A stretch of 62,072 bases of DNA, the filler included, from a candidate division TA06 bacterium SM23_40 (GTDB lineage Bacteria > LJUI01 > SM1-40): NCBI GenBank assembly GCA_001303705.1. It is 5 parts of 5 records of this genome, joined end to end, with 100 filler letters (N's around TTAATTAATTAA, not from the genome) between each part and the next. Parts side by side here need not be neighbours in the genome. Positions count along the whole stretch, not along the records: positions 1 to 28,212 come from LJUI01000016.1; 4 more parts are not named here. One strand, written 5' to 3'. Each line of letters begins with the position of its first letter. Position 1 is the first letter of the stretch. Below, one piece after another: positions 1-62,072 of the stretch. Below the pieces are notes generated by a model. It was given only the letters and a program-made list of their open reading frames with translations. It made no database searches and was not told the origin of the DNA. Both the position numbers and the translations under genes were made by a program.

Positions 1-221
1 TCCGAGGCCACCACGATCGCCTTGGCCCAGAAATCGAGATCGCGGTTCCCATCACCGGTGTACACACCCTCGCCGACCAGCACAGTATCCCCATCGAAGG
101 CGGCATCGATGCCGCCCTGGATTGTCGGATACTCTATCGGAACGTGCAGCACAAACGCCGGAGCAGTCACGGATACCCCGACGCACAAGACTGCACAGCA
201 CAACCACGCTAATGCTCTCAC
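1..221 (-). CDS. 5' part of a secreted parallel beta-helix repeat protein (runs off the window)
   Basis: Manual translation from GTG at 221 (GGAGG RBS): MRALAWLCCAVLCVGVSVTAPAFVLHVPIEYPTIQGGIDAAFDGDTVLVGEGVYTGDGNRDLDFWAKAIVVAS. Same N-terminal motif as the paralogs at 697-1887 and 2065-3702. Confidence 0.85.
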   Translation of the reverse strand, partial: MRALAWLCCAVLCVGVSVTAPAFVLHVPIEYPTIQGGIDAAFDGDTVLVGEGVYTGDGNRDLDFWAKAIVVAS

Positions 222-462
222 GGCCTCCCCCTTCCCTCAGACTGCGCTCCCCGGTCAGAGATCGAGCATGAGTCCGACACTGCTTCGGAGCGGGAACCCG
301 GTACTTCGCGCCGCATACCCGACGGGCAGAATCGGACATACTCCAGGCCGAGGCACGACCGAATCGATCCTCGAACGGCACGCCACCCACATGGCAGACC
401 GTCATGTTCATTGCTATCCTATCATAACATGGCCACCCATGTCAAGGTCCCGTACGTGCCCG

Positions 463-550
463 TGTAAAGACAAACTAGAAATCCCCGGTTCTTGGCAAAA
501 TAGAAATGTCCTGTTTTGCCCCAATACGACATTATCACTTCGCTGTTGCA
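463..550 (-). mobile_element. 88-bp MITE-like element with IS1202/ISNCY-type ends
   Basis: AT-rich insert TGTAAAG...GTTGCA flanked by a 17-bp direct repeat (446-462 GGTCCCGTACGTGCCCG / 551-567 GATCCCGTACGTGCCCA). The minus strand carries GGACATTTCTATTTTGC-type motifs. Homologous to 46700-46812. Confidence 0.7.
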
Positions 551-601
551 GATCCCGTACGTGCCCATTGCAACCCGTCTCAGAGAAAATCTCCCCCACA
601 G

Positions 602-631
602 AAAACGAGAGCCCCCACAGCGGGAGCCCTC
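602..631 (-). terminator. Rho-independent terminator
   Basis: Minus strand GAGGGCTCCC-GCTGT-GGGGGCTCTC followed by GTTTT, downstream of the gene ending at 697. Confidence 0.55.
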
Positions 632-696
632 ATTTCGATCTCGATCATTTGCTCAATGCCAGAGATGAAACTCTCGTTCTCGATTGCGGGGGAGCC

Positions 697-1887
697 TCAC
701 CAGACGATCTGCTCCTCCCCGCTGGACGATGCTGGCTCGTGCACGGTGAACCAGATCGTATCCTCGTCCCACACTTCCTCCGGGAATCCCGCGCTGGCCG
801 AGAGACGCCATGTGCCCAGCGGAGTCTGCCACGGTACGTTGTACCGTTGGAGCGTCTGCCAGGAGGAGTTCGCCGCGAAGGTCGTGTACGCCGGACCCTG
901 CAGCGGATTATGCGGCCACGGCTCCCCTTCGGGTGTCCACAGCTCGACGATCCCCCAGCAGGACTTGGGTTCATCGTGGCAGTTCACGACGCTGTACAGC
1001 ACTCTCCAGCGGTCTCCTGCGGCGACGGACTTCGATTCCGGTGTCACATAGACCACCAGCTCCTTCGACTGGTCGAAGAAGAGCGCACCCATGTCGCCCC
1101 GCGTACTATCAGGATCAAGGGAATCAGGATGGCCTGCATCGATGCTGGGTGAGGGCCAGAGCAGGCGTACGTCCCGTCTTCCGACCCGCACGAACATCGG
1201 ATCCTCGTCCAGGTTCCCGAGCCCCGTCCAGCCGCCCTCGACGTTGCTGTAGGTGACGATGGGCTCACTGCTCAGATCCACGTGGATACTGCTCCCCGTC
1301 CCTGCCTGGTTGTTCCAGACGATGCTGTTGAAGACCGTAGGGTAGGAGTGATAGAAGCAGACTATCCCGCCGCCTTCGTCAGCCTGGTTCCCCCCAATGG
1401 TATTGCTTGCGATGATCGGGTCAGAGGCAGTACAGGCGATTCCCCCGCCATAGTACGCCACATTCCGAACGATCACATTGCCGACGATCGTCGGCGAAGA
1501 AGCCAGGGCACATCGAATCCCTCCCCCGCCGCCAGGAAACCACCCGTTCGTGATCGTGAACCCCTTTATCACTGACTCCGGACCCTCTCCACGTGTGAGG
1601 TAGAAGGCACGGTGGGGATCGGAGCTGTGACCTTCACAATCGATGATCGTTGCCTCCGGTCCGTTCTCCGACATGACCACGATCGCCTTGCCCCAGAAGT
1701 CGATATCGCGGTTTCCGTCCCCCGTGTACATACCATCTGCCACGACTACAGTATCACCATCGACCGCGGCATCGACTCCCGCCTGGATGGTGGGATACTC
1801 GCTCGGTACACTGAGAACGAATGCCGAGAGATCGAGACACAGCCCGAGCACCATACCAACACCTGCGATAATCGCCAACGTCCTCAC
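697..1887 (-). CDS. Secreted right-handed parallel beta-helix (Pmp-like GGGI repeat) protein with shared C-terminal domain
   Basis: Likely GTG start at 1887 with a purine-rich RBS and signal peptide; VPSEYPTIQAGVDAAVDGDTV motif; GGGIxC repeats; SPSIDAGHP...DMGA motif; ~105-aa C-terminal module. Confidence 0.85.
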   Translation of the reverse strand: MRTLAIIAGVGMVLGLCLDLSAFVLSVPSEYPTIQAGVDAAVDGDTVVVADGMYTGDGNRDIDFWGKAIVVMSENGPEATIIDCEGHSSDPHRAFYLTRGEGPESVIKGFTITNGWFPGGGGGIRCALASSPTIVGNVIVRNVAYYGGGIACTASDPIIASNTIGGNQADEGGGIVCFYHSYPTVFNSIVWNNQAGTGSSIHVDLSSEPIVTYSNVEGGWTGLGNLDEDPMFVRVGRRDVRLLWPSPSIDAGHPDSLDPDSTRGDMGALFFDQSKELVVYVTPESKSVAAGDRWRVLYSVVNCHDEPKSCWGIVELWTPEGEPWPHNPLQGPAYTTFAANSSWQTLQRYNVPWQTPLGTWRLSASAGFPEEVWDEDTIWFTVHEPASSSGEEQIVW

Positions 1888-2064
1888 TGTCTTTCTCCCT
1901 CCCCTTGCCCCTCGGGGACGTTCAGCCGGTCCTTCTCCCAGGAGAACCCGCTGTGAACCATCTCTATATCCCCTCCACAGCCCGAATCGCGCCCACAGCC
2001 CTCCACTTCGCCCCCTCCAGGCTTGCCAAGACAGGGTGGGGGCCGGAGCCCGTCTTCTATTCAC

Positions 2065-3702
2065 CTACGGCTCCACCACCCTGATAGTGAACCTGTCCGT
2101 GTCGTACAGCGTTGCCGGAGGAAGTCCGATGCCGGAGCGATATCCGTACGTGCCGGCCACCGCGGACAGAGGCACATCGTGAACGAGGTGGCGTTGCACC
2201 ACGGCCCCTGCCGGCAGGGTGTAGTGGTCCGGCCCCAGAACGGTCCGAGTGCCGCCGCCCGGCAGGACTGTCTCACTGAGCACCCACATCAATTCAGGCT
2301 GTGCCCAGCGGTTGATCACGGTGTATGTCACTCCGAGCTGCCCGCCGGCAGAGACCTGAGATGTGTCAGGCGTCAGATAGAGCGTCAGATAGTCATCCTG
2401 GTCGAAGAAGTACGCACCTATGTCGCTCCGCGTGCCGTCCCCATCGAGTGAATCCGGATGTCCGGCGTCGATGCAGAGCGACCCCCAGAGAAGTCGAAAA
2501 TCGCGTCGCTCCGCCAGGACGAAGAGCGGATCCACGTCGAGGTTGCCCTCGCCGGGCCACCCCCCCTCCACATCGCAGTATGTCACCACCGGATACGACT
2601 CGAACTCCGCTATGATCTCGTCAGCCTCATTGCCCCAAAGGACGGTATTATTGATGGCGGGCGAACTGAAGCCCCACGCGTAGAGGCCGCCTCCCAAGGA
2701 ATCTGCGGAGTTTGCAGTTATCGTATTTCGATTGATAGCAGGCGATGCGAACGAGAGGAGATACATCCCCCCTCCTAACAGAGAGCTGTTGCGGGCGATG
2801 ACATTGCGAGCGAACGTCGGAGACGCCGCGATGCACGAAACGCCGCCGCCATACCAGCCGCTGCTGTTGCCGACGATCCAGTTGCGCTCGATGAACGCCG
2901 CGGAGTAGTCGGCACAGAAGAGCCCACCAGCATCCACCTCCGATATGTTGCCCATTACCACGTTCCTGACGACGAGTGCCGGTGACCCCATGAGGCCGAT
3001 GGCGGCACCAGAGGCAGCGGTATTGGCCACGATCAGATTGTCTCTTATTTTTGGAGTAGAGTGCATGCACGAGATGGCACCGCCGGTCGTCCCGTGGTTG
3101 CCCCGGAAGGTGTTCCGTTCGATGATCGGCGCTGAATCTTCGCAGCGGATCCCGCCGCCGCCACAGATCCCTCACGTGCCCAGAGCGGTGTTATTCAGGA
3201 ACAGGTTCCCCACGATGAGTGCCATCGACGTATCTGCACAGTAAATCCCGCCACCATGATAGGCCACGTTGTCCTCTAGGATGCACTCTGTAATCGTCGG
3301 CGAGGATCCTTCGCACAATATCCCCCCACCGAAATCATAGGTAAAGTACCCGCCCCTGATGCCGAGCCCCTGAACCACAGAAGATTCGCGCTCCCCCTTG
3401 TTGAAGTGGAACGCGCGATGCCAATCGGAAGGGGTCCCCTGGCAATCGATGACCGTGGCTTCGGGCCCGTTCTGGGAGGACACGAGGATCGCCTTCCCCG
3501 TGAACTCCAGGTCGCGGTTCCCCGTGCCGGTGTACACCCCGTCGGCTATGAGCACGGTATCCCCATCGACTGCCGCATCGATCCCTGCCTGGATCGTCGG
3601 CTCTTCGGCGGGCACATGGATGACGAGCGCCAAAGCGCCCGTGGTCGGCGTGAGTAACATTGTCAGGACAGCCAGAATCGACAACCGGTTTCTGTTCATC
3701 AC
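2065..3702 (-). CDS. Secreted parallel beta-helix protein with in-frame UGA at codon 177 (candidate selenocysteine, UxxC) and shared C-terminal domain
   Basis: ORFs 3172-3702 and 2065-3066 share a frame and are separated by a single TGA (3172-3174). Read-through gives NNTALGT-U-GICGGGGIRCEDSAPIIERN and keeps the repeat register. Confidence 0.75.
3135..3174 (-). promoter_or_regulatory. SECIS-like hairpin after the in-frame UGA
   Basis: UGA G GGAUCU GUGGCG GCGGCG GGAUC CGCUGC GA AGAUUC: lower stem GGAUCU/AGAUUC, upper stem GCGGCG/CGCUGC, G-starting loop about 19 nt after UGA. Confidence 0.5.
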
Positions 3703-3934
3703 CTCTTCTCGCTATCTTCGTGTTGGCGGCCAGCGCGGAACATCGCCAGACGACGATGAGCCGCTACCTCGTCCTCTCACTTCACAGACCCCGACAGGTT
3801 GCCGGAAGAGCCCGCTCCTACTGCCGCGCGCGCCTTTCGGGGCGCGAGCGCTCTGCTTGCTCCGGTTCAATCCTCGCTTCGATGAGGAACCGCGCCCACG
3901 GGCGATCCGGCTCCTCTGGCGCCCGCTTCACAGG

Positions 3935-3963
3935 ATTATACACAACTATCGTCGCGAGATCAA
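3935..3963 (-). promoter_or_regulatory. sigma70-type promoter for the beta-helix genes
   Basis: Minus strand TTGATC-N17-TATAAT with an extended TG. Confidence 0.6.
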
Positions 3964-4070
3964 GCACTATCTTCGTGTGCGCGCCCCGAGGGCCAGACCG
4001 CCGTTCGATCTGCGCGAAACGCGCTTTCTGGCAAAGGACGCTGGATGCGGTGGGCGCTGTGACTTCGGCG

Positions 4071-4100
4071 TTGACAATCGTGACGGATTGCTGCTATAAT
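4071..4100 (+). promoter_or_regulatory. sigma70-type promoter for the S8 protease
   Basis: TTGACA-N18-TATAAT with an extended -10 (TGCTATAAT). Confidence 0.7.
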
Positions 4101-4373
4101 CCCTACCAGAGCCCCCTCCATTAACAACGCACCTGAGAAACGAACCCCGAAACGGCCCTCGCCCCGCCCATTTCGAGCCCTTCTCTATTGGTAGGAGCGG
4201 CTGTCACTCCGTTCCCCGTGCGGCGGACTCCACATACCAGGGAACACAGTCACTCATTTCCCTGTTCCCGCCAATAGGAGATGGCATCCGCACGGTCTCT
4301 CCAGGTGAGGAGCAGAAGTCGGCAAGCCCTCGACGGACCAGGGCATCCACCGTCCAACAGAAGGAGTGTTCTC

Positions 4374-6257
4374 ATGAAACGAGCAGCGGTCATGAGCGGA
4401 GCTCTCGTAATGGTGATGGCGTTTGGCGCACTGGCATCGACCTCGTTCGTCGGCATCACCGCTCCCCTTCGCGAACAGATGGCGATGGTCAACTCAGACG
4501 AGCTGATACGCGTCAACCTGGTGATGACCAATCACCTCGACCCCGGATACCTGTCAGAACGCGCCGCCGGCATGAGCAAGGTCGAGCGACGCCGCTTCGT
4601 GCTGGATGAGCTCAAGAGATTCTCGGAGAGCTCCCAACGGGAAGTGCGGGGATATCTCGAGAAGATGGAAGCGTCGGGACACGTAGACAACATCCAGATC
4701 ATCTGGATGGCAAATGCGATCAACTTCGAGGCCACTCCCGCGGTGATCGAACGCCTTGCCCGTTTGAAGGGAGTGCGGAGCATCGACTGGGACGAGCCGT
4801 TCCCCCTCGAGACCCTCCTCGATCTGCCGGAGAAGACCCCGCACAGGGTGGGCGCTGGCGACCAGTATCTCTGGAACCTGGAACGGATCAGGGCCCCTGA
4901 GGTCTGGGATCTCGGCTTCACCGGACAGGGGGTCGTCATCGGCAACATCGACACGGGCACGGACTACAACCACCCCGATCTGGCTGACCACATCTGGATC
5001 AACGAAGGTGAGATTCCCAATAACGGGATAGACGACGACAACAACGGCTATATCGATGACTGGCGGGGGTGGGATTTCGTCAACAACGATAACGATCCCA
5101 TGGACCAGAGCGGCCACGGCACCAGTACCGCCGGGATCGCTGCCGGGGATGGAACCGGAGGGACCCAGACCGGCGTCGCCCCTGATGCCGAGATCATGAT
5201 CCTCCTGAGCGGCGGCGAGGGACCGGCCTGGGCGGCTGTCCAGTATGCCGCCGACAACGGCGCCGATGTCGTCACCAGTTCACAAAGCTACAAGTTCGGC
5301 TATCACCAGCCGGATTACGGCATGTTCCGCCAGATGGCCGAGTATGAACTGGCGGCGGGCGTCATCCATTCCAATTCGATCGGGAACCAGGGTGGCGATC
5401 CGGCGCACCCCATCCCCTGGAACATCTCCACGCCGGGGAATTGCCCGCCGCCGTGGCTTCACCCGGACCAGACGCTCATCGGCGGGCTGTCGTCGACACT
5501 CGGTTGCGGCGCAACCGACATCAACGACATCATCAAGAGCTACTCCGGGCGCGGGCCGGCTGCCTGGGAAGACATCCAGGCGTACTACCCATCCTATCCT
5601 CATCCGATGCCGCCAGAGTACTGGGACTACCCCTACGACAACGGGAACCAGATGGGTCTGTTGAAGCCCGACGTGAGTGCGCCGACCGACGTGACGACGA
5701 CGCAGCTGGGTGGCGGGTATACCAGCGGCTTCAGCGGCACATCCGCAGCCACCCCCCATCTCGGCGGTTCGCTCTGCCTCATGCTCTCTGCGGCGCCCTC
5801 TGCCACGCCTGCCATGCTCTGCGAGGCGATCCAGATGACGGCGCTCGATCTGGGTGCCCCGGGCAAGGATAACTTGTATGGTGCCGGAAGGATCGACGTG
5901 TACGAGGCAGTGCAGGCGCTCATGGTCGGCGCGGTCTCTCTCCAGCTGGCACCGGGAACCTCGTCAGTGCCGCAGGGCGGGACGTTTGAGATCGAGGTGA
6001 CGGCCACCAATAACACCGGTGAGGTGCAGGTGTTCGACGCGTGGGCCGACGTCGTTCTCCCGAACAGCAATCCCTATGGGCCGGTGGCAGGTCCCAGGAC
6101 AGTGACCCTCGGCCCAAACCAGACCCGGGTCCGGACAGTCACACAGCGGATTCCTTCGACTGCGCCGCTGGGAGCCTACACGTACTGCGGGAAGATCGGC
6201 ACCTATCCTGATGACGTTATGGATCAGGACTGCTTCGACATCGAGGTGACACCGTAG
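4374..6257 (+). CDS. Secreted subtilisin-like S8 serine protease with shared C-terminal domain
   Basis: AAGGAG RBS and ATG at 4374; signal peptide and prodomain; catalytic motifs IDTG, HGTSTAG and SGTSAATP; GIDDDNNGYIDD Ca-binding-type loop. Confidence 0.93.
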   Translation: MKRAAVMSGALVMVMAFGALASTSFVGITAPLREQMAMVNSDELIRVNLVMTNHLDPGYLSERAAGMSKVERRRFVLDELKRFSESSQREVRGYLEKMEASGHVDNIQIIWMANAINFEATPAVIERLARLKGVRSIDWDEPFPLETLLDLPEKTPHRVGAGDQYLWNLERIRAPEVWDLGFTGQGVVIGNIDTGTDYNHPDLADHIWINEGEIPNNGIDDDNNGYIDDWRGWDFVNNDNDPMDQSGHGTSTAGIAAGDGTGGTQTGVAPDAEIMILLSGGEGPAWAAVQYAADNGADVVTSSQSYKFGYHQPDYGMFRQMAEYELAAGVIHSNSIGNQGGDPAHPIPWNISTPGNCPPPWLHPDQTLIGGLSSTLGCGATDINDIIKSYSGRGPAAWEDIQAYYPSYPHPMPPEYWDYPYDNGNQMGLLKPDVSAPTDVTTTQLGGGYTSGFSGTSAATPHLGGSLCLMLSAAPSATPAMLCEAIQMTALDLGAPGKDNLYGAGRIDVYEAVQALMVGAVSLQLAPGTSSVPQGGTFEIEVTATNNTGEVQVFDAWADVVLPNSNPYGPVAGPRTVTLGPNQTRVRTVTQRIPSTAPLGAYTYCGKIGTYPDDVMDQDCFDIEVTP

Positions 6258-6452
6258 CGGATCGCAGAGTGTCACTGACTGACAGTTCACTGACTATCAG
6301 TGATGAATGAAATGAGCGACCTCGCGGGATCCGCAGAACCGCGAGGTTGCTCATCTTTCGGCGCGAGTATTGACCTGAGCGCGGCCTCTCAGTGCCCACA
6401 CCGGCTCATCTGTATGCGAACGGCCCCCCAATTGTCAGTTGCTGCATGCAGG

Positions 6453-6480
6453 AAACAGGACCGCCGGTGCGGCGGTCCTG
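6453..6480 (-). terminator. Rho-independent terminator
   Basis: Minus strand CAGGACCGCC-loop-GGCGGTCCTG followed by TTT, just after the stop at 6510. Confidence 0.55.
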
Positions 6481-6509
6481 GCAACGCAGACCCTCTTTCA
6501 ACCGCTGCC

Positions 6510-7706
6510 TCACTTCGCCTCGTCCAGAGAGAGATATGGGAGGGCCGGTATCCTGCCGCACATCACGCTGTACGGGCCCGAACCAGCCGTCCAGATAACG
6601 GGGATATGAGTTGCCTGGGCCGGCACGCTCGGCGGCACATTAGGATGACGACAGTTACTCTCCCCCGTCGAGACCGCGAGCGGCATGATGCTCCAGTTGT
6701 TACCGTTCCACACTTTGTAGCAGATCGCTCTATCGCTCGGACCGCCCATAACACGCGAATAGACGACATAGAGCGTCTCACCAGAGCGCGTCAGCATCGG
6801 AAGAAAGTTGTTGTTGCCCGGATTCTCATCAACCACCCGATACTGCCACTCACCTGTGCCTCCCGAAAAATGCTTCCACGCATGCCGGAGCAACCCCGAA
6901 TAGTCCGTATCCTGCCACACAAGATGAAACGTACTGTCCCCTACCACCGAAACGCTGAACTGGCGCGTGCATGTCCCCCAGTAGATCGTCGAATCCGCAT
7001 GCCCCACCCACTCAGACCCATCCCACCTGTAATACCGATACCCCTGCCCATCATACCAGATCACCGCCGCCGGCTTCCCCATATACTCAACTGAGCCGAT
7101 CCGCACGTTCGAATACCCCGTCTCGCGAACATACCCCGAATCCGCCGGCGTCACATACCAGCTCGCACCACCATCCGTCGACCGGTGATACCGCACATTC
7201 CCCACCGCCGAATAGGAGGACCGCGTGAACACCCACACCGTATCGCCACCACTAGAGGCCAGCAGTGACCCCCGTTTCCAGTGCCCGGGCGCCACCGTGG
7301 CGAGCGTTACGACAGTGCGCAGATCCCCATATGTCCGGGCCGGTGCATCCATCCGCCTGAAACGCTGCGTCTGGTCACCGGCCTCGGGAAATGTGAAAAA
7401 GAGGTTCGACTTATCGTCACCGGCCATCATCGCATGGTAGTCGAGCCAGTTGGCAATGGTAATCGAGTCGGGATCGAGGCCTGTCCAGGTCAGCCCGCCG
7501 TCGGTGCTCATCTTGAGATTGCCCTGGTGCCGGCCGAACAGAACCCACCACCAGTCCGGGTTTTTCTGCGACACGTGCACCTTGTGCCGCGGTATGCCCA
7601 GAGTGGCATTGGGATCACTTGTCGTGGCAATCAGAATATCCGACAGGCTCTGCATCGAGGTGAGACAAACGGCACAAAGAACCGATAGGACTATGGCACG
7701 CAACAT
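6510..7706 (-). CDS. Secreted BNR/Asp-box (sialidase-like beta-propeller) protein
   Basis: ATG at 7706 after AGGAG; signal peptide; Asp-boxes STDGGLTW and STDGGASW. Confidence 0.7.
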   Translation of the reverse strand: MLRAIVLSVLCAVCLTSMQSLSDILIATTSDPNATLGIPRHKVHVSQKNPDWWWVLFGRHQGNLKMSTDGGLTWTGLDPDSITIANWLDYHAMMAGDDKSNLFFTFPEAGDQTQRFRRMDAPARTYGDLRTVVTLATVAPGHWKRGSLLASSGGDTVWVFTRSSYSAVGNVRYHRSTDGGASWYVTPADSGYVRETGYSNVRIGSVEYMGKPAAVIWYDGQGYRYYRWDGSEWVGHADSTIYWGTCTRQFSVSVVGDSTFHLVWQDTDYSGLLRHAWKHFSGGTGEWQYRVVDENPGNNNFLPMLTRSGETLYVVYSRVMGGPSDRAICYKVWNGNNWSIMPLAVSTGESNCRHPNVPPSVPAQATHIPVIWTAGSGPYSVMCGRIPALPYLSLDEAK

Positions 7707-7919
7707 CTCTCTCTCCTGCGGAACACGTCCCTCCACCACCTACCCAGTTCACAGCTTCCGCAGAGCCCGCACACATGGCCTCATTCGGCCAGCGCTTTCA
7801 TCCTGACCAGCATCTCCGCTTCCCGGGAAATGGATCTTATCGCCACCTACGCCACTGCCCCGTACTCCATGGATCCCCGCTCAACGCCATGTCTGCTCGG
7901 CAGCACGCCGTGTCACGCG

Positions 7920-10385
7920 TCACTCTTCGACGACCGTGAACAGGAACGTATCGTCGTCGATAAGGTTATTCGGCGGCGTCCCTATCTGGGCCGTGTACCC
8001 ATACTCACCGAGCGGCGCGATCATCGGCACGTTGTGCGACACCGGCACCACCAGCACCTCACTGGGCTGAAGCGTCACCGGCACCGGGCCGAGCAGATAC
8101 CGTGTTCCGCCCCCCGGGAGCTGCACGAGGGTTCTCGCATAGAAACTCTGCATCTGCGTCGTCAGATTCGTGACAGTCGCAGTGTAGCTCAGAACCCCGC
8201 CTCGCGGCACGATCGTCACGTCCGGCGCTAGCTCGACCGTCGCGATCTGAGGAGCCGACACCTCGACGTCATCGATATGCCAGCCTTCCCGCACAACACC
8301 CTGATCACTCCCGAACCGGAACCTCAGTCTCACTGCCCCCATGTAATCGGACAGATCGAATACCGCCTCGCTCCAGTCATAGGCGCCGGAGTACAGCGGG
8401 GTACCGACGGGGAACGGGCCTGTAGTCCCGCGGGACGTGTAGGGGTACCCGCCCTCGGGTTCAACCTCTACCCAGTTCACGCCCCCATCGACGGTAATCT
8501 CGACGATGCCGCCATCGTAGGCTCGGCCGGGATAGGCCTCTGAGGTCTCGGCCTCCACCCAGTGCCACATGGTGAGTGTCGAATTGGGATCGAGGCCGAA
8601 CGGCGGGGTCATCAATCCCGCGTCGTCGAAATTGGAATAGGGACCGGTCCCCGTATCGCCGCACTTCCAGCTGTAGCTGCCGGCGGGGGTGTGGTTCCGC
8701 TCTGTGCTCAGATGCCACTCGTCGTTGAATCCCTGCGTGATGGCCTCGTGTGTCCAATCGCCGACACCTGCCTCCATATCGTCAGCGTATCCGGTTGTGA
8801 CGACCCATACCTCGAACGTATCGGTCCAGGCATGCCCGCCACTGGCGGTGATCTCGATAGCGATCGGCAGCGCATAGGGTACCGGCGTGGCGTGCGCGAT
8901 CTGGATGACAAACGGATCCGATGCGTTATTCCCGGTTCCGATCGGCGGGATATCCCCGAAGCTCGAGGTACCCTCGATCACCTCGAGGTACGGATCCCAC
9001 TCCGTGATCGTCCCTTCCACATTGTTCGCTTCAGCCATACCCGAGTTGCGGACCTTGACGATCAGATCTGCTACCTCCCCGGGATCGATCCGCATATTGG
9101 CATTGCCGCCGACTGTATCGTCAATGAGGTGGCCGTTGTAGTGCACGTCCACCGAACCCGCCACCCTCATCATGAACAGGTTCGCCCCCAGGTTCTCCTG
9201 GAACTGGCCGAGGATGGTGTTCGTGTCCGGCTGCCAGAATGCGCTCCCGACCTCATTGCTGAACCCGAAAATCTTGGGCTTCGTCGTCTGCTCTCCATAC
9301 TCGTAATCGATGCTGCCGCCGTTCACGAGGTAGAGGAGCTCCCACGGGGTCCCCGGGTCGTAGTTGTTCACCCTCGTCAGACTATCGGCCAGCTCGACAT
9401 ATATGTCGTGATCGGGCGTGTAGATATAGTCATAACCCCAGGGATAGAGACAGAGATCCCCGTAGCTGTGGTAGTCCTGGCAGAACGTGAACTCGTGGGA
9501 TTCCATCAGGTCGCGCATCGCCTGGGTCTCCGGCTCGGAGAACGGAGCGGGACCTCGATACGTCTCGCTCGACGGAGTCGGGCTGGAACCGATATTGTCA
9601 TAGCCCCACATGTACCCGTAGTTCCGATTGAGATCGACGCCGTAGATGCCGCCGCCGTTATCTCTCCTGTTCTTGCGCCACATACCGCTCGAGTATGTCT
9701 CGTTGTACACATAGCCATCGGGATTCACCACCGGCACAAACCAGACCTCTCTCGTGTCCACGATCTCAGTGATCTCTGGATTGATGCCGTAGTTCTCCAC
9801 GAGGTGCTCGATCGTATAGATGCAGATCGAGCAGCCGATCGGCTCGCGCGCATGATGGACACCGTCGAACAGCAACTCGGGCTCGTCAGGATCCTCGTAT
9901 GTCGGATCATCCGAGACCTTCATCGCCCAGAGGATACGGTCCTCCCAGGTACCTCCGATATTGATCTTCGGAGTGGTGATATCAGGATACGCCGCATGGA
10001 TCATATCGAGGGCGTCGATCATCTCCTGGTAGGTATAGTACGGGCCGAAGGCGATTCGGCCCGCCCCGAACTGCTTCTCTCGATGGGCCGCGAGGTCAGG
10101 GATCAATACCTCCACATCGAGGCCGAGCTCAGTCTCGAGAAATCTCACCTCCTCGGGCGTCGTCACGATCTCGACGTAGGTGCCTGCCTTGACCGTGGCG
10201 ATATCGAGATCGAGCAGCCTTATCTGCTGCACAACCTGTTCCATATAGTCCTTCGATTCCGGATAGACCCTGGCCAGCATCTGGGTAGCTGCAGCACCTG
10301 CTTCGGGCCTTGCCAGCGCAATGCCCAGCGCGCAGACGATGGCAAGTGCCAGCCCCTTCATAGATAGTGCCCGGACCGATCTCAT
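7920..10385 (-). CDS. Secreted M14 zinc carboxypeptidase (carboxypeptidase T-like) with shared C-terminal domain
   Basis: HAREP, VNPDG, WRKNRR, GVDLNRN, PFSEPET and DYHSYG motifs; signal peptide; accessory beta domains. Confidence 0.92.
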   Translation of the reverse strand: MRSVRALSMKGLALAIVCALGIALARPEAGAAATQMLARVYPESKDYMEQVVQQIRLLDLDIATVKAGTYVEIVTTPEEVRFLETELGLDVEVLIPDLAAHREKQFGAGRIAFGPYYTYQEMIDALDMIHAAYPDITTPKINIGGTWEDRILWAMKVSDDPTYEDPDEPELLFDGVHHAREPIGCSICIYTIEHLVENYGINPEITEIVDTREVWFVPVVNPDGYVYNETYSSGMWRKNRRDNGGGIYGVDLNRNYGYMWGYDNIGSSPTPSSETYRGPAPFSEPETQAMRDLMESHEFTFCQDYHSYGDLCLYPWGYDYIYTPDHDIYVELADSLTRVNNYDPGTPWELLYLVNGGSIDYEYGEQTTKPKIFGFSNEVGSAFWQPDTNTILGQFQENLGANLFMMRVAGSVDVHYNGHLIDDTVGGNANMRIDPGEVADLIVKVRNSGMAEANNVEGTITEWDPYLEVIEGTSSFGDIPPIGTGNNASDPFVIQIAHATPVPYALPIAIEITASGGHAWTDTFEVWVVTTGYADDMEAGVGDWTHEAITQGFNDEWHLSTERNHTPAGSYSWKCGDTGTGPYSNFDDAGLMTPPFGLDPNSTLTMWHWVEAETSEAYPGRAYDGGIVEITVDGGVNWVEVEPEGGYPYTSRGTTGPFPVGTPLYSGAYDWSEAVFDLSDYMGAVRLRFRFGSDQGVVREGWHIDDVEVSAPQIATVELAPDVTIVPRGGVLSYTATVTNLTTQMQSFYARTLVQLPGGGTRYLLGPVPVTLQPSEVLVVPVSHNVPMIAPLGEYGYTAQIGTPPNNLIDDDTFLFTVVEE

Positions 10386-10457
10386 CTTGTCTCCCCCTCT
10401 CCTGCACGGTGACATTCCAGTTCATCCCGGGATCGTCCTCCGCCCCGGGCGACTCCC

Positions 10458-10486
10458 ATTGTACACAATTTCATCGGGCCAGTCAA
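10458..10486 (-). promoter_or_regulatory. sigma70-type promoter
   Basis: Minus strand TTGACT-N17-TACAAT upstream of the start at 10385. Confidence 0.6.
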
Positions 10487-10522
10487 GCTATCATTCTCCA
10501 GCCCGTAGGTCATGGTCGCCGC

Positions 10523-13500
10523 TCAGCGCCTCCCGCCGATGAGCACGATCTTCCGTATGGCCACGTCGTCCGAGGCCTCCAGCCGGCAGAGATAGATACC
10601 CGGAGCCACGGCACGACCCTGGCCGTCCCGGCCATCCCACATCACCTCACCCGGTCCGGCATCGACAAGGCCTTCCTGCAGCACGGCCACGAGCTGGCCA
10701 AGGGTGTTGTACAGACGGACAGAGACATGGGACCGACGGGGCAGAGAGTAGGCGATCCTGCACGTTCCGGGCGCCGGATTGGGATGACTCTGGCCCGCGA
10801 AGAACAGCGCCGGCCGGTCACCGCCACCAGAGCCTTCCCCTTCGGCGACTCCCGTGGTAGGAAGCCAGACGAGGATCCGGAACATGAGTGTGTCGCGCTC
10901 GGCCGTATCCGAGATGCCGTCCAGGCAGAACGATGTGTACACGACGCTGTACACACTCGTGGCGACACGCACGCCCGCCGAGCCGGAACTCAAAGGATAA
11001 ATGGGGCCGGGGATCCAGTAGAGGAAGGTCACCCCCGGGTCGACCGGATCGATCTCCTCAGCGAATGTCTGGGTGTTGGGCGGGCCCGAAAGATCCAGGA
11101 TCAGGCCGTCCCCGATTGTGTCCCCCGGCGCCCCCAGCAGTTGATCCCACCCGTTGTTGTATCCGACGTCAGCCTGCACGAAGTCCGCATGCATGTAGTC
11201 ATGATAGAACGCATTCGCCTGGGTGCCGCCTTGTGTCAGCGCGGTACCCAGTTGCTGTCCCGAGATGAAGAGATGGCCGCCATCGAGAAGGAAGCTGCGG
11301 AGCGCCTCCTGTTCCTGTTGGGCCGGCGCCCCTGCGGGGTAGATGGCGACGAGCTCACCACCCCCATACTGGCCCAGTGTGGCCTCATCGATCGGGCCGC
11401 GATAAAAAGCATTCCACATGTCGTGATCCACGCCGAGATTGTTGAGCGAACTGAGATAAGCATCAAGCGCCGGATAGATCGCTCGCGCACCGGGCAGCGG
11501 GTTCAGGTGCGCCACCAACCAGTCATTAACGAGATAGTGTTCGTAGACGATGCGCTCACCCTGCGCAAAGAACGAGAGCGAGGAGAAGCCGGCCAGGCTA
11601 TCGCCGTTCCCATCGTTTGCGAACTCGTCGCTCGCCGTGACATCCACATGAAAGTCCGATTCGAAAGAAGGCGACCAATAGCCACCGTAGGTACGGTCGT
11701 CCGGAAGTCCATCCCCGTGCGCTCCATCATCATACAGGGGAATCGTCGCGATGACCCCGCTATCCGGCGCTGCGATGGCAGCCTCCACATCCTGAAGGTC
11801 GCCGCCTTCCCAGATGGTCGTCGTGATCGTCACCTGGCCGCCTACCGTGCAGTAACGTGGCGTGACATCGACATCGAGGAACTCCGGCGGAAACTCGTCG
11901 CTCCCGACCACTGGAATGAGGAGGGTATCGCTGCCGACGGGCTGGTTAGCCGAATCCTGGAATTCGACCGCGAACCCCAATGTCTCACCGTCGGGACAGT
12001 CTGAGAGGACCTTGAACCAGTATGCTGGCACATCATATGAGTGCACGCCCGGGCCGACATCGCCGAATTCCATGTGTCCCATCGACCAGTCCACGCCCTC
12101 GAACGGTGCGACCCAGGGGCTATCGGTAGAGAGCGCAGCCGTCACGCCATCAGCCGGGCGGACGCTCTGGTTGTTCAGGTCGAGGCGGAGAAGGATATAT
12201 TCTCCCGGATCGACCTCGCCATCATCGTCTCCGATATTGTACAGATAGCTCTCGTCGCCCCCGGCGACTACGGTATACGCTTCTACTGTGAGGTCCGGAT
12301 CGAGATTTCCGGCCCAGCGGAGCATGAACAGGTTCGCTCCCAGATTCTCCTCACATTGTTCGATGATGATATTCGTATCCGGCTCCCAGAACCAGTCTCC
12401 CACCTCGTGGCTCACGCCGAAGATCTTGTTCTTGAAGATCTGCTCACCGTATTCGTAGTCGATACTCCCGCCATTGACGATATAGAGAACCTCCCAGAGC
12501 GTTCCATACTCGTACCCGTTGCCCACCGTGAGGCTCTCGGCGATCACGCGATAGAACGCGTCATCCTCGGTGTAGACGAAGTCGTACCCATACGGCAACA
12601 AGCACAGGTCGCCAAAGCTGTGGAAGTCCTGGGCGAAGATGAATTCGTGGGAGTCGATCAGACTCCGCATGGCCTGCGTCTCCGGCTCTGAGAACGCGTA
12701 TGGACCGCGGTAGGTCTCGTCTTCGGGATACGGGCTCGAGCCAAGGTTGTCGTATCCCCACATATATCCCCAGTTCCGATTGAGATCGACCCCATAGATC
12801 CCCCCGCCGTTGTCCCTGCGATTCTTCCGCCACATCCCGTCCGGCAACGTCTCGTTGTACACATAGCCGTCAGGGTTGACGACCGGCACGAACCAGGCCT
12901 CGCGCCCATCAACGATCTCGGTGATGTCGGGAATAAGGCCGTAGTATTGACAGAGATACTCAATGGTATGGAGACAGATCGAGCATCCGATCGGTTCACG
13001 TGCATGCTGTACACCATTGATCAGCACTTCCGGCTCATCCGGATCTTCAACTGTCGGATCGTCCGAGACCTTCATCGCCCAGATCGTTCTCCCCTCCCAA
13101 GAGGCGCCGAGATCGATCTTCTCCGTGGTGATGTCGGGGAACCGGGCATGGAGCGAGTCGAGCTCCTCCACCATCTCCGCATAGGTGTAGTACGGACCGA
13201 AATCAAACGGCATATAGCCGAATTGCTCCAGGCGATGAGCGGCGAGGTCCGCGATGACTACCTCAGCTACCGCCCCCCGGTCCTCCAGAGAGACGAGCTC
13301 CTCGCGCGTCGCGATAATGTCGACCCAGAGCTCAGGGTCGGTCCTGAGCGTGGCGATATCGAGGCCGAGCCGGAGGAACTCGCGCGCCTCCTCTCGGGAC
13401 TCAGGGTAGACTCTCAGCAACATCTTCGCCGGCTGGCCAGGAGAGAGGCTCTCACTCGACCCCGCCCGGCTCGTGGCTGGGCCAGCTGCTAACGAGACAG

Positions 13501-13612
13501 CCGCCGCCCCCAGCAGAATGACCAGCCCCACACACAAGGCTGGTCTTTTCAAAACGGACGGACCGTACCTACGATTCTTCGCGAATGTCACCGAGTTCCA
13601 AGGCTGCATCAC
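10523..13612 (-). CDS. Secreted M14 zinc carboxypeptidase with FlgD-Ig / T9SS-type C-terminal domain
   Basis: HAREP, WRKNRR, GVDLNRN and DFHSFG motifs; LYDDGAHGD Ca-binding-type motif; ends PNP...LYNTLGQLV...WDGRD...GIYLCRL...KIVLI. Confidence 0.92.
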   Translation of the reverse strand: MMQPWNSVTFAKNRRYGPSVLKRPALCVGLVILLGAAAVSLAAGPATSRAGSSESLSPGQPAKMLLRVYPESREEAREFLRLGLDIATLRTDPELWVDIIATREELVSLEDRGAVAEVVIADLAAHRLEQFGYMPFDFGPYYTYAEMVEELDSLHARFPDITTEKIDLGASWEGRTIWAMKVSDDPTVEDPDEPEVLINGVQHAREPIGCSICLHTIEYLCQYYGLIPDITEIVDGREAWFVPVVNPDGYVYNETLPDGMWRKNRRDNGGGIYGVDLNRNWGYMWGYDNLGSSPYPEDETYRGPYAFSEPETQAMRSLIDSHEFIFAQDFHSFGDLCLLPYGYDFVYTEDDAFYRVIAESLTVGNGYEYGTLWEVLYIVNGGSIDYEYGEQIFKNKIFGVSHEVGDWFWEPDTNIIIEQCEENLGANLFMLRWAGNLDPDLTVEAYTVVAGGDESYLYNIGDDDGEVDPGEYILLRLDLNNQSVRPADGVTAALSTDSPWVAPFEGVDWSMGHMEFGDVGPGVHSYDVPAYWFKVLSDCPDGETLGFAVEFQDSANQPVGSDTLLIPVVGSDEFPPEFLDVDVTPRYCTVGGQVTITTTIWEGGDLQDVEAAIAAPDSGVIATIPLYDDGAHGDGLPDDRTYGGYWSPSFESDFHVDVTASDEFANDGNGDSLAGFSSLSFFAQGERIVYEHYLVNDWLVAHLNPLPGARAIYPALDAYLSSLNNLGVDHDMWNAFYRGPIDEATLGQYGGGELVAIYPAGAPAQQEQEALRSFLLDGGHLFISGQQLGTALTQGGTQANAFYHDYMHADFVQADVGYNNGWDQLLGAPGDTIGDGLILDLSGPPNTQTFAEEIDPVDPGVTFLYWIPGPIYPLSSGSAGVRVATSVYSVVYTSFCLDGISDTAERDTLMFRILVWLPTTGVAEGEGSGGGDRPALFFAGQSHPNPAPGTCRIAYSLPRRSHVSVRLYNTLGQLVAVLQEGLVDAGPGEVMWDGRDGQGRAVAPGIYLCRLEASDDVAIRKIVLIGGRR

Positions 13613-13999
13613 CCACCCTCCTGGTCTGTGCCATGTGCGTCTGGTACGACGTGTGCGCGAGTGCCCATATCACTCGCGGGCGGCGAGACCCGCGTCTCGC
13701 CGGACAAACGGGAGCGCCTCCGCTCAACAGAGACCGCCCCCGTCTCACCGAGCATGAGATCTACGACCCGAGTCGGGCCGGCCACAATCCCTTATCAGCG
13801 GCGAAGAGCCCACTGTGCCGCGATCGGCCATGCATTATGGCACATGAGGCACAGCTGGTCAAGTGGATTCCGCCGGGATTGTGGGACGTGCGGACCGGAG
13901 TACAAGGAGACAGGCTAGATGTAGAATCTGGTCATCCGGACAGGACAGCAGTCACTCGCTGAGGGAACTCCTGCGCCAACCTGAGTTATGGGCGGGGTC

Positions 14000-14032
14000 A
14001 AACAGAAAGCGTTCGGCCGAACGGCCGAACGC
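14000..14032 (-). terminator. Rho-independent terminator
   Basis: Minus strand GCGTTCGGCC-GTTC-GGCCGAACGC followed by TTTCTGTTT. Confidence 0.65.
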
Positions 14033-14060
14033 CTGGCGTGCAAGCAGTATGATACGGGTG

Positions 14061-15710
14061 TCAACTCGAGACCTCGGCCGCCTCCACTGATTCCTCAACC
14101 TCCGACATCTCGTCGGCCGTGTCGCCGGCCGTGTCCCCGGACATAGATTGTGGTGACCACCCCTTGCGCTTCTTCTTCTCAGTTCGAATCAACCTCAGGA
14201 GAACCTCAACAACTCTGGGATCGAACTGCTTCCCGGATTCCGCAGTCAGCCTCGCACAGGTCTCCTCGCCGCTCATGCTCGGTCGATAGGAGCGATGAGA
14301 TGTGAGAGCGTCATAGGCATCGGCAACCTTCAGAATCCTCGCTCCGAGTGGAATGTCCTCTCCCCTCAGATGGTCAGGAAAGCCTTCCCCATTGTACCGC
14401 TCGTGATGGTGGCGGATGATGGGACGCACTCTGGCGAGGAACCGGATAGGCCTGATGATCCGTTCTCCGACGATCTGGTGCTTCTGTATAAGCGCGAACT
14501 CCTGAGGGGTCAGCTCCCCGTCCTTGGTCAACAGCTCATCCCGCAGGCCGATCTTGCCGATGTCATGGAGGATCGCCGCGTACTGAATCTCGCGCACCTC
14601 TTCCTTCGGCAGACCCATCTCGCGTGCGATCCACGTCGCACACTTGGCAACGCGCTCAGAGTGTCCCCTGAGATACGGATCCTTCGCCTCCGCGGCCAAG
14701 ACCAGCGCGAGCAGCGTCTCGAGGTAGCTCTTTCTCAGGTCTTCGAAGAGCGATATGTTCTGGAGGGCGATCGAAGCGGCGCCGCCGATCGTCGCCAGAA
14801 GCTCCAGATCCTTGTCACAGAGTGGCTTCTGATCGACCCTGTTGGCCGCACAGAGCAACCCGAAGTTCTCGTTCCGCCCGCGCAGGCAGACGCAGGCCAT
14901 GGACTCGGAGGTACCGCTCTCCTCATCGTTCAGCAACAGGGGCTGACCGTTCGTGACGACGTTGACGAGCGGATTGTCAGACATCTCAAGCCGCATACCC
15001 CGTTCGAGTCTACCCTCAAATCCACACACTAGTTTCACTACCAAGGAGCGCCCTTTCTCCTGAAGGAGCATGATTGCTCCGTCCCTCACTTCCAGGGTCT
15101 GAGTGACCTCCTCGAGCACGAGATGAAGGAGTCTCCCCAGGTCGAGCTCTTGGCATAGCCTGGTAGTGAGCTCCTTCAGCGCTGAGAGCTGCCTCAGCTT
15201 GCGAGCAAGCTGGCGATCCAGCTCTCTCTCCTTCTCCTCCAGGCGCTCACAGTTGTCTCGTAGCTTCTTGTTCATTTCCGTCAGATTCTCCACAAGCTCA
15301 GCTCGATCCTTCAACGACTTCCGGTATTCCAGGGCCTGCTGTACGACCTCCTTCACATCCTCGGCCTTGAACGGCTTTATAATGTAGTCGAAGGCACCAT
15401 GACGGAGCGCGTCAAGTGCCGACTCCAATGAGGCGTGTGCGGTCATCATCACCACAACAACATCTTCGTTGTGTTGTTTGATGACCTTCAGCGCCTCGGT
15501 GCCTGTCATGCCCGGGAGACGGATGTCCAAGAGGAGAACGTCCGGTGAGCCTGATTTGACGTGCTCGATGGCCTCCTCAGCGGAGGCCAGCTTGACAAGC
15601 CGAAGGCTTTCATCGGCACTGCTAAGCACGTTCACCAGGAGCTCGGCGAACGCTGTCTCATCTTCAACAACCACGACTTCTTGTGTCAAAACTTCCTGCA
15701 ACCGTTCCAT
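14061..15710 (-). CDS. Response regulator REC-coiled coil-GAF-HD-GYP (c-di-GMP phosphodiesterase)
   Basis: REC (VVED, LLDIRLPG, KPF); GAF; HSERV, LHDIGK and HHERYNGEGFP motifs. Start moved to ATG 15710 because a sigma54 promoter lies too close to 15740. Confidence 0.9.
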   Translation of the reverse strand: MERLQEVLTQEVVVVEDETAFAELLVNVLSSADESLRLVKLASAEEAIEHVKSGSPDVLLLDIRLPGMTGTEALKVIKQHNEDVVVVMMTAHASLESALDALRHGAFDYIIKPFKAEDVKEVVQQALEYRKSLKDRAELVENLTEMNKKLRDNCERLEEKERELDRQLARKLRQLSALKELTTRLCQELDLGRLLHLVLEEVTQTLEVRDGAIMLLQEKGRSLVVKLVCGFEGRLERGMRLEMSDNPLVNVVTNGQPLLLNDEESGTSESMACVCLRGRNENFGLLCAANRVDQKPLCDKDLELLATIGGAASIALQNISLFEDLRKSYLETLLALVLAAEAKDPYLRGHSERVAKCATWIAREMGLPKEEVREIQYAAILHDIGKIGLRDELLTKDGELTPQEFALIQKHQIVGERIIRPIRFLARVRPIIRHHHERYNGEGFPDHLRGEDIPLGARILKVADAYDALTSHRSYRPSMSGEETCARLTAESGKQFDPRVVEVLLRLIRTEKKKRKGWSPQSMSGDTAGDTADEMSEVEESVEAAEVSS

Positions 15711-15746
15711 CTTCTCTGTAACCTTCAGACCGCGACTCATCTCAAG

Positions 15747-15763
15747 AGCAACTATTGTGCCAA
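15747..15763 (-). promoter_or_regulatory. sigma54 (-24/-12) promoter
   Basis: Minus strand TTGGCAC-AATAG-TTGCT matches the TGGCAC-N5-TTGC consensus. Confidence 0.8.
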
Positions 15764-16071
15764 AGTCGAGCCACCCGTGCGAGGGTCATGTGGGCGCCCC
15801 ATAAGCCCGGACTACCGCGATCTGCAACGCCAAAAAAATCAAAGAGTTGAGCCAACGGAATACGGGGCAGGGCGTGTATCCGAGTCGTTTATGGCCCTCG
15901 GTGCTGGTCACGAGATTGTCGCAAGAGTGTTGTGAGTTATCACCCAGACGAAACGAGGGCATAATTTGAGGGCGAATATCCAGCAGGATACTCGCCCATC
16001 AGTTAGCCCGTCTGGGGGAAAAACCGCCCCGAATTGCGGATTTCTACTCAGCAGGGCAGCGCTCACGGCCG

Positions 16072-17451
16072 TTACAGAAGATTGTACTTCCTCATACGAT
16101 AGCGAAGGACGTCACGCGTAATATGAAGCAGGCGGGCCGCTTGCACCTGGTTGCCCTTCACCATTGCCAGCGCCTGGACGATCAGATCACGTTCCATCTG
16201 TTCTTTCATGGCCTCGAGCTCGACCCCCTTCGGTGTCAGGGTCACTCCCCCGAAGCTCACTTTGGTGGGGATACACCCTGAGAATATCTCAGGAGGCAGA
16301 TGTTCCTGATCGATCTCTGAGGCGGAGCAGAGAATCATTGCCCGCTCCACGACATTCCTCAATTCGCGGATGTTCCCGGGCCAGCCGTAGCCCAACATCA
16401 GCTGTTCGGCCTTCGGGCTTACACTGCTGACCCTCTTCCCCATCGCCTTGTTGAATTCCGAAATGAACGCCTTGGCCAGTATCAGTATGTCCTCTCTGCG
16501 CTCTCTCAGAGGGGGTAACTTGATACTGATAACCTTCAACCGGTAGTAGAGGTCCTCTCTGAAAGTCCGAGACTCCACAGCAGCCGCCAGGTCCTGATTT
16601 GTGGCAGTGATTATCCTGACGTCCACGGTGATATCGCGCACTCCGCCTACTCGTCGAATCCGCTTACTCTCGAGCACGCGCAGCAGCTTGACCTGCATCG
16701 GAATCGGAAGATCTGCGATTTCGTCGAGGAAAAGCGTTCCGCCGTCAGCGAGCTCGATGAGCCCCCGCTTGCGTTCTTTGGCATCGGTGAACGCTCCTCG
16801 TTCATGCCCGAACAGCTCACTCTCCATGAGACCCTGCGGGATCGCAGCACAGTTGAGTTCCATAAACGGCTTGCGCGCCCGCTTTGAGCGGTAGTGGATA
16901 GCGTTGGCGATTACCTCTTTGCCGGTACCGCTCTCTCCTTCGAGCAGCACTGAGGTGTCATCACTCGTCGCCACCCGTTCCATCAGCTCATAGATCTCCT
17001 CCATCTTGCTGCTCTGGCCGACGATGAAGTCGTACTGGAAGCGCTCCATCTGTTGACGCCTGAGCTCGCCGACCTCGCGCTTCAGTGTCTGAGTCTCGAG
17101 CGCCTTCTTTATCGTCAGCTTCAGCGCCTCCATATTGAACGGCTTGTTCACAAAGTCGTACGCGCCAAGCCGCATGGCCTCGACGGCGCTATCGATCGCA
17201 CCATAAGCCGTGAGCATTATCACTAGCTGATCGGCCTGTTTCTCCTTGATCTGCTTGAGCACAGAGAGGCCGTCTGTGTCAGGCAGCTTGAGGTCGAGCA
17301 GCACCAGATCAGGCGGATCCTCCTGGAACGCAAGCAATGCCTCGTTGCCGGTGGCGGCACACCGCGTGCCATAGTGACCATCTACGAGAGACTGCGTCAG
17401 GAACTTCCGTACGGCATCCTCGTCATCCACAATGAGAATCGTAGACTCCAT
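16072..17451 (-). CDS. NtrC/AtoC-family sigma54-dependent response regulator
   Basis: REC, AAA+ (GESGTGKE, GAFTDA, LFLDEI, WPGNIREL) and Fis-type HTH. Confidence 0.95.
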   Translation of the reverse strand: MESTILIVDDEDAVRKFLTQSLVDGHYGTRCAATGNEALLAFQEDPPDLVLLDLKLPDTDGLSVLKQIKEKQADQLVIMLTAYGAIDSAVEAMRLGAYDFVNKPFNMEALKLTIKKALETQTLKREVGELRRQQMERFQYDFIVGQSSKMEEIYELMERVATSDDTSVLLEGESGTGKEVIANAIHYRSKRARKPFMELNCAAIPQGLMESELFGHERGAFTDAKERKRGLIELADGGTLFLDEIADLPIPMQVKLLRVLESKRIRRVGGVRDITVDVRIITATNQDLAAAVESRTFREDLYYRLKVISIKLPPLRERREDILILAKAFISEFNKAMGKRVSSVSPKAEQLMLGYGWPGNIRELRNVVERAMILCSASEIDQEHLPPEIFSGCIPTKVSFGGVTLTPKGVELEAMKEQMERDLIVQALAMVKGNQVQAARLLHITRDVLRYRMRKYNLL

Positions 17452-20400
17452 TTTTCACCGCCATCGTTTCAGGCTCATTCTCTAGTCTGTCAGTCACCGC
17501 GGTCGCTCCCGCATCCAGCTCCACTCGGAATGTCGTCCCCCGTCCCGGCTCGCTCACGACCTCAATCACCCCCCCGTGATCATCCACAATCCGTTGCGTC
17601 ACCGCGAGGCCAAGCCCTGTGCCGCCACGCTTCGTGCTGAAGAACGGATCGAAGACCTTCGGCAGATTCTCCGGCGAGATCCCCTTCCCCGTGTCCGATA
17701 TTTCCACGACAACGAGGTCCCGAGATTCACGGCTCTCTGGATGAATCGAAACCTTCAGGACTCCTCCTTCAGGCATGGCCTGCACTCCATTGAGCAGGAG
17801 GTTCAGATAGACCTGACCGATCTGCACCTCATCGCCTATAATCTCAGGGAGTTCCTCAGCATACGCCGTCTCCACCTGGATGTCTTGAGCCTTGATCTCC
17901 TGCTGCAGAAGGCAGAGCGTTCGCTTCGCCATCTCTCTCAGGTCCAGGGGAACAAGGTACAGAGGCGGCCGGTGGGCAAAAGATGTCAGGTCTCGGACGA
18001 TCCGATCAAGTCTCGATATCTCTTGAAGAATGAGTTGAGAAGCCTCCCGCCGGGCATCAGCCTTATCGAAGCTCTCCATCAGATACTCGACCCCCGTACT
18101 GATCCCGGCAAGCGGATTCTTGATCTCATGGGCCATCGATGCCGACATCTGCCCAAGTACCGCCAGCTGATCGGAGCGGCGCATCTTTTCTTCCATCGCC
18201 TTGATTTTTGTCAGATCCGTTATAATCCCGACCGCCCCCGTGATCTCCCCGTCCTCATCCCTCAGGATGGAAGTACTCATGCCAATGTCGACATGTGTCC
18301 CACCTTCGAGTATCACACGCGCCTCCCCACGCCGCACTTCGGTCCCCCGCTCCACTGCCTCCCGGAGATAGCAGCGAGCACCCGGAGCCAGCTTCACAAT
18401 CGAGTCGACAGGCCGTCCGACTACGTCCTCATCATCCTTGTGCAGGGCCCGCTTCACGGTTGCGTTGACCGAAGTCACGATGCCGTTCTCGTCTACAGTG
18501 ACGATACCACTCGGCATGTTCTCCAACACACTCCGGTTGAAGGCCTCCAGGGCACGCAGCTCCCGCACGGTATCGGTCGCAGAGTCATAGAGCGTAGCGT
18601 TCTTGAACGAGATCATGATCTGTCCCGCCAACTGCTGTATGACCCGCAGATCGTTCTCCTCGAACGCCGCCTTCTTCTCGCTAGCAACATCCAGAACGCC
18701 AATGACCTGGCCATCCTTTGTAAGCGGCACGGCCAGCTCCGACCTTATCGGTGAAGAGCATCCTACGAACCTCGGATCCCGCTCGACGTCGTTGACCATC
18801 AGAGGCTGGCCTGCGTGAGCGACCCAGCCCGTAATGCCTTCGCTCCGCACCTTCAAACGAAGACGCTCAACCTCCGGCTCGTCATATCCCCGGTGGGCCT
18901 TCACATAGAGCTCGTTCGCGCTCTCGTCGATGAGTAAGACAGCAACATGGGAGTATCCAAAGCTCCGCTGCATGATGTCCACGAACTGGTCCAAAAGGAG
19001 ATCGATGTTGAGCACCGAACTGATGGCCAATGCGACCTCACGCAGAGCAGTCAATTCCGCCACTCGCACCTTGGCCTCCTCGTACAACTCTGATTCGACG
19101 ATTGCAACTGCCAACTGATTCGCGAGCTGTTCGAGCATCTTCCGCTGCCCGGCAGGAAACCCGCCACTGGCGCGACTGCCGACGTCAAGCACTCCCACAA
19201 CCTTACTGTCGCGAATGAGCGGTATGGCCATCTCTGATTTCTGATGGTCATATGTACGCACACAACGAGCGTCAGTGGAGACGTCAGGTACAACCAGGGT
19301 CTCCCTTGCGTAGGCTGCCCAGCCAACCGCTCCATCGACACAGATTCTGAATCTACCGATCTCTGGGGGCTCCACACTTGGATCGTCGCTGCTAAAGCTC
19401 TTGAGATGTAGCTCACTTCTCTCCTCGTCGACCAGGAAGACCGTCGCATACATGAACCCGAAGGCTTCACGAATCACCGCCACGAGCCGCTCGAGCATCG
19501 GATCCAGATCGATCGTGGATGCAAGCGCCCTCGAGACCTCAAACAGCACCTCAAGTTGACGTTCGCGCCGGGTCTGGTTAGTGACATCCTCAGAGACGAT
19601 GACTGCCCCCTGCACCGCCCCACCCCTCTTCAACGGATATGAGGTGAAGTTCTCGGTGACTTCCGTCCCGTCCGGCCTCTCGGACTCGACCCCTCTCAGA
19701 ATTGTCTGCTCGCCCTCGCTCATGGTTCTCCGAACCGTCTCCATGCGTCCAGGGACGTTGAGCTGGGGCAGCAGGTCACTCAACTTCTTCCCGACCACAC
19801 TCTGCCCGTCCCAACCGTACCGCTGAGCCGCAGCCTCATTCACGCCCAGTATCCGCTCCCTACAGTCGATCACAATGATCCCATCCCTGATTGATGCCAC
19901 GATGGAATCGTTGAGATCCGTCAAATAGGCGATCTGCTCTGTGGCTTTCTTCTTCTCCGTGAGATCGACAGCAACCAGGATAAGCGCAGGCACTCCGCCA
20001 GCACCGGAACTGATTCGTGAAACGGAGAAGAGCACCGGGATGCTCTCCTCAGACTTTCTGCGGCAGACCACCTCGCCCTCCCACAGCTCCCCCTGCTCTG
20101 TCTGTGTCGTCATTTCGATGAATACTGACCTGCCGTCCTCTCCGAGAAGCTTCGCAATATGCTGGCCCATGAGTTCATCTGCTGAATAGCCGAATGTCGT
20201 CTCGCCCGCCTTGTTCACGAATGTTATCCGCCCGTTGACGTCTGTCGACAGGATGGCATCCCCTGCCTCCTTCACAATCGTTCCCAGGAACTTAGCCTCA
20301 TCGATAGTCTTCGTCTTGTCGGTCACATCCTCAATGATTACTGCCGCACTCACTATCTCCTTGAATTCATCACAAATGGGAGAAATGCTGACGTTGAGGA

Positions 20401-21760
20401 TCACCGGCCCAACGTTTCTCATCCTGTGGCGCCACCCGGTTACCGTCTTCACCTCGCCGGCGCTGAACACCTCGTCCAGCCAGCTGCCGAATCCCTCTTC
20501 CTCCATCGCCGGGAATTCCTCAAACACGTTCTTCCCGAGCACCTGCTGCCGCTCTATCCCGAATGCCCGCTCCAAGTACCGGTTCCACCCTGTTACCCTA
20601 TACTGCCGATCCACTACCATGATTCCGTTGGGTGCATGCTCAAGGATCTGTTCGTTGTATCCCTGTAGCACTGAAAGGAGCGAATAAGCCGATTCGAGTT
20701 CGCCCCGCTCCCTGCCAATCTTCTCGATCATATGGTTGAATGTACACCCCAATTCCTCGAACTCATCCCCGCTCCTTATGTTAACCCTCGCCGTGTAATC
20801 CCCCATAGCCACACGACGAGCACTTTCGCCAAGATCGGCTATCGGTCTGGAAATGATCTTCCGCATCAGTTGCCCTGACACGACCAGAAACAGCAAGGTC
20901 GACAGGAGAAGCAGTACACCGCCCGGTCTCGCGCCTTCGACCATCGCAAAGAGACCCGCCCGTCGACTTTCGAGCAGCAGCACCCAGTCGTGATGTCGGA
21001 GAGGCACGACCGTCGCAATCATGGGTTGACCGTCAGCCTCGTACGCCACAGCGGACTCCACCCCTCCCCGAATAGCGCCTTCGAACGCCTTCCCACGCTC
21101 CTCTCCGAGCCGACCGCTCAACCCCAGCACCTCTCCGCCCTGCACACCGAGCAACAGGTTACTCCCGGAAGGCAGTGGTTGATTCGCCAGCCACTGCGCG
21201 ATTCTTGTCGAGTCTAGAGACACGACAATCGCGCTCGCGCCGCCACGTGATGTCAGGACAGGCCGATCAAAACGACGCACAAGACGGCTCCATTGAGCCG
21301 AAGTGATCGCACCTGACGTCCTCCCATCGCCATCCAACGTGCCTGATCGCCCCGTGTAAGTCGCGGCCCAGGACAACGTCACTTCTTCTGACGTATCAGT
21401 CGCTGGATAGGAAAAGATCTGTCGTCCCTCGTCATCCACGATCGATACACGTGAGACGAACTTATCCCTGAAGAATGTGGGGCCAAGCGACTCCTGCAGT
21501 TGATCCTCCGCCAACTCCCCTCCCTCAAATGCGGAGGCGGTGCACTCCAGCCGAGTACGTACAACGGCCGTCCGGGTGTTCAACTGCTCGCTCAAGCTGC
21601 GAGCCAAAAGAAGCTGCGTCTCAGCAGCGTCTTGCGAGTAAGCACGCACGTTGACAACAACCAGAACGGCCTCGATGATCGCGACTGGAAGGACTGCCGC
21701 AACCAACCACCACAGCAGAAGCTTGCCTGCAAGTTTACTTCCCCAAGGCACAGTTCTCAT
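17423..21760 (-). CDS. Membrane multi-sensor histidine kinase (Cache-like, HAMP, multiple PAS, two GAF, HisKA, HATPase)
   Basis: Two TM segments; HAMP (DEFEELGCTFNHM); PAS and GAF repeats; AHEIKNPL, NGVQAM, DTGKGI, FDPFFSTK and GTGLGL boxes. Confidence 0.93.
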   Translation of the reverse strand: MRTVPWGSKLAGKLLLWWLVAAVLPVAIIEAVLVVVNVRAYSQDAAETQLLLARSLSEQLNTRTAVVRTRLECTASAFEGGELAEDQLQESLGPTFFRDKFVSRVSIVDDEGRQIFSYPATDTSEEVTLSWAATYTGRSGTLDGDGRTSGAITSAQWSRLVRRFDRPVLTSRGGASAIVVSLDSTRIAQWLANQPLPSGSNLLLGVQGGEVLGLSGRLGEERGKAFEGAIRGGVESAVAYEADGQPMIATVVPLRHHDWVLLLESRRAGLFAMVEGARPGGVLLLLSTLLFLVVSGQLMRKIISRPIADLGESARRVAMGDYTARVNIRSGDEFEELGCTFNHMIEKIGRERGELESAYSLLSVLQGYNEQILEHAPNGIMVVDRQYRVTGWNRYLERAFGIERQQVLGKNVFEEFPAMEEEGFGSWLDEVFSAGEVKTVTGWRHRMRNVGPVILNVSISPICDEFKEIVSAAVIIEDVTDKTKTIDEAKFLGTIVKEAGDAILSTDVNGRITFVNKAGETTFGYSADELMGQHIAKLLGEDGRSVFIEMTTQTEQGELWEGEVVCRRKSEESIPVLFSVSRISSGAGGVPALILVAVDLTEKKKATEQIAYLTDLNDSIVASIRDGIIVIDCRERILGVNEAAAQRYGWDGQSVVGKKLSDLLPQLNVPGRMETVRRTMSEGEQTILRGVESERPDGTEVTENFTSYPLKRGGAVQGAVIVSEDVTNQTRRERQLEVLFEVSRALASTIDLDPMLERLVAVIREAFGFMYATVFLVDEERSELHLKSFSSDDPSVEPPEIGRFRICVDGAVGWAAYARETLVVPDVSTDARCVRTYDHQKSEMAIPLIRDSKVVGVLDVGSRASGGFPAGQRKMLEQLANQLAVAIVESELYEEAKVRVAELTALREVALAISSVLNIDLLLDQFVDIMQRSFGYSHVAVLLIDESANELYVKAHRGYDEPEVERLRLKVRSEGITGWVAHAGQPLMVNDVERDPRFVGCSSPIRSELAVPLTKDGQVIGVLDVASEKKAAFEENDLRVIQQLAGQIMISFKNATLYDSATDTVRELRALEAFNRSVLENMPSGIVTVDENGIVTSVNATVKRALHKDDEDVVGRPVDSIVKLAPGARCYLREAVERGTEVRRGEARVILEGGTHVDIGMSTSILRDEDGEITGAVGIITDLTKIKAMEEKMRRSDQLAVLGQMSASMAHEIKNPLAGISTGVEYLMESFDKADARREASQLILQEISRLDRIVRDLTSFAHRPPLYLVPLDLREMAKRTLCLLQQEIKAQDIQVETAYAEELPEIIGDEVQIGQVYLNLLLNGVQAMPEGGVLKVSIHPESRESRDLVVVEISDTGKGISPENLPKVFDPFFSTKRGGTGLGLAVTQRIVDDHGGVIEVVSEPGRGTTFRVELDAGATAVTDRLENEPETMAVKNGVYDSHCG

Positions 21761-21824
21761 TTCCCGCGAGCGCCGTGTTCGTGGTCCAGTTCGATATTGC
21801 CAGGGTAAAGTACACCGGCAGCCG

Positions 21825-21971
21825 TCAGAGCCGCTTCCACTGTCTCTCTCTTGTGCCCTTCTTGACTACCTCCATTTTAATGCGACCACACCTGGGACAG
21901 ATCCACTTCCTCTTCTTGTGGTAACTCCGCTGACTAACCACCATCTTGGATCGACATCGCGGACAATACAT
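21825..21971 (-). CDS. Small basic zinc-ribbon protein (48 aa, below the ORF-track cutoff)
   Basis: Manual translation MYCPRCRSKMVVSQRSYHKKRKWICPRCGRIKMEVVKKGTRERQWKRL; two CPRC knuckles; directly follows the TPR gene. Confidence 0.7.
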   Translation of the reverse strand: MYCPRCRSKMVVSQRSYHKKRKWICPRCGRIKMEVVKKGTRERQWKRL

Positions 21972-22014
21972 CTGACCTACCCGACATCAGGCACGTTCCC
22001 CGGCTCCACTCATC

Positions 22015-22299
22015 CTATATCCCAACAATGCGATCAAGGTGCTCTCTGGCTGCCTCAAAGTCGCCCTTCATATCCACTGCCTTCTCGAACATCTGCCGTG
22101 CCTCATCGAGTCGGTTTATGCTTTCATACACGATGCCGAGGTTATAGTAGATGTCTGGATCATTCGGGGTGAGGTCGAGTGCCTCAGTATACTTCTCGAT
22201 CGCCTGCTCATAGCACTGATTCAAGAAGTAGAACTTCCCCATTTCGATCAGCTCTGTCACTTTTTTGACTCCGTTCTCCGGTTGTTCTTCCCCACTCAT
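22015..22299 (-). CDS. Small tetratricopeptide repeat protein
   Basis: Two TPR consensus repeats (AIEKYTEALDLTPND, YYNLGIVY). Confidence 0.8.
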   Translation of the reverse strand: MSGEEQPENGVKKVTELIEMGKFYFLNQCYEQAIEKYTEALDLTPNDPDIYYNLGIVYESINRLDEARQMFEKAVDMKGDFEAAREHLDRIVGI

Positions 22300-22311
22300 C
22301 CCTCACCGGTC

Positions 22312-23007
22312 CTATTCCAGATCCCTGAGCCTCTCGAGATCCTCCGATTTCCCGAGAAGTACGAGCAGATCTCCCTTCACCAGCTGCTCTTCCGAGGACG
22401 GTGCAACGACTACCTCTTCCGCGAACTCAGTGTCGCCCTTGCTGGTTATCCTGGGCACCTTCCTCTTGATGGCTACGACGCTTACGTTGTACTTGGGCCT
22501 GAGATCGATCTCTCTAAGTCGCCGTCCCTCATAGGCATGCGGAGCAACCAGCTCCAGCAGACTGTGGGTGGGCGACAGTTCAATATAATCCAAAATCCGC
22601 GGTGTTACAAGCCTCTGAGCCACCCTTATCCCCATATCTCTCTCCGGGAAGACGACGCGATCTGCGCCCACCTTTCTCAGGATCTTCCCGTGCATCGCGT
22701 TGAGAGCCTTAGCTATCACATGTTTGACGCCGAGCTCCTTGAGCTGCAGCGTTATCAGAATCGAGGCCTGGATATCCTCGCCAACGCTCACGACCGCAAC
22801 ATCGACATCCTGTATCCCGACCGACCGGAGCGCACGCTCCTCAGTGGCATCCAGCTGGACAGCCTGCGTGACAACGTCGGCCATGTCCGCGATCTTCTCC
22901 TCATCGCGGTCGATAGCGATCACCTGAGCACCGCGACTGGCGAGTGTCTCAGCGATGCTCATGCCGAAACGGCCCAAGCCAATGACGGCGAACTGTCTCA
23001 TGTTCAC
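22312..23007 (-). CDS. ktrA: Trk/Ktr K+ uptake regulatory subunit (RCK_N + RCK_C)
   Basis: GLGRFG Rossmann motif, DATEE, VVFPERDMG; adjacent to the membrane subunit. Confidence 0.9.
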   Translation of the reverse strand: MNMRQFAVIGLGRFGMSIAETLASRGAQVIAIDRDEEKIADMADVVTQAVQLDATEERALRSVGIQDVDVAVVSVGEDIQASILITLQLKELGVKHVIAKALNAMHGKILRKVGADRVVFPERDMGIRVAQRLVTPRILDYIELSPTHSLLELVAPHAYEGRRLREIDLRPKYNVSVVAIKRKVPRITSKGDTEFAEEVVVAPSSEEQLVKGDLLVLLGKSEDLERLRDLE

Positions 23008-23008
23008 C

Positions 23009-24508
23009 CTACCCTACGATGAATTTGCCCTCCGGCAAGCGGAAGAGGCCGGGACGCATCTGGGCCATGGCCATGCCGAGGGTGAGTGGCCCCACTCTTC
23101 CTGCCACCATTGTCAGGACGAGGATGACCTTGCCAAAGCTTGTGAAGTCTCTGGCAAGACTGCACGAGTTCTGCGAAAACGAACCCAGCGAGAGTCCTAC
23201 CGTGCCGAAGGCAGAGACCTCCTCAAACAGAACGCCGATAAGACCCTTCTGTTGCAGTGCTCCACGCTCACTGATGCACAGAGCGCCGACGCCGATTATC
23301 AGGATCACCATGCTTACCGTCACAAGCGCCAGCGTCCTCGAGACAGTCTCCTCAGATATTCGGCGATTCAGCATGATAACGTCTTTGTCTTTGCGTACGA
23401 GCGACTTAATCGTGTGAAGAAGGCACGCGAAGGTCGTGACCTTGATTCCGCCGCCGGTCCCGCCCGGCGCGGCGCCGATGAACATGAGCAGTATGATGAG
23501 ATACTGTGCGCCGTACGTGAACGCCCCGACTGATGCTGCAGAAAAGCCCGCTGTCCGCGGCGTTGCAGCCTGAAAGAATGAGACGACCCCCTTCTCCCAC
23601 CACGACAGCCCCCCCAGACCGTTGCTCCACTCAAGTGCCAGAATGCCGATAGTCCCCACCGCCAGGAGCAGCAATGTAGTCCGCAACACCAGACGTGTAT
23701 GGAGACTGAGCAATCGTACCGAGCGCCGAACCTTCACAGCATACACATTTACGATGACAATGAACCCGATGCCCCCGCATACGAAGAGGGCCGCCACAAC
23801 GAGGAGCACTACCGGATCTCTCGCGTAGCCCGCCAATCCCGTTGAGAACAGACTGAAGCCCGCATTACAGAATGCCGAGACGGCATGAAAGACGCCCAGC
23901 GCCGCTGCTCGAGGGAGGCCGATCCCATCGTACAAGAACTTTGCCGTAAGCGCGGCTGCTCCCATGCCTTCAAGAAGGACTGTCACTTTGAGGACACGGA
24001 CTGTGAACCTGCCGAGGCCCTCGAGTGTTAGCTGACCGCTCGACTGCTGAACGAGCAACCTCTCTCTGAGAGAGATGCGGCGCCGTCCGAGAAGTAATGC
24101 AAAAGCCGTGGCCAGAGTCATGTACCCGAGACCCCCGACCTGAATGAGGACCAGAATGACACACTGACCGAACGGCGAAAGATCGAACTGCGTGTCTCTG
24201 ACGATCAGACCTGTCACGCAGACAGCAGAGGTGGCCGTAAAGAGCGCCTCGACTGTCCCTGTGTCCTGAGCTCGCCCCGTCTCGCTCCACGACACCGGCA
24301 AGACGAGCACAGACGTCCCCACGGTAATCAGGGCCAGATAGCCGAGCAACACCACTCCGGCCGGTGTAACTTGCAGTTTTGGCGGTGACTTAACCGGCCC
24401 CCACATAAACCTCCGATCCGCCCATAATCGGCGCCGTGACCTCCCTTGTCGGTGCCAGAGGCCCGATCGATGTCCAGGGACGACATATTCCCAACTGAAG
24501 GCCGCCAA
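23009..24508 (-). CDS. ktrB: Trk/Ktr K+ uptake membrane subunit (true start probably ~100 nt downstream)
   Basis: SAVCVTGL, SAFCNAGF, RTAGF, GGTGGGIK and SAFGTVGLS pore loops. Confidence 0.92.
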   Translation of the reverse strand: MAAFSWEYVVPGHRSGLWHRQGRSRRRLWADRRFMWGPVKSPPKLQVTPAGVVLLGYLALITVGTSVLVLPVSWSETGRAQDTGTVEALFTATSAVCVTGLIVRDTQFDLSPFGQCVILVLIQVGGLGYMTLATAFALLLGRRRISLRERLLVQQSSGQLTLEGLGRFTVRVLKVTVLLEGMGAAALTAKFLYDGIGLPRAAALGVFHAVSAFCNAGFSLFSTGLAGYARDPVVLLVVAALFVCGGIGFIVIVNVYAVKVRRSVRLLSLHTRLVLRTTLLLLAVGTIGILALEWSNGLGGLSWWEKGVVSFFQAATPRTAGFSAASVGAFTYGAQYLIILLMFIGAAPGGTGGGIKVTTFACLLHTIKSLVRKDKDVIMLNRRISEETVSRTLALVTVSMVILIIGVGALCISERGALQQKGLIGVLFEEVSAFGTVGLSLGSFSQNSCSLARDFTSFGKVILVLTMVAGRVGPLTLGMAMAQMRPGLFRLPEGKFIVG

Positions 24509-24654
24509 ACGCCATCGGCCGAGGCCAGCACTCCGTGCATACCCGGGGCGTCATCCCCATTCTGCCCAGTGCCCGCTGTCCTCGGCCCCGCAGGAAAACT
24601 GGCTCACCCGGCTCTCAGACAGCCGCTTACCGCTCTCACCAGCGTCTTTTCCCA

Positions 24655-24683
24655 AATATACTTCACAATCCACGCATTGTCAA
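24655..24683 (-). promoter_or_regulatory. sigma70-type promoter of the ktr operon
   Basis: Minus strand TTGACA-N17-TATATT. Confidence 0.6.
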
Positions 24684-24878
24684 GGCAACCGGAGCCCGCC
24701 CGAGCGCCGAAGCACCACCACAAGAGGGCCCCAGCTCAGGACAGGAAAATCCCTCAGCTGGGGCGTCCCAAGATCGCCAGAACTGGCGTTTCTGCTCTCT
24801 GACTTGCCGGTTTCCTACCCGCTTCCTCGATCAACCTCTCGGGTTCATCCGACCTCTGTACGAGAGGCCTCACCAAGC

Positions 24879-26447
24879 TCACCGCCGGGAGCCGGTCGGC
24901 ACATCCACCCTCACTTCTTCTTCCTCCTCCTCCTCCAGCGAACCTGGCTTCTGATCAGCTAGCGTCTCCTTCAAACATCCATCCGCGAACTCGCACCCGG
25001 CGCAGACGACCATCGTCTTGTATGCGCCGAAGCACCTGGGAACGCTGATCCCCCAGGTCTCCAGCCCTGCTCGCACCCGCGCACGAAGCATCGAGACCGT
25101 TCCGATCGGCCCCCCCTCCTTCTCCAGGGCCCGTACCAGGGCTTCGACTGCCTCCGAGTCGAATTGTGTCCCCGAGCATCGCCGCAGCTCAGCTACCGCC
25201 TCCTCGCGGCTGCGCGCCGGTTTGTATGGACGCGGAGAGGTCATGGCATCGTAAGCATCGGCCACAGCCAGAATCCTCGCCCCGAGAGGTATCTCAGTTC
25301 CGGCCAGCCCATCTGGATATCCGCTCCCGTCGAGACTTTCGTGGTGATGCCGTACGATAGGTATCTCCTTCCCGAATGAAGCCTTCTTGGCGAGTATCTC
25401 CGCGCCCGCTGCTGGATGGGCCTTGACAGCCTCGTATTCCTCGGTCGTGAGCCACCCCGGTTTAGTGAGGGTCGCATCTCTCGTCCCGATCTTTCCGATG
25501 TCGTGCACCAACGCTGCACGCTTAATTGTCTCGCCCAGCCGATAGCTGACCCGCAGTTCTCTGAGGATCATGTTTGTATAGTCGATCACCCGCTGCGAGT
25601 GTTTTTCGGTGTATCGGTCCTTGGCCTCGATCAGCTTGGCCATCAGAGCCAGGCTTTCCTCTTCACTCCGGCGCACCTCGACCTTATCCTGGAAGTGCAC
25701 ACGTATGAGAAGGAGAAACGGTATGGCCAAAGCCACAACCCAGGGACTCACTTCCAGGTACAGCCACGCCGCTGCCGCCCCGGCGATGGCCAGCACAACA
25801 TGACCAAGGGCCATGGATCGCCCGATCGCCCAAGCCTGCCAGAGGAAGGGGATGCGCTCGTGTAGCCTGACAGCTGTTGCCAGCAGACCGGTGTTCAGAA
25901 AGAAGTATACCAGTGCGCATAGGCCCAGCGGGATCAAGAACTTGGGAAAAGAATATGCAGATCCGGCCTCCTGAGCGATCTGGAACACCAGACCTGCAAC
26001 ACCCACAGAAACTACGAACTGGGAGAAATTGAAGGCTACGGCGAAGACAGAATCTCTAGTTCGGTACCCTTTCCTAAGCCACAACTGATGAACTGAGCCT
26101 ACAAACAACTCGCGAAGCACGACAAGCCACACAGCGGCACCCGGTCCCAGCACGATGATCGAAGCATATTCGGCCGCGAAACTGACAGATAGCCAAATAC
26201 CCGAGGGAAATCGACTTGGAAAGAACTCGGGAAAAGCAAGCAATATCCCCCAGAAGACAAATGCCTGCCAGTCAACGTCTCCCATCCGGGAGGTCAAATG
26301 CCACAAAACCAGAATGGCTACTCCCAGGAGGGCGACAGAGAATATCTTGGACGATTTGGGCAAATTGAGTGCGAATGGGCTCTCTGGCACTGGCCAAATA
26401 CCTTCATCGCAAGTTCTCGACAGGACTCCGGACTCCAAAGGGGACAA
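24879..26447 (-). CDS. Multi-TM sensor (MASE9-like) HD-GYP c-di-GMP phosphodiesterase with C-terminal four-Cys cluster
   Basis: Several TM helices with LGPxxA and FNFSQ motifs; HSQRV, HDIGK and HHESLDGSGYP; tail CFG...CAGC...C. Start codon uncertain. Confidence 0.88.
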   Translation of the reverse strand: MSPLESGVLSRTCDEGIWPVPESPFALNLPKSSKIFSVALLGVAILVLWHLTSRMGDVDWQAFVFWGILLAFPEFFPSRFPSGIWLSVSFAAEYASIIVLGPGAAVWLVVLRELFVGSVHQLWLRKGYRTRDSVFAVAFNFSQFVVSVGVAGLVFQIAQEAGSAYSFPKFLIPLGLCALVYFFLNTGLLATAVRLHERIPFLWQAWAIGRSMALGHVVLAIAGAAAAWLYLEVSPWVVALAIPFLLLIRVHFQDKVEVRRSEEESLALMAKLIEAKDRYTEKHSQRVIDYTNMILRELRVSYRLGETIKRAALVHDIGKIGTRDATLTKPGWLTTEEYEAVKAHPAAGAEILAKKASFGKEIPIVRHHHESLDGSGYPDGLAGTEIPLGARILAVADAYDAMTSPRPYKPARSREEAVAELRRCSGTQFDSEAVEALVRALEKEGGPIGTVSMLRARVRAGLETWGISVPRCFGAYKTMVVCAGCEFADGCLKETLADQKPGSLEEEEEEEVRVDVPTGSRR

Positions 26448-26509
26448 AAGGACCGACGCCGGAAAATCGTACCCTCCATGCCCTCCGTGTCAACCCCGCT
26501 GCCACGCCA

Positions 26510-26617
26510 CTAACCACCACCCAAGCCAGGCCCCTGACCAGGGACCCACCTTCCACCGGCCCCGGCGGCCAGGATTAATGACAAGAGGGCGAAGAACACT
26601 CTATAAAGCTTAGCCAA
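26510..26617 (-). CDS. 35-aa hydrophobic peptide (unannotated sORF)
   Basis: AAGGAGGT RBS 9 nt before TTG; MAKLYRVFFALLSLILAAGAGGRWVPGQGPGLGGG*. Confidence 0.7.
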   Translation of the reverse strand: MAKLYRVFFALLSLILAAGAGGRWVPGQGPGLGGG

Positions 26618-26802
26618 ACGGGATCGACCTCCTTCCGTAGATTCACTCCCTGAGGTAATCCGCTCACCTCAGAGGCAAATCGCTCCGCTCAGAGGTCCGC
26701 CCCGAGAGGTTTTTTCAGCTTCTTGATGAGCCGCGGGAGCAGTCCCAGATAACCCTCGCAAGTACCATGATCTCGAGTGTTCCTTTACCTCCATACAGAC
26801 GA

Positions 26803-26830
26803 TCGGCACCCTCACTCATGGGGGTGCCGA
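26803..26830. promoter_or_regulatory. Inverted repeat (hairpin or protein-binding palindrome)
   Basis: TCGGCACCC-N10-GGGTGCCGA just downstream of the sigma54 activator stop; no U tract. Confidence 0.4.
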
Positions 26831-26859
26831 CTGAACTGAGCTCTCTGAAAGGATGACTC

Positions 26860-28212
26860 CTATGCCATCCCGTATCGCTTGAGCTTCTTGAGAAGACCCT
26901 GTCTTGATACTCCTAACTCTATGGCTGCGCGTGTCTTATTGCCACCGTGCTTGGTGAGGCTTCGCTCGATCATCTCGCGTTCGAGTTCCTGCAGGGCATC
27001 GACTAGCGTCAGCCTGGTCTGTTCTCCGTACAGGTCCCGTTCGACTTCACCGGCAGACGACCGGAGGCTCGGCGAGAAATCGCCCGGCTCGATCTCTTCT
27101 CTATCACCGCACAGTGCCGTAGCACGCTCGACCTCATGTCGCAGCTCACGCACGTTGCCAGGCCACGAGTAGTCCAGCATGACGCGCATGGCAGCTGTTG
27201 AGAACCTCCTCTTCGGGCCCTGAGAGTAGACTTGCAGGAAGTGTTCCGCCAGGAGCTGTATGTCTTCTCGTCTCGTCCGCAGTGGGGGGATCTCGAGACA
27301 GAGCGTATTCAATCGGTAGTACAGGTCTTCACGGAAGCGACCGGCTTCGACCTCGGCCCTCAGGCTCTTGTTCGAAGCAGAGATGAGACGTACATCCACC
27401 TTCCGGGTCTCAGTAGCACCAAGCGCCATGATCTCGCCAGTTTCGAGAACCCGCAGCAACTTCGCCTGTGTACCCGGGCCCATCTCGCTGACCTCATCCA
27501 AGAAGAGTGTCCCCCGGTGGGCCACTTCAAGCAGACCCCGTTTGTCCTCAACCGCGCCCGTGAATGCACCCTTCCGATGACCGAAGAGTTCGCTCTCCAG
27601 CAACGTCTCAGGAAGGGCAGCGCAGTTGAGCACCACAAACCGCTCGCCGCGCCGCTTGCTGTTATAGTGGATGGCTCGCGCGACCAGCTCCTTGCCAGTA
27701 CCGGTTTCGCCTTCGAGCAGAACGGGCATCGGCCTGTCCACGACTTTCAGGACAGTGTCCAGAAGATCAATCATGTTACGGTTCTGGGTGATGATGTTCC
27801 CGAACTGCGACCGTTCCTCGAGTTGACGGCGCAACAGCAGATTCTGCCTGATAAGCTCTTCATCCCGCATTGCCACCAGCTTGAGTGCAACCACTCCGGA
27901 GAACAGAATGAATGTCTCGAGATCGCGCTGACCGAACGCAGGGGGAGAATTCTCTTGCAGACGGTCGATGTATACGAAGCCGTCAACGGTGCCGTCAATC
28001 CCGACAGGAATCATCATCAGACTCGCGATTCTGTCCGCCCCCCCAGGGATCCCATGGAACCGCTCGTCCACACCTACCTGCGTGGAGATGATCGGTCGTC
28101 GCAGGGCAACCTCTTCGCCCTCGAGCGATCCGGTGAGCCACGTGAGAAGCTTCGATGCCTCCTCCTTTCGCAGCTGGTGGCTCTCGACAACTCGACACCC
28201 ATCCGCCTCAGC
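26860..28212 (-). CDS. GAF-containing sigma54-dependent activator (5' truncated by gap)
   Basis: Frame is open to the gap; GAF end, GETGTGKE, GAFTGA, WPGNVREL and Fis HTH. Confidence 0.92.
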   Translation of the reverse strand, partial: AEADGCRVVESHQLRKEEASKLLTWLTGSLEGEEVALRRPIISTQVGVDERFHGIPGGADRIASLMMIPVGIDGTVDGFVYIDRLQENSPPAFGQRDLETFILFSGVVALKLVAMRDEELIRQNLLLRRQLEERSQFGNIITQNRNMIDLLDTVLKVVDRPMPVLLEGETGTGKELVARAIHYNSKRRGERFVVLNCAALPETLLESELFGHRKGAFTGAVEDKRGLLEVAHRGTLFLDEVSEMGPGTQAKLLRVLETGEIMALGATETRKVDVRLISASNKSLRAEVEAGRFREDLYYRLNTLCLEIPPLRTRREDIQLLAEHFLQVYSQGPKRRFSTAAMRVMLDYSWPGNVRELRHEVERATALCGDREEIEPGDFSPSLRSSAGEVERDLYGEQTRLTLVDALQELEREMIERSLTKHGGNKTRAAIELGVSRQGLLKKLKRYGMA

Positions 28213-28312
28213 NNNNNNNNNNNNNNNNNNNNNNNNNNNNNNNNNNNNNNNNNNNNTTAATTAATTAANNNNNNNNNNNNNNNNNNNNNNNNNNNNNNNN
28301 NNNNNNNNNNNN
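28213..28312. other. Artificial contig spacer
   Basis: N run + TTAATTAATTAA (stops in all six frames) + N run. Confidence 0.97.
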
Positions 28313-29864
28313 CCCCGGGAAGCACCGCGATCGCCGGAGCAGGCGGCGGGTCAGGACCCCGAAAGTCGGGAACACCGTCCCCGGTCAGCCATGTCGTATC
28401 CCCGAACGCATCGACCGCATAGTCGCCGAAATACTCATCCCCATCGGTGTCCACCCCCGGATTGTCATAGACCGTATACGCCCAGCTCGCATTCACCGCC
28501 AGGTCGCCAAAGTCATAATGACCCTCATAGTCCGCAGGCCCGTTGGGAATCACCGCATCCCGGTGAAATCCCTCTCCCCCGATGTAGGCCAGCGTGATGG
28601 GGACCGAGTCACCGGGCGCGAAATACCACTGCGAGGGATCCTCCGGATCCCGACCCTCGGGGTACACCGGGCCGAACGAGAGCACATACCTGGTGTCTTT
28701 CTCCACCGCGAAATCCCCGTTCACCGGATCGAGCTGGTCAGGGTCGAAGTAGCCGTTCGACAGGATGATGTACTTCTGCTGGTCTGTCTCAGGTGTGCCG
28801 ACGACGTCGTGCGGATTCGTCAGATCAGCTGGGCCCCAGTCCTCATCTGCGTTCTGGTTGGAATACCACCAGTTATACGAGGTCGTCAGATTCGGGTTCG
28901 GCGTGCGGAGAACGCGCGTCCCCGTCACGTCCGGCGTCGGCCAGTTATCAGGGCGCGAGAACCCCGAGGCATCGGCAATCCAGGCGACATTGATCACCTC
29001 GGCGGGCGACTCGGTCTTACCCTGCCCGCTCACATCGATCCCACCCGGGTTCAGTTGTGAGTAGAACGTCGTCCCATCCGGCCACAGCGTATCGCTCAGA
29101 TCGCGCCACCGGCGGAACCCCGTCACATCATCCTGGGCCTTGTCCCAATACTCCCCGAAGTGACCGCAGTCGGCATCGAGGTACAGCCCCATGTACAGGG
29201 CCCGCAGCGTGTCCCCTCCAATGTTCTTCAGCCAGAAGTCGAAGATGACGAAATCCTGTGAGTAGGAGTAGCTCCAGGCATAGCTCCGCTGGGTGATCTC
29301 GAGCCCCAGGGGCTCGTGGTCCGGGCCCACGTACGCGGGCCACGTGGCGGCCGTACCGGTGTCGTTGTAGTAGGCGACGAAGTCCTGCTCGGAGATCGCC
29401 GCCGTATCATAGTGAGGCGACGTCGGACGGATCGAACGCTCCGCCATCTCGTCCTTGTAGTCATCGATCCCGTCCAGCGGGCCGGGGTACAGCTCGTAGT
29501 GCGGGCCTGCCCATCCCTCACATCCCGTCGACACGAGCGTATCACCCTGTTCATTGATCGAACCGAGCCACAGGCCACCCCAGAACAGATAGCACGTATT
29601 CGAGTACGCGGGGAAGATACAGGAATTCCAGTTGAGATCATACTCAGAACCGAAAAATCCCCAGTTCGTCACGGTGAGCCAGAGCTCCCCCACTTCGTGG
29701 TCGATCCGCTCCGTATTCGGATCGGCGAGCATTGAACTGGCCAGTAGCGAACCAGATCTTCCACGAGATGCCCCTGGTTCGCCAGCGGCGGGCATGCCGA
29801 TGGCGACATCCGCCGCGACACCCACGGACAAGACCAAAGCCACAATGATAGAGATTCTGCTCAT
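28313..29864 (-). CDS. Large secreted acidic protein of unknown function (3' truncated)
   Basis: Signal peptide; TNWGFFG, YLFWGGLWLG, SEQDF, LGLEITQRSYAWSYSY and GDGVPDFRGP segments; GGAGG RBS; upstream TTGACG-N18-TATAGT. Confidence 0.8.
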
Positions 29865-29964
29865 GACACCGGCCTCCCGTTAACACGTGAGATGCCCATT
29901 CGGACGGCGGGAATTCCCGCCCGTGGGCCACTATACCACGCGTCTCTCCTGCACGTCAATCAGA

Positions 29965-32900
29965 TTATGAGCTGCCACTCCCCGTATATTGACGGCGTCT
30001 CGAACGCCTCTCCTCTACCATGGTGTAGAGTACGGGAATGACGACAAGAGTGAGAAGGCCCGAGACAGAGAGCCCTCCGATCACGGCGCGCGCCATGGGG
30101 GCGCGGAGCTCCGCCCCGGACCCCAACCCCAGCGCCATAGGGGTGAGGCCGAGGACCGTCGTGCATGTTGTCATGAGTATCGGCCGCAGCCGCCTCCTTC
30201 CTGCCTCCACGACCGCCTCTCGAACGGCACTGCCGCGCGTGCGCAGAAGATTCGTGTAGTCGATGTACACTATGGCGTTGTTGACAACGATTCCGGACAC
30301 CATGATGAGCCCGAGAAATGCCTCTATGTCGAATGCCGTATGAGTGAGAAAGAGTATCCATATCACGCCGATGACCGCGAGCGGAATCGTGAAGATGATC
30401 AGAAACGGATGGAGAAGCGACTCGAACTGAGACGCCATGACGAGATAGACGAGAATGACCGCGATCAAGAAGACCTGTGCCAGGTTGGCGAACGATTCCT
30501 GCATCTGCTCGAACGAACCGCCGTAGTGGAGCGAGAATCCGGCGGGAAGCGAGAGCGTGTCCAGCTCTGCCGCAACCTCCCTCATGACGCTCCCGAGGTC
30601 CCTCCCTGACAGCGCTGCACTCACGACGACGACCCGCTGCTGGTCCCTCCGCTCGATCTCCGCTGGACCCTGATCCTCCACGATGTCGACCACGTTCCGG
30701 AGTGGAACGTCAACGCCGTTGCGGGTCGTGACCGTTATGGCATCCAGATCGCTGAACCCGTCTCGTGCGCCCTCGGCAAGCCGTACCCTGAGATCGTACT
30801 CCTGCTCGCCCTCGCGATATTGTGTCACGACCACTCCATCGACCTTCGCCCGTATGGCTGCTCCCACCGTCGCGGGATCGAGATCGAGTACACCGAGCCG
30901 CTCCCTGTCCATCTCAAGTCTCAGTTCCGGCTTCCCCTCTTCCCGGCTGGTACGCACATCTGCCGTGCCCGGAATATCCTCGATGATCTCCGCTATGCGG
31001 CGCGATAACCGCCGCGAATCATCCAGATCGTACCCGCGGATCTCGATCGCGACGGGGGCCCCGCCGCCGAGGATTGCCGCATGGAACTCGTCGCCCCCGA
31101 ACGTAACCTCGAGTCCCGGGATAGACTGCACCAGCGGCCTCAGCTCCCTCTCCACCTCCTGAGTCGTGCGTCTCCTCTCCCGCCGGGGGACGAGCTGGAG
31201 CCGCAGACGCCCGGAATGGGAACCACGCAGCCCCTGGAACGCACTCCACGCCTCCTCGCCCGCCCCAACCTGGGAGGACATATTCTCGAGCTCGGGCACG
31301 TTTTCCTGCACGATCTGCTCGAGCATCGCCATCCTCTCGGTCGTCACCTCCAGCGGCGTCCCAACCGGCATCTCCGCGGCCATCTCGATTGCTCCCTGAT
31401 CGATGTCCGGCATGAACTCCACATCTATGAGCCTGAGCCGAACCACCACGAGGCTCATAATCAACAGAGCAGCCGCGCCAGCAATCACCGCCCATCGACG
31501 GCGCAGCGCACGCTGGATCAGACGGTAATAAACCTCATCCATTCGGGCGAATGCCCTCACCGACACGTCGTACAGCCTTCCCGTCGCGGCCCCGCGATTT
31601 TCGCTCGGCTTCCGGAGCTCCAGAATCTGGCTCGACAACGTGGGGACCAGTGTCAGCGCAACAACGAGAGAAGACGTAATAGCGAATACCACCGTGAGAG
31701 AGAGCTCCTTGAAGAAGATCCCGGCGAGCCCCTCGGCCATAAGCAGCGGCAGGAAGACAGCGAGCGTGGTGAGGGTCGAGGCCGTGATCGCGGTCCCCAC
31801 TTCGCTCGTGCCCACGACCGCGGCATCGCGGCGCGCGGTGCCCGCCTCGCGGTGTCGAAAGATGTTTTCCAGGACGACGATGGCGTTGTCGACGACCATG
31901 CCGATGCCGAGCGCCAGCCCGCTGAGCGACATCATGTTGAGGGTGAGGCCGAAGAGCTTCATCCCGACAAACGAGACGACGACCGCCACCGGAATAGCGA
32001 GGGAGACGATGAATGTCGAGCGGAGATTACGAAGGAAGAAGAGGAGGACGAGAATCGCCAGGAATGCCCCGCTGATGATCACCTCTCGCACGCTGGCGAT
32101 GGAGGTCTGAACGAAGGTCGCCGAGTCCATCAGCACCCGCGTCGAGACGTTCTGCGAAGCCAACTCTCTCTCAATTCGAGCGAGCGCCTCCCGCGCTTCC
32201 CGGGACACCATCACACTATTGGCTCCCGATTTCTTCTGGACCATAATCATGACGGCCGGGTGTCCGTCGATCCGCACCTCGTCAGAGGTCTCCCTGAAGC
32301 CGTCTTTCACATCACCAACATCCGCGACCCGTACGAGCACGTCACCGCGCTTTGCCACCACCACATCTTCGATCTCCGCAACCGACGAAAATTCCCCCAC
32401 CGATCTCAGGACATACTCTCTGCCTGCCCGTTCGACACGTCCGACCGGGGAATTGACGTTGGCAGCGCTTAGCGCGTCCGTGACCTGGCCGACGGAGATC
32501 GATCGTGCGCCGAGGAGATCGGGATCGAGCACGACTTGAATCTCGCGCTCCAGACCGCCCCACACCTCCACCGCGGCGATTCCCTCTATCCGCTCCAGCC
32601 TGGGCTCGAAGACCTCGCTCGCCAGGCGGTAGAGCTCAGCGGGGTTACGCCCGCCGAATGCCCCGATGAAGAGAATCGGGATCGACGATGGGTTGATCTT
32701 GAGAATGACTGGATCTGTCACATCTCGCGGCAGATCACCCCGGTAGAACTCCATCGCCTCCCTCAGATCTAGGGCAGCTTGGTCGAGGTCTGTTCCCCAC
32801 TCGAACTGCACCGTGAGAAATGAGATATTCTCCTGGGACATTGACGTGACCCGGCGCACATTCTCGACGGTGCTCACTGCCTCTTCGAGCGGCCGCGTGA

Positions 32901-33087
32901 CAGTCGATTCGACTGTCTGCGGTCCTGCCCCGCCGTAAGTCGTCGCGATGATCACGGTGGGGAGATCGATATCAGGAAAGGCATCGATCGGAAGGCGGGA
33001 CAAAGACACCAACCCGATGACAGAGAGGCCAATGAAAAACATCACGGTGGTGACCGGCCTTCGAACCGCTATCTCGGCGATCTTCAC
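29965..33087 (-). CDS. RND efflux permease (AcrB/AcrD/AcrF family)
   Basis: 1040 aa; GMVVDNAIVVLENI, GIVVNNAIV and RLRPILMT motifs. Confidence 0.95.
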   Translation of the reverse strand: MKIAEIAVRRPVTTVMFFIGLSVIGLVSLSRLPIDAFPDIDLPTVIIATTYGGAGPQTVESTVTRPLEEAVSTVENVRRVTSMSQENISFLTVQFEWGTDLDQAALDLREAMEFYRGDLPRDVTDPVILKINPSSIPILFIGAFGGRNPAELYRLASEVFEPRLERIEGIAAVEVWGGLEREIQVVLDPDLLGARSISVGQVTDALSAANVNSPVGRVERAGREYVLRSVGEFSSVAEIEDVVVAKRGDVLVRVADVGDVKDGFRETSDEVRIDGHPAVMIMVQKKSGANSVMVSREAREALARIERELASQNVSTRVLMDSATFVQTSIASVREVIISGAFLAILVLLFFLRNLRSTFIVSLAIPVAVVVSFVGMKLFGLTLNMMSLSGLALGIGMVVDNAIVVLENIFRHREAGTARRDAAVVGTSEVGTAITASTLTTLAVFLPLLMAEGLAGIFFKELSLTVVFAITSSLVVALTLVPTLSSQILELRKPSENRGAATGRLYDVSVRAFARMDEVYYRLIQRALRRRWAVIAGAAALLIMSLVVVRLRLIDVEFMPDIDQGAIEMAAEMPVGTPLEVTTERMAMLEQIVQENVPELENMSSQVGAGEEAWSAFQGLRGSHSGRLRLQLVPRRERRRTTQEVERELRPLVQSIPGLEVTFGGDEFHAAILGGGAPVAIEIRGYDLDDSRRLSRRIAEIIEDIPGTADVRTSREEGKPELRLEMDRERLGVLDLDPATVGAAIRAKVDGVVVTQYREGEQEYDLRVRLAEGARDGFSDLDAITVTTRNGVDVPLRNVVDIVEDQGPAEIERRDQQRVVVVSAALSGRDLGSVMREVAAELDTLSLPAGFSLHYGGSFEQMQESFANLAQVFLIAVILVYLVMASQFESLLHPFLIIFTIPLAVIGVIWILFLTHTAFDIEAFLGLIMVSGIVVNNAIVYIDYTNLLRTRGSAVREAVVEAGRRRLRPILMTTCTTVLGLTPMALGLGSGAELRAPMARAVIGGLSVSGLLTLVVIPVLYTMVEERRSRRRQYTGSGSS

Positions 33088-33989
33088 CGGTTCATCTCCT
33101 CTCGATATATGCGCACTCTCGATCCCTGCTCAAGCCTTGCCTGGCCCACGGTGATCACCTGCTCACCCTCTGCCACTCCTGAGGTGACCTCAACAGCCTC
33201 CATCCCCTCGAGGCCCGTGACGATCTGGCGGACGGAGACCGTGTCCCCCACGACCACGAACACATGGTATCGACCATCCTCACGAATGAGTGCACGGTAC
33301 GGCATCGTCAGCACATCATCACGCCGCTCGGCAGTCAGCGTCACTCGAGCGAGCATGCCGGGGCGAAGCTCCACTACGCGTTCGGAAAGAGCGATCTCCA
33401 CCGGTGCGGTTTGCGATTCCTCATCGACCATCGGACTCACCTGTGTCACGCGTCCGGGGATGGGCCGTCGGGAGACAGCACCGACTACCACCCGGGCATC
33501 CTGCCCTGGTGCGATGAACGGCAAATCTTGTTCAATGGACTGAGCGATCACCTTGGTCGCATTGAGATTGACAATCGTGGCGACGCGCGTGGCGGGAGAG
33601 ACGCTCTCACCAGGGTCGACCCACAGTCGACCCACGACGCCCCTGATCGGTGCCTCCACCGGCGCCAATGCGAAGTCAAATCCGACCTCATCTCTATCGA
33701 CCTCGAATAGGACGGCGCCACCTGCCACAGATTGACCTTCCTTCACGAGGCGCCGAGCGATCTTGCCAGTCACTTTCGGGAAGACATCCACCTCCTGGCC
33801 GGCGTGAACCTTTCCCAGGAGCGTGAGAGTCCGCTCGACATCACCCCGAACGACAGTAGCTGCCTCGACCATCGGGATCACTTCCCCCGCTGCCTCTTCG
33901 AGAGAGTTCATTCTCGATCTCGTCACAACTCTCGCAACAATGAGGAGAGCGAGAAGCACAAGTATCACAACCAAGACGATGCGACCCAT
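33084..33989 (-). CDS. RND periplasmic adaptor (membrane fusion protein)
   Basis: N-terminal TM, lipoyl-like halves, LRPGM motif; overlaps the permease start. Confidence 0.9.
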   Translation of the reverse strand: MGRIVLVVILVLLALLIVARVVTRSRMNSLEEAAGEVIPMVEAATVVRGDVERTLTLLGKVHAGQEVDVFPKVTGKIARRLVKEGQSVAGGAVLFEVDRDEVGFDFALAPVEAPIRGVVGRLWVDPGESVSPATRVATIVNLNATKVIAQSIEQDLPFIAPGQDARVVVGAVSRRPIPGRVTQVSPMVDEESQTAPVEIALSERVVELRPGMLARVTLTAERRDDVLTMPYRALIREDGRYHVFVVVGDTVSVRQIVTGLEGMEAVEVTSGVAEGEQVITVGQARLEQGSRVRIYREEMNR

Positions 33990-34010
33990 ATCTGCCTCCA
34001 TTCACAGCCG

Positions 34011-35456
34011 TCAGGAGTCCTCCCCCACAGCGCCTTCGCCGATCCCCTCCGAACCCCACATGTCGCGGCCCACAGCACGCACAAGACTCGCCCTCGCGAT
34101 GAGGAAGTCCGAGACCGCGCCCAGATAGTTCGTCCTCGCCTGCGTGAGGGCCAGCTGGGTATCCATCACCTCGAGGCTCGTCGCCATCCCGTTCCGGAAC
34201 CTCACCTCCGCGATGCGCAGGCTCTCCTCAGCCTGTCCCACAGTCTCCTGCTGCGAGGCAAGTGTCTCCTGCGCTTCCATGAGTCGGAGGTACGCGGTAC
34301 GCACCTCAAGCTCGACGCCGTCCTCGAGGACAGTGAGTGAGAGCTCGAGATCTCTCAATGATGATTTCGCCCGCGCTACAGCACCCCTGGTCCTGAACCC
34401 GTCGAAGATCGGTATCGTCACACCAACGGTCGCCCGGATATCTCTCCCCCAGTCCTCGCTGAAGTAGAACGGCCGCTGATAGACGTATGCAGCACTCGCG
34501 AAGAACGTCGGTTTGTTCTGTGCCTGAGCGATCGAGAGAGCACGCGCCGCGATAGAGCGACGGCGGCGCAACGACTCGAGGGCGGGACGCATCGCCAATG
34601 CCTGTTCGATCGCCTCGACGAGATCGACCTCGGCCGGACCTACGACGAGCTCACCTTGTACCTCGATCTGCGTCGCCAGGTCGATGCCCAGCACCAGCTT
34701 GAGTTGTTGCTCTGCAAGATCCACGGCATTGGCGGCGCGGATCACAGGAGGCTTGGCATTCGCCACCTGCACCTGCGCCCGCAGAAGGTCGAACCTTGAG
34801 GCCAGTCCCTCCCTCTCCCGTGTCTCGACAACCCCGAAGTGTCGCTCCGCCTGGCCCAGGGCATCCCTGGCAACCTTCTCGAATTCGTGTGCCACGATAA
34901 GACCATAGAAAGCGCGCGCTACTTCGTACCGAACGGCCGATTCCATCTCTTCGACGTCGTAGCGGACCGCGTCCAGACCCAGGTCCGCAATCCGGTACGC
35001 GTTGAGGACTCTGCCCCATGACCAGAGGGACTGCGTGACCGAGATACCGGCAGAGTAGTTATTCTCGTACCCCAGGGGCACCTCCACCGCAGGCCCATCA
35101 GCCCCTGCGATCGTCAGCGTGGGGAGCTCGAACTGGCGCGTATAGCTCGCCCCGAGCTCGAAATGAGGCAGGAACCCGCTCCTCGCCTCCATGACCATGC
35201 CCTTGGCGCCGTTCACCTGCTCTCGAGTACGGAGCAGATCGGGATTGTGTTCGAGTGCATATTCGATGGCCTCATCCAGCGTGAAGGCGGAGCCGGAGAA
35301 AGCACTCGATGCGATAGAGGCGAGAATGAGGAGAATAAATGCCGGATTCAGGGTCAGCCGGTCAGCAAGGCCCGAGGGGACCGCTCCGACCGCGACCGAC
35401 CGCACGTCGGTACATCTTGAACGCAACCACCGAAGACTGAGTGAAACGCTTCCCAT
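34011..35456 (-). CDS. TolC-family outer-membrane efflux protein
   Basis: TLDEAIEYALEHNP, IPIFDG and GMATSLEVMD repeats; start at ATG 35456 inferred from an AGGAG RBS. Confidence 0.9.
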   Translation of the reverse strand: MGSVSLSLRWLRSRCTDVRSVAVGAVPSGLADRLTLNPAFILLILASIASSAFSGSAFTLDEAIEYALEHNPDLLRTREQVNGAKGMVMEARSGFLPHFELGASYTRQFELPTLTIAGADGPAVEVPLGYENNYSAGISVTQSLWSWGRVLNAYRIADLGLDAVRYDVEEMESAVRYEVARAFYGLIVAHEFEKVARDALGQAERHFGVVETREREGLASRFDLLRAQVQVANAKPPVIRAANAVDLAEQQLKLVLGIDLATQIEVQGELVVGPAEVDLVEAIEQALAMRPALESLRRRRSIAARALSIAQAQNKPTFFASAAYVYQRPFYFSEDWGRDIRATVGVTIPIFDGFRTRGAVARAKSSLRDLELSLTVLEDGVELEVRTAYLRLMEAQETLASQQETVGQAEESLRIAEVRFRNGMATSLEVMDTQLALTQARTNYLGAVSDFLIARASLVRAVGRDMWGSEGIGEGAVGEDS

Positions 35457-35656
35457 GTCCATGCTCCTGCATCGCCGGGATCTCTTGAACCTGCGACAGA
35501 GGCCACAAGGGGCAGGTGAGATACTGGATCGAGCAGAGTGTTTCTCCGCGATCGGGCGAACAGGCCGGCCTGCGTCATCATCAGGCCCGACCGCCCGCAC
35601 CTCGCACGCGGCGCGCGGCCGTCCGAAATCGCGCCGATATCGTATTCTGGGGGCCG

Positions 35657-36193
35657 CTACAGGAGGGAGACAGGATAGCCGACCCGCCCCGCCACCACGA
35701 AGATCTGCTGCGTCTCAGTCTCACCGAAGACGGCGGCATATCGCCCCATAATGCCGACCACTGCGCCAGGAAGGTCATAATCGACGCCGCCCAGGAAATG
35801 GATTCCGAAATCGTCCTGTTGCTCCCCCCAGTCCTGGCGATGCCATCCACCGCCGGCTCCCAGGTACGGTGTGAGGGGGATCACGGGGAGCGCCATGCGG
35901 TACTTGGCCGTGGTGTACACCGCAAGATGGGAGAACGAATGCTGGACTGTATCGCCCACCTGGGATTTCCAGCCATACTCGACAGAGCCCTCAAGCCCAA
36001 GGAATGGGATGAAGCCGATATCGACATAGCCGCCAACGAGAGGCATTCCCTCGCTGTCGGAGTCCCCGGCAACGTCAAAGCTGCCGTATCCTCCGGAGAC
36101 GCCCACCGTCAAGTGCTGCGCGCGGCCCGTGCCGAGACCCGCTCCCCCCGCGATGATACTGCTGATCAGGACGATGATCGAGAACTCTCTCAT
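35657..36193 (-). CDS. Small outer-membrane beta-barrel protein (OmpA/OmpW-like membrane domain)
   Basis: Signal peptide, alternating beta strands, PYLGAGGG, terminal GRVGY. Confidence 0.7.
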   Translation of the reverse strand: MREFSIIVLISSIIAGGAGLGTGRAQHLTVGVSGGYGSFDVAGDSDSEGMPLVGGYVDIGFIPFLGLEGSVEYGWKSQVGDTVQHSFSHLAVYTTAKYRMALPVIPLTPYLGAGGGWHRQDWGEQQDDFGIHFLGGVDYDLPGAVVGIMGRYAAVFGETETQQIFVVAGRVGYPVSLL

Positions 36194-36262
36194 GGAACGG
36201 TCTCCCTGCCTGGTATCTGCGTGGTGGACTACGGTCCGAGTCGGAACGTAGCTTCCGTTCAC

Positions 36263-36745
36263 CTACATATATGAGGAGACACGAAACGAGTAATCGCGGC
36301 CATCGGCCACGATGTACAGCCTTCCCTCGACGCCAAAACGAGCACCGGACGAGCGCGCGTTGGCGAGAGCGCTCTCATTCACCTCAGTCACGGGGAGTTC
36401 GATGCTTGTCTCGAGTATCTCCCGCCCGGCCGGGGAGATCTGAAGGGGCCCGGGAATGGTCATCGAGACGAGCCGCTCGCCGAGAGCAAAAAGATCCGCA
36501 TCCAACCTGGCGACCTGTACCGGCACCATGTTCGGATTGCGGACTTCGACTCCTATTCTGATACTCACCGAATCGCCAGGCATATCGGTCAGTACGGCGA
36601 CAAGGAGCCGGACCTCACATGTTCTCACCTCTTCTACGTCACCCGTCGTCACACAACCCCACGCCAGAAGGGACACAAGGAAACAACCGACTGCTGCCCA
36701 CATTCGCCGTCTGCCGATCTCCAGCTCCATGTAATGAGTGTCCAA
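36263..36745 (-). CDS. LEA_2/WHy-domain lipoprotein
   Basis: Lipobox-like LAWGC; VRNPN motif. Start uncertain. Confidence 0.65.
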   Translation of the reverse strand: MDTHYMELEIGRRRMWAAVGCFLVSLLAWGCVTTGDVEEVRTCEVRLLVAVLTDMPGDSVSIRIGVEVRNPNMVPVQVARLDADLFALGERLVSMTIPGPLQISPAGREILETSIELPVTEVNESALANARSSGARFGVEGRLYIVADGRDYSFRVSSYM

Positions 36746-36789
36746 GCGGTCGCTGACCCCGAGGATTGGCTGTTCCAGAAGGTGAACCT

Positions 36790-36889
36790 NNNNNNNNNNN
36801 NNNNNNNNNNNNNNNNNNNNNNNNNNNNNNNNNTTAATTAATTAANNNNNNNNNNNNNNNNNNNNNNNNNNNNNNNNNNNNNNNNNNNN
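36790..36889. other. Artificial contig spacer
   Basis: N + TTAATTAATTAA + N. Confidence 0.97.
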
Positions 36890-37325
36890 TATCGAGATCG
36901 GGAGCAAGGAGGGTCGGCTGGTGTTGTGCGGGGAGCGTGCGTCTGGCGATGGGTACTTCATTCAACCTACGATCATAGTTGATGTGCCCCGAGAGGCGCG
37001 GATAGCACAGGAAGAGATATTCGGGCCTGTTCTTGCAGTGATCAAGGCGCGCGACTTCGACGATGCCCTGGCGGTCGCGAATGACACTGACTACGGCCTG
37101 ACTGGCGCCGTCTACACCACGAACGAGGAAAAGATCGAGAAGGCGAGAGAAGTCTTTCACTGCGGCAATCTGTACATAAACCGCAAGTGCACTGGGGCGC
37201 TGGTGGGAGTGCATCCCTTCGGCGGGTTCAACATGTCGGGGACGGACTCCAAGGCCGGCGGGCGGGATTACCTTCTGCTCTTCACCCAGGCAAAGGTCGT
37301 CTCCGCGTTCGTCGGCAAGTCGTAG
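36890..37325 (+). CDS. pruA: L-glutamate gamma-semialdehyde (P5C) dehydrogenase, C-terminal part
   Basis: EEIFGPV, YGLTG and [33 protein letters not shown], typical of RocA/PruA. Confidence 0.85.
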
Positions 37326-37433
37326 AATTGTGAAGGTGCGAGGTGCCGCGCTACAGCAGTGGCGGTCTCGGGCGGGACCGTGCTGAGGTGAGAAGAGGCG
37401 CCGGGAAGACAACAAGGCGGCAGGAGTGCCTAT

Positions 37434-38756
37434 ATGCGGGCGAGACGAGTCCTCATCATGGGGGCGGCAGGGCGCGATTTCCACAACTTCAACGTCTGTT
37501 TTCGAGACGATGAACGGTACGAAGTAGTCGGCTTCACCGCTACGCAGATCCCGAACATCGTCGACCGTTCATATCCACCCGCGCTGGCCGGGCCGCGCTA
37601 TCCTCAGGGCATTCCGATCTATGATGAGGAGGAGCTCCCTCTGTTGATCGCATCCCGTGACGTCGATCTTGTCATCTTCGCGTACAGCGACGTCACACAC
37701 GAACATGTCATGCATCAGGCGTCGATCGCGCTGGCGGCGGGCGCTGACTTCGAGATTCTCGGCCCCCGGCGAACGATGCTGGCCAGTCGAGTCCCCGTCG
37801 TATCAGTGTGTGCCGTCCGTACAGGGAGCGGGAAGAGTCAGACGACGCGGCGCATCAGCGATCTGCTAAAGTCCAGAGGGAAGCGCGTCGTAGTCGTGCG
37901 CCACCCTATGCCGTATGGTGATCTTGGCGAACAGGCTGTCCAGCGGTTCGAGACGAGGGAAGATCTCGATGCCTACCGGTGCACGATCGAGGAGCGCGAG
38001 GAGTACGAGCCCCATCTCGAGCGCGGGACCGTCGTGTACGCTGGCGTCGACTACGGGAAGATACTCGCTCGCGCCGAAGCCGAGGCAGAGATCATTCTCT
38101 GGGATGGGGGCAACAACGATATGCCCTTCTACCGCCCTGATCTCTACGTGGTGGTGACAGACCCGCACCGTGCAGGCCATGGGATGCGCTACCATCCTGG
38201 CGAGGCCAACCTGAGAAGCGCGGATGTCGTGGTGATCAACAAGGAAGATTCCGCCTCCCGGGAACAGATCGACAGAGTCCGCGAGACGATTGCGCGTCTG
38301 GCCCCGCATGCAACAGTGATCGACGCGGCTTCTCCCATCTCTATTGACGACGAGTCGATCATCCGAGGAAAGCGCGTGCTCGTCATTGAAGATGGTCCGA
38401 CCCTGACCCATGGGGAGATGACCTTCGGTGCAGGGACCCTGGCCGCCCGTGCGGCAGGGGCGGCAGAGATAGTCGATCCGCGGCCGTATGCGGTTGGGAG
38501 CATAAAAGAGATATTCGAACAGTACCCCGACCTCGCCTGCCTTCTGCCTGCGATGGGGTACGGCGCCGATCAGGTCCGCGAGCTCGAGGAGACGATTGCC
38601 AAAGTGCCGAGCGATACCGTAATCATCGCCACGCCTGTCGATCTCAGGAAGATCATTTCTCTCGATAGGCCGGCTGCCAGGGTCACCTACGAGCTCAGGG
38701 AGATCGGGAGCCCGAATCTGGAGATGGTCATCGACGAATTTCTGGAGCGCCTGTGA
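37434..38756 (+). CDS. arcE: Arginine synthetase-like P-loop protein (family often annotated as GTPase or cyclic 2,3-DPG synthetase)
   Basis: GAAGRDFHNFN, AVRTGSGKSQT, RHPMPYGDL, EEREEYE, WDGGNND and EDGPTLTHG; overlaps the carbamate kinase start. Confidence 0.75.
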   Translation: MRARRVLIMGAAGRDFHNFNVCFRDDERYEVVGFTATQIPNIVDRSYPPALAGPRYPQGIPIYDEEELPLLIASRDVDLVIFAYSDVTHEHVMHQASIALAAGADFEILGPRRTMLASRVPVVSVCAVRTGSGKSQTTRRISDLLKSRGKRVVVVRHPMPYGDLGEQAVQRFETREDLDAYRCTIEEREEYEPHLERGTVVYAGVDYGKILARAEAEAEIILWDGGNNDMPFYRPDLYVVVTDPHRAGHGMRYHPGEANLRSADVVVINKEDSASREQIDRVRETIARLAPHATVIDAASPISIDDESIIRGKRVLVIEDGPTLTHGEMTFGAGTLAARAAGAAEIVDPRPYAVGSIKEIFEQYPDLACLLPAMGYGADQVRELEETIAKVPSDTVIIATPVDLRKIISLDRPAARVTYELREIGSPNLEMVIDEFLERL

Positions 38757-39709
38757 TGCAGACAGCTGTCGTCGCGCTGGGGGGCAATGCCATTACCGGG
38801 CAGAGCGATACGGGGACGATTCCGGAGCAGTTCGCTCGAACGATGGAGAGTCTTGCCAGCGTCGCCCGACTGGCCCGGGAGGGCTGCAATCTGGTGATCA
38901 CTCACGGGAATGGCCCCCAGGTGGGCAATGCGCTGCTTCGCGTGGAAATGACGCGGAACCGTGTCTACCCGTTGCCGTTGTCCATTATCGACGCGGACAT
39001 ACAGGGCGGGATGGGCTATATGATTCAGCAGTGTCTTGGCCGACGCCTGGCGCAGGAGGGGATCGACCGCCGTGTGGTGACTGTGGTGACTCAGGTTGTA
39101 GTCGATCGTAACGATCCTTCCCTGAGCAATCCGACAAAGCCGATTGGCCCGTTCTACGACGATGCTGACGTGCCGGAGCTCCGCGATCTCGGGTGGGTGG
39201 TCCGTGAGGATGCCGGTCGGGGGTATCGACGATTCGTTCCCTCTCCCGTCCCTCTCAGGATCGTGGAGCGGGAGACGATCCGGCTCCTCGTGGAGAACGG
39301 CGTCATTGTGATTGCCGCAGGAGGAGGTGGGGTGCCGGTCATAGAGGAGGATGATGGGAGTCTGACGGGGGTTGAGGGAGTCATCGATAAGGATCGAGCG
39401 TCCGTTATCCTCGCCCGTGACGTCGATGCCGATTTGCTCCTCTTTCTCACGGACGTCGATCAAGTAGCACTCAATTACGGAACTCCGCAGCAGCAGGATC
39501 TGGAAACCCTTACCTCAGATGATGCCCGCCGGTACCTGTCCGAGGGCCATTTCCCGCCCGGGAGCATGGGGCCGAAGATCGAGGCGGCGATCGAGTTTCT
39601 GGAGTCGGGCGGGGAAGTGGCTATCGTCACTTCCATTGATCAGGCCTCGCAGGCAGTGGATGGTTCGGCAGGAACGCGGATCGTGGGGAGTCCGCGCGGC
39701 AGGGGGTAG
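38756..39709 (+). CDS. arcC: Carbamate kinase
   Basis: ALGGNA, THGNGPQVG, PTKPIG, GGGGVPV, VIDKD and GSMGPK. Confidence 0.95.
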   Translation: MQTAVVALGGNAITGQSDTGTIPEQFARTMESLASVARLAREGCNLVITHGNGPQVGNALLRVEMTRNRVYPLPLSIIDADIQGGMGYMIQQCLGRRLAQEGIDRRVVTVVTQVVVDRNDPSLSNPTKPIGPFYDDADVPELRDLGWVVREDAGRGYRRFVPSPVPLRIVERETIRLLVENGVIVIAAGGGGVPVIEEDDGSLTGVEGVIDKDRASVILARDVDADLLLFLTDVDQVALNYGTPQQQDLETLTSDDARRYLSEGHFPPGSMGPKIEAAIEFLESGGEVAIVTSIDQASQAVDGSAGTRIVGSPRGRG

Positions 39710-39793
39710 CGAGGGGCCGGGGTGCGGAGTGGGGCAGATCCGCGCGGGAACTTGAACCGAGTGAGGCCGTGTTTTTCCAAGGGAGGAAAAGCG

Positions 39794-40933
39794 GTGAAGA
39801 TCCATGAATATCAGGCCAAGGAACTCTTTGCACGACAGGGGATTCCCATCCCCGAGGGCCGAATTGCGTCGACGCCCGATGAGGCGGAGGCGATCGCCCG
39901 CGACCTGGGAAGGCCGGTAGTCGTGAAGGCTCAGGTCCACGTCGGGGGACGGGGAAAGGCCGGCGGGATCAAGATCGCCAGGGATCCCAAGGAGGCGAGG
40001 CAGGTTGCGAGTCGGATCCTGGGGATGGAGATCAAGGGGCTTGTGGTGCGGAAGGTGCTTGTGGCCGAGGCTATCGATATCGCGAGTGAGGCGTATGTGG
40101 GGATCATCATCGACAGAAAGACAGAACGGCCGGTGATAATGGTCTCCAGGGAAGGGGGCATTGACATCGAGGAGGTTGCGAAGAAATCTCCCGAGAAGAT
40201 CTACAAGCTCGTGATCGATCCGCTGCTGGGTCTCGCTCCGTTCCAGGCTCGTCAGTTGGCGTTTCGGCTGTATGACGACGCAGCGACGTCAAAAAGTGCG
40301 GCGAGTATCATCAGCAAGCTGTATGCCGCCTTCATCGAAGTCGACGCGTCCCTCGCGGAGATCAACCCGCTAGTCGTGACAGGCAAGGGTGAGGTGATTG
40401 CACTTGACGCAAAGATTAACATAGATGACAATGGGCTATTCAGGAGGAAAGAGATTGAGGCGATGCGCGATCTCGATGCCGAGGCGCCGGGGGAGGTGAA
40501 GGCGAGGGAGAACGGGCTGAGCTACATCAAGCTCGAGGGGAACGTCGGCTGCGTGGTCAACGGAGCTGGATTGGCCATGGCGACGATGGACCTGATCAAG
40601 CGCGCAGGTGGCGAGCCCGCCAACTTCCTCGATATCGGCGGGAGCTCGAGCCCCGAGAAGGTGACCGCGGCAATGGAGATACTCCTCTCAGACAAGAACG
40701 TCCGGTCGGTCTTCTTCAACATCTTCGGGGGCATCACCCGTTGCGACGACGTCGCCAAGGGCATCATCCTCGCCCTTGAACAGATGAAGATCGATCTTCC
40801 CATCGTCATCAGATTGACGGGCACGAATGAAGAGATAGCCCGGGAGATCCTGAGCGAGACAGATCTCATCTCCGTGGGTTCGATGGAGGATGGTGCGGCG
40901 AAGGCGATCGAGCTTGCGTCAGAGCCCCACTAG
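39794..40933 (+). CDS. sucC: Succinyl-CoA synthetase beta subunit
   Basis: KIHEYQAKE, GGRGKAGG, EINPL, NGAGLAMATMD and NIFGGITRCD. Confidence 0.96.
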   Translation: MKIHEYQAKELFARQGIPIPEGRIASTPDEAEAIARDLGRPVVVKAQVHVGGRGKAGGIKIARDPKEARQVASRILGMEIKGLVVRKVLVAEAIDIASEAYVGIIIDRKTERPVIMVSREGGIDIEEVAKKSPEKIYKLVIDPLLGLAPFQARQLAFRLYDDAATSKSAASIISKLYAAFIEVDASLAEINPLVVTGKGEVIALDAKINIDDNGLFRRKEIEAMRDLDAEAPGEVKARENGLSYIKLEGNVGCVVNGAGLAMATMDLIKRAGGEPANFLDIGGSSSPEKVTAAMEILLSDKNVRSVFFNIFGGITRCDDVAKGIILALEQMKIDLPIVIRLTGTNEEIAREILSETDLISVGSMEDGAAKAIELASEPH

Positions 40934-40981
40934 CTCAGAGAAGAAGCCTGGCAGACCTGCCGATGCATTCGAGGTGAAACG

Positions 40982-41848
40982 GTGAGCATACTAGTCGACG
41001 AAGCAACGCGCGTTGTGGTTCAGGGAATCACGGGCCGGGATGGTTCATTCCACACGGCTCAAATGGTCGCGTACGGGACAAACGTCGTTGCCGGCGTTAC
41101 CCCGGGAAAGGGAGGACAGCGGGTCGATGGCGTGCCAGTCTTCAATACGGTCCGAGAGGCTGTTGAGAAAGAGGGCGCCAATACCTCTGTCGTCTACGTG
41201 CCTGCCGCGTTCAGTCCGGACGCGATTCTCGAGGCAGCCGATGCAGGCATCACTGTGGTAGTCTGCATCAGCGAGGGGATCCCCACCATCGATATGGTGC
41301 GGGTGTGCCGCTATCTGGAGGGGACATCGACTCGGCTTGTCGGCCCGAATTCGCCGGGACTGATCAGTCCCGGAAAGACGAAGGTCGGCATCATGCCCGG
41401 CCACATCCATGCGCCGGGGCCTGTCGGAGTCGTTTCTCGTAGTGGTACGTTGACATATGAGATCGTCCACCAACTCACGAAGGCCGAGATCGGCGAGTCG
41501 ACGTGCATTGGAATCGGCGGCGATCCGATCATCGGCACCGACTTTATCGATTGCCTCGAGTTGTTCCAGGCGGATCCGGAGACGAAAGCGGTGGTGCTCA
41601 TCGGGGAGATCGGTGGGACAGCTGAGGAGGAGGCCTGTCAATTCATTGTCGAAAAGATGACCAAGCCGGTCATCGGTTTCATCGCCGGCAGGACGGCGCC
41701 CCCGGGGAAGAGGATGGGCCACGCTGGTGCGATCATCTCCGGTGGAACGGGGACGGCGAAGGAGAAGATCGAGGCGATGAACGCCGCCAAGGTGGCGGTG
41801 GCCGAGACGCCGAGCGAGGTAGCTCTGCTGGCGAAGGATCTCGTCTAG
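40982..41848 (+). CDS. sucD: Succinyl-CoA synthetase alpha subunit
   Basis: [22 protein letters not shown] and MGHAGA. Confidence 0.96.
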
Positions 41849-41875
41849 GCGGCAACCAGCGAGGAGGTTCAGACC

Positions 41876-42184
41876 GTGAAGTTCTGGCGTACGCCGCTCG
41901 ATAGTGACCGGGTGAAGGTTCCTCATGGGAGGATCCACATCATCGTAGAACGGTGTAAAGGTTGCGCCTACTGTGTTGAGTTCTGCCCCAGAGACGTGCT
42001 GGAGATGTCGACGGAATACAACCAGAAGGGTTACCATCCACCGTATGTCAAGGTCGAGGATGACTGCGTCAACTGTCGATTGTGCGAACTACTCTGTCCC
42101 GAGTTTGCGATCTTCTGTACGTTGAAGGAAGAGGAAGAGGTTGGAAACAAGGAGGAGGTCGGACACGTTGAAAGCCGATCCTAA
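41876..42184 (+). CDS. korD: 2x[4Fe-4S] ferredoxin / 2-oxoacid:ferredoxin oxidoreductase delta subunit
   Basis: CKGCAYCVEFCP and CVNCRLCELLCP. Confidence 0.85.
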   Translation: MKFWRTPLDSDRVKVPHGRIHIIVERCKGCAYCVEFCPRDVLEMSTEYNQKGYHPPYVKVEDDCVNCRLCELLCPEFAIFCTLKEEEEVGNKEEVGHVESRS

Positions 42185-43325
42185 AGGGGTGCTCACAGGA
42201 GAGCACTATCTCGATGGCGACCATGCCTGCGCCGAGGGAGGCCTCGCTGCCGGCTGCCGGTTCTTCGCAGGATATCCCATTACACCTTCCACCGAGGTCG
42301 CAGAGCGGATCGCGGAACGCTTCCCGATGGTCGGAGGCATATTCATCCAGATGGAGGACGAGCTTGCCTCGATGTGCGCACTCATCGGTGCTTCGTGGGC
42401 AGGGGCGAAGTCGATGAGCGTCACATCGGGACCCGGGTTCTCTCTGATGATGGAGAATCTGGGGCTGGCGGCGATGATGGAGACTCCGTGTGTGCTGGTC
42501 AATGTGCAGCGGGGCGGGCCGTCGACAGGATTGCCCACGCTTCCCGGGCAGGCGGACATGATGCAGGCGAGGTGGGGCTCCCATGGCGACTATGAGATCA
42601 TCGCCATTTCGCCCAGTTCTCCCCAGGAGTGCTTCGATTTCGTGATCGACGCATTCAATCTGTCGGAGCAGTGGAGGGTTCCGGTTCTCGTCATGACCGA
42701 CGAATGCGTGGGGCACATGACCGAGAAAGTCGTGATTCCGCCTGCATACGAGATAGAGGTCGTTCCCCGGAGGTACACCACGCTCCCTCCGAGCGAATAC
42801 CTTCCGTACAGGCCGGACCCCGATATGGTGCCGCAGATGATCAAGGCGGGCGACGGATACAGGATTCATACCACTGGTCTCACTCATGATGAGCGCGGGT
42901 ACCCGGTGATGAGCGCCGAGTGTCAGGAGCAGCTCGTCAGGCGGCTTGTAGAGAAGATACGCCTCCACGCCGACCAGATCATTCGGTTTGAAGAGGATGA
43001 GATAGAAGATGCTGATGTAGTAGTTGTCTCCTACGGCATCAGCTCGCGCGTGGCAGTGCGTGCGATCGCGCTCGCGAGGAAGGAAGGGATCAAGGTAGGA
43101 CACCTGAGGCTCATTGTCGTTTGGCCATTTCCTGAGAAGCGGATTCATGAACTCGCGAAGAAGATCAAAGCATTCGTGGTAGTCGAAATCAACTACGGCC
43201 AGATGGTGTACGAGGTTGAGCGGTGTGCGCACGGTCAGGCTGAGGCGATCCTGGTGCCGCACGGCGGAGGATGGGTGCACGATCCGGCCGATATTCTCGA
43301 AAAGATCAAGGAGGCAGCGCGATGA
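42168..43325 (+). CDS. korA: 2-oxoacid:ferredoxin oxidoreductase alpha subunit
   Basis: GYPITP, QMEDE, TSGPGFSL and QRGGPSTG; TTG start with GGAGG. Confidence 0.9.
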   Translation: MKADPKGVLTGEHYLDGDHACAEGGLAAGCRFFAGYPITPSTEVAERIAERFPMVGGIFIQMEDELASMCALIGASWAGAKSMSVTSGPGFSLMMENLGLAAMMETPCVLVNVQRGGPSTGLPTLPGQADMMQARWGSHGDYEIIAISPSSPQECFDFVIDAFNLSEQWRVPVLVMTDECVGHMTEKVVIPPAYEIEVVPRRYTTLPPSEYLPYRPDPDMVPQMIKAGDGYRIHTTGLTHDERGYPVMSAECQEQLVRRLVEKIRLHADQIIRFEEDEIEDADVVVVSYGISSRVAVRAIALARKEGIKVGHLRLIVVWPFPEKRIHELAKKIKAFVVVEINYGQMVYEVERCAHGQAEAILVPHGGGWVHDPADILEKIKEAAR

Positions 43326-44209
43326 GTAACGGGAAGCCCTCAGAAGAACACCACCCTATGGAAGCGCTGCTGCGCATGGATCGAATCCCTCACATATGGT
43401 GCTCTACGTGCGGCTTGGGCACCTCAGTGAGTGCATTCGCCCTTGCTCTGGAGGACCTCCAGTACGACCTGGACAAGATCTGCATCGTCTCCGGCATCGG
43501 ATGTACGGGAAGAGTGGCCGGATACGTGAAGCTCGATAGCTTCCACGCGACACATGGGAGGGCTATTCCCTTCGCGACCGGACTCAAGCTCGCCAACCCC
43601 CAACTCAAGGTGGTGGTCTTTAGCGGCGATGGCGATCTGATCGCTATCGGCGGGAATCACTTCATCCACGCCGCGCGGCGGAACATGGACCTCACGGTCA
43701 TCTGCGTCAACAATTTCATCTACGCCATGACCGGCGGCCAGGTCGCTCCTACGAGTCCGCTGGGTGCGAGCTGCTCGACGACGCCATACGGAAACTACGA
43801 GCGTCCGTTCAATATCCCGCATCTCGCGGAGTCGTGCGGCGCGGTATATGTGGCCCGGTGGACTGCTCTCCATCTGCGGCGGACTGCGAAGTCGATAGCC
43901 GAGGCGATGCGGAAGCCGGGGTTCTCTGTCGTCGAGATCATCTGTCCCTGCTCGACGCTCTACGCCAGGCGGAACCGGCTGGGAGATGGCCTCGAGTTGA
44001 TGAAGTTTTACCACGAGAACAGCATCATCAAGCACGGCGCTGACCCACGGGATGTCGACATCGACTTTCAGAGTCCGATCGTCGTCGGGAAGTTCGTCGA
44101 CAGAGACCGTCCCACATTCATAGACGGATACAACAGGGCGATGACGGCAAAGCTGGGCGAGAAGTTCGAGCCATACGGCGTTGCTCCTGCGGAGGTGCAC
44201 GATGGCTGA
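43322..44209 (+). CDS. korB: 2-oxoacid:ferredoxin oxidoreductase beta subunit
   Basis: WCSTCG, SGIGC, HGR and the GDGD...NN TPP motif. Confidence 0.9.
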   Translation: MSNGKPSEEHHPMEALLRMDRIPHIWCSTCGLGTSVSAFALALEDLQYDLDKICIVSGIGCTGRVAGYVKLDSFHATHGRAIPFATGLKLANPQLKVVVFSGDGDLIAIGGNHFIHAARRNMDLTVICVNNFIYAMTGGQVAPTSPLGASCSTTPYGNYERPFNIPHLAESCGAVYVARWTALHLRRTAKSIAEAMRKPGFSVVEIICPCSTLYARRNRLGDGLELMKFYHENSIIKHGADPRDVDIDFQSPIVVGKFVDRDRPTFIDGYNRAMTAKLGEKFEPYGVAPAEVHDG

Positions 44210-44765
44210 GATCCGTGTGACAGGTTTCGGCGGTCAGGGGATCATCCGTCTCGGATATATCATCGGCAAGGCGGCCTCGCTCTATGGGCAACAACATGCC
44301 ACGCTCACCCAGAGCTTCGGGCCCGAGGCGAGGGGGAGCGCCTGCAGCGCTCAGGTCGTCGTCTCAGACATGCCGGTACTCTATCCGTACATAACGCGGC
44401 CCGACATCCTGGTCGCGATGTCCCAGGAGGCGTACGGGAAGTATATCGACAACCTGAAGGAAGGCGGGCAGTTGCTGTTCGATCAAGACCTGGTGAGCAC
44501 CGGGGAGCTTCCGAAGTCGGTGAAGGCGTTCTCCATTCCCGCCACGCGCCTGGCCGAAGAGATGGGCAACAGGATCATCGCCAACATCGTCATGCTCGGA
44601 TTCTTCACCGCCGTGACGGGCCTGATCGAACCTGAGGCGGTGCGGAAGGCGATTCCGGGATCAGTTCCGGATCGATTCGTTGAGCTGAACCAGAAGGCGT
44701 TCGATGTTGGATACAATTATGTCAAGGAGGGCGCGGTGGTCGCCCCGCCAGAGGACAGGTCGTAG
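44202..44765 (+). CDS. korC: 2-oxoacid:ferredoxin oxidoreductase gamma subunit
   Basis: GFGGQG, GPEARG and NIVMLG. Confidence 0.88.
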   Translation: MAEIRVTGFGGQGIIRLGYIIGKAASLYGQQHATLTQSFGPEARGSACSAQVVVSDMPVLYPYITRPDILVAMSQEAYGKYIDNLKEGGQLLFDQDLVSTGELPKSVKAFSIPATRLAEEMGNRIIANIVMLGFFTAVTGLIEPEAVRKAIPGSVPDRFVELNQKAFDVGYNYVKEGAVVAPPEDRS

Positions 44766-44844
44766 ACCGCTCTGTGTCGGCCCCGGGTACAGTATCGGAT
44801 TCGATTCTCTGTAGAGCAGGCATGTCAGCTTTTGGGAGGGCCTG

Positions 44845-45341
44845 ATGGAGAAGGGAGTTCTGGTCATCGGTGGTGGCATCAGCGGGATGCAGGCAGCCCT
44901 TGACCTGGCCAATTCAGATATCAAAGTCCATCTGGTGGAGAGGTCGCCGTCGATCGGCGGGATGATGGCGCGACTCGACAAGACCTTCCCCAGCATGGAC
45001 TGCGCGATATGAATGCTCGGCCCGAAGATGATGGATGTCGGTCGACATCCGAACATCACACTCTGGATGTATAGTGAAGTAGTTGGGCTCGGGGGTGAGG
45101 CGGGAGACTTCACCGCCGGAGTACGGCGGCGTGCCACCTTTGTCGATTGGGATAAGTGCACAGGCTGTGCAGCATGCGGCGACGTTTGCCCGGTGAAGAT
45201 GTGGAATGAGTTCGAGAGCGGCCTGTCCCGGCGCGCAGCCATCTACCGGCCGTTTCCTCAGGCCGTTCCCAACAAATTCGTCATCGACCGTCAGGGCACC
45301 CCGCCCTGTCAGGCCGCCTGTCCCCTGCACGTGAATGCGCA
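44845..45341 (+). CDS. hdrA: Heterodisulfide reductase A-like (HdrA/HdrL) selenoprotein, 3' truncated
   Basis: [28 protein letters not shown] with TGA at 45010-45012 where HdrA normally has Cys; [20 protein letters not shown]. Confidence 0.9.
45027..45057 (+). promoter_or_regulatory. Bacterial SECIS element
   Basis: GGATGTC-GGTC-GACATCC perfect stem with a GGU loop 27 nt after the UGA; lower GATG/CATC pairing. Confidence 0.75.
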
Positions 45342-45441
45342 NNNNNNNNNNNNNNNNNNNNNNNNNNNNNNNNNNNNNNNNNNNNTTAATTAATTAANNN
45401 NNNNNNNNNNNNNNNNNNNNNNNNNNNNNNNNNNNNNNNNN
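45342..45441. other. Artificial contig spacer
   Basis: N + TTAATTAATTAA + N. Confidence 0.97.
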
Positions 45442-46411
45442 CGATGCGCAATCCCTCGGCCCGCCTCACCAGCTCGGCAAGGAGCTCGTCGTGGATACCC
45501 GCCTGGACGATGAGGCGGCTGGTGGCGGTGCAGCGCTGGCCGGTCGTGCCGAATGCCCCCCAGAGAGCCCCTTCGATCGCCAGATCGATACTGGCATCGT
45601 CCATGACGATCTGGGCGTTTTTCCCTCCCAGTTCGAGGGAGCACCGCTTCAGCGTCTTCCCCGTCACTTCGGCGATCCGGCGCCCCACCACGCTCGATCC
45701 GGTGAACGAGACGACGCCGATCCCGGGATGCGCGAGGATCGCCTCTCCCACCTCCCGTCCGGTCCCGTGGACCAGGTTGACGGCGCCTTTGGGAATGCCC
45801 GCCTCATCGAGGATCTCGACGAGCTTCGCCGCCGATGCGGGGGTATCAGAGGCCGGCTTCAATACGACAGTGTTCCCGCAGAGAAGTGCAGGAAATGCCT
45901 TCCACGTGGGTATGGCGATAGGAAAGTTCCAGGGCGTAATGAGCCCGGCAACGCCAATCGGACGGCGGAAGGTGATGCAGACCTTGTTCGGCAGCTCAGA
46001 GGGGGAGGTCTCCCCAAACAGCCTCCGCCCCTCGCCAAAGGCGTAGAAGGCAGTATCGATCCCCTCCTGGACATCTCCCCGCGTCTCCTTGAGCACCTTC
46101 CCCATCTCGCGCGTCATGAGACTCGCCAGCTCTTCCTTCCGCTCGACCATCAGCTCGCCCACGCGCCGGAATATCTCCCCCCGCTTGGGCGCCGGCGTGT
46201 CCCGCCAGGCGGGGAACGCCGCCTTCGCAGCATCTACTGCCTTCGCCACATCCGGAGCCCCTGACCGCGGGAAGATCCCCACTACCTCGTCCCAGTTGGC
46301 GGGATTCCGATTTTCGAATGTCTTTCCTGACTTCGCATCGACCCAGGATCCGGCCACAAAGTTCTTGTACGCTTCTGGCACTCGGACGTCCTCCTTGCTG
46401 AGCTGCGTCAT
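45442..46411 (-). CDS. Aldehyde dehydrogenase family protein (3' truncated)
   Basis: ITPWNFP, LKPA, FTGS, LELGGKN and GQRCTA. Confidence 0.93.
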
Positions 46412-46699
46412 TCGCTGCGATCGCGGTCAAGCGGCTGCGATCACGCCGATCCGGCCGTGCACATTCCACCCTGACCGCGCTTCTGTGCTTTCTTCGCATG
46501 TACTCGGTGCTCCGGCCGCCCGCTATCGCCAGGCCATTCCGCCTCACGCAAAACCGGATCGCCTGCAGAGCAGCATGCCGCCTCAGAGGAGCGATCGCGG
46601 GGTGGGACGGTTCGTCTGCAACCATCGAGTATTTAACAGCGTTAGCAGAATTCCCACACACTGTCAAGGAAAATCGCCCGATGACGCTGCCAGACCCGG

Positions 46700-46812
46700 T
46701 GTAACAGGAGCGTGACAATGTCCTATTCGGGCAAAATAGGACATTTCTGTTTTGCTAAGAACCGGACATTTCTATTTTGCTAAAAACCGGACATTTCTGT
46801 TTGGCTTTGACA
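46700..46812 (+). mobile_element. 113-bp MITE-like element with IS1202/ISNCY-type ends
   Basis: TGTAAC...TTTGACA ends; three copies of GGACATTTCTRTTT(T/G)GCT; degenerate 17-bp flanking repeat (46683-46699 / 46813-46829, 12/17 identical). Confidence 0.72.
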
Positions 46813-47067
46813 GACGTTGCCGGATCCCCTTGACCCCTCCCGATCTGAGGAGTAAACTCCGGGGACGGGGCGGCATCTCATGGCCGTTTCGTACGCACAA
46901 CTCGCGAGGAAGATCGTCTGACGACGATTGGAGGGGCCGAGCAACTGCGGCCGCATGGCGAAGCGTTGTCCGGGCGCAGCCTCATCCCGTCCGCGGCGAC
47001 GTCCATAGACACCTCTTCCGCGCCGGCATCGCGAGAACCCTGCAACCGGAGAGGCCGGCGACGATAA

Positions 47068-47237
47068 CAAGGCCGGGATCACAACAACACCGCGGTCACG
47101 GCAACACCGCGGTCACGGCAACACCGCAATCTCAGCAACACCGCAATCTCGGCAACACTGGGACCACGACAACACCGGGATCATAACAACACCGCGATCA
47201 TGACAAGGCCGCGATCAGACAATACCGTGATCACGAT
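47068..47237. repeat. Ten-unit 17-bp tandem repeat (consensus about CAACACCGCGATCACGA)
   Basis: Parsed by eye; lies upstream of the gene starting at 47279. Confidence 0.85.
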
Positions 47238-47278
47238 AACCTCGAAGCCTCATCACAGTCACACGGGGAGGGAAAACG

Positions 47279-48481
47279 ATGCTGAGGCAGACCACTCTGA
47301 CCGTTCTCCTGGTCCTGGTCTTCGGCTGTGCCATGAAGGGCGAGCTGCCCCGGACGGAACCCGACCTGGGGGCCGAAGCGGCTCACTCCGCACTCGCCCA
47401 GAAGGCCGTGCTGGCAGACTACGTCAGGACCCACCATATGTCGCCCGAGGAATATGTGATAAGCAAGTTCGAGGAACACGACGTCGTCTGTATCGGGGAA
47501 CAACATCGCATCAAGCACGATGTCGAACTGATACAGCGGATCATCCCGGAGCTATATGAGAACGGCATCTACACGCTCGGGACCGAGTTTGGCCGGCGAG
47601 AGGATCAGCCTCGCATCGACAGCCTCCTCAATGCTCCCGCCTGGGATGAGGCGCTCGCCCGCCAGGTCACGTTCAATCAGTCCGTCACCTGGGGATTTCG
47701 GGAATACGTCGATGTGTACAGGGCCGCCTGGCAGCTCAACCACGGGCTGCCCGAAGGCGCACGGAGATTCCGCATCCTGGGCCTGGGCGACTCGCTCGAC
47801 TGGAGTGTCATTCAGAAGCCCGAGGACCGGAACGATCCGGCGATCATGAAGAAGGTGTGGCACGGGGAGGGCGAGCACCTCTGGGCGAAGGTCGTCCTCG
47901 ACGAGGTGATTACCAAGGGAGAGAAAGCCCTCACGTACAGCGGCATTCACCACGCCTTCACGCAATACAGACAGCCCAACTGGAGCATTGAGAAGCAGAG
48001 ACTGATACGATTCGAAGACAGGCGGATGGGCAACTTCCTGTACAGAGAGATCGGGAAACGCGCCATCACCATCTACCTTCACGCTCCCTGGAACTCGGCC
48101 GAAGGATGGGAGGCACCGATGGTCCAGCCGGCCGATGGTATCATCGAATCGGTCATGGCCGAGCTCGAACCGGAGTACATCCCGGTCGGCTTCGACACGA
48201 AGGGGACACCGTTCGGCAGATTGCCCGGCGAGACGAGCATGTACATGTATGGGTATGAGGATTTCACGCTCGAGACATTCTGCGACGGCTATATCTACCA
48301 GATGCCCATCTCGGAGTTCAGAGGAGTCACTCCGATCGAGGGATTCATCAATGAGGACAACATCGAATATGCGAGACTCCAGATGCCGAATCCGGCATAT
48401 AGGCACGCCTCTATCGAGCAGTTCAATAACGCGATCGCCGCCGATGCCGACATACCGAGGCGATTCGCAAACGTGCGATAG
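47279..48481 (+). CDS. Lipoprotein of the ChaN/EreA/Tiki-like superfamily
   Basis: Lipobox VFGC; DVVCIGEQH, LGTEF and SGIHH motifs. Confidence 0.65.
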   Translation: MLRQTTLTVLLVLVFGCAMKGELPRTEPDLGAEAAHSALAQKAVLADYVRTHHMSPEEYVISKFEEHDVVCIGEQHRIKHDVELIQRIIPELYENGIYTLGTEFGRREDQPRIDSLLNAPAWDEALARQVTFNQSVTWGFREYVDVYRAAWQLNHGLPEGARRFRILGLGDSLDWSVIQKPEDRNDPAIMKKVWHGEGEHLWAKVVLDEVITKGEKALTYSGIHHAFTQYRQPNWSIEKQRLIRFEDRRMGNFLYREIGKRAITIYLHAPWNSAEGWEAPMVQPADGIIESVMAELEPEYIPVGFDTKGTPFGRLPGETSMYMYGYEDFTLETFCDGYIYQMPISEFRGVTPIEGFINEDNIEYARLQMPNPAYRHASIEQFNNAIAADADIPRRFANVR

Positions 48482-48496
48482 TTCGACGACCACGTC

Positions 48497-48970
48497 CTGA
48501 CGCGCCGGATCACCTCGACATACCCGATCAACTTGACGCGCCCGATCATCTAATGCAGCGGATCAACTCGACACCCACGATCAACTTGACGTGGCCGATC
48601 ATCTGACATGCCGGATCGACTCGACATGCCAGATCAACTTGACGTGGCCGATCATCTGACGCGCCGGATCAACTCGACATAACCGATCATCTGACACGCC
48701 GGATCAACTCGACATGCCAGATCATCTGACCTGCCGGATCAACTTGACATAGCCGATCATCTGACACGCCGGATCACCGCGACGCGCCGGATCAACTGAC
48801 GCGCCGGATCAACTGACGTGGCCGATCATCTGACGCATCGGATCAACTCGACAGGCCGGATCAACTGACGCGCCGGATCGACTGACGTGGCGAATCATCC
48901 GACGCGTCGGAACAACTCGACATGCCGAATCATCTGACGTATCGGATCAATTCGACATACGGGATCATCT
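48497..48970. repeat. 27-unit 17/18-bp degenerate tandem array GAC-N6-GATCA(A/T)CT(C/T)
   Basis: Parsed by eye; 24 of 27 units contain GATC. Confidence 0.9.
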
Positions 48971-49018
48971 GGAGAGTTACACCACCACTCGATCGGCCCC
49001 TGCCGACGAAAGGGGGGA

Positions 49019-49492
49019 TTGGGAGTGAGATATGAGAAAGAGAAGGAATACCTCGTCTCCTATTGCGGCTCGTACTGCCACACGTGCGACTGGCACACGG
49101 GAAGAATCCGCAAGATCTCCCGTGCCGCGCTCGACATGATGAAGCTGTACGGCGGCTTTCGGAAGCAGCTCGAAGGGAAGGCCGATCCCGAGGAGATTAC
49201 CCGTGGGCTGGAGGTCCTGTCGGAGTCGGGCATCTGTTCAGGATGCAAGGCGGAGCTGGAAAAGGACCCCGAGACCGACCGGTGCGCCATCCGGCAGTGC
49301 TGTGCGGCGAAAGGTCTCCTCCTCTGCAGCGAGTGCCCCGATTTCCCGTGCGAGATGCTGGCCACGAACCCGGGAGTAATCAGGTTCGGCTGCCTCGAGA
49401 ACCTGAGGCAGATAGGGGAACGCGGCATCGAGAGATGGATCGATGAGCAATGGGAGAAGGAGACCGGCACCTCGCCCGGTCTCGGCATCTGA
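49019..49492 (+). CDS. DUF3795-type Cys-rich metal-binding protein
   Basis: CGSYCHTC, CSGC, CAIRQCC and CSECPDFPC. Confidence 0.8.
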   Translation: MGVRYEKEKEYLVSYCGSYCHTCDWHTGRIRKISRAALDMMKLYGGFRKQLEGKADPEEITRGLEVLSESGICSGCKAELEKDPETDRCAIRQCCAAKGLLLCSECPDFPCEMLATNPGVIRFGCLENLRQIGERGIERWIDEQWEKETGTSPGLGI

Positions 49493-49603
49493 GCTGACCA
49501 TCTGAGCTGACAGAGAACCTCAGAGCCATCCGAATCATCAGAGACACATTCAGAAGATCCAGAACACATCCGAAACACATCCGGAACATCTGGAAGACCT
49601 TCA
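49490..49603. repeat. Short degenerate repeats (about 9-11 bp, GAACACATCC-like)
   Basis: ...GATCCAGAACACATCCGAAACACATCCGGAACATCTGG... Confidence 0.5.
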
Positions 49604-49627
49604 AGCCACCAACGGGAGGAAACGATC

Positions 49628-50188
49628 ATGATCAAGAGAGTATCCGTTCTGCTCCTCGCCATGACCCTATTGATGGCCTGTCAGACGGAGAACCAGACCC
49701 AAGAGGAAGAGAAAGGAGAGATCGCCATGGCCATCACACTCCAAAGCTCAGCGTTCGAGGAAGGAGGAACGATTCCTGCCAGGCATACGTGCGAAGGCGA
49801 TGACGTCTCCCCTCCCCTGTCCTGGGGTGACGTTCCCGAGGGGACGAAGAGCATCGCCCTGATCTGCGACGACCCGGATGCTCCCAGGGGTACGTGGGTC
49901 CACTGGGTCATCTACGGGCTGGCCCCCGATATGCGCGAACTCGCCGAGGGGATCCCCGCTGAGAAGGCACTCTCCGAAGGGGGGAGCCAAGGCACCAACG
50001 ACTTCCGCCGCATCGGGTACGGAGGACCGTGCCCTCCCAAGGGGCCTGCCCATCGCTACTTCTTCAAGCTGTACGCGCTCGATGCCGAAATCGGACTCGA
50101 AGCCGGCGCCTCCAAGAGCGATCTGCTCGATGCCATGGAGGGACACATCCTGGCGCAAGGACAACTCATGGGGATGTACCAGCGGTAG
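49628..50188 (+). CDS. YbhB/YbcL (PEBP, Raf-kinase-inhibitor-like) lipoprotein
   Basis: Lipobox LMAC; SPPLSW, DPDAP, WVHW, YGGPCPP and HRYFFKLYALD. Confidence 0.92.
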   Translation: MIKRVSVLLLAMTLLMACQTENQTQEEEKGEIAMAITLQSSAFEEGGTIPARHTCEGDDVSPPLSWGDVPEGTKSIALICDDPDAPRGTWVHWVIYGLAPDMRELAEGIPAEKALSEGGSQGTNDFRRIGYGGPCPPKGPAHRYFFKLYALDAEIGLEAGASKSDLLDAMEGHILAQGQLMGMYQR

Positions 50189-50239
50189 TCGTCCGGCCGT
50201 CGCCTGCCCCCGGCATCGCACGGGCCCGCCGTTCCGGCC

Positions 50240-50269
50240 TTGACAGACGCCCATATCTTCAGGTACAAT
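50240..50269 (+). promoter_or_regulatory. sigma70-type promoter
   Basis: TTGACA-N18-TACAAT. Confidence 0.6.
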
Positions 50270-50555
50270 AGAGACCTCAGGGGGAGGAGTGGGGTTGGGC
50301 GGCGGCGGACGCCCCCGTTTCTGCGACCTCTCCGGTCTGTTCCCGGATTTCGAGCCCCGACCACCTGTGACTCCCACTATCTTCTCATACCGAGCAGCGC
50401 ACCTGGGACAGGTCTTACCTCCCCTCTGAAACAATCGCTCGACGAAATGACCCTGGAATAGCGCTCATGAAGATCATGAGCATCATTCCCACATGATCCG
50501 ACAACCATGTCACCTGAGCATGCCTCACCGGTGGCCGCGATAGAGGGAGGAGACC

Positions 50556-53390
50556 ATGAACCAGAATCGGATCGGCGTTCTCGCCGTCATCGTCCTTGCT
50601 TTCTTCCTTGCGCCGCGCTCCCCCGCCTGGACCCCTGTCCAGGGGCCTGTCGAGGGAGTGTGGGACCTAGAAGGAAGCCCGTACATCGCCGTCGGCGACA
50701 TCCAGATCTGGGGGGGAGATACACTCGTCATCGAGCCGCTCGTCGAGGTGCGATTCAATGCTGGCCTCACGTTCACCGTGTATGGCACGCTCCTCGCCCA
50801 GGGTACGGCGGACAGCCTGATCACCTTCACCTCCCACCAGCCGTATCCCATGGCCGGGGACTGGGGTCCCATCTATTTCTATTCGAATGAGCCGGAGGGA
50901 TCAGTGCTCGACTACTGCATCGTCGAGTACGGCGGCGCACCGGGACCGGGCACCATCAGGATCGAGTACCTGTCGAACCCGACGATCACGCACTGCCTCA
51001 TCCGTGAAAGCTCCAACTACGGGATCTGGTGCCACAACCAGACCACTCCCCTCATCGCCGACTGCATCATCCGCGATAACGAGAAGCATGGCATCGCGTG
51101 CGAGAACATGGCAGCGCCCACGATCTCGGATAACACGTTCATCGGCAACTCGTACGCAGCCTATGTCGATGGCTCCTCCCAGCCGGTACTGAGCGGCAAC
51201 ACGGCGTCCGGCAACACGCACGATGGGGTCGAAGTGCACGGTTCCCTCATTGTCGATGCACACTGGTCCGACCTGCCGTACTACCTCTCCGGAGGCCTGT
51301 ACGTTGAGCAGGGGGTCACCCTGACGATCGACCCGGGAATGAAGATCGTCTCTGCATCAGCGGTCTCGCTCACCGTGTACGGCACGATCCATGCTGACGG
51401 CACGCCCTCAGATCCGATCACGTTCACGAGTCAGTTCGGTTCTTCCGACTGGGGCCGGTGGGGCCACCTCGGGCTCCTTGAATCATCGACGGGGAATATC
51501 ATCGATGCCTGCATCTTCGAATACGGGGGCTCCGACAATCAGGGACTGATCCTGTGCCAGGGCGCCGAGGCGGCGATCAGCAACTCGCTCATCCGGTACA
51601 GCCCGAATGCCGGGATCCGGGTGACAGCGGATGCCGATCTGAGCGTGACGGGAACAACCTTCATCGGTACGGAGTGGCCGATACGGGCTGATGCCTCCGC
51701 CTTTCTGACAGTCGCAGGCAACACCGCCCAGGGTAATGTGCACGACGGGATATCGATCCAGGGTACCGCAGCGAACGGCTCCACATGGCATCCCGACCTG
51801 CCGTACATCGTCGCCGAGTACGTCTCTGTCGATGCCGGGGACACCGTGACCCTCCTGCCGGGTACAGAAGTACAGTTCCTCCCGTACAGGGGAATGACAA
51901 TCCGGGGCACTCTCCTTGCGGTGGGCACGCCGTCGGACTCAATCATCTTCACCTCATCCCAACTCTATCCCGGTGGCGGCGACTGGAACGCCGTCGATTT
52001 CATCGACAGCAGCTCGAGCGGCAGCATCCTCCAGTACTGCACCCTCGCCTACGGAGGGGCGAATGGCACGGGAACGGTCAGAGTGTCGGATTACTCTGAC
52101 CCGACGATCGCGAATTGCCGTATCACCAGGAGTGCCGTGGACGGCGTTCAGTGTGTCAATCGTGCTGCTCCCACGATCTCCCGATGCCTCATCGAAGCCA
52201 ACGATCGCTACGGCATCTTTATTTCGTCGTTCGCCGAACCGGATATCAAGGACTGCCGCTTCTTTACGAATGAGTTCGCCATCTTCGCAGACGGCGATGT
52301 GGCACCTACGCTCGTGCGGAACACGGCCTATGGAAATCTCCATGATGGCGTAGCTGTGAGCGGTACCATCTCCTCCGACGTGACGTGGAGCAATCTCCCC
52401 CACATCGTAATCGCGGGAATGGAAATCGCGGCAACAGCGACGCTGACGGTCGATCCAGGGGTCGATGTCCAGTTCGTCCCCGACGCGCACCTCAATGTCT
52501 ACGGGAAACTCGAGGCCGACGGAGAGCTCGTCGATCCTATCATCTTCACCGCTGAACCCGGGGCATCCGAGAGCGGCCACTGGGGACATCTGGGATTCAT
52601 CGGTCCGTCCTCGAGCCAGAATCTGCTCGACTACTGCATTGTCGAGTTCGCCGGCAGCGACGGCCTGGGAGCGCTCTTCTTCGAGTCCTCCGCCGGAGGA
52701 ACGGTCGCCAGATCAGAGGTCCGGGCCAATCTCGCCCACGGGATCGAGTGCCGCGATCACGCATCACCCTCGGTGCTCGGATCATCCCTGCTCGCCAATG
52801 CGAGCTCCGGCGTCCGCGCCGAGGGAGAATCAACCCCCACCATCACCAACAGCAATATCGTCGGCAACGCGCGGTACGGTGTGGAGAACCTGGATCCACT
52901 GGTGACTATCGATGCCGAGGATAACTGGTGGGGGAGTCCGAGCGGCCCCGGGGGCGCAGGCCCGGGAACGGGAGACAGCGTGACCGCCTGGGTAGACTAC
53001 GACCCGTGGAGGGACAGCCCGTACCTGCCCTCAGTGACGATCTCCCTCACTCCTGATACCATCCCCATCGTCATCCCGCCGCAGGGCGGAGGCTTCGGGT
53101 ACACGGGCGTCGTCATCAACCACACCTCTCAGCAGCAGACGCTCGCCGGATGGATAGACGTCCGGCTCCCCAACGGCACGAGATACGGGCCGCTCCTCGG
53201 CCCGATCACCCTCAATCTCGCGCCCGAGGAGACGCTGAGCGTCCATCTCCAGCAGAACGTCCCGGGGATGGCTCCGGCAGGGCACTATCGGTTCAACGGA
53301 TATCTGGGGACCCACCCTTCTCCGGCGAGCGACTATTCGTGGTTCGCGTTCGAGAAGGCGGGGCCGCTTGGTATCGTGAGAGAAGACTGA
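50556..53390 (+). CDS. Large secreted parallel beta-helix repeat protein with shared C-terminal domain
   Basis: GGAGG RBS; signal peptide; four repeats of GTL.A.GT..D.I.FTS...GxW; DAEDNWWGSPSGP; ~105-aa C-terminal module. Confidence 0.9.
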   Translation: MNQNRIGVLAVIVLAFFLAPRSPAWTPVQGPVEGVWDLEGSPYIAVGDIQIWGGDTLVIEPLVEVRFNAGLTFTVYGTLLAQGTADSLITFTSHQPYPMAGDWGPIYFYSNEPEGSVLDYCIVEYGGAPGPGTIRIEYLSNPTITHCLIRESSNYGIWCHNQTTPLIADCIIRDNEKHGIACENMAAPTISDNTFIGNSYAAYVDGSSQPVLSGNTASGNTHDGVEVHGSLIVDAHWSDLPYYLSGGLYVEQGVTLTIDPGMKIVSASAVSLTVYGTIHADGTPSDPITFTSQFGSSDWGRWGHLGLLESSTGNIIDACIFEYGGSDNQGLILCQGAEAAISNSLIRYSPNAGIRVTADADLSVTGTTFIGTEWPIRADASAFLTVAGNTAQGNVHDGISIQGTAANGSTWHPDLPYIVAEYVSVDAGDTVTLLPGTEVQFLPYRGMTIRGTLLAVGTPSDSIIFTSSQLYPGGGDWNAVDFIDSSSSGSILQYCTLAYGGANGTGTVRVSDYSDPTIANCRITRSAVDGVQCVNRAAPTISRCLIEANDRYGIFISSFAEPDIKDCRFFTNEFAIFADGDVAPTLVRNTAYGNLHDGVAVSGTISSDVTWSNLPHIVIAGMEIAATATLTVDPGVDVQFVPDAHLNVYGKLEADGELVDPIIFTAEPGASESGHWGHLGFIGPSSSQNLLDYCIVEFAGSDGLGALFFESSAGGTVARSEVRANLAHGIECRDHASPSVLGSSLLANASSGVRAEGESTPTITNSNIVGNARYGVENLDPLVTIDAEDNWWGSPSGPGGAGPGTGDSVTAWVDYDPWRDSPYLPSVTISLTPDTIPIVIPPQGGGFGYTGVVINHTSQQQTLAGWIDVRLPNGTRYGPLLGPITLNLAPEETLSVHLQQNVPGMAPAGHYRFNGYLGTHPSPASDYSWFAFEKAGPLGIVRED

Positions 53391-53573
53391 CAGAGGTCGC
53401 GGGGCGCCACAGTCTGGCAGCATACCGGCTTAAGTCAGAAGGGCGATGAGCCAGCTCTGGCAGGCGCGTGGGCTGGCTCCGGCGCAGATATAGACGAGTC
53501 CGAGCGGAAACAGGAGCCCGGAAGGAGCATCAGCTCTTCCGGGCAGAGCTGACCAGCTTCCGGGCAGAGGTGT

Positions 53574-53720
53574 CTAGCGAATGATGGCGAACGTGCCTAC
53601 GACAGTCTGAGCCGGGGCCTCAACCGAAAAGAGATAGATGCCGCTTGCCACATCGGCTGCCACCGGATCCCATTCAACCGAGCCGCCGCCTTCTCCCGCA
53701 TATCGAATGCTCGCCACACG
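53574..53720 (-). CDS. C-terminal end of a secreted protein with FlgD/T9SS-type CTD (5' truncated by gap)
   Basis: Manual translation RVASIRYAGEGGGSVEWDPVAADVASGIYLFSVEAPAQTVVGTFAIIR*. Confidence 0.7.
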   Translation of the reverse strand, partial: RVASIRYAGEGGGSVEWDPVAADVASGIYLFSVEAPAQTVVGTFAIIR

Positions 53721-53820
53721 NNNNNNNNNNNNNNNNNNNNNNNNNNNNNNNNNNNNNNNNNNNNTTAATTAATTAANNNNNNNNNNNNNNNNNNNNNNNN
53801 NNNNNNNNNNNNNNNNNNNN
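53721..53820. other. Artificial contig spacer
   Basis: N + TTAATTAATTAA + N. Confidence 0.97.
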
Positions 53821-53821
53821 C

Positions 53822-54352
53822 ATGTGGCAACTGTACGCAGTGATGGGCGAGCGGCGCCTGGGGAAACATCTCGACGACCCTCTTCCCGAGGTTCCCGATT
53901 ACGACGAAGGGATGCTCCTTCGCCATGAAGTAGAGGTGCTCGGGTTCTTGGTCAGCCGCCACCCGCTGACCCTCTTCGAGGATGAGCTACGGGACATCTC
54001 GTATGTCGAGGGAAAGGATCTGGGGCGATATGCGGGGCGCCGCGTGAGTACGGTGGGCTGGTGGGTGACGAGCAAACTCGTCACGACGAAGACGGACGAA
54101 CCGATGGAGTTCGTCAGCTTCGAGGATACGACTGCGATCTACGAGACGACCTTCTTTCCCCGCGCCTATCGCCGGTTTTGCCACATGCTCTCACGGACAC
54201 GACCGTATCTATTGTGGGGGAAGGTGGAGGAGGACTTCGGGGCGATCACCTTCACTGTGGATGACGTGGCATTCCTCGATGAGCCGCTCCCACAGCGGTG
54301 GCGGACGAGAGTGCGGCTTGGCCGAAGACCCGCTCTGAGCAGGCTCTCCTGA
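53822..54352 (+). CDS. dnaE: DNA polymerase III alpha (DnaE/DnaE2-like) C-terminal OB-fold region, 5' truncated
   Basis: E.E.LGFLVSRHPL and MEFVSFEDTTAIYETTFFP motifs. Confidence 0.8.
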   Translation: MWQLYAVMGERRLGKHLDDPLPEVPDYDEGMLLRHEVEVLGFLVSRHPLTLFEDELRDISYVEGKDLGRYAGRRVSTVGWWVTSKLVTTKTDEPMEFVSFEDTTAIYETTFFPRAYRRFCHMLSRTRPYLLWGKVEEDFGAITFTVDDVAFLDEPLPQRWRTRVRLGRRPALSRLS

Positions 54353-54442
54353 TACTTCAGGTGTTGCTGCGTGCGATGAGGCGGCGGTCTCGGCGGGCGC
54401 GCCCGCGATGAGGACGCCTACAAAGGCCGAACGATACCATCG

Positions 54443-54633
54443 ACCTTCAAAGTCTACCAATGTCCCTGAAGGATGGCATGTGACAACTTCAGAACTTACC
54501 AGCTTCCCTGGAGGATGCCACGGACAGACTGATACGATAACCTTCAGAACCTACCAACGTCCCCGGAGGAAAGCCTACCAATGTCCCTGGAGGATGCCAG
54601 TAACCTTCAGAACCTACCAACGTCCCCGAAAGG
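54443..54633. repeat. Five degenerate copies of a ~35-bp hairpin-forming repeat
   Basis: ACCTTCAGAACCTACCAAYGTCCCYGGAGGATGCCA with internal CCTTCAG/CTGGAGG stem; one copy lacks its 5' arm. Confidence 0.75.
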
Positions 54634-54719
54634 CGGGAACTCTTGACAACTCGCGTAAGTTCTGATATACAAGAGATACACTGGACTGAAGTTCGGCACC
54701 TTACAGCATCAGGGGGGTA

Positions 54720-56681
54720 GTGATGAACGGATGGCATGCTGTACCGGCGATAGTCGTTTCGGTCCTCTGCGTCTGGTCTCTGCACGCTGCGGAGGTGGTT
54801 CCAACAGACATTCAGCAGCCCGGGACGCAACCAGGGGAAGTGGCGAATCTGCAGACCCCGGACAAGTGTGACAACTGCCACGGGGGATACGATCCCGCGA
54901 TCGAGCCGGCGTTCAACTGGCGTGGCAACATGATGGCCAACGCCAGCCGTGACCCGATCTTCTGGGCGACCATGGCGATCGGGGAACAGGATTTCGATGG
55001 CGCCGGGGACCTCTGCCTCCGCTGTCACACCACAGGAGGCTGGCTGGGAGGCCGCTCCACACCGACTGACGGTTCGAACCTGCATGGCCACGATGCTGAT
55101 GGGGTCGAGTGTGACTTCTGTCACAAGATGACGAACCCTGACGAGTCGGAGCACCTCGGTGTGCAGAATCCACCGTTTGTCGCGAACAACGGAGGCACAC
55201 CTCCCGTCGGGTACTATGGGAGCGGGATGTATGTCGTGTGGGATGGAAACGAGAAGCTGGGGCCGTACAGCGACGCAGCTGCCAACCACTCGACGTTGCA
55301 ATCCCAGTTCCACCGGTCCGTCGACTTCTGCGGCACGTGCCACGACGTATCAAACCCCGCAGTCGGTGATCTCGCACCCAATAACGGTGCCCAGGTTCCT
55401 CTCGAACCCGGGACCTACAGCGGCGTGCCTGGCGCGCCGGTAGAGGAGAAGGCCGCATTCAACAACTTCCCGTATCAGTACGGGATTGTCGAACGCACGT
55501 TCAGCGAGTACAAGGCGGGCCTCCTCTCACAGACGCTCGTCTCCGACTATTTGAGCCTGCCATCGGAGCTCCAGGATGGTGCGATCGCGACAGCATATGA
55601 GGCCGCCCTCGTTGCTGGCACCGGGGGTAACTACGAAGACGGTGCGCCCCGATACTTCAGTTGTCAGACATGTCACCTCCTTCCGGTTACCGGAGAGGGG
55701 TGTAACAAGAATCCGCCCGTGCGCCGCGATCTCCCGCTCCACGACATGACCGGGGGCAACTACTGGATGCCTGATGCAATTCAGTACCTGGACTCGCAGG
55801 GGATGCTGAGGCTCGGCGGCGGGCTCAATTCCGTGCAGACAGCGGCATTGGATGCCGGGAAGACACGGGCGATGGTACAGCTGGATCAGGCGGCATCGCT
55901 CTCGGTCGAGGGCAACACTGTCAGCGTCGTCAACTTGACGGGCCACAAGCTCATCTCGGGGTATCCGGAGGGGCGCCGGATGTGGCTGAATGTCAAGTGG
56001 TACGACACCAACAACGTCCTCTTACGTGAGGACGGCGAGTACGGTCCGATCGGAGTATGGATGAGCGGTGTGGAGGTCGAGTCGATCCTCGATCTGGAAG
56101 ATCCGAACACAGAGATCTACGAGGCCCACTACGCGATGACACAGGAATGGGCGAACCAGCTTCTCGCCCTGGGGTACCTGCCCGATCTCCCGTTGAGCTT
56201 CGATCGATATACGGGAGCGGTAGACTACACCCTGGCCGAGCTTGCGGCACAGGCTCCGGGAACCTACCACGAGACATTCCACTTCGTGCTGAATAACTAT
56301 GTTGCGAAGGATAACCGTATCCCGCCGTACGGGATGAGCTACGACGAGGCCAGGATCCGCAACTGCCTCCCCGTGCCTGAAGACCAGTATGGGGACCCGG
56401 GGCCGGGCGGCGCGTACAACTACTGGGATGACTTCACGCTCGACCCTCCGCCTGCAGCCCACCACGCGACGATAGACCTGCTGTACCAGCCCACGAGCTG
56501 GGAGTACATACAGTTCCTCTATCTCGCAAACGATCGTTCGATCGCGTTCCTCGCCGACGAGGGCGACTACATGCTCGAAGGATGGCTGCACACGGGTATG
56601 GCGTATCCCTATGTGATGGCGTCTGCGACGTGGGGAGCCGGTGCACAGCCGCTGCCGGCGCCCATTCCCAATATCGAATGA
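54720..56681 (+). CDS. Secreted pentaheme c-type cytochrome
   Basis: Signal peptide; five CxxCH motifs (CDNCH, CLRCH, CDFCH, CGTCH, CQTCH); TTGACA promoter element at 54643. Confidence 0.88.
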   Translation: MMNGWHAVPAIVVSVLCVWSLHAAEVVPTDIQQPGTQPGEVANLQTPDKCDNCHGGYDPAIEPAFNWRGNMMANASRDPIFWATMAIGEQDFDGAGDLCLRCHTTGGWLGGRSTPTDGSNLHGHDADGVECDFCHKMTNPDESEHLGVQNPPFVANNGGTPPVGYYGSGMYVVWDGNEKLGPYSDAAANHSTLQSQFHRSVDFCGTCHDVSNPAVGDLAPNNGAQVPLEPGTYSGVPGAPVEEKAAFNNFPYQYGIVERTFSEYKAGLLSQTLVSDYLSLPSELQDGAIATAYEAALVAGTGGNYEDGAPRYFSCQTCHLLPVTGEGCNKNPPVRRDLPLHDMTGGNYWMPDAIQYLDSQGMLRLGGGLNSVQTAALDAGKTRAMVQLDQAASLSVEGNTVSVVNLTGHKLISGYPEGRRMWLNVKWYDTNNVLLREDGEYGPIGVWMSGVEVESILDLEDPNTEIYEAHYAMTQEWANQLLALGYLPDLPLSFDRYTGAVDYTLAELAAQAPGTYHETFHFVLNNYVAKDNRIPPYGMSYDEARIRNCLPVPEDQYGDPGPGGAYNYWDDFTLDPPPAAHHATIDLLYQPTSWEYIQFLYLANDRSIAFLADEGDYMLEGWLHTGMAYPYVMASATWGAGAQPLPAPIPNIE

Positions 56682-56824
56682 TCCCGGGGCCGGGACACGG
56701 CCGCCCTTCAGAAATTGAGTGGTGAGCAGTTACAGAACACCGCCGCTATGTGCGGCGGTGTTCTGTGCTCTCTGGCGTGGGCTTATCCCGCTGCGACAGG
56801 TGAATCGGATGCTTCGGTCGGATG

Positions 56825-58054
56825 TCACCGCGAGGAGCCCGCCGCGGCTGCGCTGAGCGAGGTAGTGGTACCTGCTGCCTTGAACCTGCCCTTGGTCCTC
56901 AGACAGATCTTGACCAGCATAAGCATCACGGGGACTTCAATGAGTACTCCTACTACCGTGGCGAGTGCAGCGCCGGAGTACAATCCGAAGAGCATAGTGG
57001 CGGTGGCGATCGCGACCTCGAAGTGATTGGACGCTCCGATCATCGCAGAAGGGGCAGCATCCTCATACGACAGCCTCAGAACCCTGGCGAGCGAGTATCC
57101 CAGAGCGAAGATGAGATTCGTCTGGATGAACAGGGGGATCGCGATCCAGAGAATGGTCAGTGGGTTCGAGAGGATTACATCACCTTTGAAGGAGAAGAGC
57201 AATACCAGAGTGACAAGCAGGGCGACAATGGTGATCGGTGTGAGAATGTGGAGGAACTTCTCCCTGAACCAGTCCTCTCCCTTGACTGAAACGATCCCCC
57301 TCCGTGTGACGTACCCTGCGGCAAGCGGCAGCGCCACGTAGATGCCGATGGAGAGGAGAAGCGCCTGCCAGGGTACAGGGAGGCGTCCCACTCCGAGGAG
57401 GAAACCACCGAGGATCCCGTAAAGTACGAGCATAGTCAGGGAATTAATGGCCACCATGACGAGCGTGTGGCCGTCGTTCCCTCTGGCGAGATACCCCCAT
57501 ACCAGGACCATGGCAGTGCACGGGGCGATGCCGAGCAGAATGCACCCGGCCAGGTACGAACGCCAGAGCGGGACCTGGAGCATCTTTACGCCTTCGATCA
57601 GAACCACCGTGCCTGCGCCGTACCTCTCTCCCAGCGGCAGATCGAGGCCGAAGGGCATCTTGACGTAGTCGATGGCATCTGCCCCGATGAAATTTCTGAA
57701 GAGGACGCCGAGGAAGAATATCGCGATCGCGTACATGGTGAACGGCTTGATGGCCCAGTTCACGAAGAGCGTCAGGCCGACCGGTTTCGCATTGCGCCCT
57801 GCCTTCAGGACCTCTGCGAAATCGATCTTCACCATGATCGGGTACATCATGAAGAAGAGGCAGATCGCGATGGGAATCGACACCACGGGTGCCTCGCCGA
57901 CATTCATAGCCAGACCGTCGAGGAACGTGGCCACACCGGGGGCCAGTTTGCCGAGCACGATACCCGCGGCTATGCAGAGGATCACCCAGGCGGAGAGGTA
58001 TGTTTCGAAGAAGGTGAGGCCTTTGGGTTGCTTTGTGATGCAGCTCTCTTTCAT
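56825..58054 (-). CDS. acr3: Acr3-family arsenite efflux transporter
   Basis: MMYPIM, NWAIKP, APCTAMV, ASNHFE and GVLIEVP. Confidence 0.95.
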
Positions 58055-58518
58055 GGGGATCTGTCCTTCTCTACTTCCCCGTGCAGCAGTTGCGGAAGCG
58101 TTTCGATATACACCCTGATCTCGTCCCGGATGCGTCGATAGTGTTCGAGTGCCTCGTCTTCCGAAGAGGAATCGCGCGCGAGATAGGGAGGATCGTCGAA
58201 GCTCTTGTGGAGGACCCGTACCTTTGCGGGGAAAAACGGGCAGTGCTCTCTTGCATTGTCGCAGACCGTGACGACGTAGTCGAATTCGACGTCGGCGAGC
58301 TCATCGACATGCTTCGATCGCTGAGCTCTCATGTCAACTCCGACCTCAGCCATGACCTGTACAGCGCGAGGGTCGACTTCACGCGGCTCGATACCCGCGG
58401 AGTACACTTCGAAACGCTCTCCGTGGATCTCTCTCGTCCACGCCTGCGCCATTTGGCTGCGGCACGAGTTCCCGGTACACAGAAAGAGTATCTTCTGCCG
58501 ATGATCCGGCTCTGCCAT
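58051..58518 (-). CDS. arsC: Thioredoxin-type arsenate reductase (LMW-PTP fold)
   Basis: [14 protein letters not shown]...CP and DDP; ATGA overlap with acr3. Confidence 0.93.
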
Positions 58519-59030
58519 ACGGCCTCCTGATCGGGAAGCACCGCACTCGCGGGGGAGATGCCCCGCATCTCAACGATACGCACATCGCTGCCGCGCCGTA
58601 GAACAGGAGAGTAGTATACGTCACATCAAGTGCCCCTGTCTACTCTGCCCGGGCGCGAGCAACCGGCAAGTCTTCTCCAGCTCATGATGCCATTTCCCAG
58701 ATTGACAACCATCGTGGAGCCGTGCTTGTTCCGGGGTTTTTCCTTGTCGCGCGAACGGTGCTGTGATATAGAAGAGGGGGACCGCGCAGCGTACCGTGAT
58801 ATCCCGCGCAGCCGGTGCACTCCGGGTCGTCAGGTCTGCGCGCTCAGATCGGCAGATAGCAGTTCATTCGCGTGTGAGATTCTCGGATCGGTGGCGCTGC
58901 TCGGTGATCTGCGGCCCGGAACGAGGGCCACTGGTCACCGTGGTGGTGTGTGGCGCTCGAGATGACGAGATAGACGAGAAAGGGACGAGAGCTGACGGCA
59001 ACGAGATAGAGGGTGAACGGACCGGAGAGG

Positions 59031-59711
59031 ATGATCTACCATCTCGGCGTTGAGGATATCGAGCCCGGGAAATGGCTTGCCTGGGCGTTCGAGCTGCTTG
59101 GATGCTACGCGAAGGCCGCCTCCGAAGAGGAGGCCTTCGCCGGCGCTCAGGCAGCCATCGAGGAGTACTTCTTCTGGGTGGCGCGTCACGGGCGCCCGAC
59201 GCCGCGGGCGGATCAGCCGATCGAAGGAAAAGTCGTGGAGACCTATCGCTCATTCGTGAGCGAGGGGGACTATATCGTCAATGCCTTTTTCGAGGATGAC
59301 CGTCGTCCTCTGAGCGGGGCCGAAGTCGGGGAGGGGATCTGGCTGCTCGGATGCACGCGGCGAGATCTGATGGAACTCATCAGGGACATTCCTCCGGAAC
59401 GGTTCACGGAGCCGATTCGCGACGATGTCTTCGGCTCTATCGAGAAGATCGTGGAACATGTGGCGACCGCAGAATGGTGGTACTTCGATCGCCTCGGCAT
59501 GGCGTTTCCACGTGACCAGATGCCAGAGGGGCTTGCAGGCAAGCTGGAGAAGGTGCGCGCGCAGACGGTAGCGCTGCTCCCTGCTCTCGTGGATGACAGT
59601 CGCGTTGTCGAGCGCAGGGGGGAGAAGTGGTCCGGAAGGAAGGTGTTGCGCCGGGCGCTCTGGCACGAACGTGTACACACCCGGCAGATCGAGCGCCTGT
59701 TGGACATATGA
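59031..59711 (+). CDS. HicB-like N-terminal domain fused to a DinB-like His metal-binding domain
   Basis: AWAFELLGCYAKAASEEEA; IVEHVATAEWWY; WSGRKVLRRALWHERVH. Confidence 0.65.
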   Translation: MIYHLGVEDIEPGKWLAWAFELLGCYAKAASEEEAFAGAQAAIEEYFFWVARHGRPTPRADQPIEGKVVETYRSFVSEGDYIVNAFFEDDRRPLSGAEVGEGIWLLGCTRRDLMELIRDIPPERFTEPIRDDVFGSIEKIVEHVATAEWWYFDRLGMAFPRDQMPEGLAGKLEKVRAQTVALLPALVDDSRVVERRGEKWSGRKVLRRALWHERVHTRQIERLLDI

Positions 59712-60018
59712 GCCCACGCGCCGCGGTGCTGCGTTGCGGGCGTCGGCCACAGGGACGCACCGCGAAGGGTGCGGCAATCGTCTCGAGCAGGCGCGCCGGG
59801 TCTTCCGGGAGGGGAGCGAGGTTTGTGCTGGATGCCTGCTCAGGATTGCGAGAAATGGATTGTCCGGATGGTGAGATATGGGGAAGAAAAGGACTGATTC
59901 AGGGAGCTGCGTCAGCTTGGGTCCGGACAGCTTGAGAGGAAAGCGGGCGTGGACCCGGAGCCGGGGCGGCGACATCAGTAGCTACAGCATCTCGGGGGAC
60001 GAGTCGCAAAGTAGGCGG

Positions 60019-60672
60019 ATGTTCCCCTCGGTGGCGCGGATCTGCCTTGTCGTCCTTGCACTCGCCTTGGCTCTGCCCGTACCTGTCCTGGCCCGCTCCA
60101 ATCGTCTGGGAGTCCGGACAGGGTACCACCTCTTTCCGTCGACACCCTATCTGGATCGAATCGAGGCCCTCTTCCCCGAGCGTTCGTTCAATGGATTCGC
60201 CAGAGAGCTCTTCTTCGAGTACGTGGTGGGAGAGGAGTTGGGCCTGGAGATAGCGACGGGGAGCTACCTTCCCAGGGAAGGGCATTCGACGGAGCAGACG
60301 TCGACCAATGGAGGGGTCACTCAGGTCGATGTCGACATGAACATGCGGGTCAGCTACTTCCTCGCGACGGCGAAGATATTCCTTGGGGGTGGCGGGCGGC
60401 TGCGGCCCTATATCGGCGGCGGTGTCGGCCACTACTTCGAGAAGCGGATCATGACCGTCACGGTCGGGTCATACCCGGATCAGAGGATCCAGGGGGGTGG
60501 GGCATACGGAGGCCACATGGTTGCCGGTGTAGACTATCTTCCGGGGGAGTGGTTTGGGGTCTGTGTCGAGGCGAGGGCGGCCACGGCGACCGTGGAGAAG
60601 GTGAATGAATTCGACGATGACTTCGATGTGGGAGGCATCCTGATACAGGCGGGAACTTTCTTCGCATGGTAG
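60019..60672 (+). CDS. Outer-membrane beta-barrel protein (OmpW/OmpA-like)
   Basis: Signal peptide, PYIGGGVG, alternating strands, terminal aromatic residue. Confidence 0.75.
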   Translation: MFPSVARICLVVLALALALPVPVLARSNRLGVRTGYHLFPSTPYLDRIEALFPERSFNGFARELFFEYVVGEELGLEIATGSYLPREGHSTEQTSTNGGVTQVDVDMNMRVSYFLATAKIFLGGGGRLRPYIGGGVGHYFEKRIMTVTVGSYPDQRIQGGGAYGGHMVAGVDYLPGEWFGVCVEARAATATVEKVNEFDDDFDVGGILIQAGTFFAW

Positions 60673-61086
60673 GTGTTCTCCCGCATAACAGGGAGGGCGC
60701 GCCGAGGCCACATTGCCCTAGAACTTAGGGCGGCCCCTGCGCCGGCTGAGGCTCTCAGGTGGCGGGGGGCGATTTTTCGGAAAAAAGGCTTGACAACCGG
60801 CGCCAAGATATGAGAGAATACGCGCAAGCTGTGAAAGTTGGCCTGATTGGGGTTGTCCGGAGCCCCGTGCGACCTGGTTTTGCAGGTCCGGGGCCTGCGA
60901 CGTAAAGGGGAGTTGTGTAACTGCGCTAACAATCCAGCCCGACGCGGCGAGACGCGGGTCGTGTGGGGAACGGTGAGAGGGGGTGATCGGAGCGAGGAGA
61001 TGGTCCAGACCGCGTCGTTTGCTTTTCAGATGCAGGGTTTTCGGGATCAGGAAACAAGTGTGTGGAAGAAGAGGAGATAACGAACA

Positions 61087-61602
61087 ATGAAGAGAAGCTT
61101 GATCATCGCTGCAGTGGCTGTACTTGTCATCGCCAGCATGGCGTCGGCCGACTTCCGGTCCGGCATCTATGCTAACAACTACGGGTACGGAAGCTGGGTG
61201 CAGCTCACCGGGTCCTACCAGTCCCTTATCTCAGTCACCTTCACCCTGCCGATATCCGCTAAGGTCTATGTCGAAGCCGGTGGGTATGGGTACCACAGCA
61301 GCTGCGAGAGTGAGTGGGCCCTCGGCTATGGGGCTGCTGCTGTGGAAGACCCGGCCACGCGCAGGTTCTACAGCGAGGACACGATCTCCCAGGCAATGGG
61401 GGTCCAGACCTCCAAGACCTACAGTCTGGGGGCGGGTACGCACACCTTCCACCTGATTGGCCAGGTGTACAGTACTGGCGGTAGCTGCAACACGAACTAC
61501 TACACCATCAGCGCCCACGTCTTCGAGTTCGGGTCTGTCACAAATGGCAGCCCGCCGGCGGGAGACAACGTCATTACCGGTGCGGAGGATGGTGCTCGGT
61601 AG
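61087..61602 (+). CDS. Small secreted beta-rich protein of unknown function
   Basis: AGGAG RBS; signal peptide ending ASA; S/T/G/Y-rich; two Cys. Confidence 0.8.
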   Translation: MKRSLIIAAVAVLVIASMASADFRSGIYANNYGYGSWVQLTGSYQSLISVTFTLPISAKVYVEAGGYGYHSSCESEWALGYGAAAVEDPATRRFYSEDTISQAMGVQTSKTYSLGAGTHTFHLIGQVYSTGGSCNTNYYTISAHVFEFGSVTNGSPPAGDNVITGAEDGAR

Positions 61603-61648
61603 TTTCGTAGCGGTGTAGCGGTCCATAGCAATCAAAGCTGAGGATCTA

Positions 61649-61690
61649 TGAGGGGATTGGCGATCTTGTCAATCCCCTCGTTCTATTCTT
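61649..61690 (+). terminator. Rho-independent terminator
   Basis: GAGGGGATTGGC...GTCAATCCCCTC followed by GTTCTATTCTT. Confidence 0.6.
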
Positions 61691-62072
61691 CCTCGACCCG
61701 GACTGTCTGAGGACTTGCCTACGGTCGGGAGGCTGGGGGCGATAAGAGGAGTGTTGGGGCACTTTTAGCAAGGGGGCCACGATAGACGATACGGTCCTTG
61801 CTTCTAAGGAGGAGTTCACCGGGGACGTTGGGCCCTCGTTTCGTCCGGAGAAGGTCCGTGCGCACGGGTCTTCCCACAAGTTCACTGGTCCCCTGATCAG
61901 TCTAGATTCGCCCGGGGACCCGCCTCGGGGGCAGCTCTCTCGTGGCATGTTGTCCCCGAATAAATGGTTGACGGAAGTCGCAGAATATGAGAGGATAGTG
62001 CGCCTGAGAGCGCAGGGGGCAGCCCGGTTCTGTATGTTCCGGGCTATTTGTATCCGATGCCATGGATACGGG

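What the first reader, a model, noticed from the sequence alone, without database searches (positions are those of the whole stretch)
2065..3702. Candidate new extracellular selenoprotein: a UxxC loop inserted in a secreted beta-helix
Seen: two separately called ORFs lie in one frame split by a single TGA (3172-3174). Read-through gives ...NNTALGT-U-GI-C-GGGGIRC..., so a UxxC pair sits in a loop that is longer than the equivalent turn in the other GGG repeats. A two-stem hairpin with a G-starting loop follows about 19 nt after the UGA. Established: UxxC/CxxU pairs and an immediately downstream SECIS hairpin are the hallmarks of bacterial selenoproteins, and hdrA at 45010 suggests this genome recodes UGA. 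Inference: a signal-peptide-bearing beta-helix protein carrying a redox or metal-binding Se/S site. I know of no described selenoprotein family of this type, but I cannot search.
Basis: partly seen in the sequence, partly recalled or inferred. Interest (0 to 1): 0.85.

Follow-up and report, generated by a model that had tools for sequence, protein, structure and literature searches.

The report
Selenocysteine codon in secreted beta-helix protein
The apparent stop codon that splits this gene is kept at the same spot in diverged relatives and is followed by a conserved RNA hairpin, so it most likely encodes selenocysteine in one exported beta-helix protein of a type missing from the selenoprotein catalogues I could read.

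Summary
On the minus strand, 3702..2065 is one frame broken only by TGA at 3174-3172, and read-through gives ...NNTALGT-U-GIC-GGGGIRC....

The stop is neither damage nor an assembly error. Nine diverged relatives (52-98% identical) have N-terminal ORFs that end at exactly this residue. The one 60%-identical orthologue with DNA in hand (L011) has TGA there, followed by G-T-C-GGGGIRC. Contigs of three separate studies carry the same TGA.

The 30 nt starting at the TGA are the best-conserved stretch of the whole gene between window and L011. They form a 7-bp/6-nt hairpin that meets all four published bSECIS criteria.

TGA is otherwise the commonest stop here. The same bin carries hdrA with TGA at its known CxxU Sec site.

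Weak points:
- No clear Cys-form homologue was found.
- There is no covariation, because the stem is invariant.
- The Sec machinery could not be checked, because no genome is held.

No beta-helix family appears in the 2022 or 2026 selenoprotein lists. Earlier notes of this scan report similar Sec codons in beta-helix proteins of other genomes.

The parts
2065..3702 (-). Whole gene: 545 codons read through one TGA, ending in TAG at 2067-2065. The start is GTG at 3702 or ATG at 3699.
   Evidence: P0122, the same protein from another assembly, starts at the ATG.
3628..3702 (-). Probable signal peptide (residues 1-25, ...TTGALA|LVIHVP).
   Evidence: By inspection. In the model, helix 4-17 has low pLDDT. 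No signal-peptide predictor was available.
3172..3174 (-). In-frame TGA, read here as selenocysteine (U177).
   Evidence: The stop falls at the same column in nine relatives. No other letter is seen in contigs of X1, X3 and X5.
3163..3174 (-). Codons of the U-G-I-C motif, part of an insert in the turn before the third GGG coil.
   Evidence: L011 has U-G-T-C; paralogues lack the insert.
3142..3161 (-). SECIS-like hairpin: 7-bp stem (GCGGCGG/CCGCUGC) and 6-nt loop CGGGAU. The loop starts 17 nt after the UGA.
   Evidence: -12.7 kcal/mol. It is identical in L011 and lies within a 21-nt exact run. The criteria come from PMC13188914, Fig. 2 legend.
3134..3170 (-). Full two-stem structure of the window's minimum-energy fold. 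The 6-bp lower stem is not kept in L011.
   Evidence: and my own reading of L011 letters.
2563..3624 (-). Right-handed parallel beta-helix (about residues 27-380), with a GGG-I-x-C ... N-x-I-x-x-N coil repeat.
   Evidence: Pfam PF13229, 60.4 bits against a cut-off of 25.9. AlphaFold model has mean pLDDT 92.6. Foldseek hits are to beta-helix enzymes and tailspikes.
2074..2388 (-). C-terminal beta-sandwich domain (residues 439-543), shared with paralogues.
   Evidence: about 110 aligned residues to RbmA-like and complement-type sandwich domains.
697..2064 (-). Adjacent paralogue (455 aa, 42% identical) that lacks the coil and the insert holding the TGA.
45010..45012 (+). TGA at the CxxU site of hdrA (DCAIU), on another contig of the same bin. 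It is followed 27 nt later by the GGUC loop of an 8-bp hairpin at 45032-45051.
   Evidence: The HdrA CxxU motif is listed in PMC9312934, Table 1.

Best explanation
The two called ORFs are one gene for an exported right-handed beta-helix protein of about 545 residues, in which UGA177 is decoded as selenocysteine.

Inferred mechanism: while the ribosome approaches the UGA, SelB carrying Sec-tRNA(Sec) binds the hairpin encoded by the next coil (GGGGIRC). The hairpin's apical loop starts 17 nt downstream. Sec is inserted and translation continues through the remaining coils and the C-terminal beta-sandwich.

The protein is exported through its N-terminal signal peptide. Sec177 and Cys180 sit in a 4-5-residue insert (U-G-x-C) that lengthens one turn of the helix. 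The most likely role of this pair is a selenol/thiol site that cycles to a selenylsulfide or binds a soft metal or sulfur species.

Shown: a single frame; a stop conserved at one codon; TGA in the orthologue DNA; coding conservation after it; a conserved hairpin that fits the consensus model; a beta-helix fold.

Inferred: decoding as Sec; export; the chemistry of the U-x-x-C pair.
For: (1) Conserved stop. The search for short relatives listed 120, and one search printed the 45 most similar. Thirteen of these reach the site. Nine (P0122-P0129 and P0131, 52-98% identical) end exactly at the residue before the TGA. C-terminal ORF pieces of the same group (P0022 67%, P0080 59%, P0093 58%) start just downstream.

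(2) DNA. L010 is an independent, 98-99% identical assembly. L011 is a 60% identical orthologue with both halves on one contig. Both have TGA at the aligned codon. L011 continues G-T-C-GGGGIRC, so Cys180 is kept.

(3) Translation goes on. The 35 codons between the TGA and the next ATG are in frame, free of indels, and mostly identical in protein with synonymous differences. They form a complete helix coil.

(4) Nucleotide constraint. Window and L011 are 64% identical in DNA and 45% identical at third positions. The best-conserved 30-nt windows of the whole 1.6-kb gene begin at the TGA (93%). The longest exact run, 21 nt, lies 12 nt after its first base, and the next longest is 14 nt. Seven consecutive identical codons occur there, against at most 4 elsewhere; the expectation is about 0.003 from gene-wide codon identity.

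(5) The hairpin meets all four criteria of the published bSECIS model (PMC13188914, Fig. 2 legend). It has a 6-nt loop and a 7-bp stem, G at loop position 2 followed by G, a spacing of 17 nt, and -12.7 kcal/mol.

(6) In run X5, a relative's contig matches the window only over 3142-3178, which is the TGA plus 33 nt. Its flanks are unlike the window and encode an orthologue-type sequence.

(7) TGA is a normal stop here. It ends 17 of 27 ORFs I picked in the window, and it also ends the L011 gene itself, so a general reassignment is excluded.

(8) Sec use in the lineage. hdrA of the same bin has TGA at CxxU with an 8-bp hairpin, a GGUC loop and 27-nt spacing. G001, G002 and G013, which hold the closest paralogues, each have SelA, SelB and tRNA-Sec above cut-off, 3 of 3.

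(9) Contigs of X1, X3 and X5 (three studies) bridge 3172-3174 with no other letter.
Against: - No clear Cys-form homologue was found, although nearly all known selenoproteins have one (PMC13188914). None of 87 aligned paralogues has Cys-x-x-Cys in this turn. None of the 7 hits of a search aimed at residues 150-215 has it either.
- Only one short relative, P0165 (53% identical), has a Cys that BLAST aligns with U, inside a longer and poorly alignable turn.
- The hairpin stem is invariant between the two DNA sequences, so there is no covariation. The lower stem is not kept in L011.
- L011's own minimum-energy fold uses a register shifted by 3 nt, giving a 9-nt loop and 14-nt spacing.
- Fold energies are no better than those of shuffles of this G+C-rich sequence.
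- The stem is built from Gly-Gly-Gly-Ile-Arg-Cys codons, a common coil motif, so part of the conservation could be protein-level.
- selA, selB, selD and tRNA-Sec were not found in the window, and no genome is held.
- hdrA is on another contig of a bin.
- Only two independent full DNA sequences of the family were obtained.
- There are no protein-level or expression data.
Confidence: 0.77

Rival explanations
1. The TGA is a true, conserved stop. The locus would then make a 176-residue secreted N-terminal cap, and perhaps a separately initiated C-terminal protein from the ATG 36 codons downstream.
For: Gene callers split the gene in every relative. The Met at residue 213 is kept in the window, L011/P0080 and P0093. 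No Cys-form or other full-length form of the orthologue group was found.
Against: The 35 codons between the TGA and that Met are conserved as protein, in frame, with synonymous changes, and they complete a helix coil. The C-terminal piece would lack a signal peptide. A helix cut after its second coil is unlikely to fold. P0022 starts at a different place. The exceptional nucleotide conservation right after the TGA has no role in this reading.
Confidence: 0.08
2. The UGA is read through, but as a standard amino acid. This could be near-cognate Trp, Cys or Arg, or hairpin-stimulated programmed read-through, rather than Sec.
For: Conservation of the stop, the downstream frame and the hairpin would look the same. 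The Sec machinery is not shown for this genome.
Against: The hairpin's geometry and its G-G loop fit the SelB-type consensus. The conserved Cys three residues on gives the classic U-x-x-C pair. The bin has hdrA with TGA at its known Sec site. Related genomes have the machinery. From my own knowledge, not tested here: efficient programmed UGA read-through to a standard residue is not an established way of making bacterial structural proteins.
Confidence: 0.07
3. The gene is a pseudogene with a nonsense mutation, or the TGA is an assembly or sequencing error.
For: A single in-frame stop in a member of a very large paralogous family, with 48 to 76 matches per related genome. Another paralogue, in L032, carries an in-frame TAG.
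Against: The stop falls at the same column in nine relatives down to 52% identity, and TGA is present in L011. The same TGA is seen in L010 and in contigs of three studies. There are no further stops or frameshifts in 545 codons.
Confidence: 0.02

Closest known systems
Bacterial selenoprotein genes decoded by SelB through an intragenic SECIS hairpin. The consensus bSECIS model is described in PMC13188914, Fig. 2 (passages read). The prototype is E. coli fdhF (recalled).
   Same: An in-frame UGA kept among orthologues. A hairpin directly downstream inside the coding region, with a 7-bp stem, a 6-nt loop with G-G, 17-nt spacing and -12.7 kcal/mol. A Cys three residues away.
   Different: The host protein is a secreted beta-helix repeat protein. 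No Cys-form homologue was found. Sec lies in a lineage-specific turn insert, not at a site shared with Cys relatives.
Exported thioredoxin-like UxxC selenoproteins ('Hypothetical protein GOS_C' = NCBIfam NF045500, listed in PMC13188914 Table 1 and PMC9312934 Table 1).
   Same: Signal-peptide-bearing, a U-x-x-C motif, found in uncultured sediment and marine bacteria.
   Different: The fold here is a right-handed beta-helix, not thioredoxin-like. The NCBIfam scan of P0001 matched no selenoprotein model.
Right-handed parallel beta-helix proteins: Pfam PF13229 Beta_helix, PF05048 NosD. Structural neighbours are PL6 lyases (1ofm, 7o84, 5gkd), AlgE4 epimerase (2pyg), pectate lyase Pel9A (1ru4), GH87 glucanase (6k0v) and the P22 tailspike (2vfm).
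   Same: The fold and the coil repeat. Secreted, and encoded beside other secreted enzymes (S8 and M14 peptidases).
   Different: The matches are weak (TM 0.2-0.45, 10-17% identity), so no enzyme family or active site can be assigned. It is not NosD proper: TIGR04247 scores 25 bits against a cut-off of 300. None of these Pfam families appears in the 119-family selenoprotein table.
'UGSC-containing protein' (NF041046) and other short-motif selenoproteins in the 2026 table.
   Same: A similar local motif: U-G-x-C.
   Different: P0001 gave no match to that NCBIfam model at E <= 0.01. The resemblance is limited to four residues.

Membership tests
Bacterial selenoprotein gene (SelB/bSECIS-decoded UGA) | In-frame UGA conserved at the same codon in orthologues | tested here: met
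   Nine relatives end at the same column. TGA is present in L009, L010 and L011.
Bacterial selenoprotein gene (SelB/bSECIS-decoded UGA) | Apical loop of 3-9 nt and upper stem of 4-16 bp (PMC13188914 Fig. 2 legend) | tested here: met
   6-nt loop and 7-bp stem in the window, and available in the same register in L011.
Bacterial selenoprotein gene (SelB/bSECIS-decoded UGA) | At least one G in the first two loop positions, usually followed by G or U | tested here: met
   The loop is CGGGAU: G at position 2, followed by G.
Bacterial selenoprotein gene (SelB/bSECIS-decoded UGA) | 16-37 nt between the UGA and the apical loop | tested here: met
   17 nt in the window's fold. L011's minimum-energy fold shifts the register to 14 nt, but the 17-nt register has -12.5 kcal/mol.
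Bacterial selenoprotein gene (SelB/bSECIS-decoded UGA) | Hairpin free energy of -7.5 kcal/mol or lower | tested here: met
   -12.7 kcal/mol (window) and -12.5 kcal/mol (L011) for the hairpin alone.
Bacterial selenoprotein gene (SelB/bSECIS-decoded UGA) | Cys-containing homologues with Cys aligned to the UGA | tested here: inconclusive
   0 of 87 aligned paralogues and 0 of 7 region-search hits. One short relative, P0165, has a Cys aligned by BLAST in a longer turn. Two distant giant proteins have CxxC before a GGG coil.
Bacterial selenoprotein gene (SelB/bSECIS-decoded UGA) | selA, selB, selD and tRNA-Sec present in the same genome | not testable with these tools
   No genome is held, and none of these genes is in the window. 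Indirect evidence: hdrA TGA in the bin, and machinery present in 3 of 3 related genomes.
Bacterial selenoprotein gene (SelB/bSECIS-decoded UGA) | Selenium in the protein (75Se labelling or mass spectrometry) | not testable with these tools
   This needs an experiment.
Right-handed parallel beta-helix repeat proteins (Pfam PF13229) | Score above Pfam's gathering cut-off, and a beta-helix fold | tested here: met
   60.4 bits against a cut-off of 25.9. The model has mean pLDDT 92.6 with regular three-strand coils. Foldseek neighbours are beta-helix proteins.
NosD (nitrous oxide reductase maturation protein, TIGR04247) | Score above NCBIfam's cut-off of 300 bits | tested here: not met
   25.2 bits. 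Pfam PF05048 scores 37.6 bits, but no single stretch passes on its own.
Curated NCBIfam selenoprotein families (for example NF045500, NF041046) | A match to any such model | tested here: not met
   The NCBIfam scan of P0001 at E <= 0.01 returned only TIGR04247.

The most novel reading that the evidence does not exclude
This would be a selenoprotein family that exists only in the Sec form. Sec would not have replaced a catalytic Cys. Instead it arose together with a new 4-5-residue U-G-x-C insert in one turn of a structural beta-helix, with the SECIS made from the codons of the next GGG-I-R-C coil. The result would be a new extracellular selenol site on a carbohydrate-enzyme-like scaffold of uncultured anoxic-sediment bacteria.

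Together with the U-P-Y-C/TGA paralogue in genome G002, it would mean that beta-helix surface proteins are a recurrent, overlooked home of selenocysteine.
Probability: 0.45. Interest if true: 0.72.

Novelty: new member of a known kind. Interest (0 to 1): 0.6.

Why it matters
Gene callers cut this gene in two in every relative found, so the family is invisible in protein databases as a whole protein.

If the reading is right, it adds a family to the bacterial selenoproteome in a fold (secreted parallel beta-helix) that the catalogues I read do not contain: 87 families in 2022 and 119 in 2026.

It would also be an unusual case for how Sec sites arise. The site lies in a lineage-specific loop insert, no Cys-form relatives were found, and the SECIS is drawn from a repeat-coding motif.

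It puts a selenol on the outside of cells living in anoxic sediment. That makes questions about extracellular selenium chemistry (metal, sulfur or redox handling) testable with one defined protein.

The decoding mechanism itself is the ordinary one.

Tried and rejected
- **Whole genome:** not held, so the Sec machinery of the bin could not be searched.
- **ARAGORN and Rfam on the window:** 0 hits each.
- **Pfam on 42 window ORFs:** no SelA, SelB or SelD.
- **Genome-contig scan with P0001:** 8 loci, best 45-53% identity, none with the stop.
- **Metagenome-contig scan:** Only the window's own contig (L009), L010 and one orthologue (L011) came back, so the JGI orthologues P0124, P0126 and P0128 were not fetched.
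- **The genome search with P0001:** no orthologue in the 2 handle genomes, in 401 genomes of one phylum or in 285 of another. Only 3-5 first-look candidates per genome were scored, so this is 'not found with this query'.
- **Viral-contig scan:** nothing.
- **All-library HMMER search with residues 101-260:** the 150 best were giant multi-repeat proteins, useless for finding Cys forms. A regex over all 398 proteins held found a CxxC-GGG turn only in P0001 and two giants.
- **Hairpin energy against shuffles:** not significant, so energy alone is no evidence.
- **In-frame-TGA scan of the window:** swamped by spurious long ORFs of G+C-rich DNA.
- **G002 paralogue with TGA:** no relative at E <= 1e-50 in 401 genomes, and its hairpin lacks a G in the first two loop positions. 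It is left as a side note.
- **Runs:** no RNA holder listed. X6 does not bridge the TGA.
- **Earlier-notes look-up by sequence:** no related stretch.
- **Literature:** 'selenoprotein' plus 'beta-helix' gave 10 papers, none relevant by title or abstract.
- **Considered and rejected:** a general TGA reassignment (codes 4 or 25), because TGA ends 17 of 27 ORFs; and membership in NosD.
Full report
**What is in the sequence**

The feature lies on the minus strand. From GTG at 3702 (or ATG at 3699) down to TAG at 2067-2065 there is one frame of 545 codons. It is interrupted only by TGA at 3174-3172.

Gene callers therefore see a 176-residue ORF and a second ORF of 321-333 residues. Read through, the protein runs ...NNTALGT-U177-G-I-C180-GGGGIRC....

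The window is not one piece of DNA. It is five contigs joined by N-linkers.

**What kind of protein it is**

- Pfam places it in the right-handed beta-helix family PF13229, at 60.4 bits against a cut-off of 25.9. There is a weak NosD-type signal that fails NCBIfam's NosD cut-off, 25 bits against 300.
- An AlphaFold model built on 99 aligned relatives is confident (mean pLDDT 92.6). It shows about 13 three-stranded coils followed by a C-terminal beta-sandwich. The only dip inside the helix is the block 171-180 that holds U-G-I-C, at pLDDT 84.
- Foldseek finds only generic beta-helix neighbours at low TM-scores: PL6 lyases, AlgE4 epimerase, pectate lyase, GH87 and phage tailspikes. No enzyme family can be assigned.
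- The N-terminus looks like a signal peptide, by inspection only.
- The neighbours include a 42%-identical paralogue directly downstream and three secreted peptidases.
- The family is huge. There were 3638 hits among 8000 scored candidates, and 48 and 76 matches in two related genomes.

**The turn is special**

Each coil ends ...N-x-A, followed by 2-3 residues and then GGG. In the columns where this protein has LGT-U-GIC (7 residues), 79 of 87 aligned paralogues have 3 or fewer. None has a Cys pair there.

**The stop is conserved**

A search with the 176-residue N-terminal ORF listed 120 short relatives. One search printed the 45 most similar, and 13 of these reach the site.

Nine of the 13 (P0122-P0129 and P0131, 52-98% identical) end at exactly the residue before the TGA. 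Their endings are ...NTALGT...NLALTT...NYAYSG and ...NISTGT.

The other four (P0133, P0134, P0165, P0188; 51-56% identical) run on and lack the insert.

C-terminal pieces of the same group (P0022, P0080, P0093; 58-67% identical) begin just downstream. No full-length protein above about 50% identity was found. In other words, every member of the orthologue group that reached me is split at this codon.

**DNA evidence**

- L010, an independent assembly 98-99% identical to the window, has the same TGA.
- L011 is a 60%-identical orthologue with both halves on one contig. It has TGA at the aligned codon, followed by G-T-C-GGGGIRC.
- The L011 gene itself ends in TGA. TGA also ends 17 of 27 ORFs that I picked in the window. 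So TGA is a normal stop in these organisms and this one codon is the exception.
- Contigs from three studies (X1, X3, X5) bridge 3172-3174 with no other letter.

**Translation continues, and the RNA is constrained**

Between window and L011, the 35 codons after the TGA stay in frame, without indels. They are conserved as protein with synonymous differences.

Overall the two genes are 64% identical in DNA and 45% identical at third positions. Yet the best-conserved 30-nt windows of the whole gene start at the TGA (93%). The longest exact run (21 nt; the next is 14) lies 12 nt after it.

Seven consecutive codons are identical there, against at most four anywhere else. The expectation is about 0.003 from gene-wide rates.

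In run X5, a relative's contig matches the window only across the TGA and the next 33 nt. Its diverged flanks encode orthologue-type sequence.

**The hairpin**

The conserved run folds into a 7-bp stem (GCGGCGG/CCGCUGC) with the loop CGGGAU, at -12.7 kcal/mol. The loop begins 17 nt after the UGA.

The published consensus for bacterial SECIS elements asks for four things (PMC13188914, Fig. 2 legend; passages read):
- a 3-9-nt loop on a 4-16-bp stem;
- a G in the first two loop positions;
- 16-37 nt of spacing;
- a free energy of -7.5 kcal/mol or lower.

All four are met. The caveats:
- The stem does not vary between the two sequences, so there is no covariation.
- The window's lower stem is not kept in L011.
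- L011's own best fold shifts the register by 3 nt.
- Energies are no better than shuffles of this G+C-rich sequence.

**Does the organism use Sec?**

No genome is held, and the window has no sel genes or tRNA-Sec.

Indirect evidence:
- hdrA on another contig of the bin has TGA at DCAIU. This is the CxxU site listed for the verified HdrA selenoprotein (PMC9312934, Table 1). An 8-bp hairpin follows, with a GGUC loop 27 nt downstream.
I did not re-test it.
- The three related genomes that hold the closest paralogues all have SelA, SelB and tRNA-Sec above cut-off.

**What speaks against Sec**

The usual Sec/Cys pairing is missing.
- A search aimed at residues 150-215 gave 7 hits among 82 candidates, none with the Cys pair.
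- The all-library HMMER search was swamped by giant repeat proteins.
- One short relative, P0165, has a Cys that BLAST aligns with U, in a longer turn.
- Two distant giants have CxxC before a GGG coil.

I rate this criterion inconclusive.

**Rival readings**

- A conserved true stop does not explain the coding conservation after it, nor the nucleotide conservation.
- Read-through to a standard residue cannot be excluded without protein data. It fits the U-x-x-C pair and the SelB-type hairpin less well.
- A pseudogene or an assembly error is excluded by the relatives and by the independent assemblies.

**Comparison with what is known**

The decoding mechanism is the ordinary bacterial one. The protein family is not in the lists I could read:
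- the 87 families of the 2022 review (Table 1 read in full);
- the nine families added by deep-Sep (section 7 read);
- the 119-family table of the 2026 review. In that text 'helix', 'NosD', PF13229, PF05048, PF07602, PF02415 and PF22842 each occur 0 times. I saw only passages of the table.

BSepDB's main text has no such term. Its family list is in a supplement that I could not open.

NCBIfam, which holds many selenoprotein models, matched only a sub-threshold NosD model.

Earlier notes of this scan (e1-935166 and e1-358433) report Sec codons in secreted beta-helix proteins of other genomes. Sequence look-ups found no close relation to this gene. I did not test those notes.

**Verdict**

This is most likely a genuine selenoprotein gene (about 0.77) of an uncatalogued, secreted beta-helix family. 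It is mis-called as two ORFs.

What the selenol does is not known. A redox-active or metal/sulfur-binding Se/S pair on a lengthened surface turn is the best guess, and it is inference only.

Noticed in passing
window 28213-28312, 36790-36889, 45342-45441, 53721-53820: The window is five contigs joined by linkers: 44 N, then TTAATTAATTAA, then 44 N. Features on different pieces are linked only by binning. G+C is 0.59-0.61 on all five.
   Followed up: yes
window 44845-45341 (+), TGA at 45010-45012: An hdrA fragment, cut by a contig end, with TGA at the DCAIU (CxxU) site. An 8-bp hairpin at 45032-45051 follows, with a GGUC loop 27 nt after the UGA. This is a second selenoprotein gene in the bin.
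   Followed up: partly
L094 (G002:C20) 519-1685, TGA at 888-890: A 388-residue secreted beta-helix paralogue in a related genome that has SelA, SelB and tRNA-Sec. It carries an in-frame TGA in ...MANDI-U-PYC-NGGGFYC..., again U-x-x-C in the turn before a GGG coil. Its downstream hairpin lacks a G in the first two loop positions. No relative was found in 401 genomes.
   Followed up: partly
L025 nt 615 (+): Another beta-helix paralogue has an in-frame TGA in a coil turn (...ENGSA*WGGGVSC...). No Cys is adjacent. It could be Sec or a mutated codon.
   Followed up: no
L032 nt 5042 (+): A paralogue with an in-frame TAG (...GGGGIYWYFYC*PTISHN...). It is probably a broken copy or an error.
   Followed up: no
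L011 2-1201 (+) and window 697-2064 / 2074-2388 (-): The C-terminal beta-sandwich of about 100 residues (...LTPD...G..L.V.Y...N......W..........P...) is shared by the beta-helix proteins and by an FG-GAP-type repeat protein upstream in L011. It may be a common sorting or anchoring domain. No Pfam match was found.
   Followed up: no
window 4281-6257 (+), 7920-10415 (-), 10523-13612 (-): A cluster of large secreted peptidases (one S8 subtilase and two M14 carboxypeptidases with extra C-terminal domains) lies next to the two beta-helix genes.
   Followed up: no
protein P0165 (180 aa): A 53%-identical short relative whose turn reads ...RNFLMGHDT-C-HFIK-GGGI. BLAST aligns the Cys to the Sec position. 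It is the only candidate Cys form seen, and it ends two residues later.
   Followed up: partly
window 50556-53390 (+): A third, larger beta-helix protein (944 aa; PF13229 at 154.7 bits) on the fourth contig. It has no in-frame stop.
   Followed up: no
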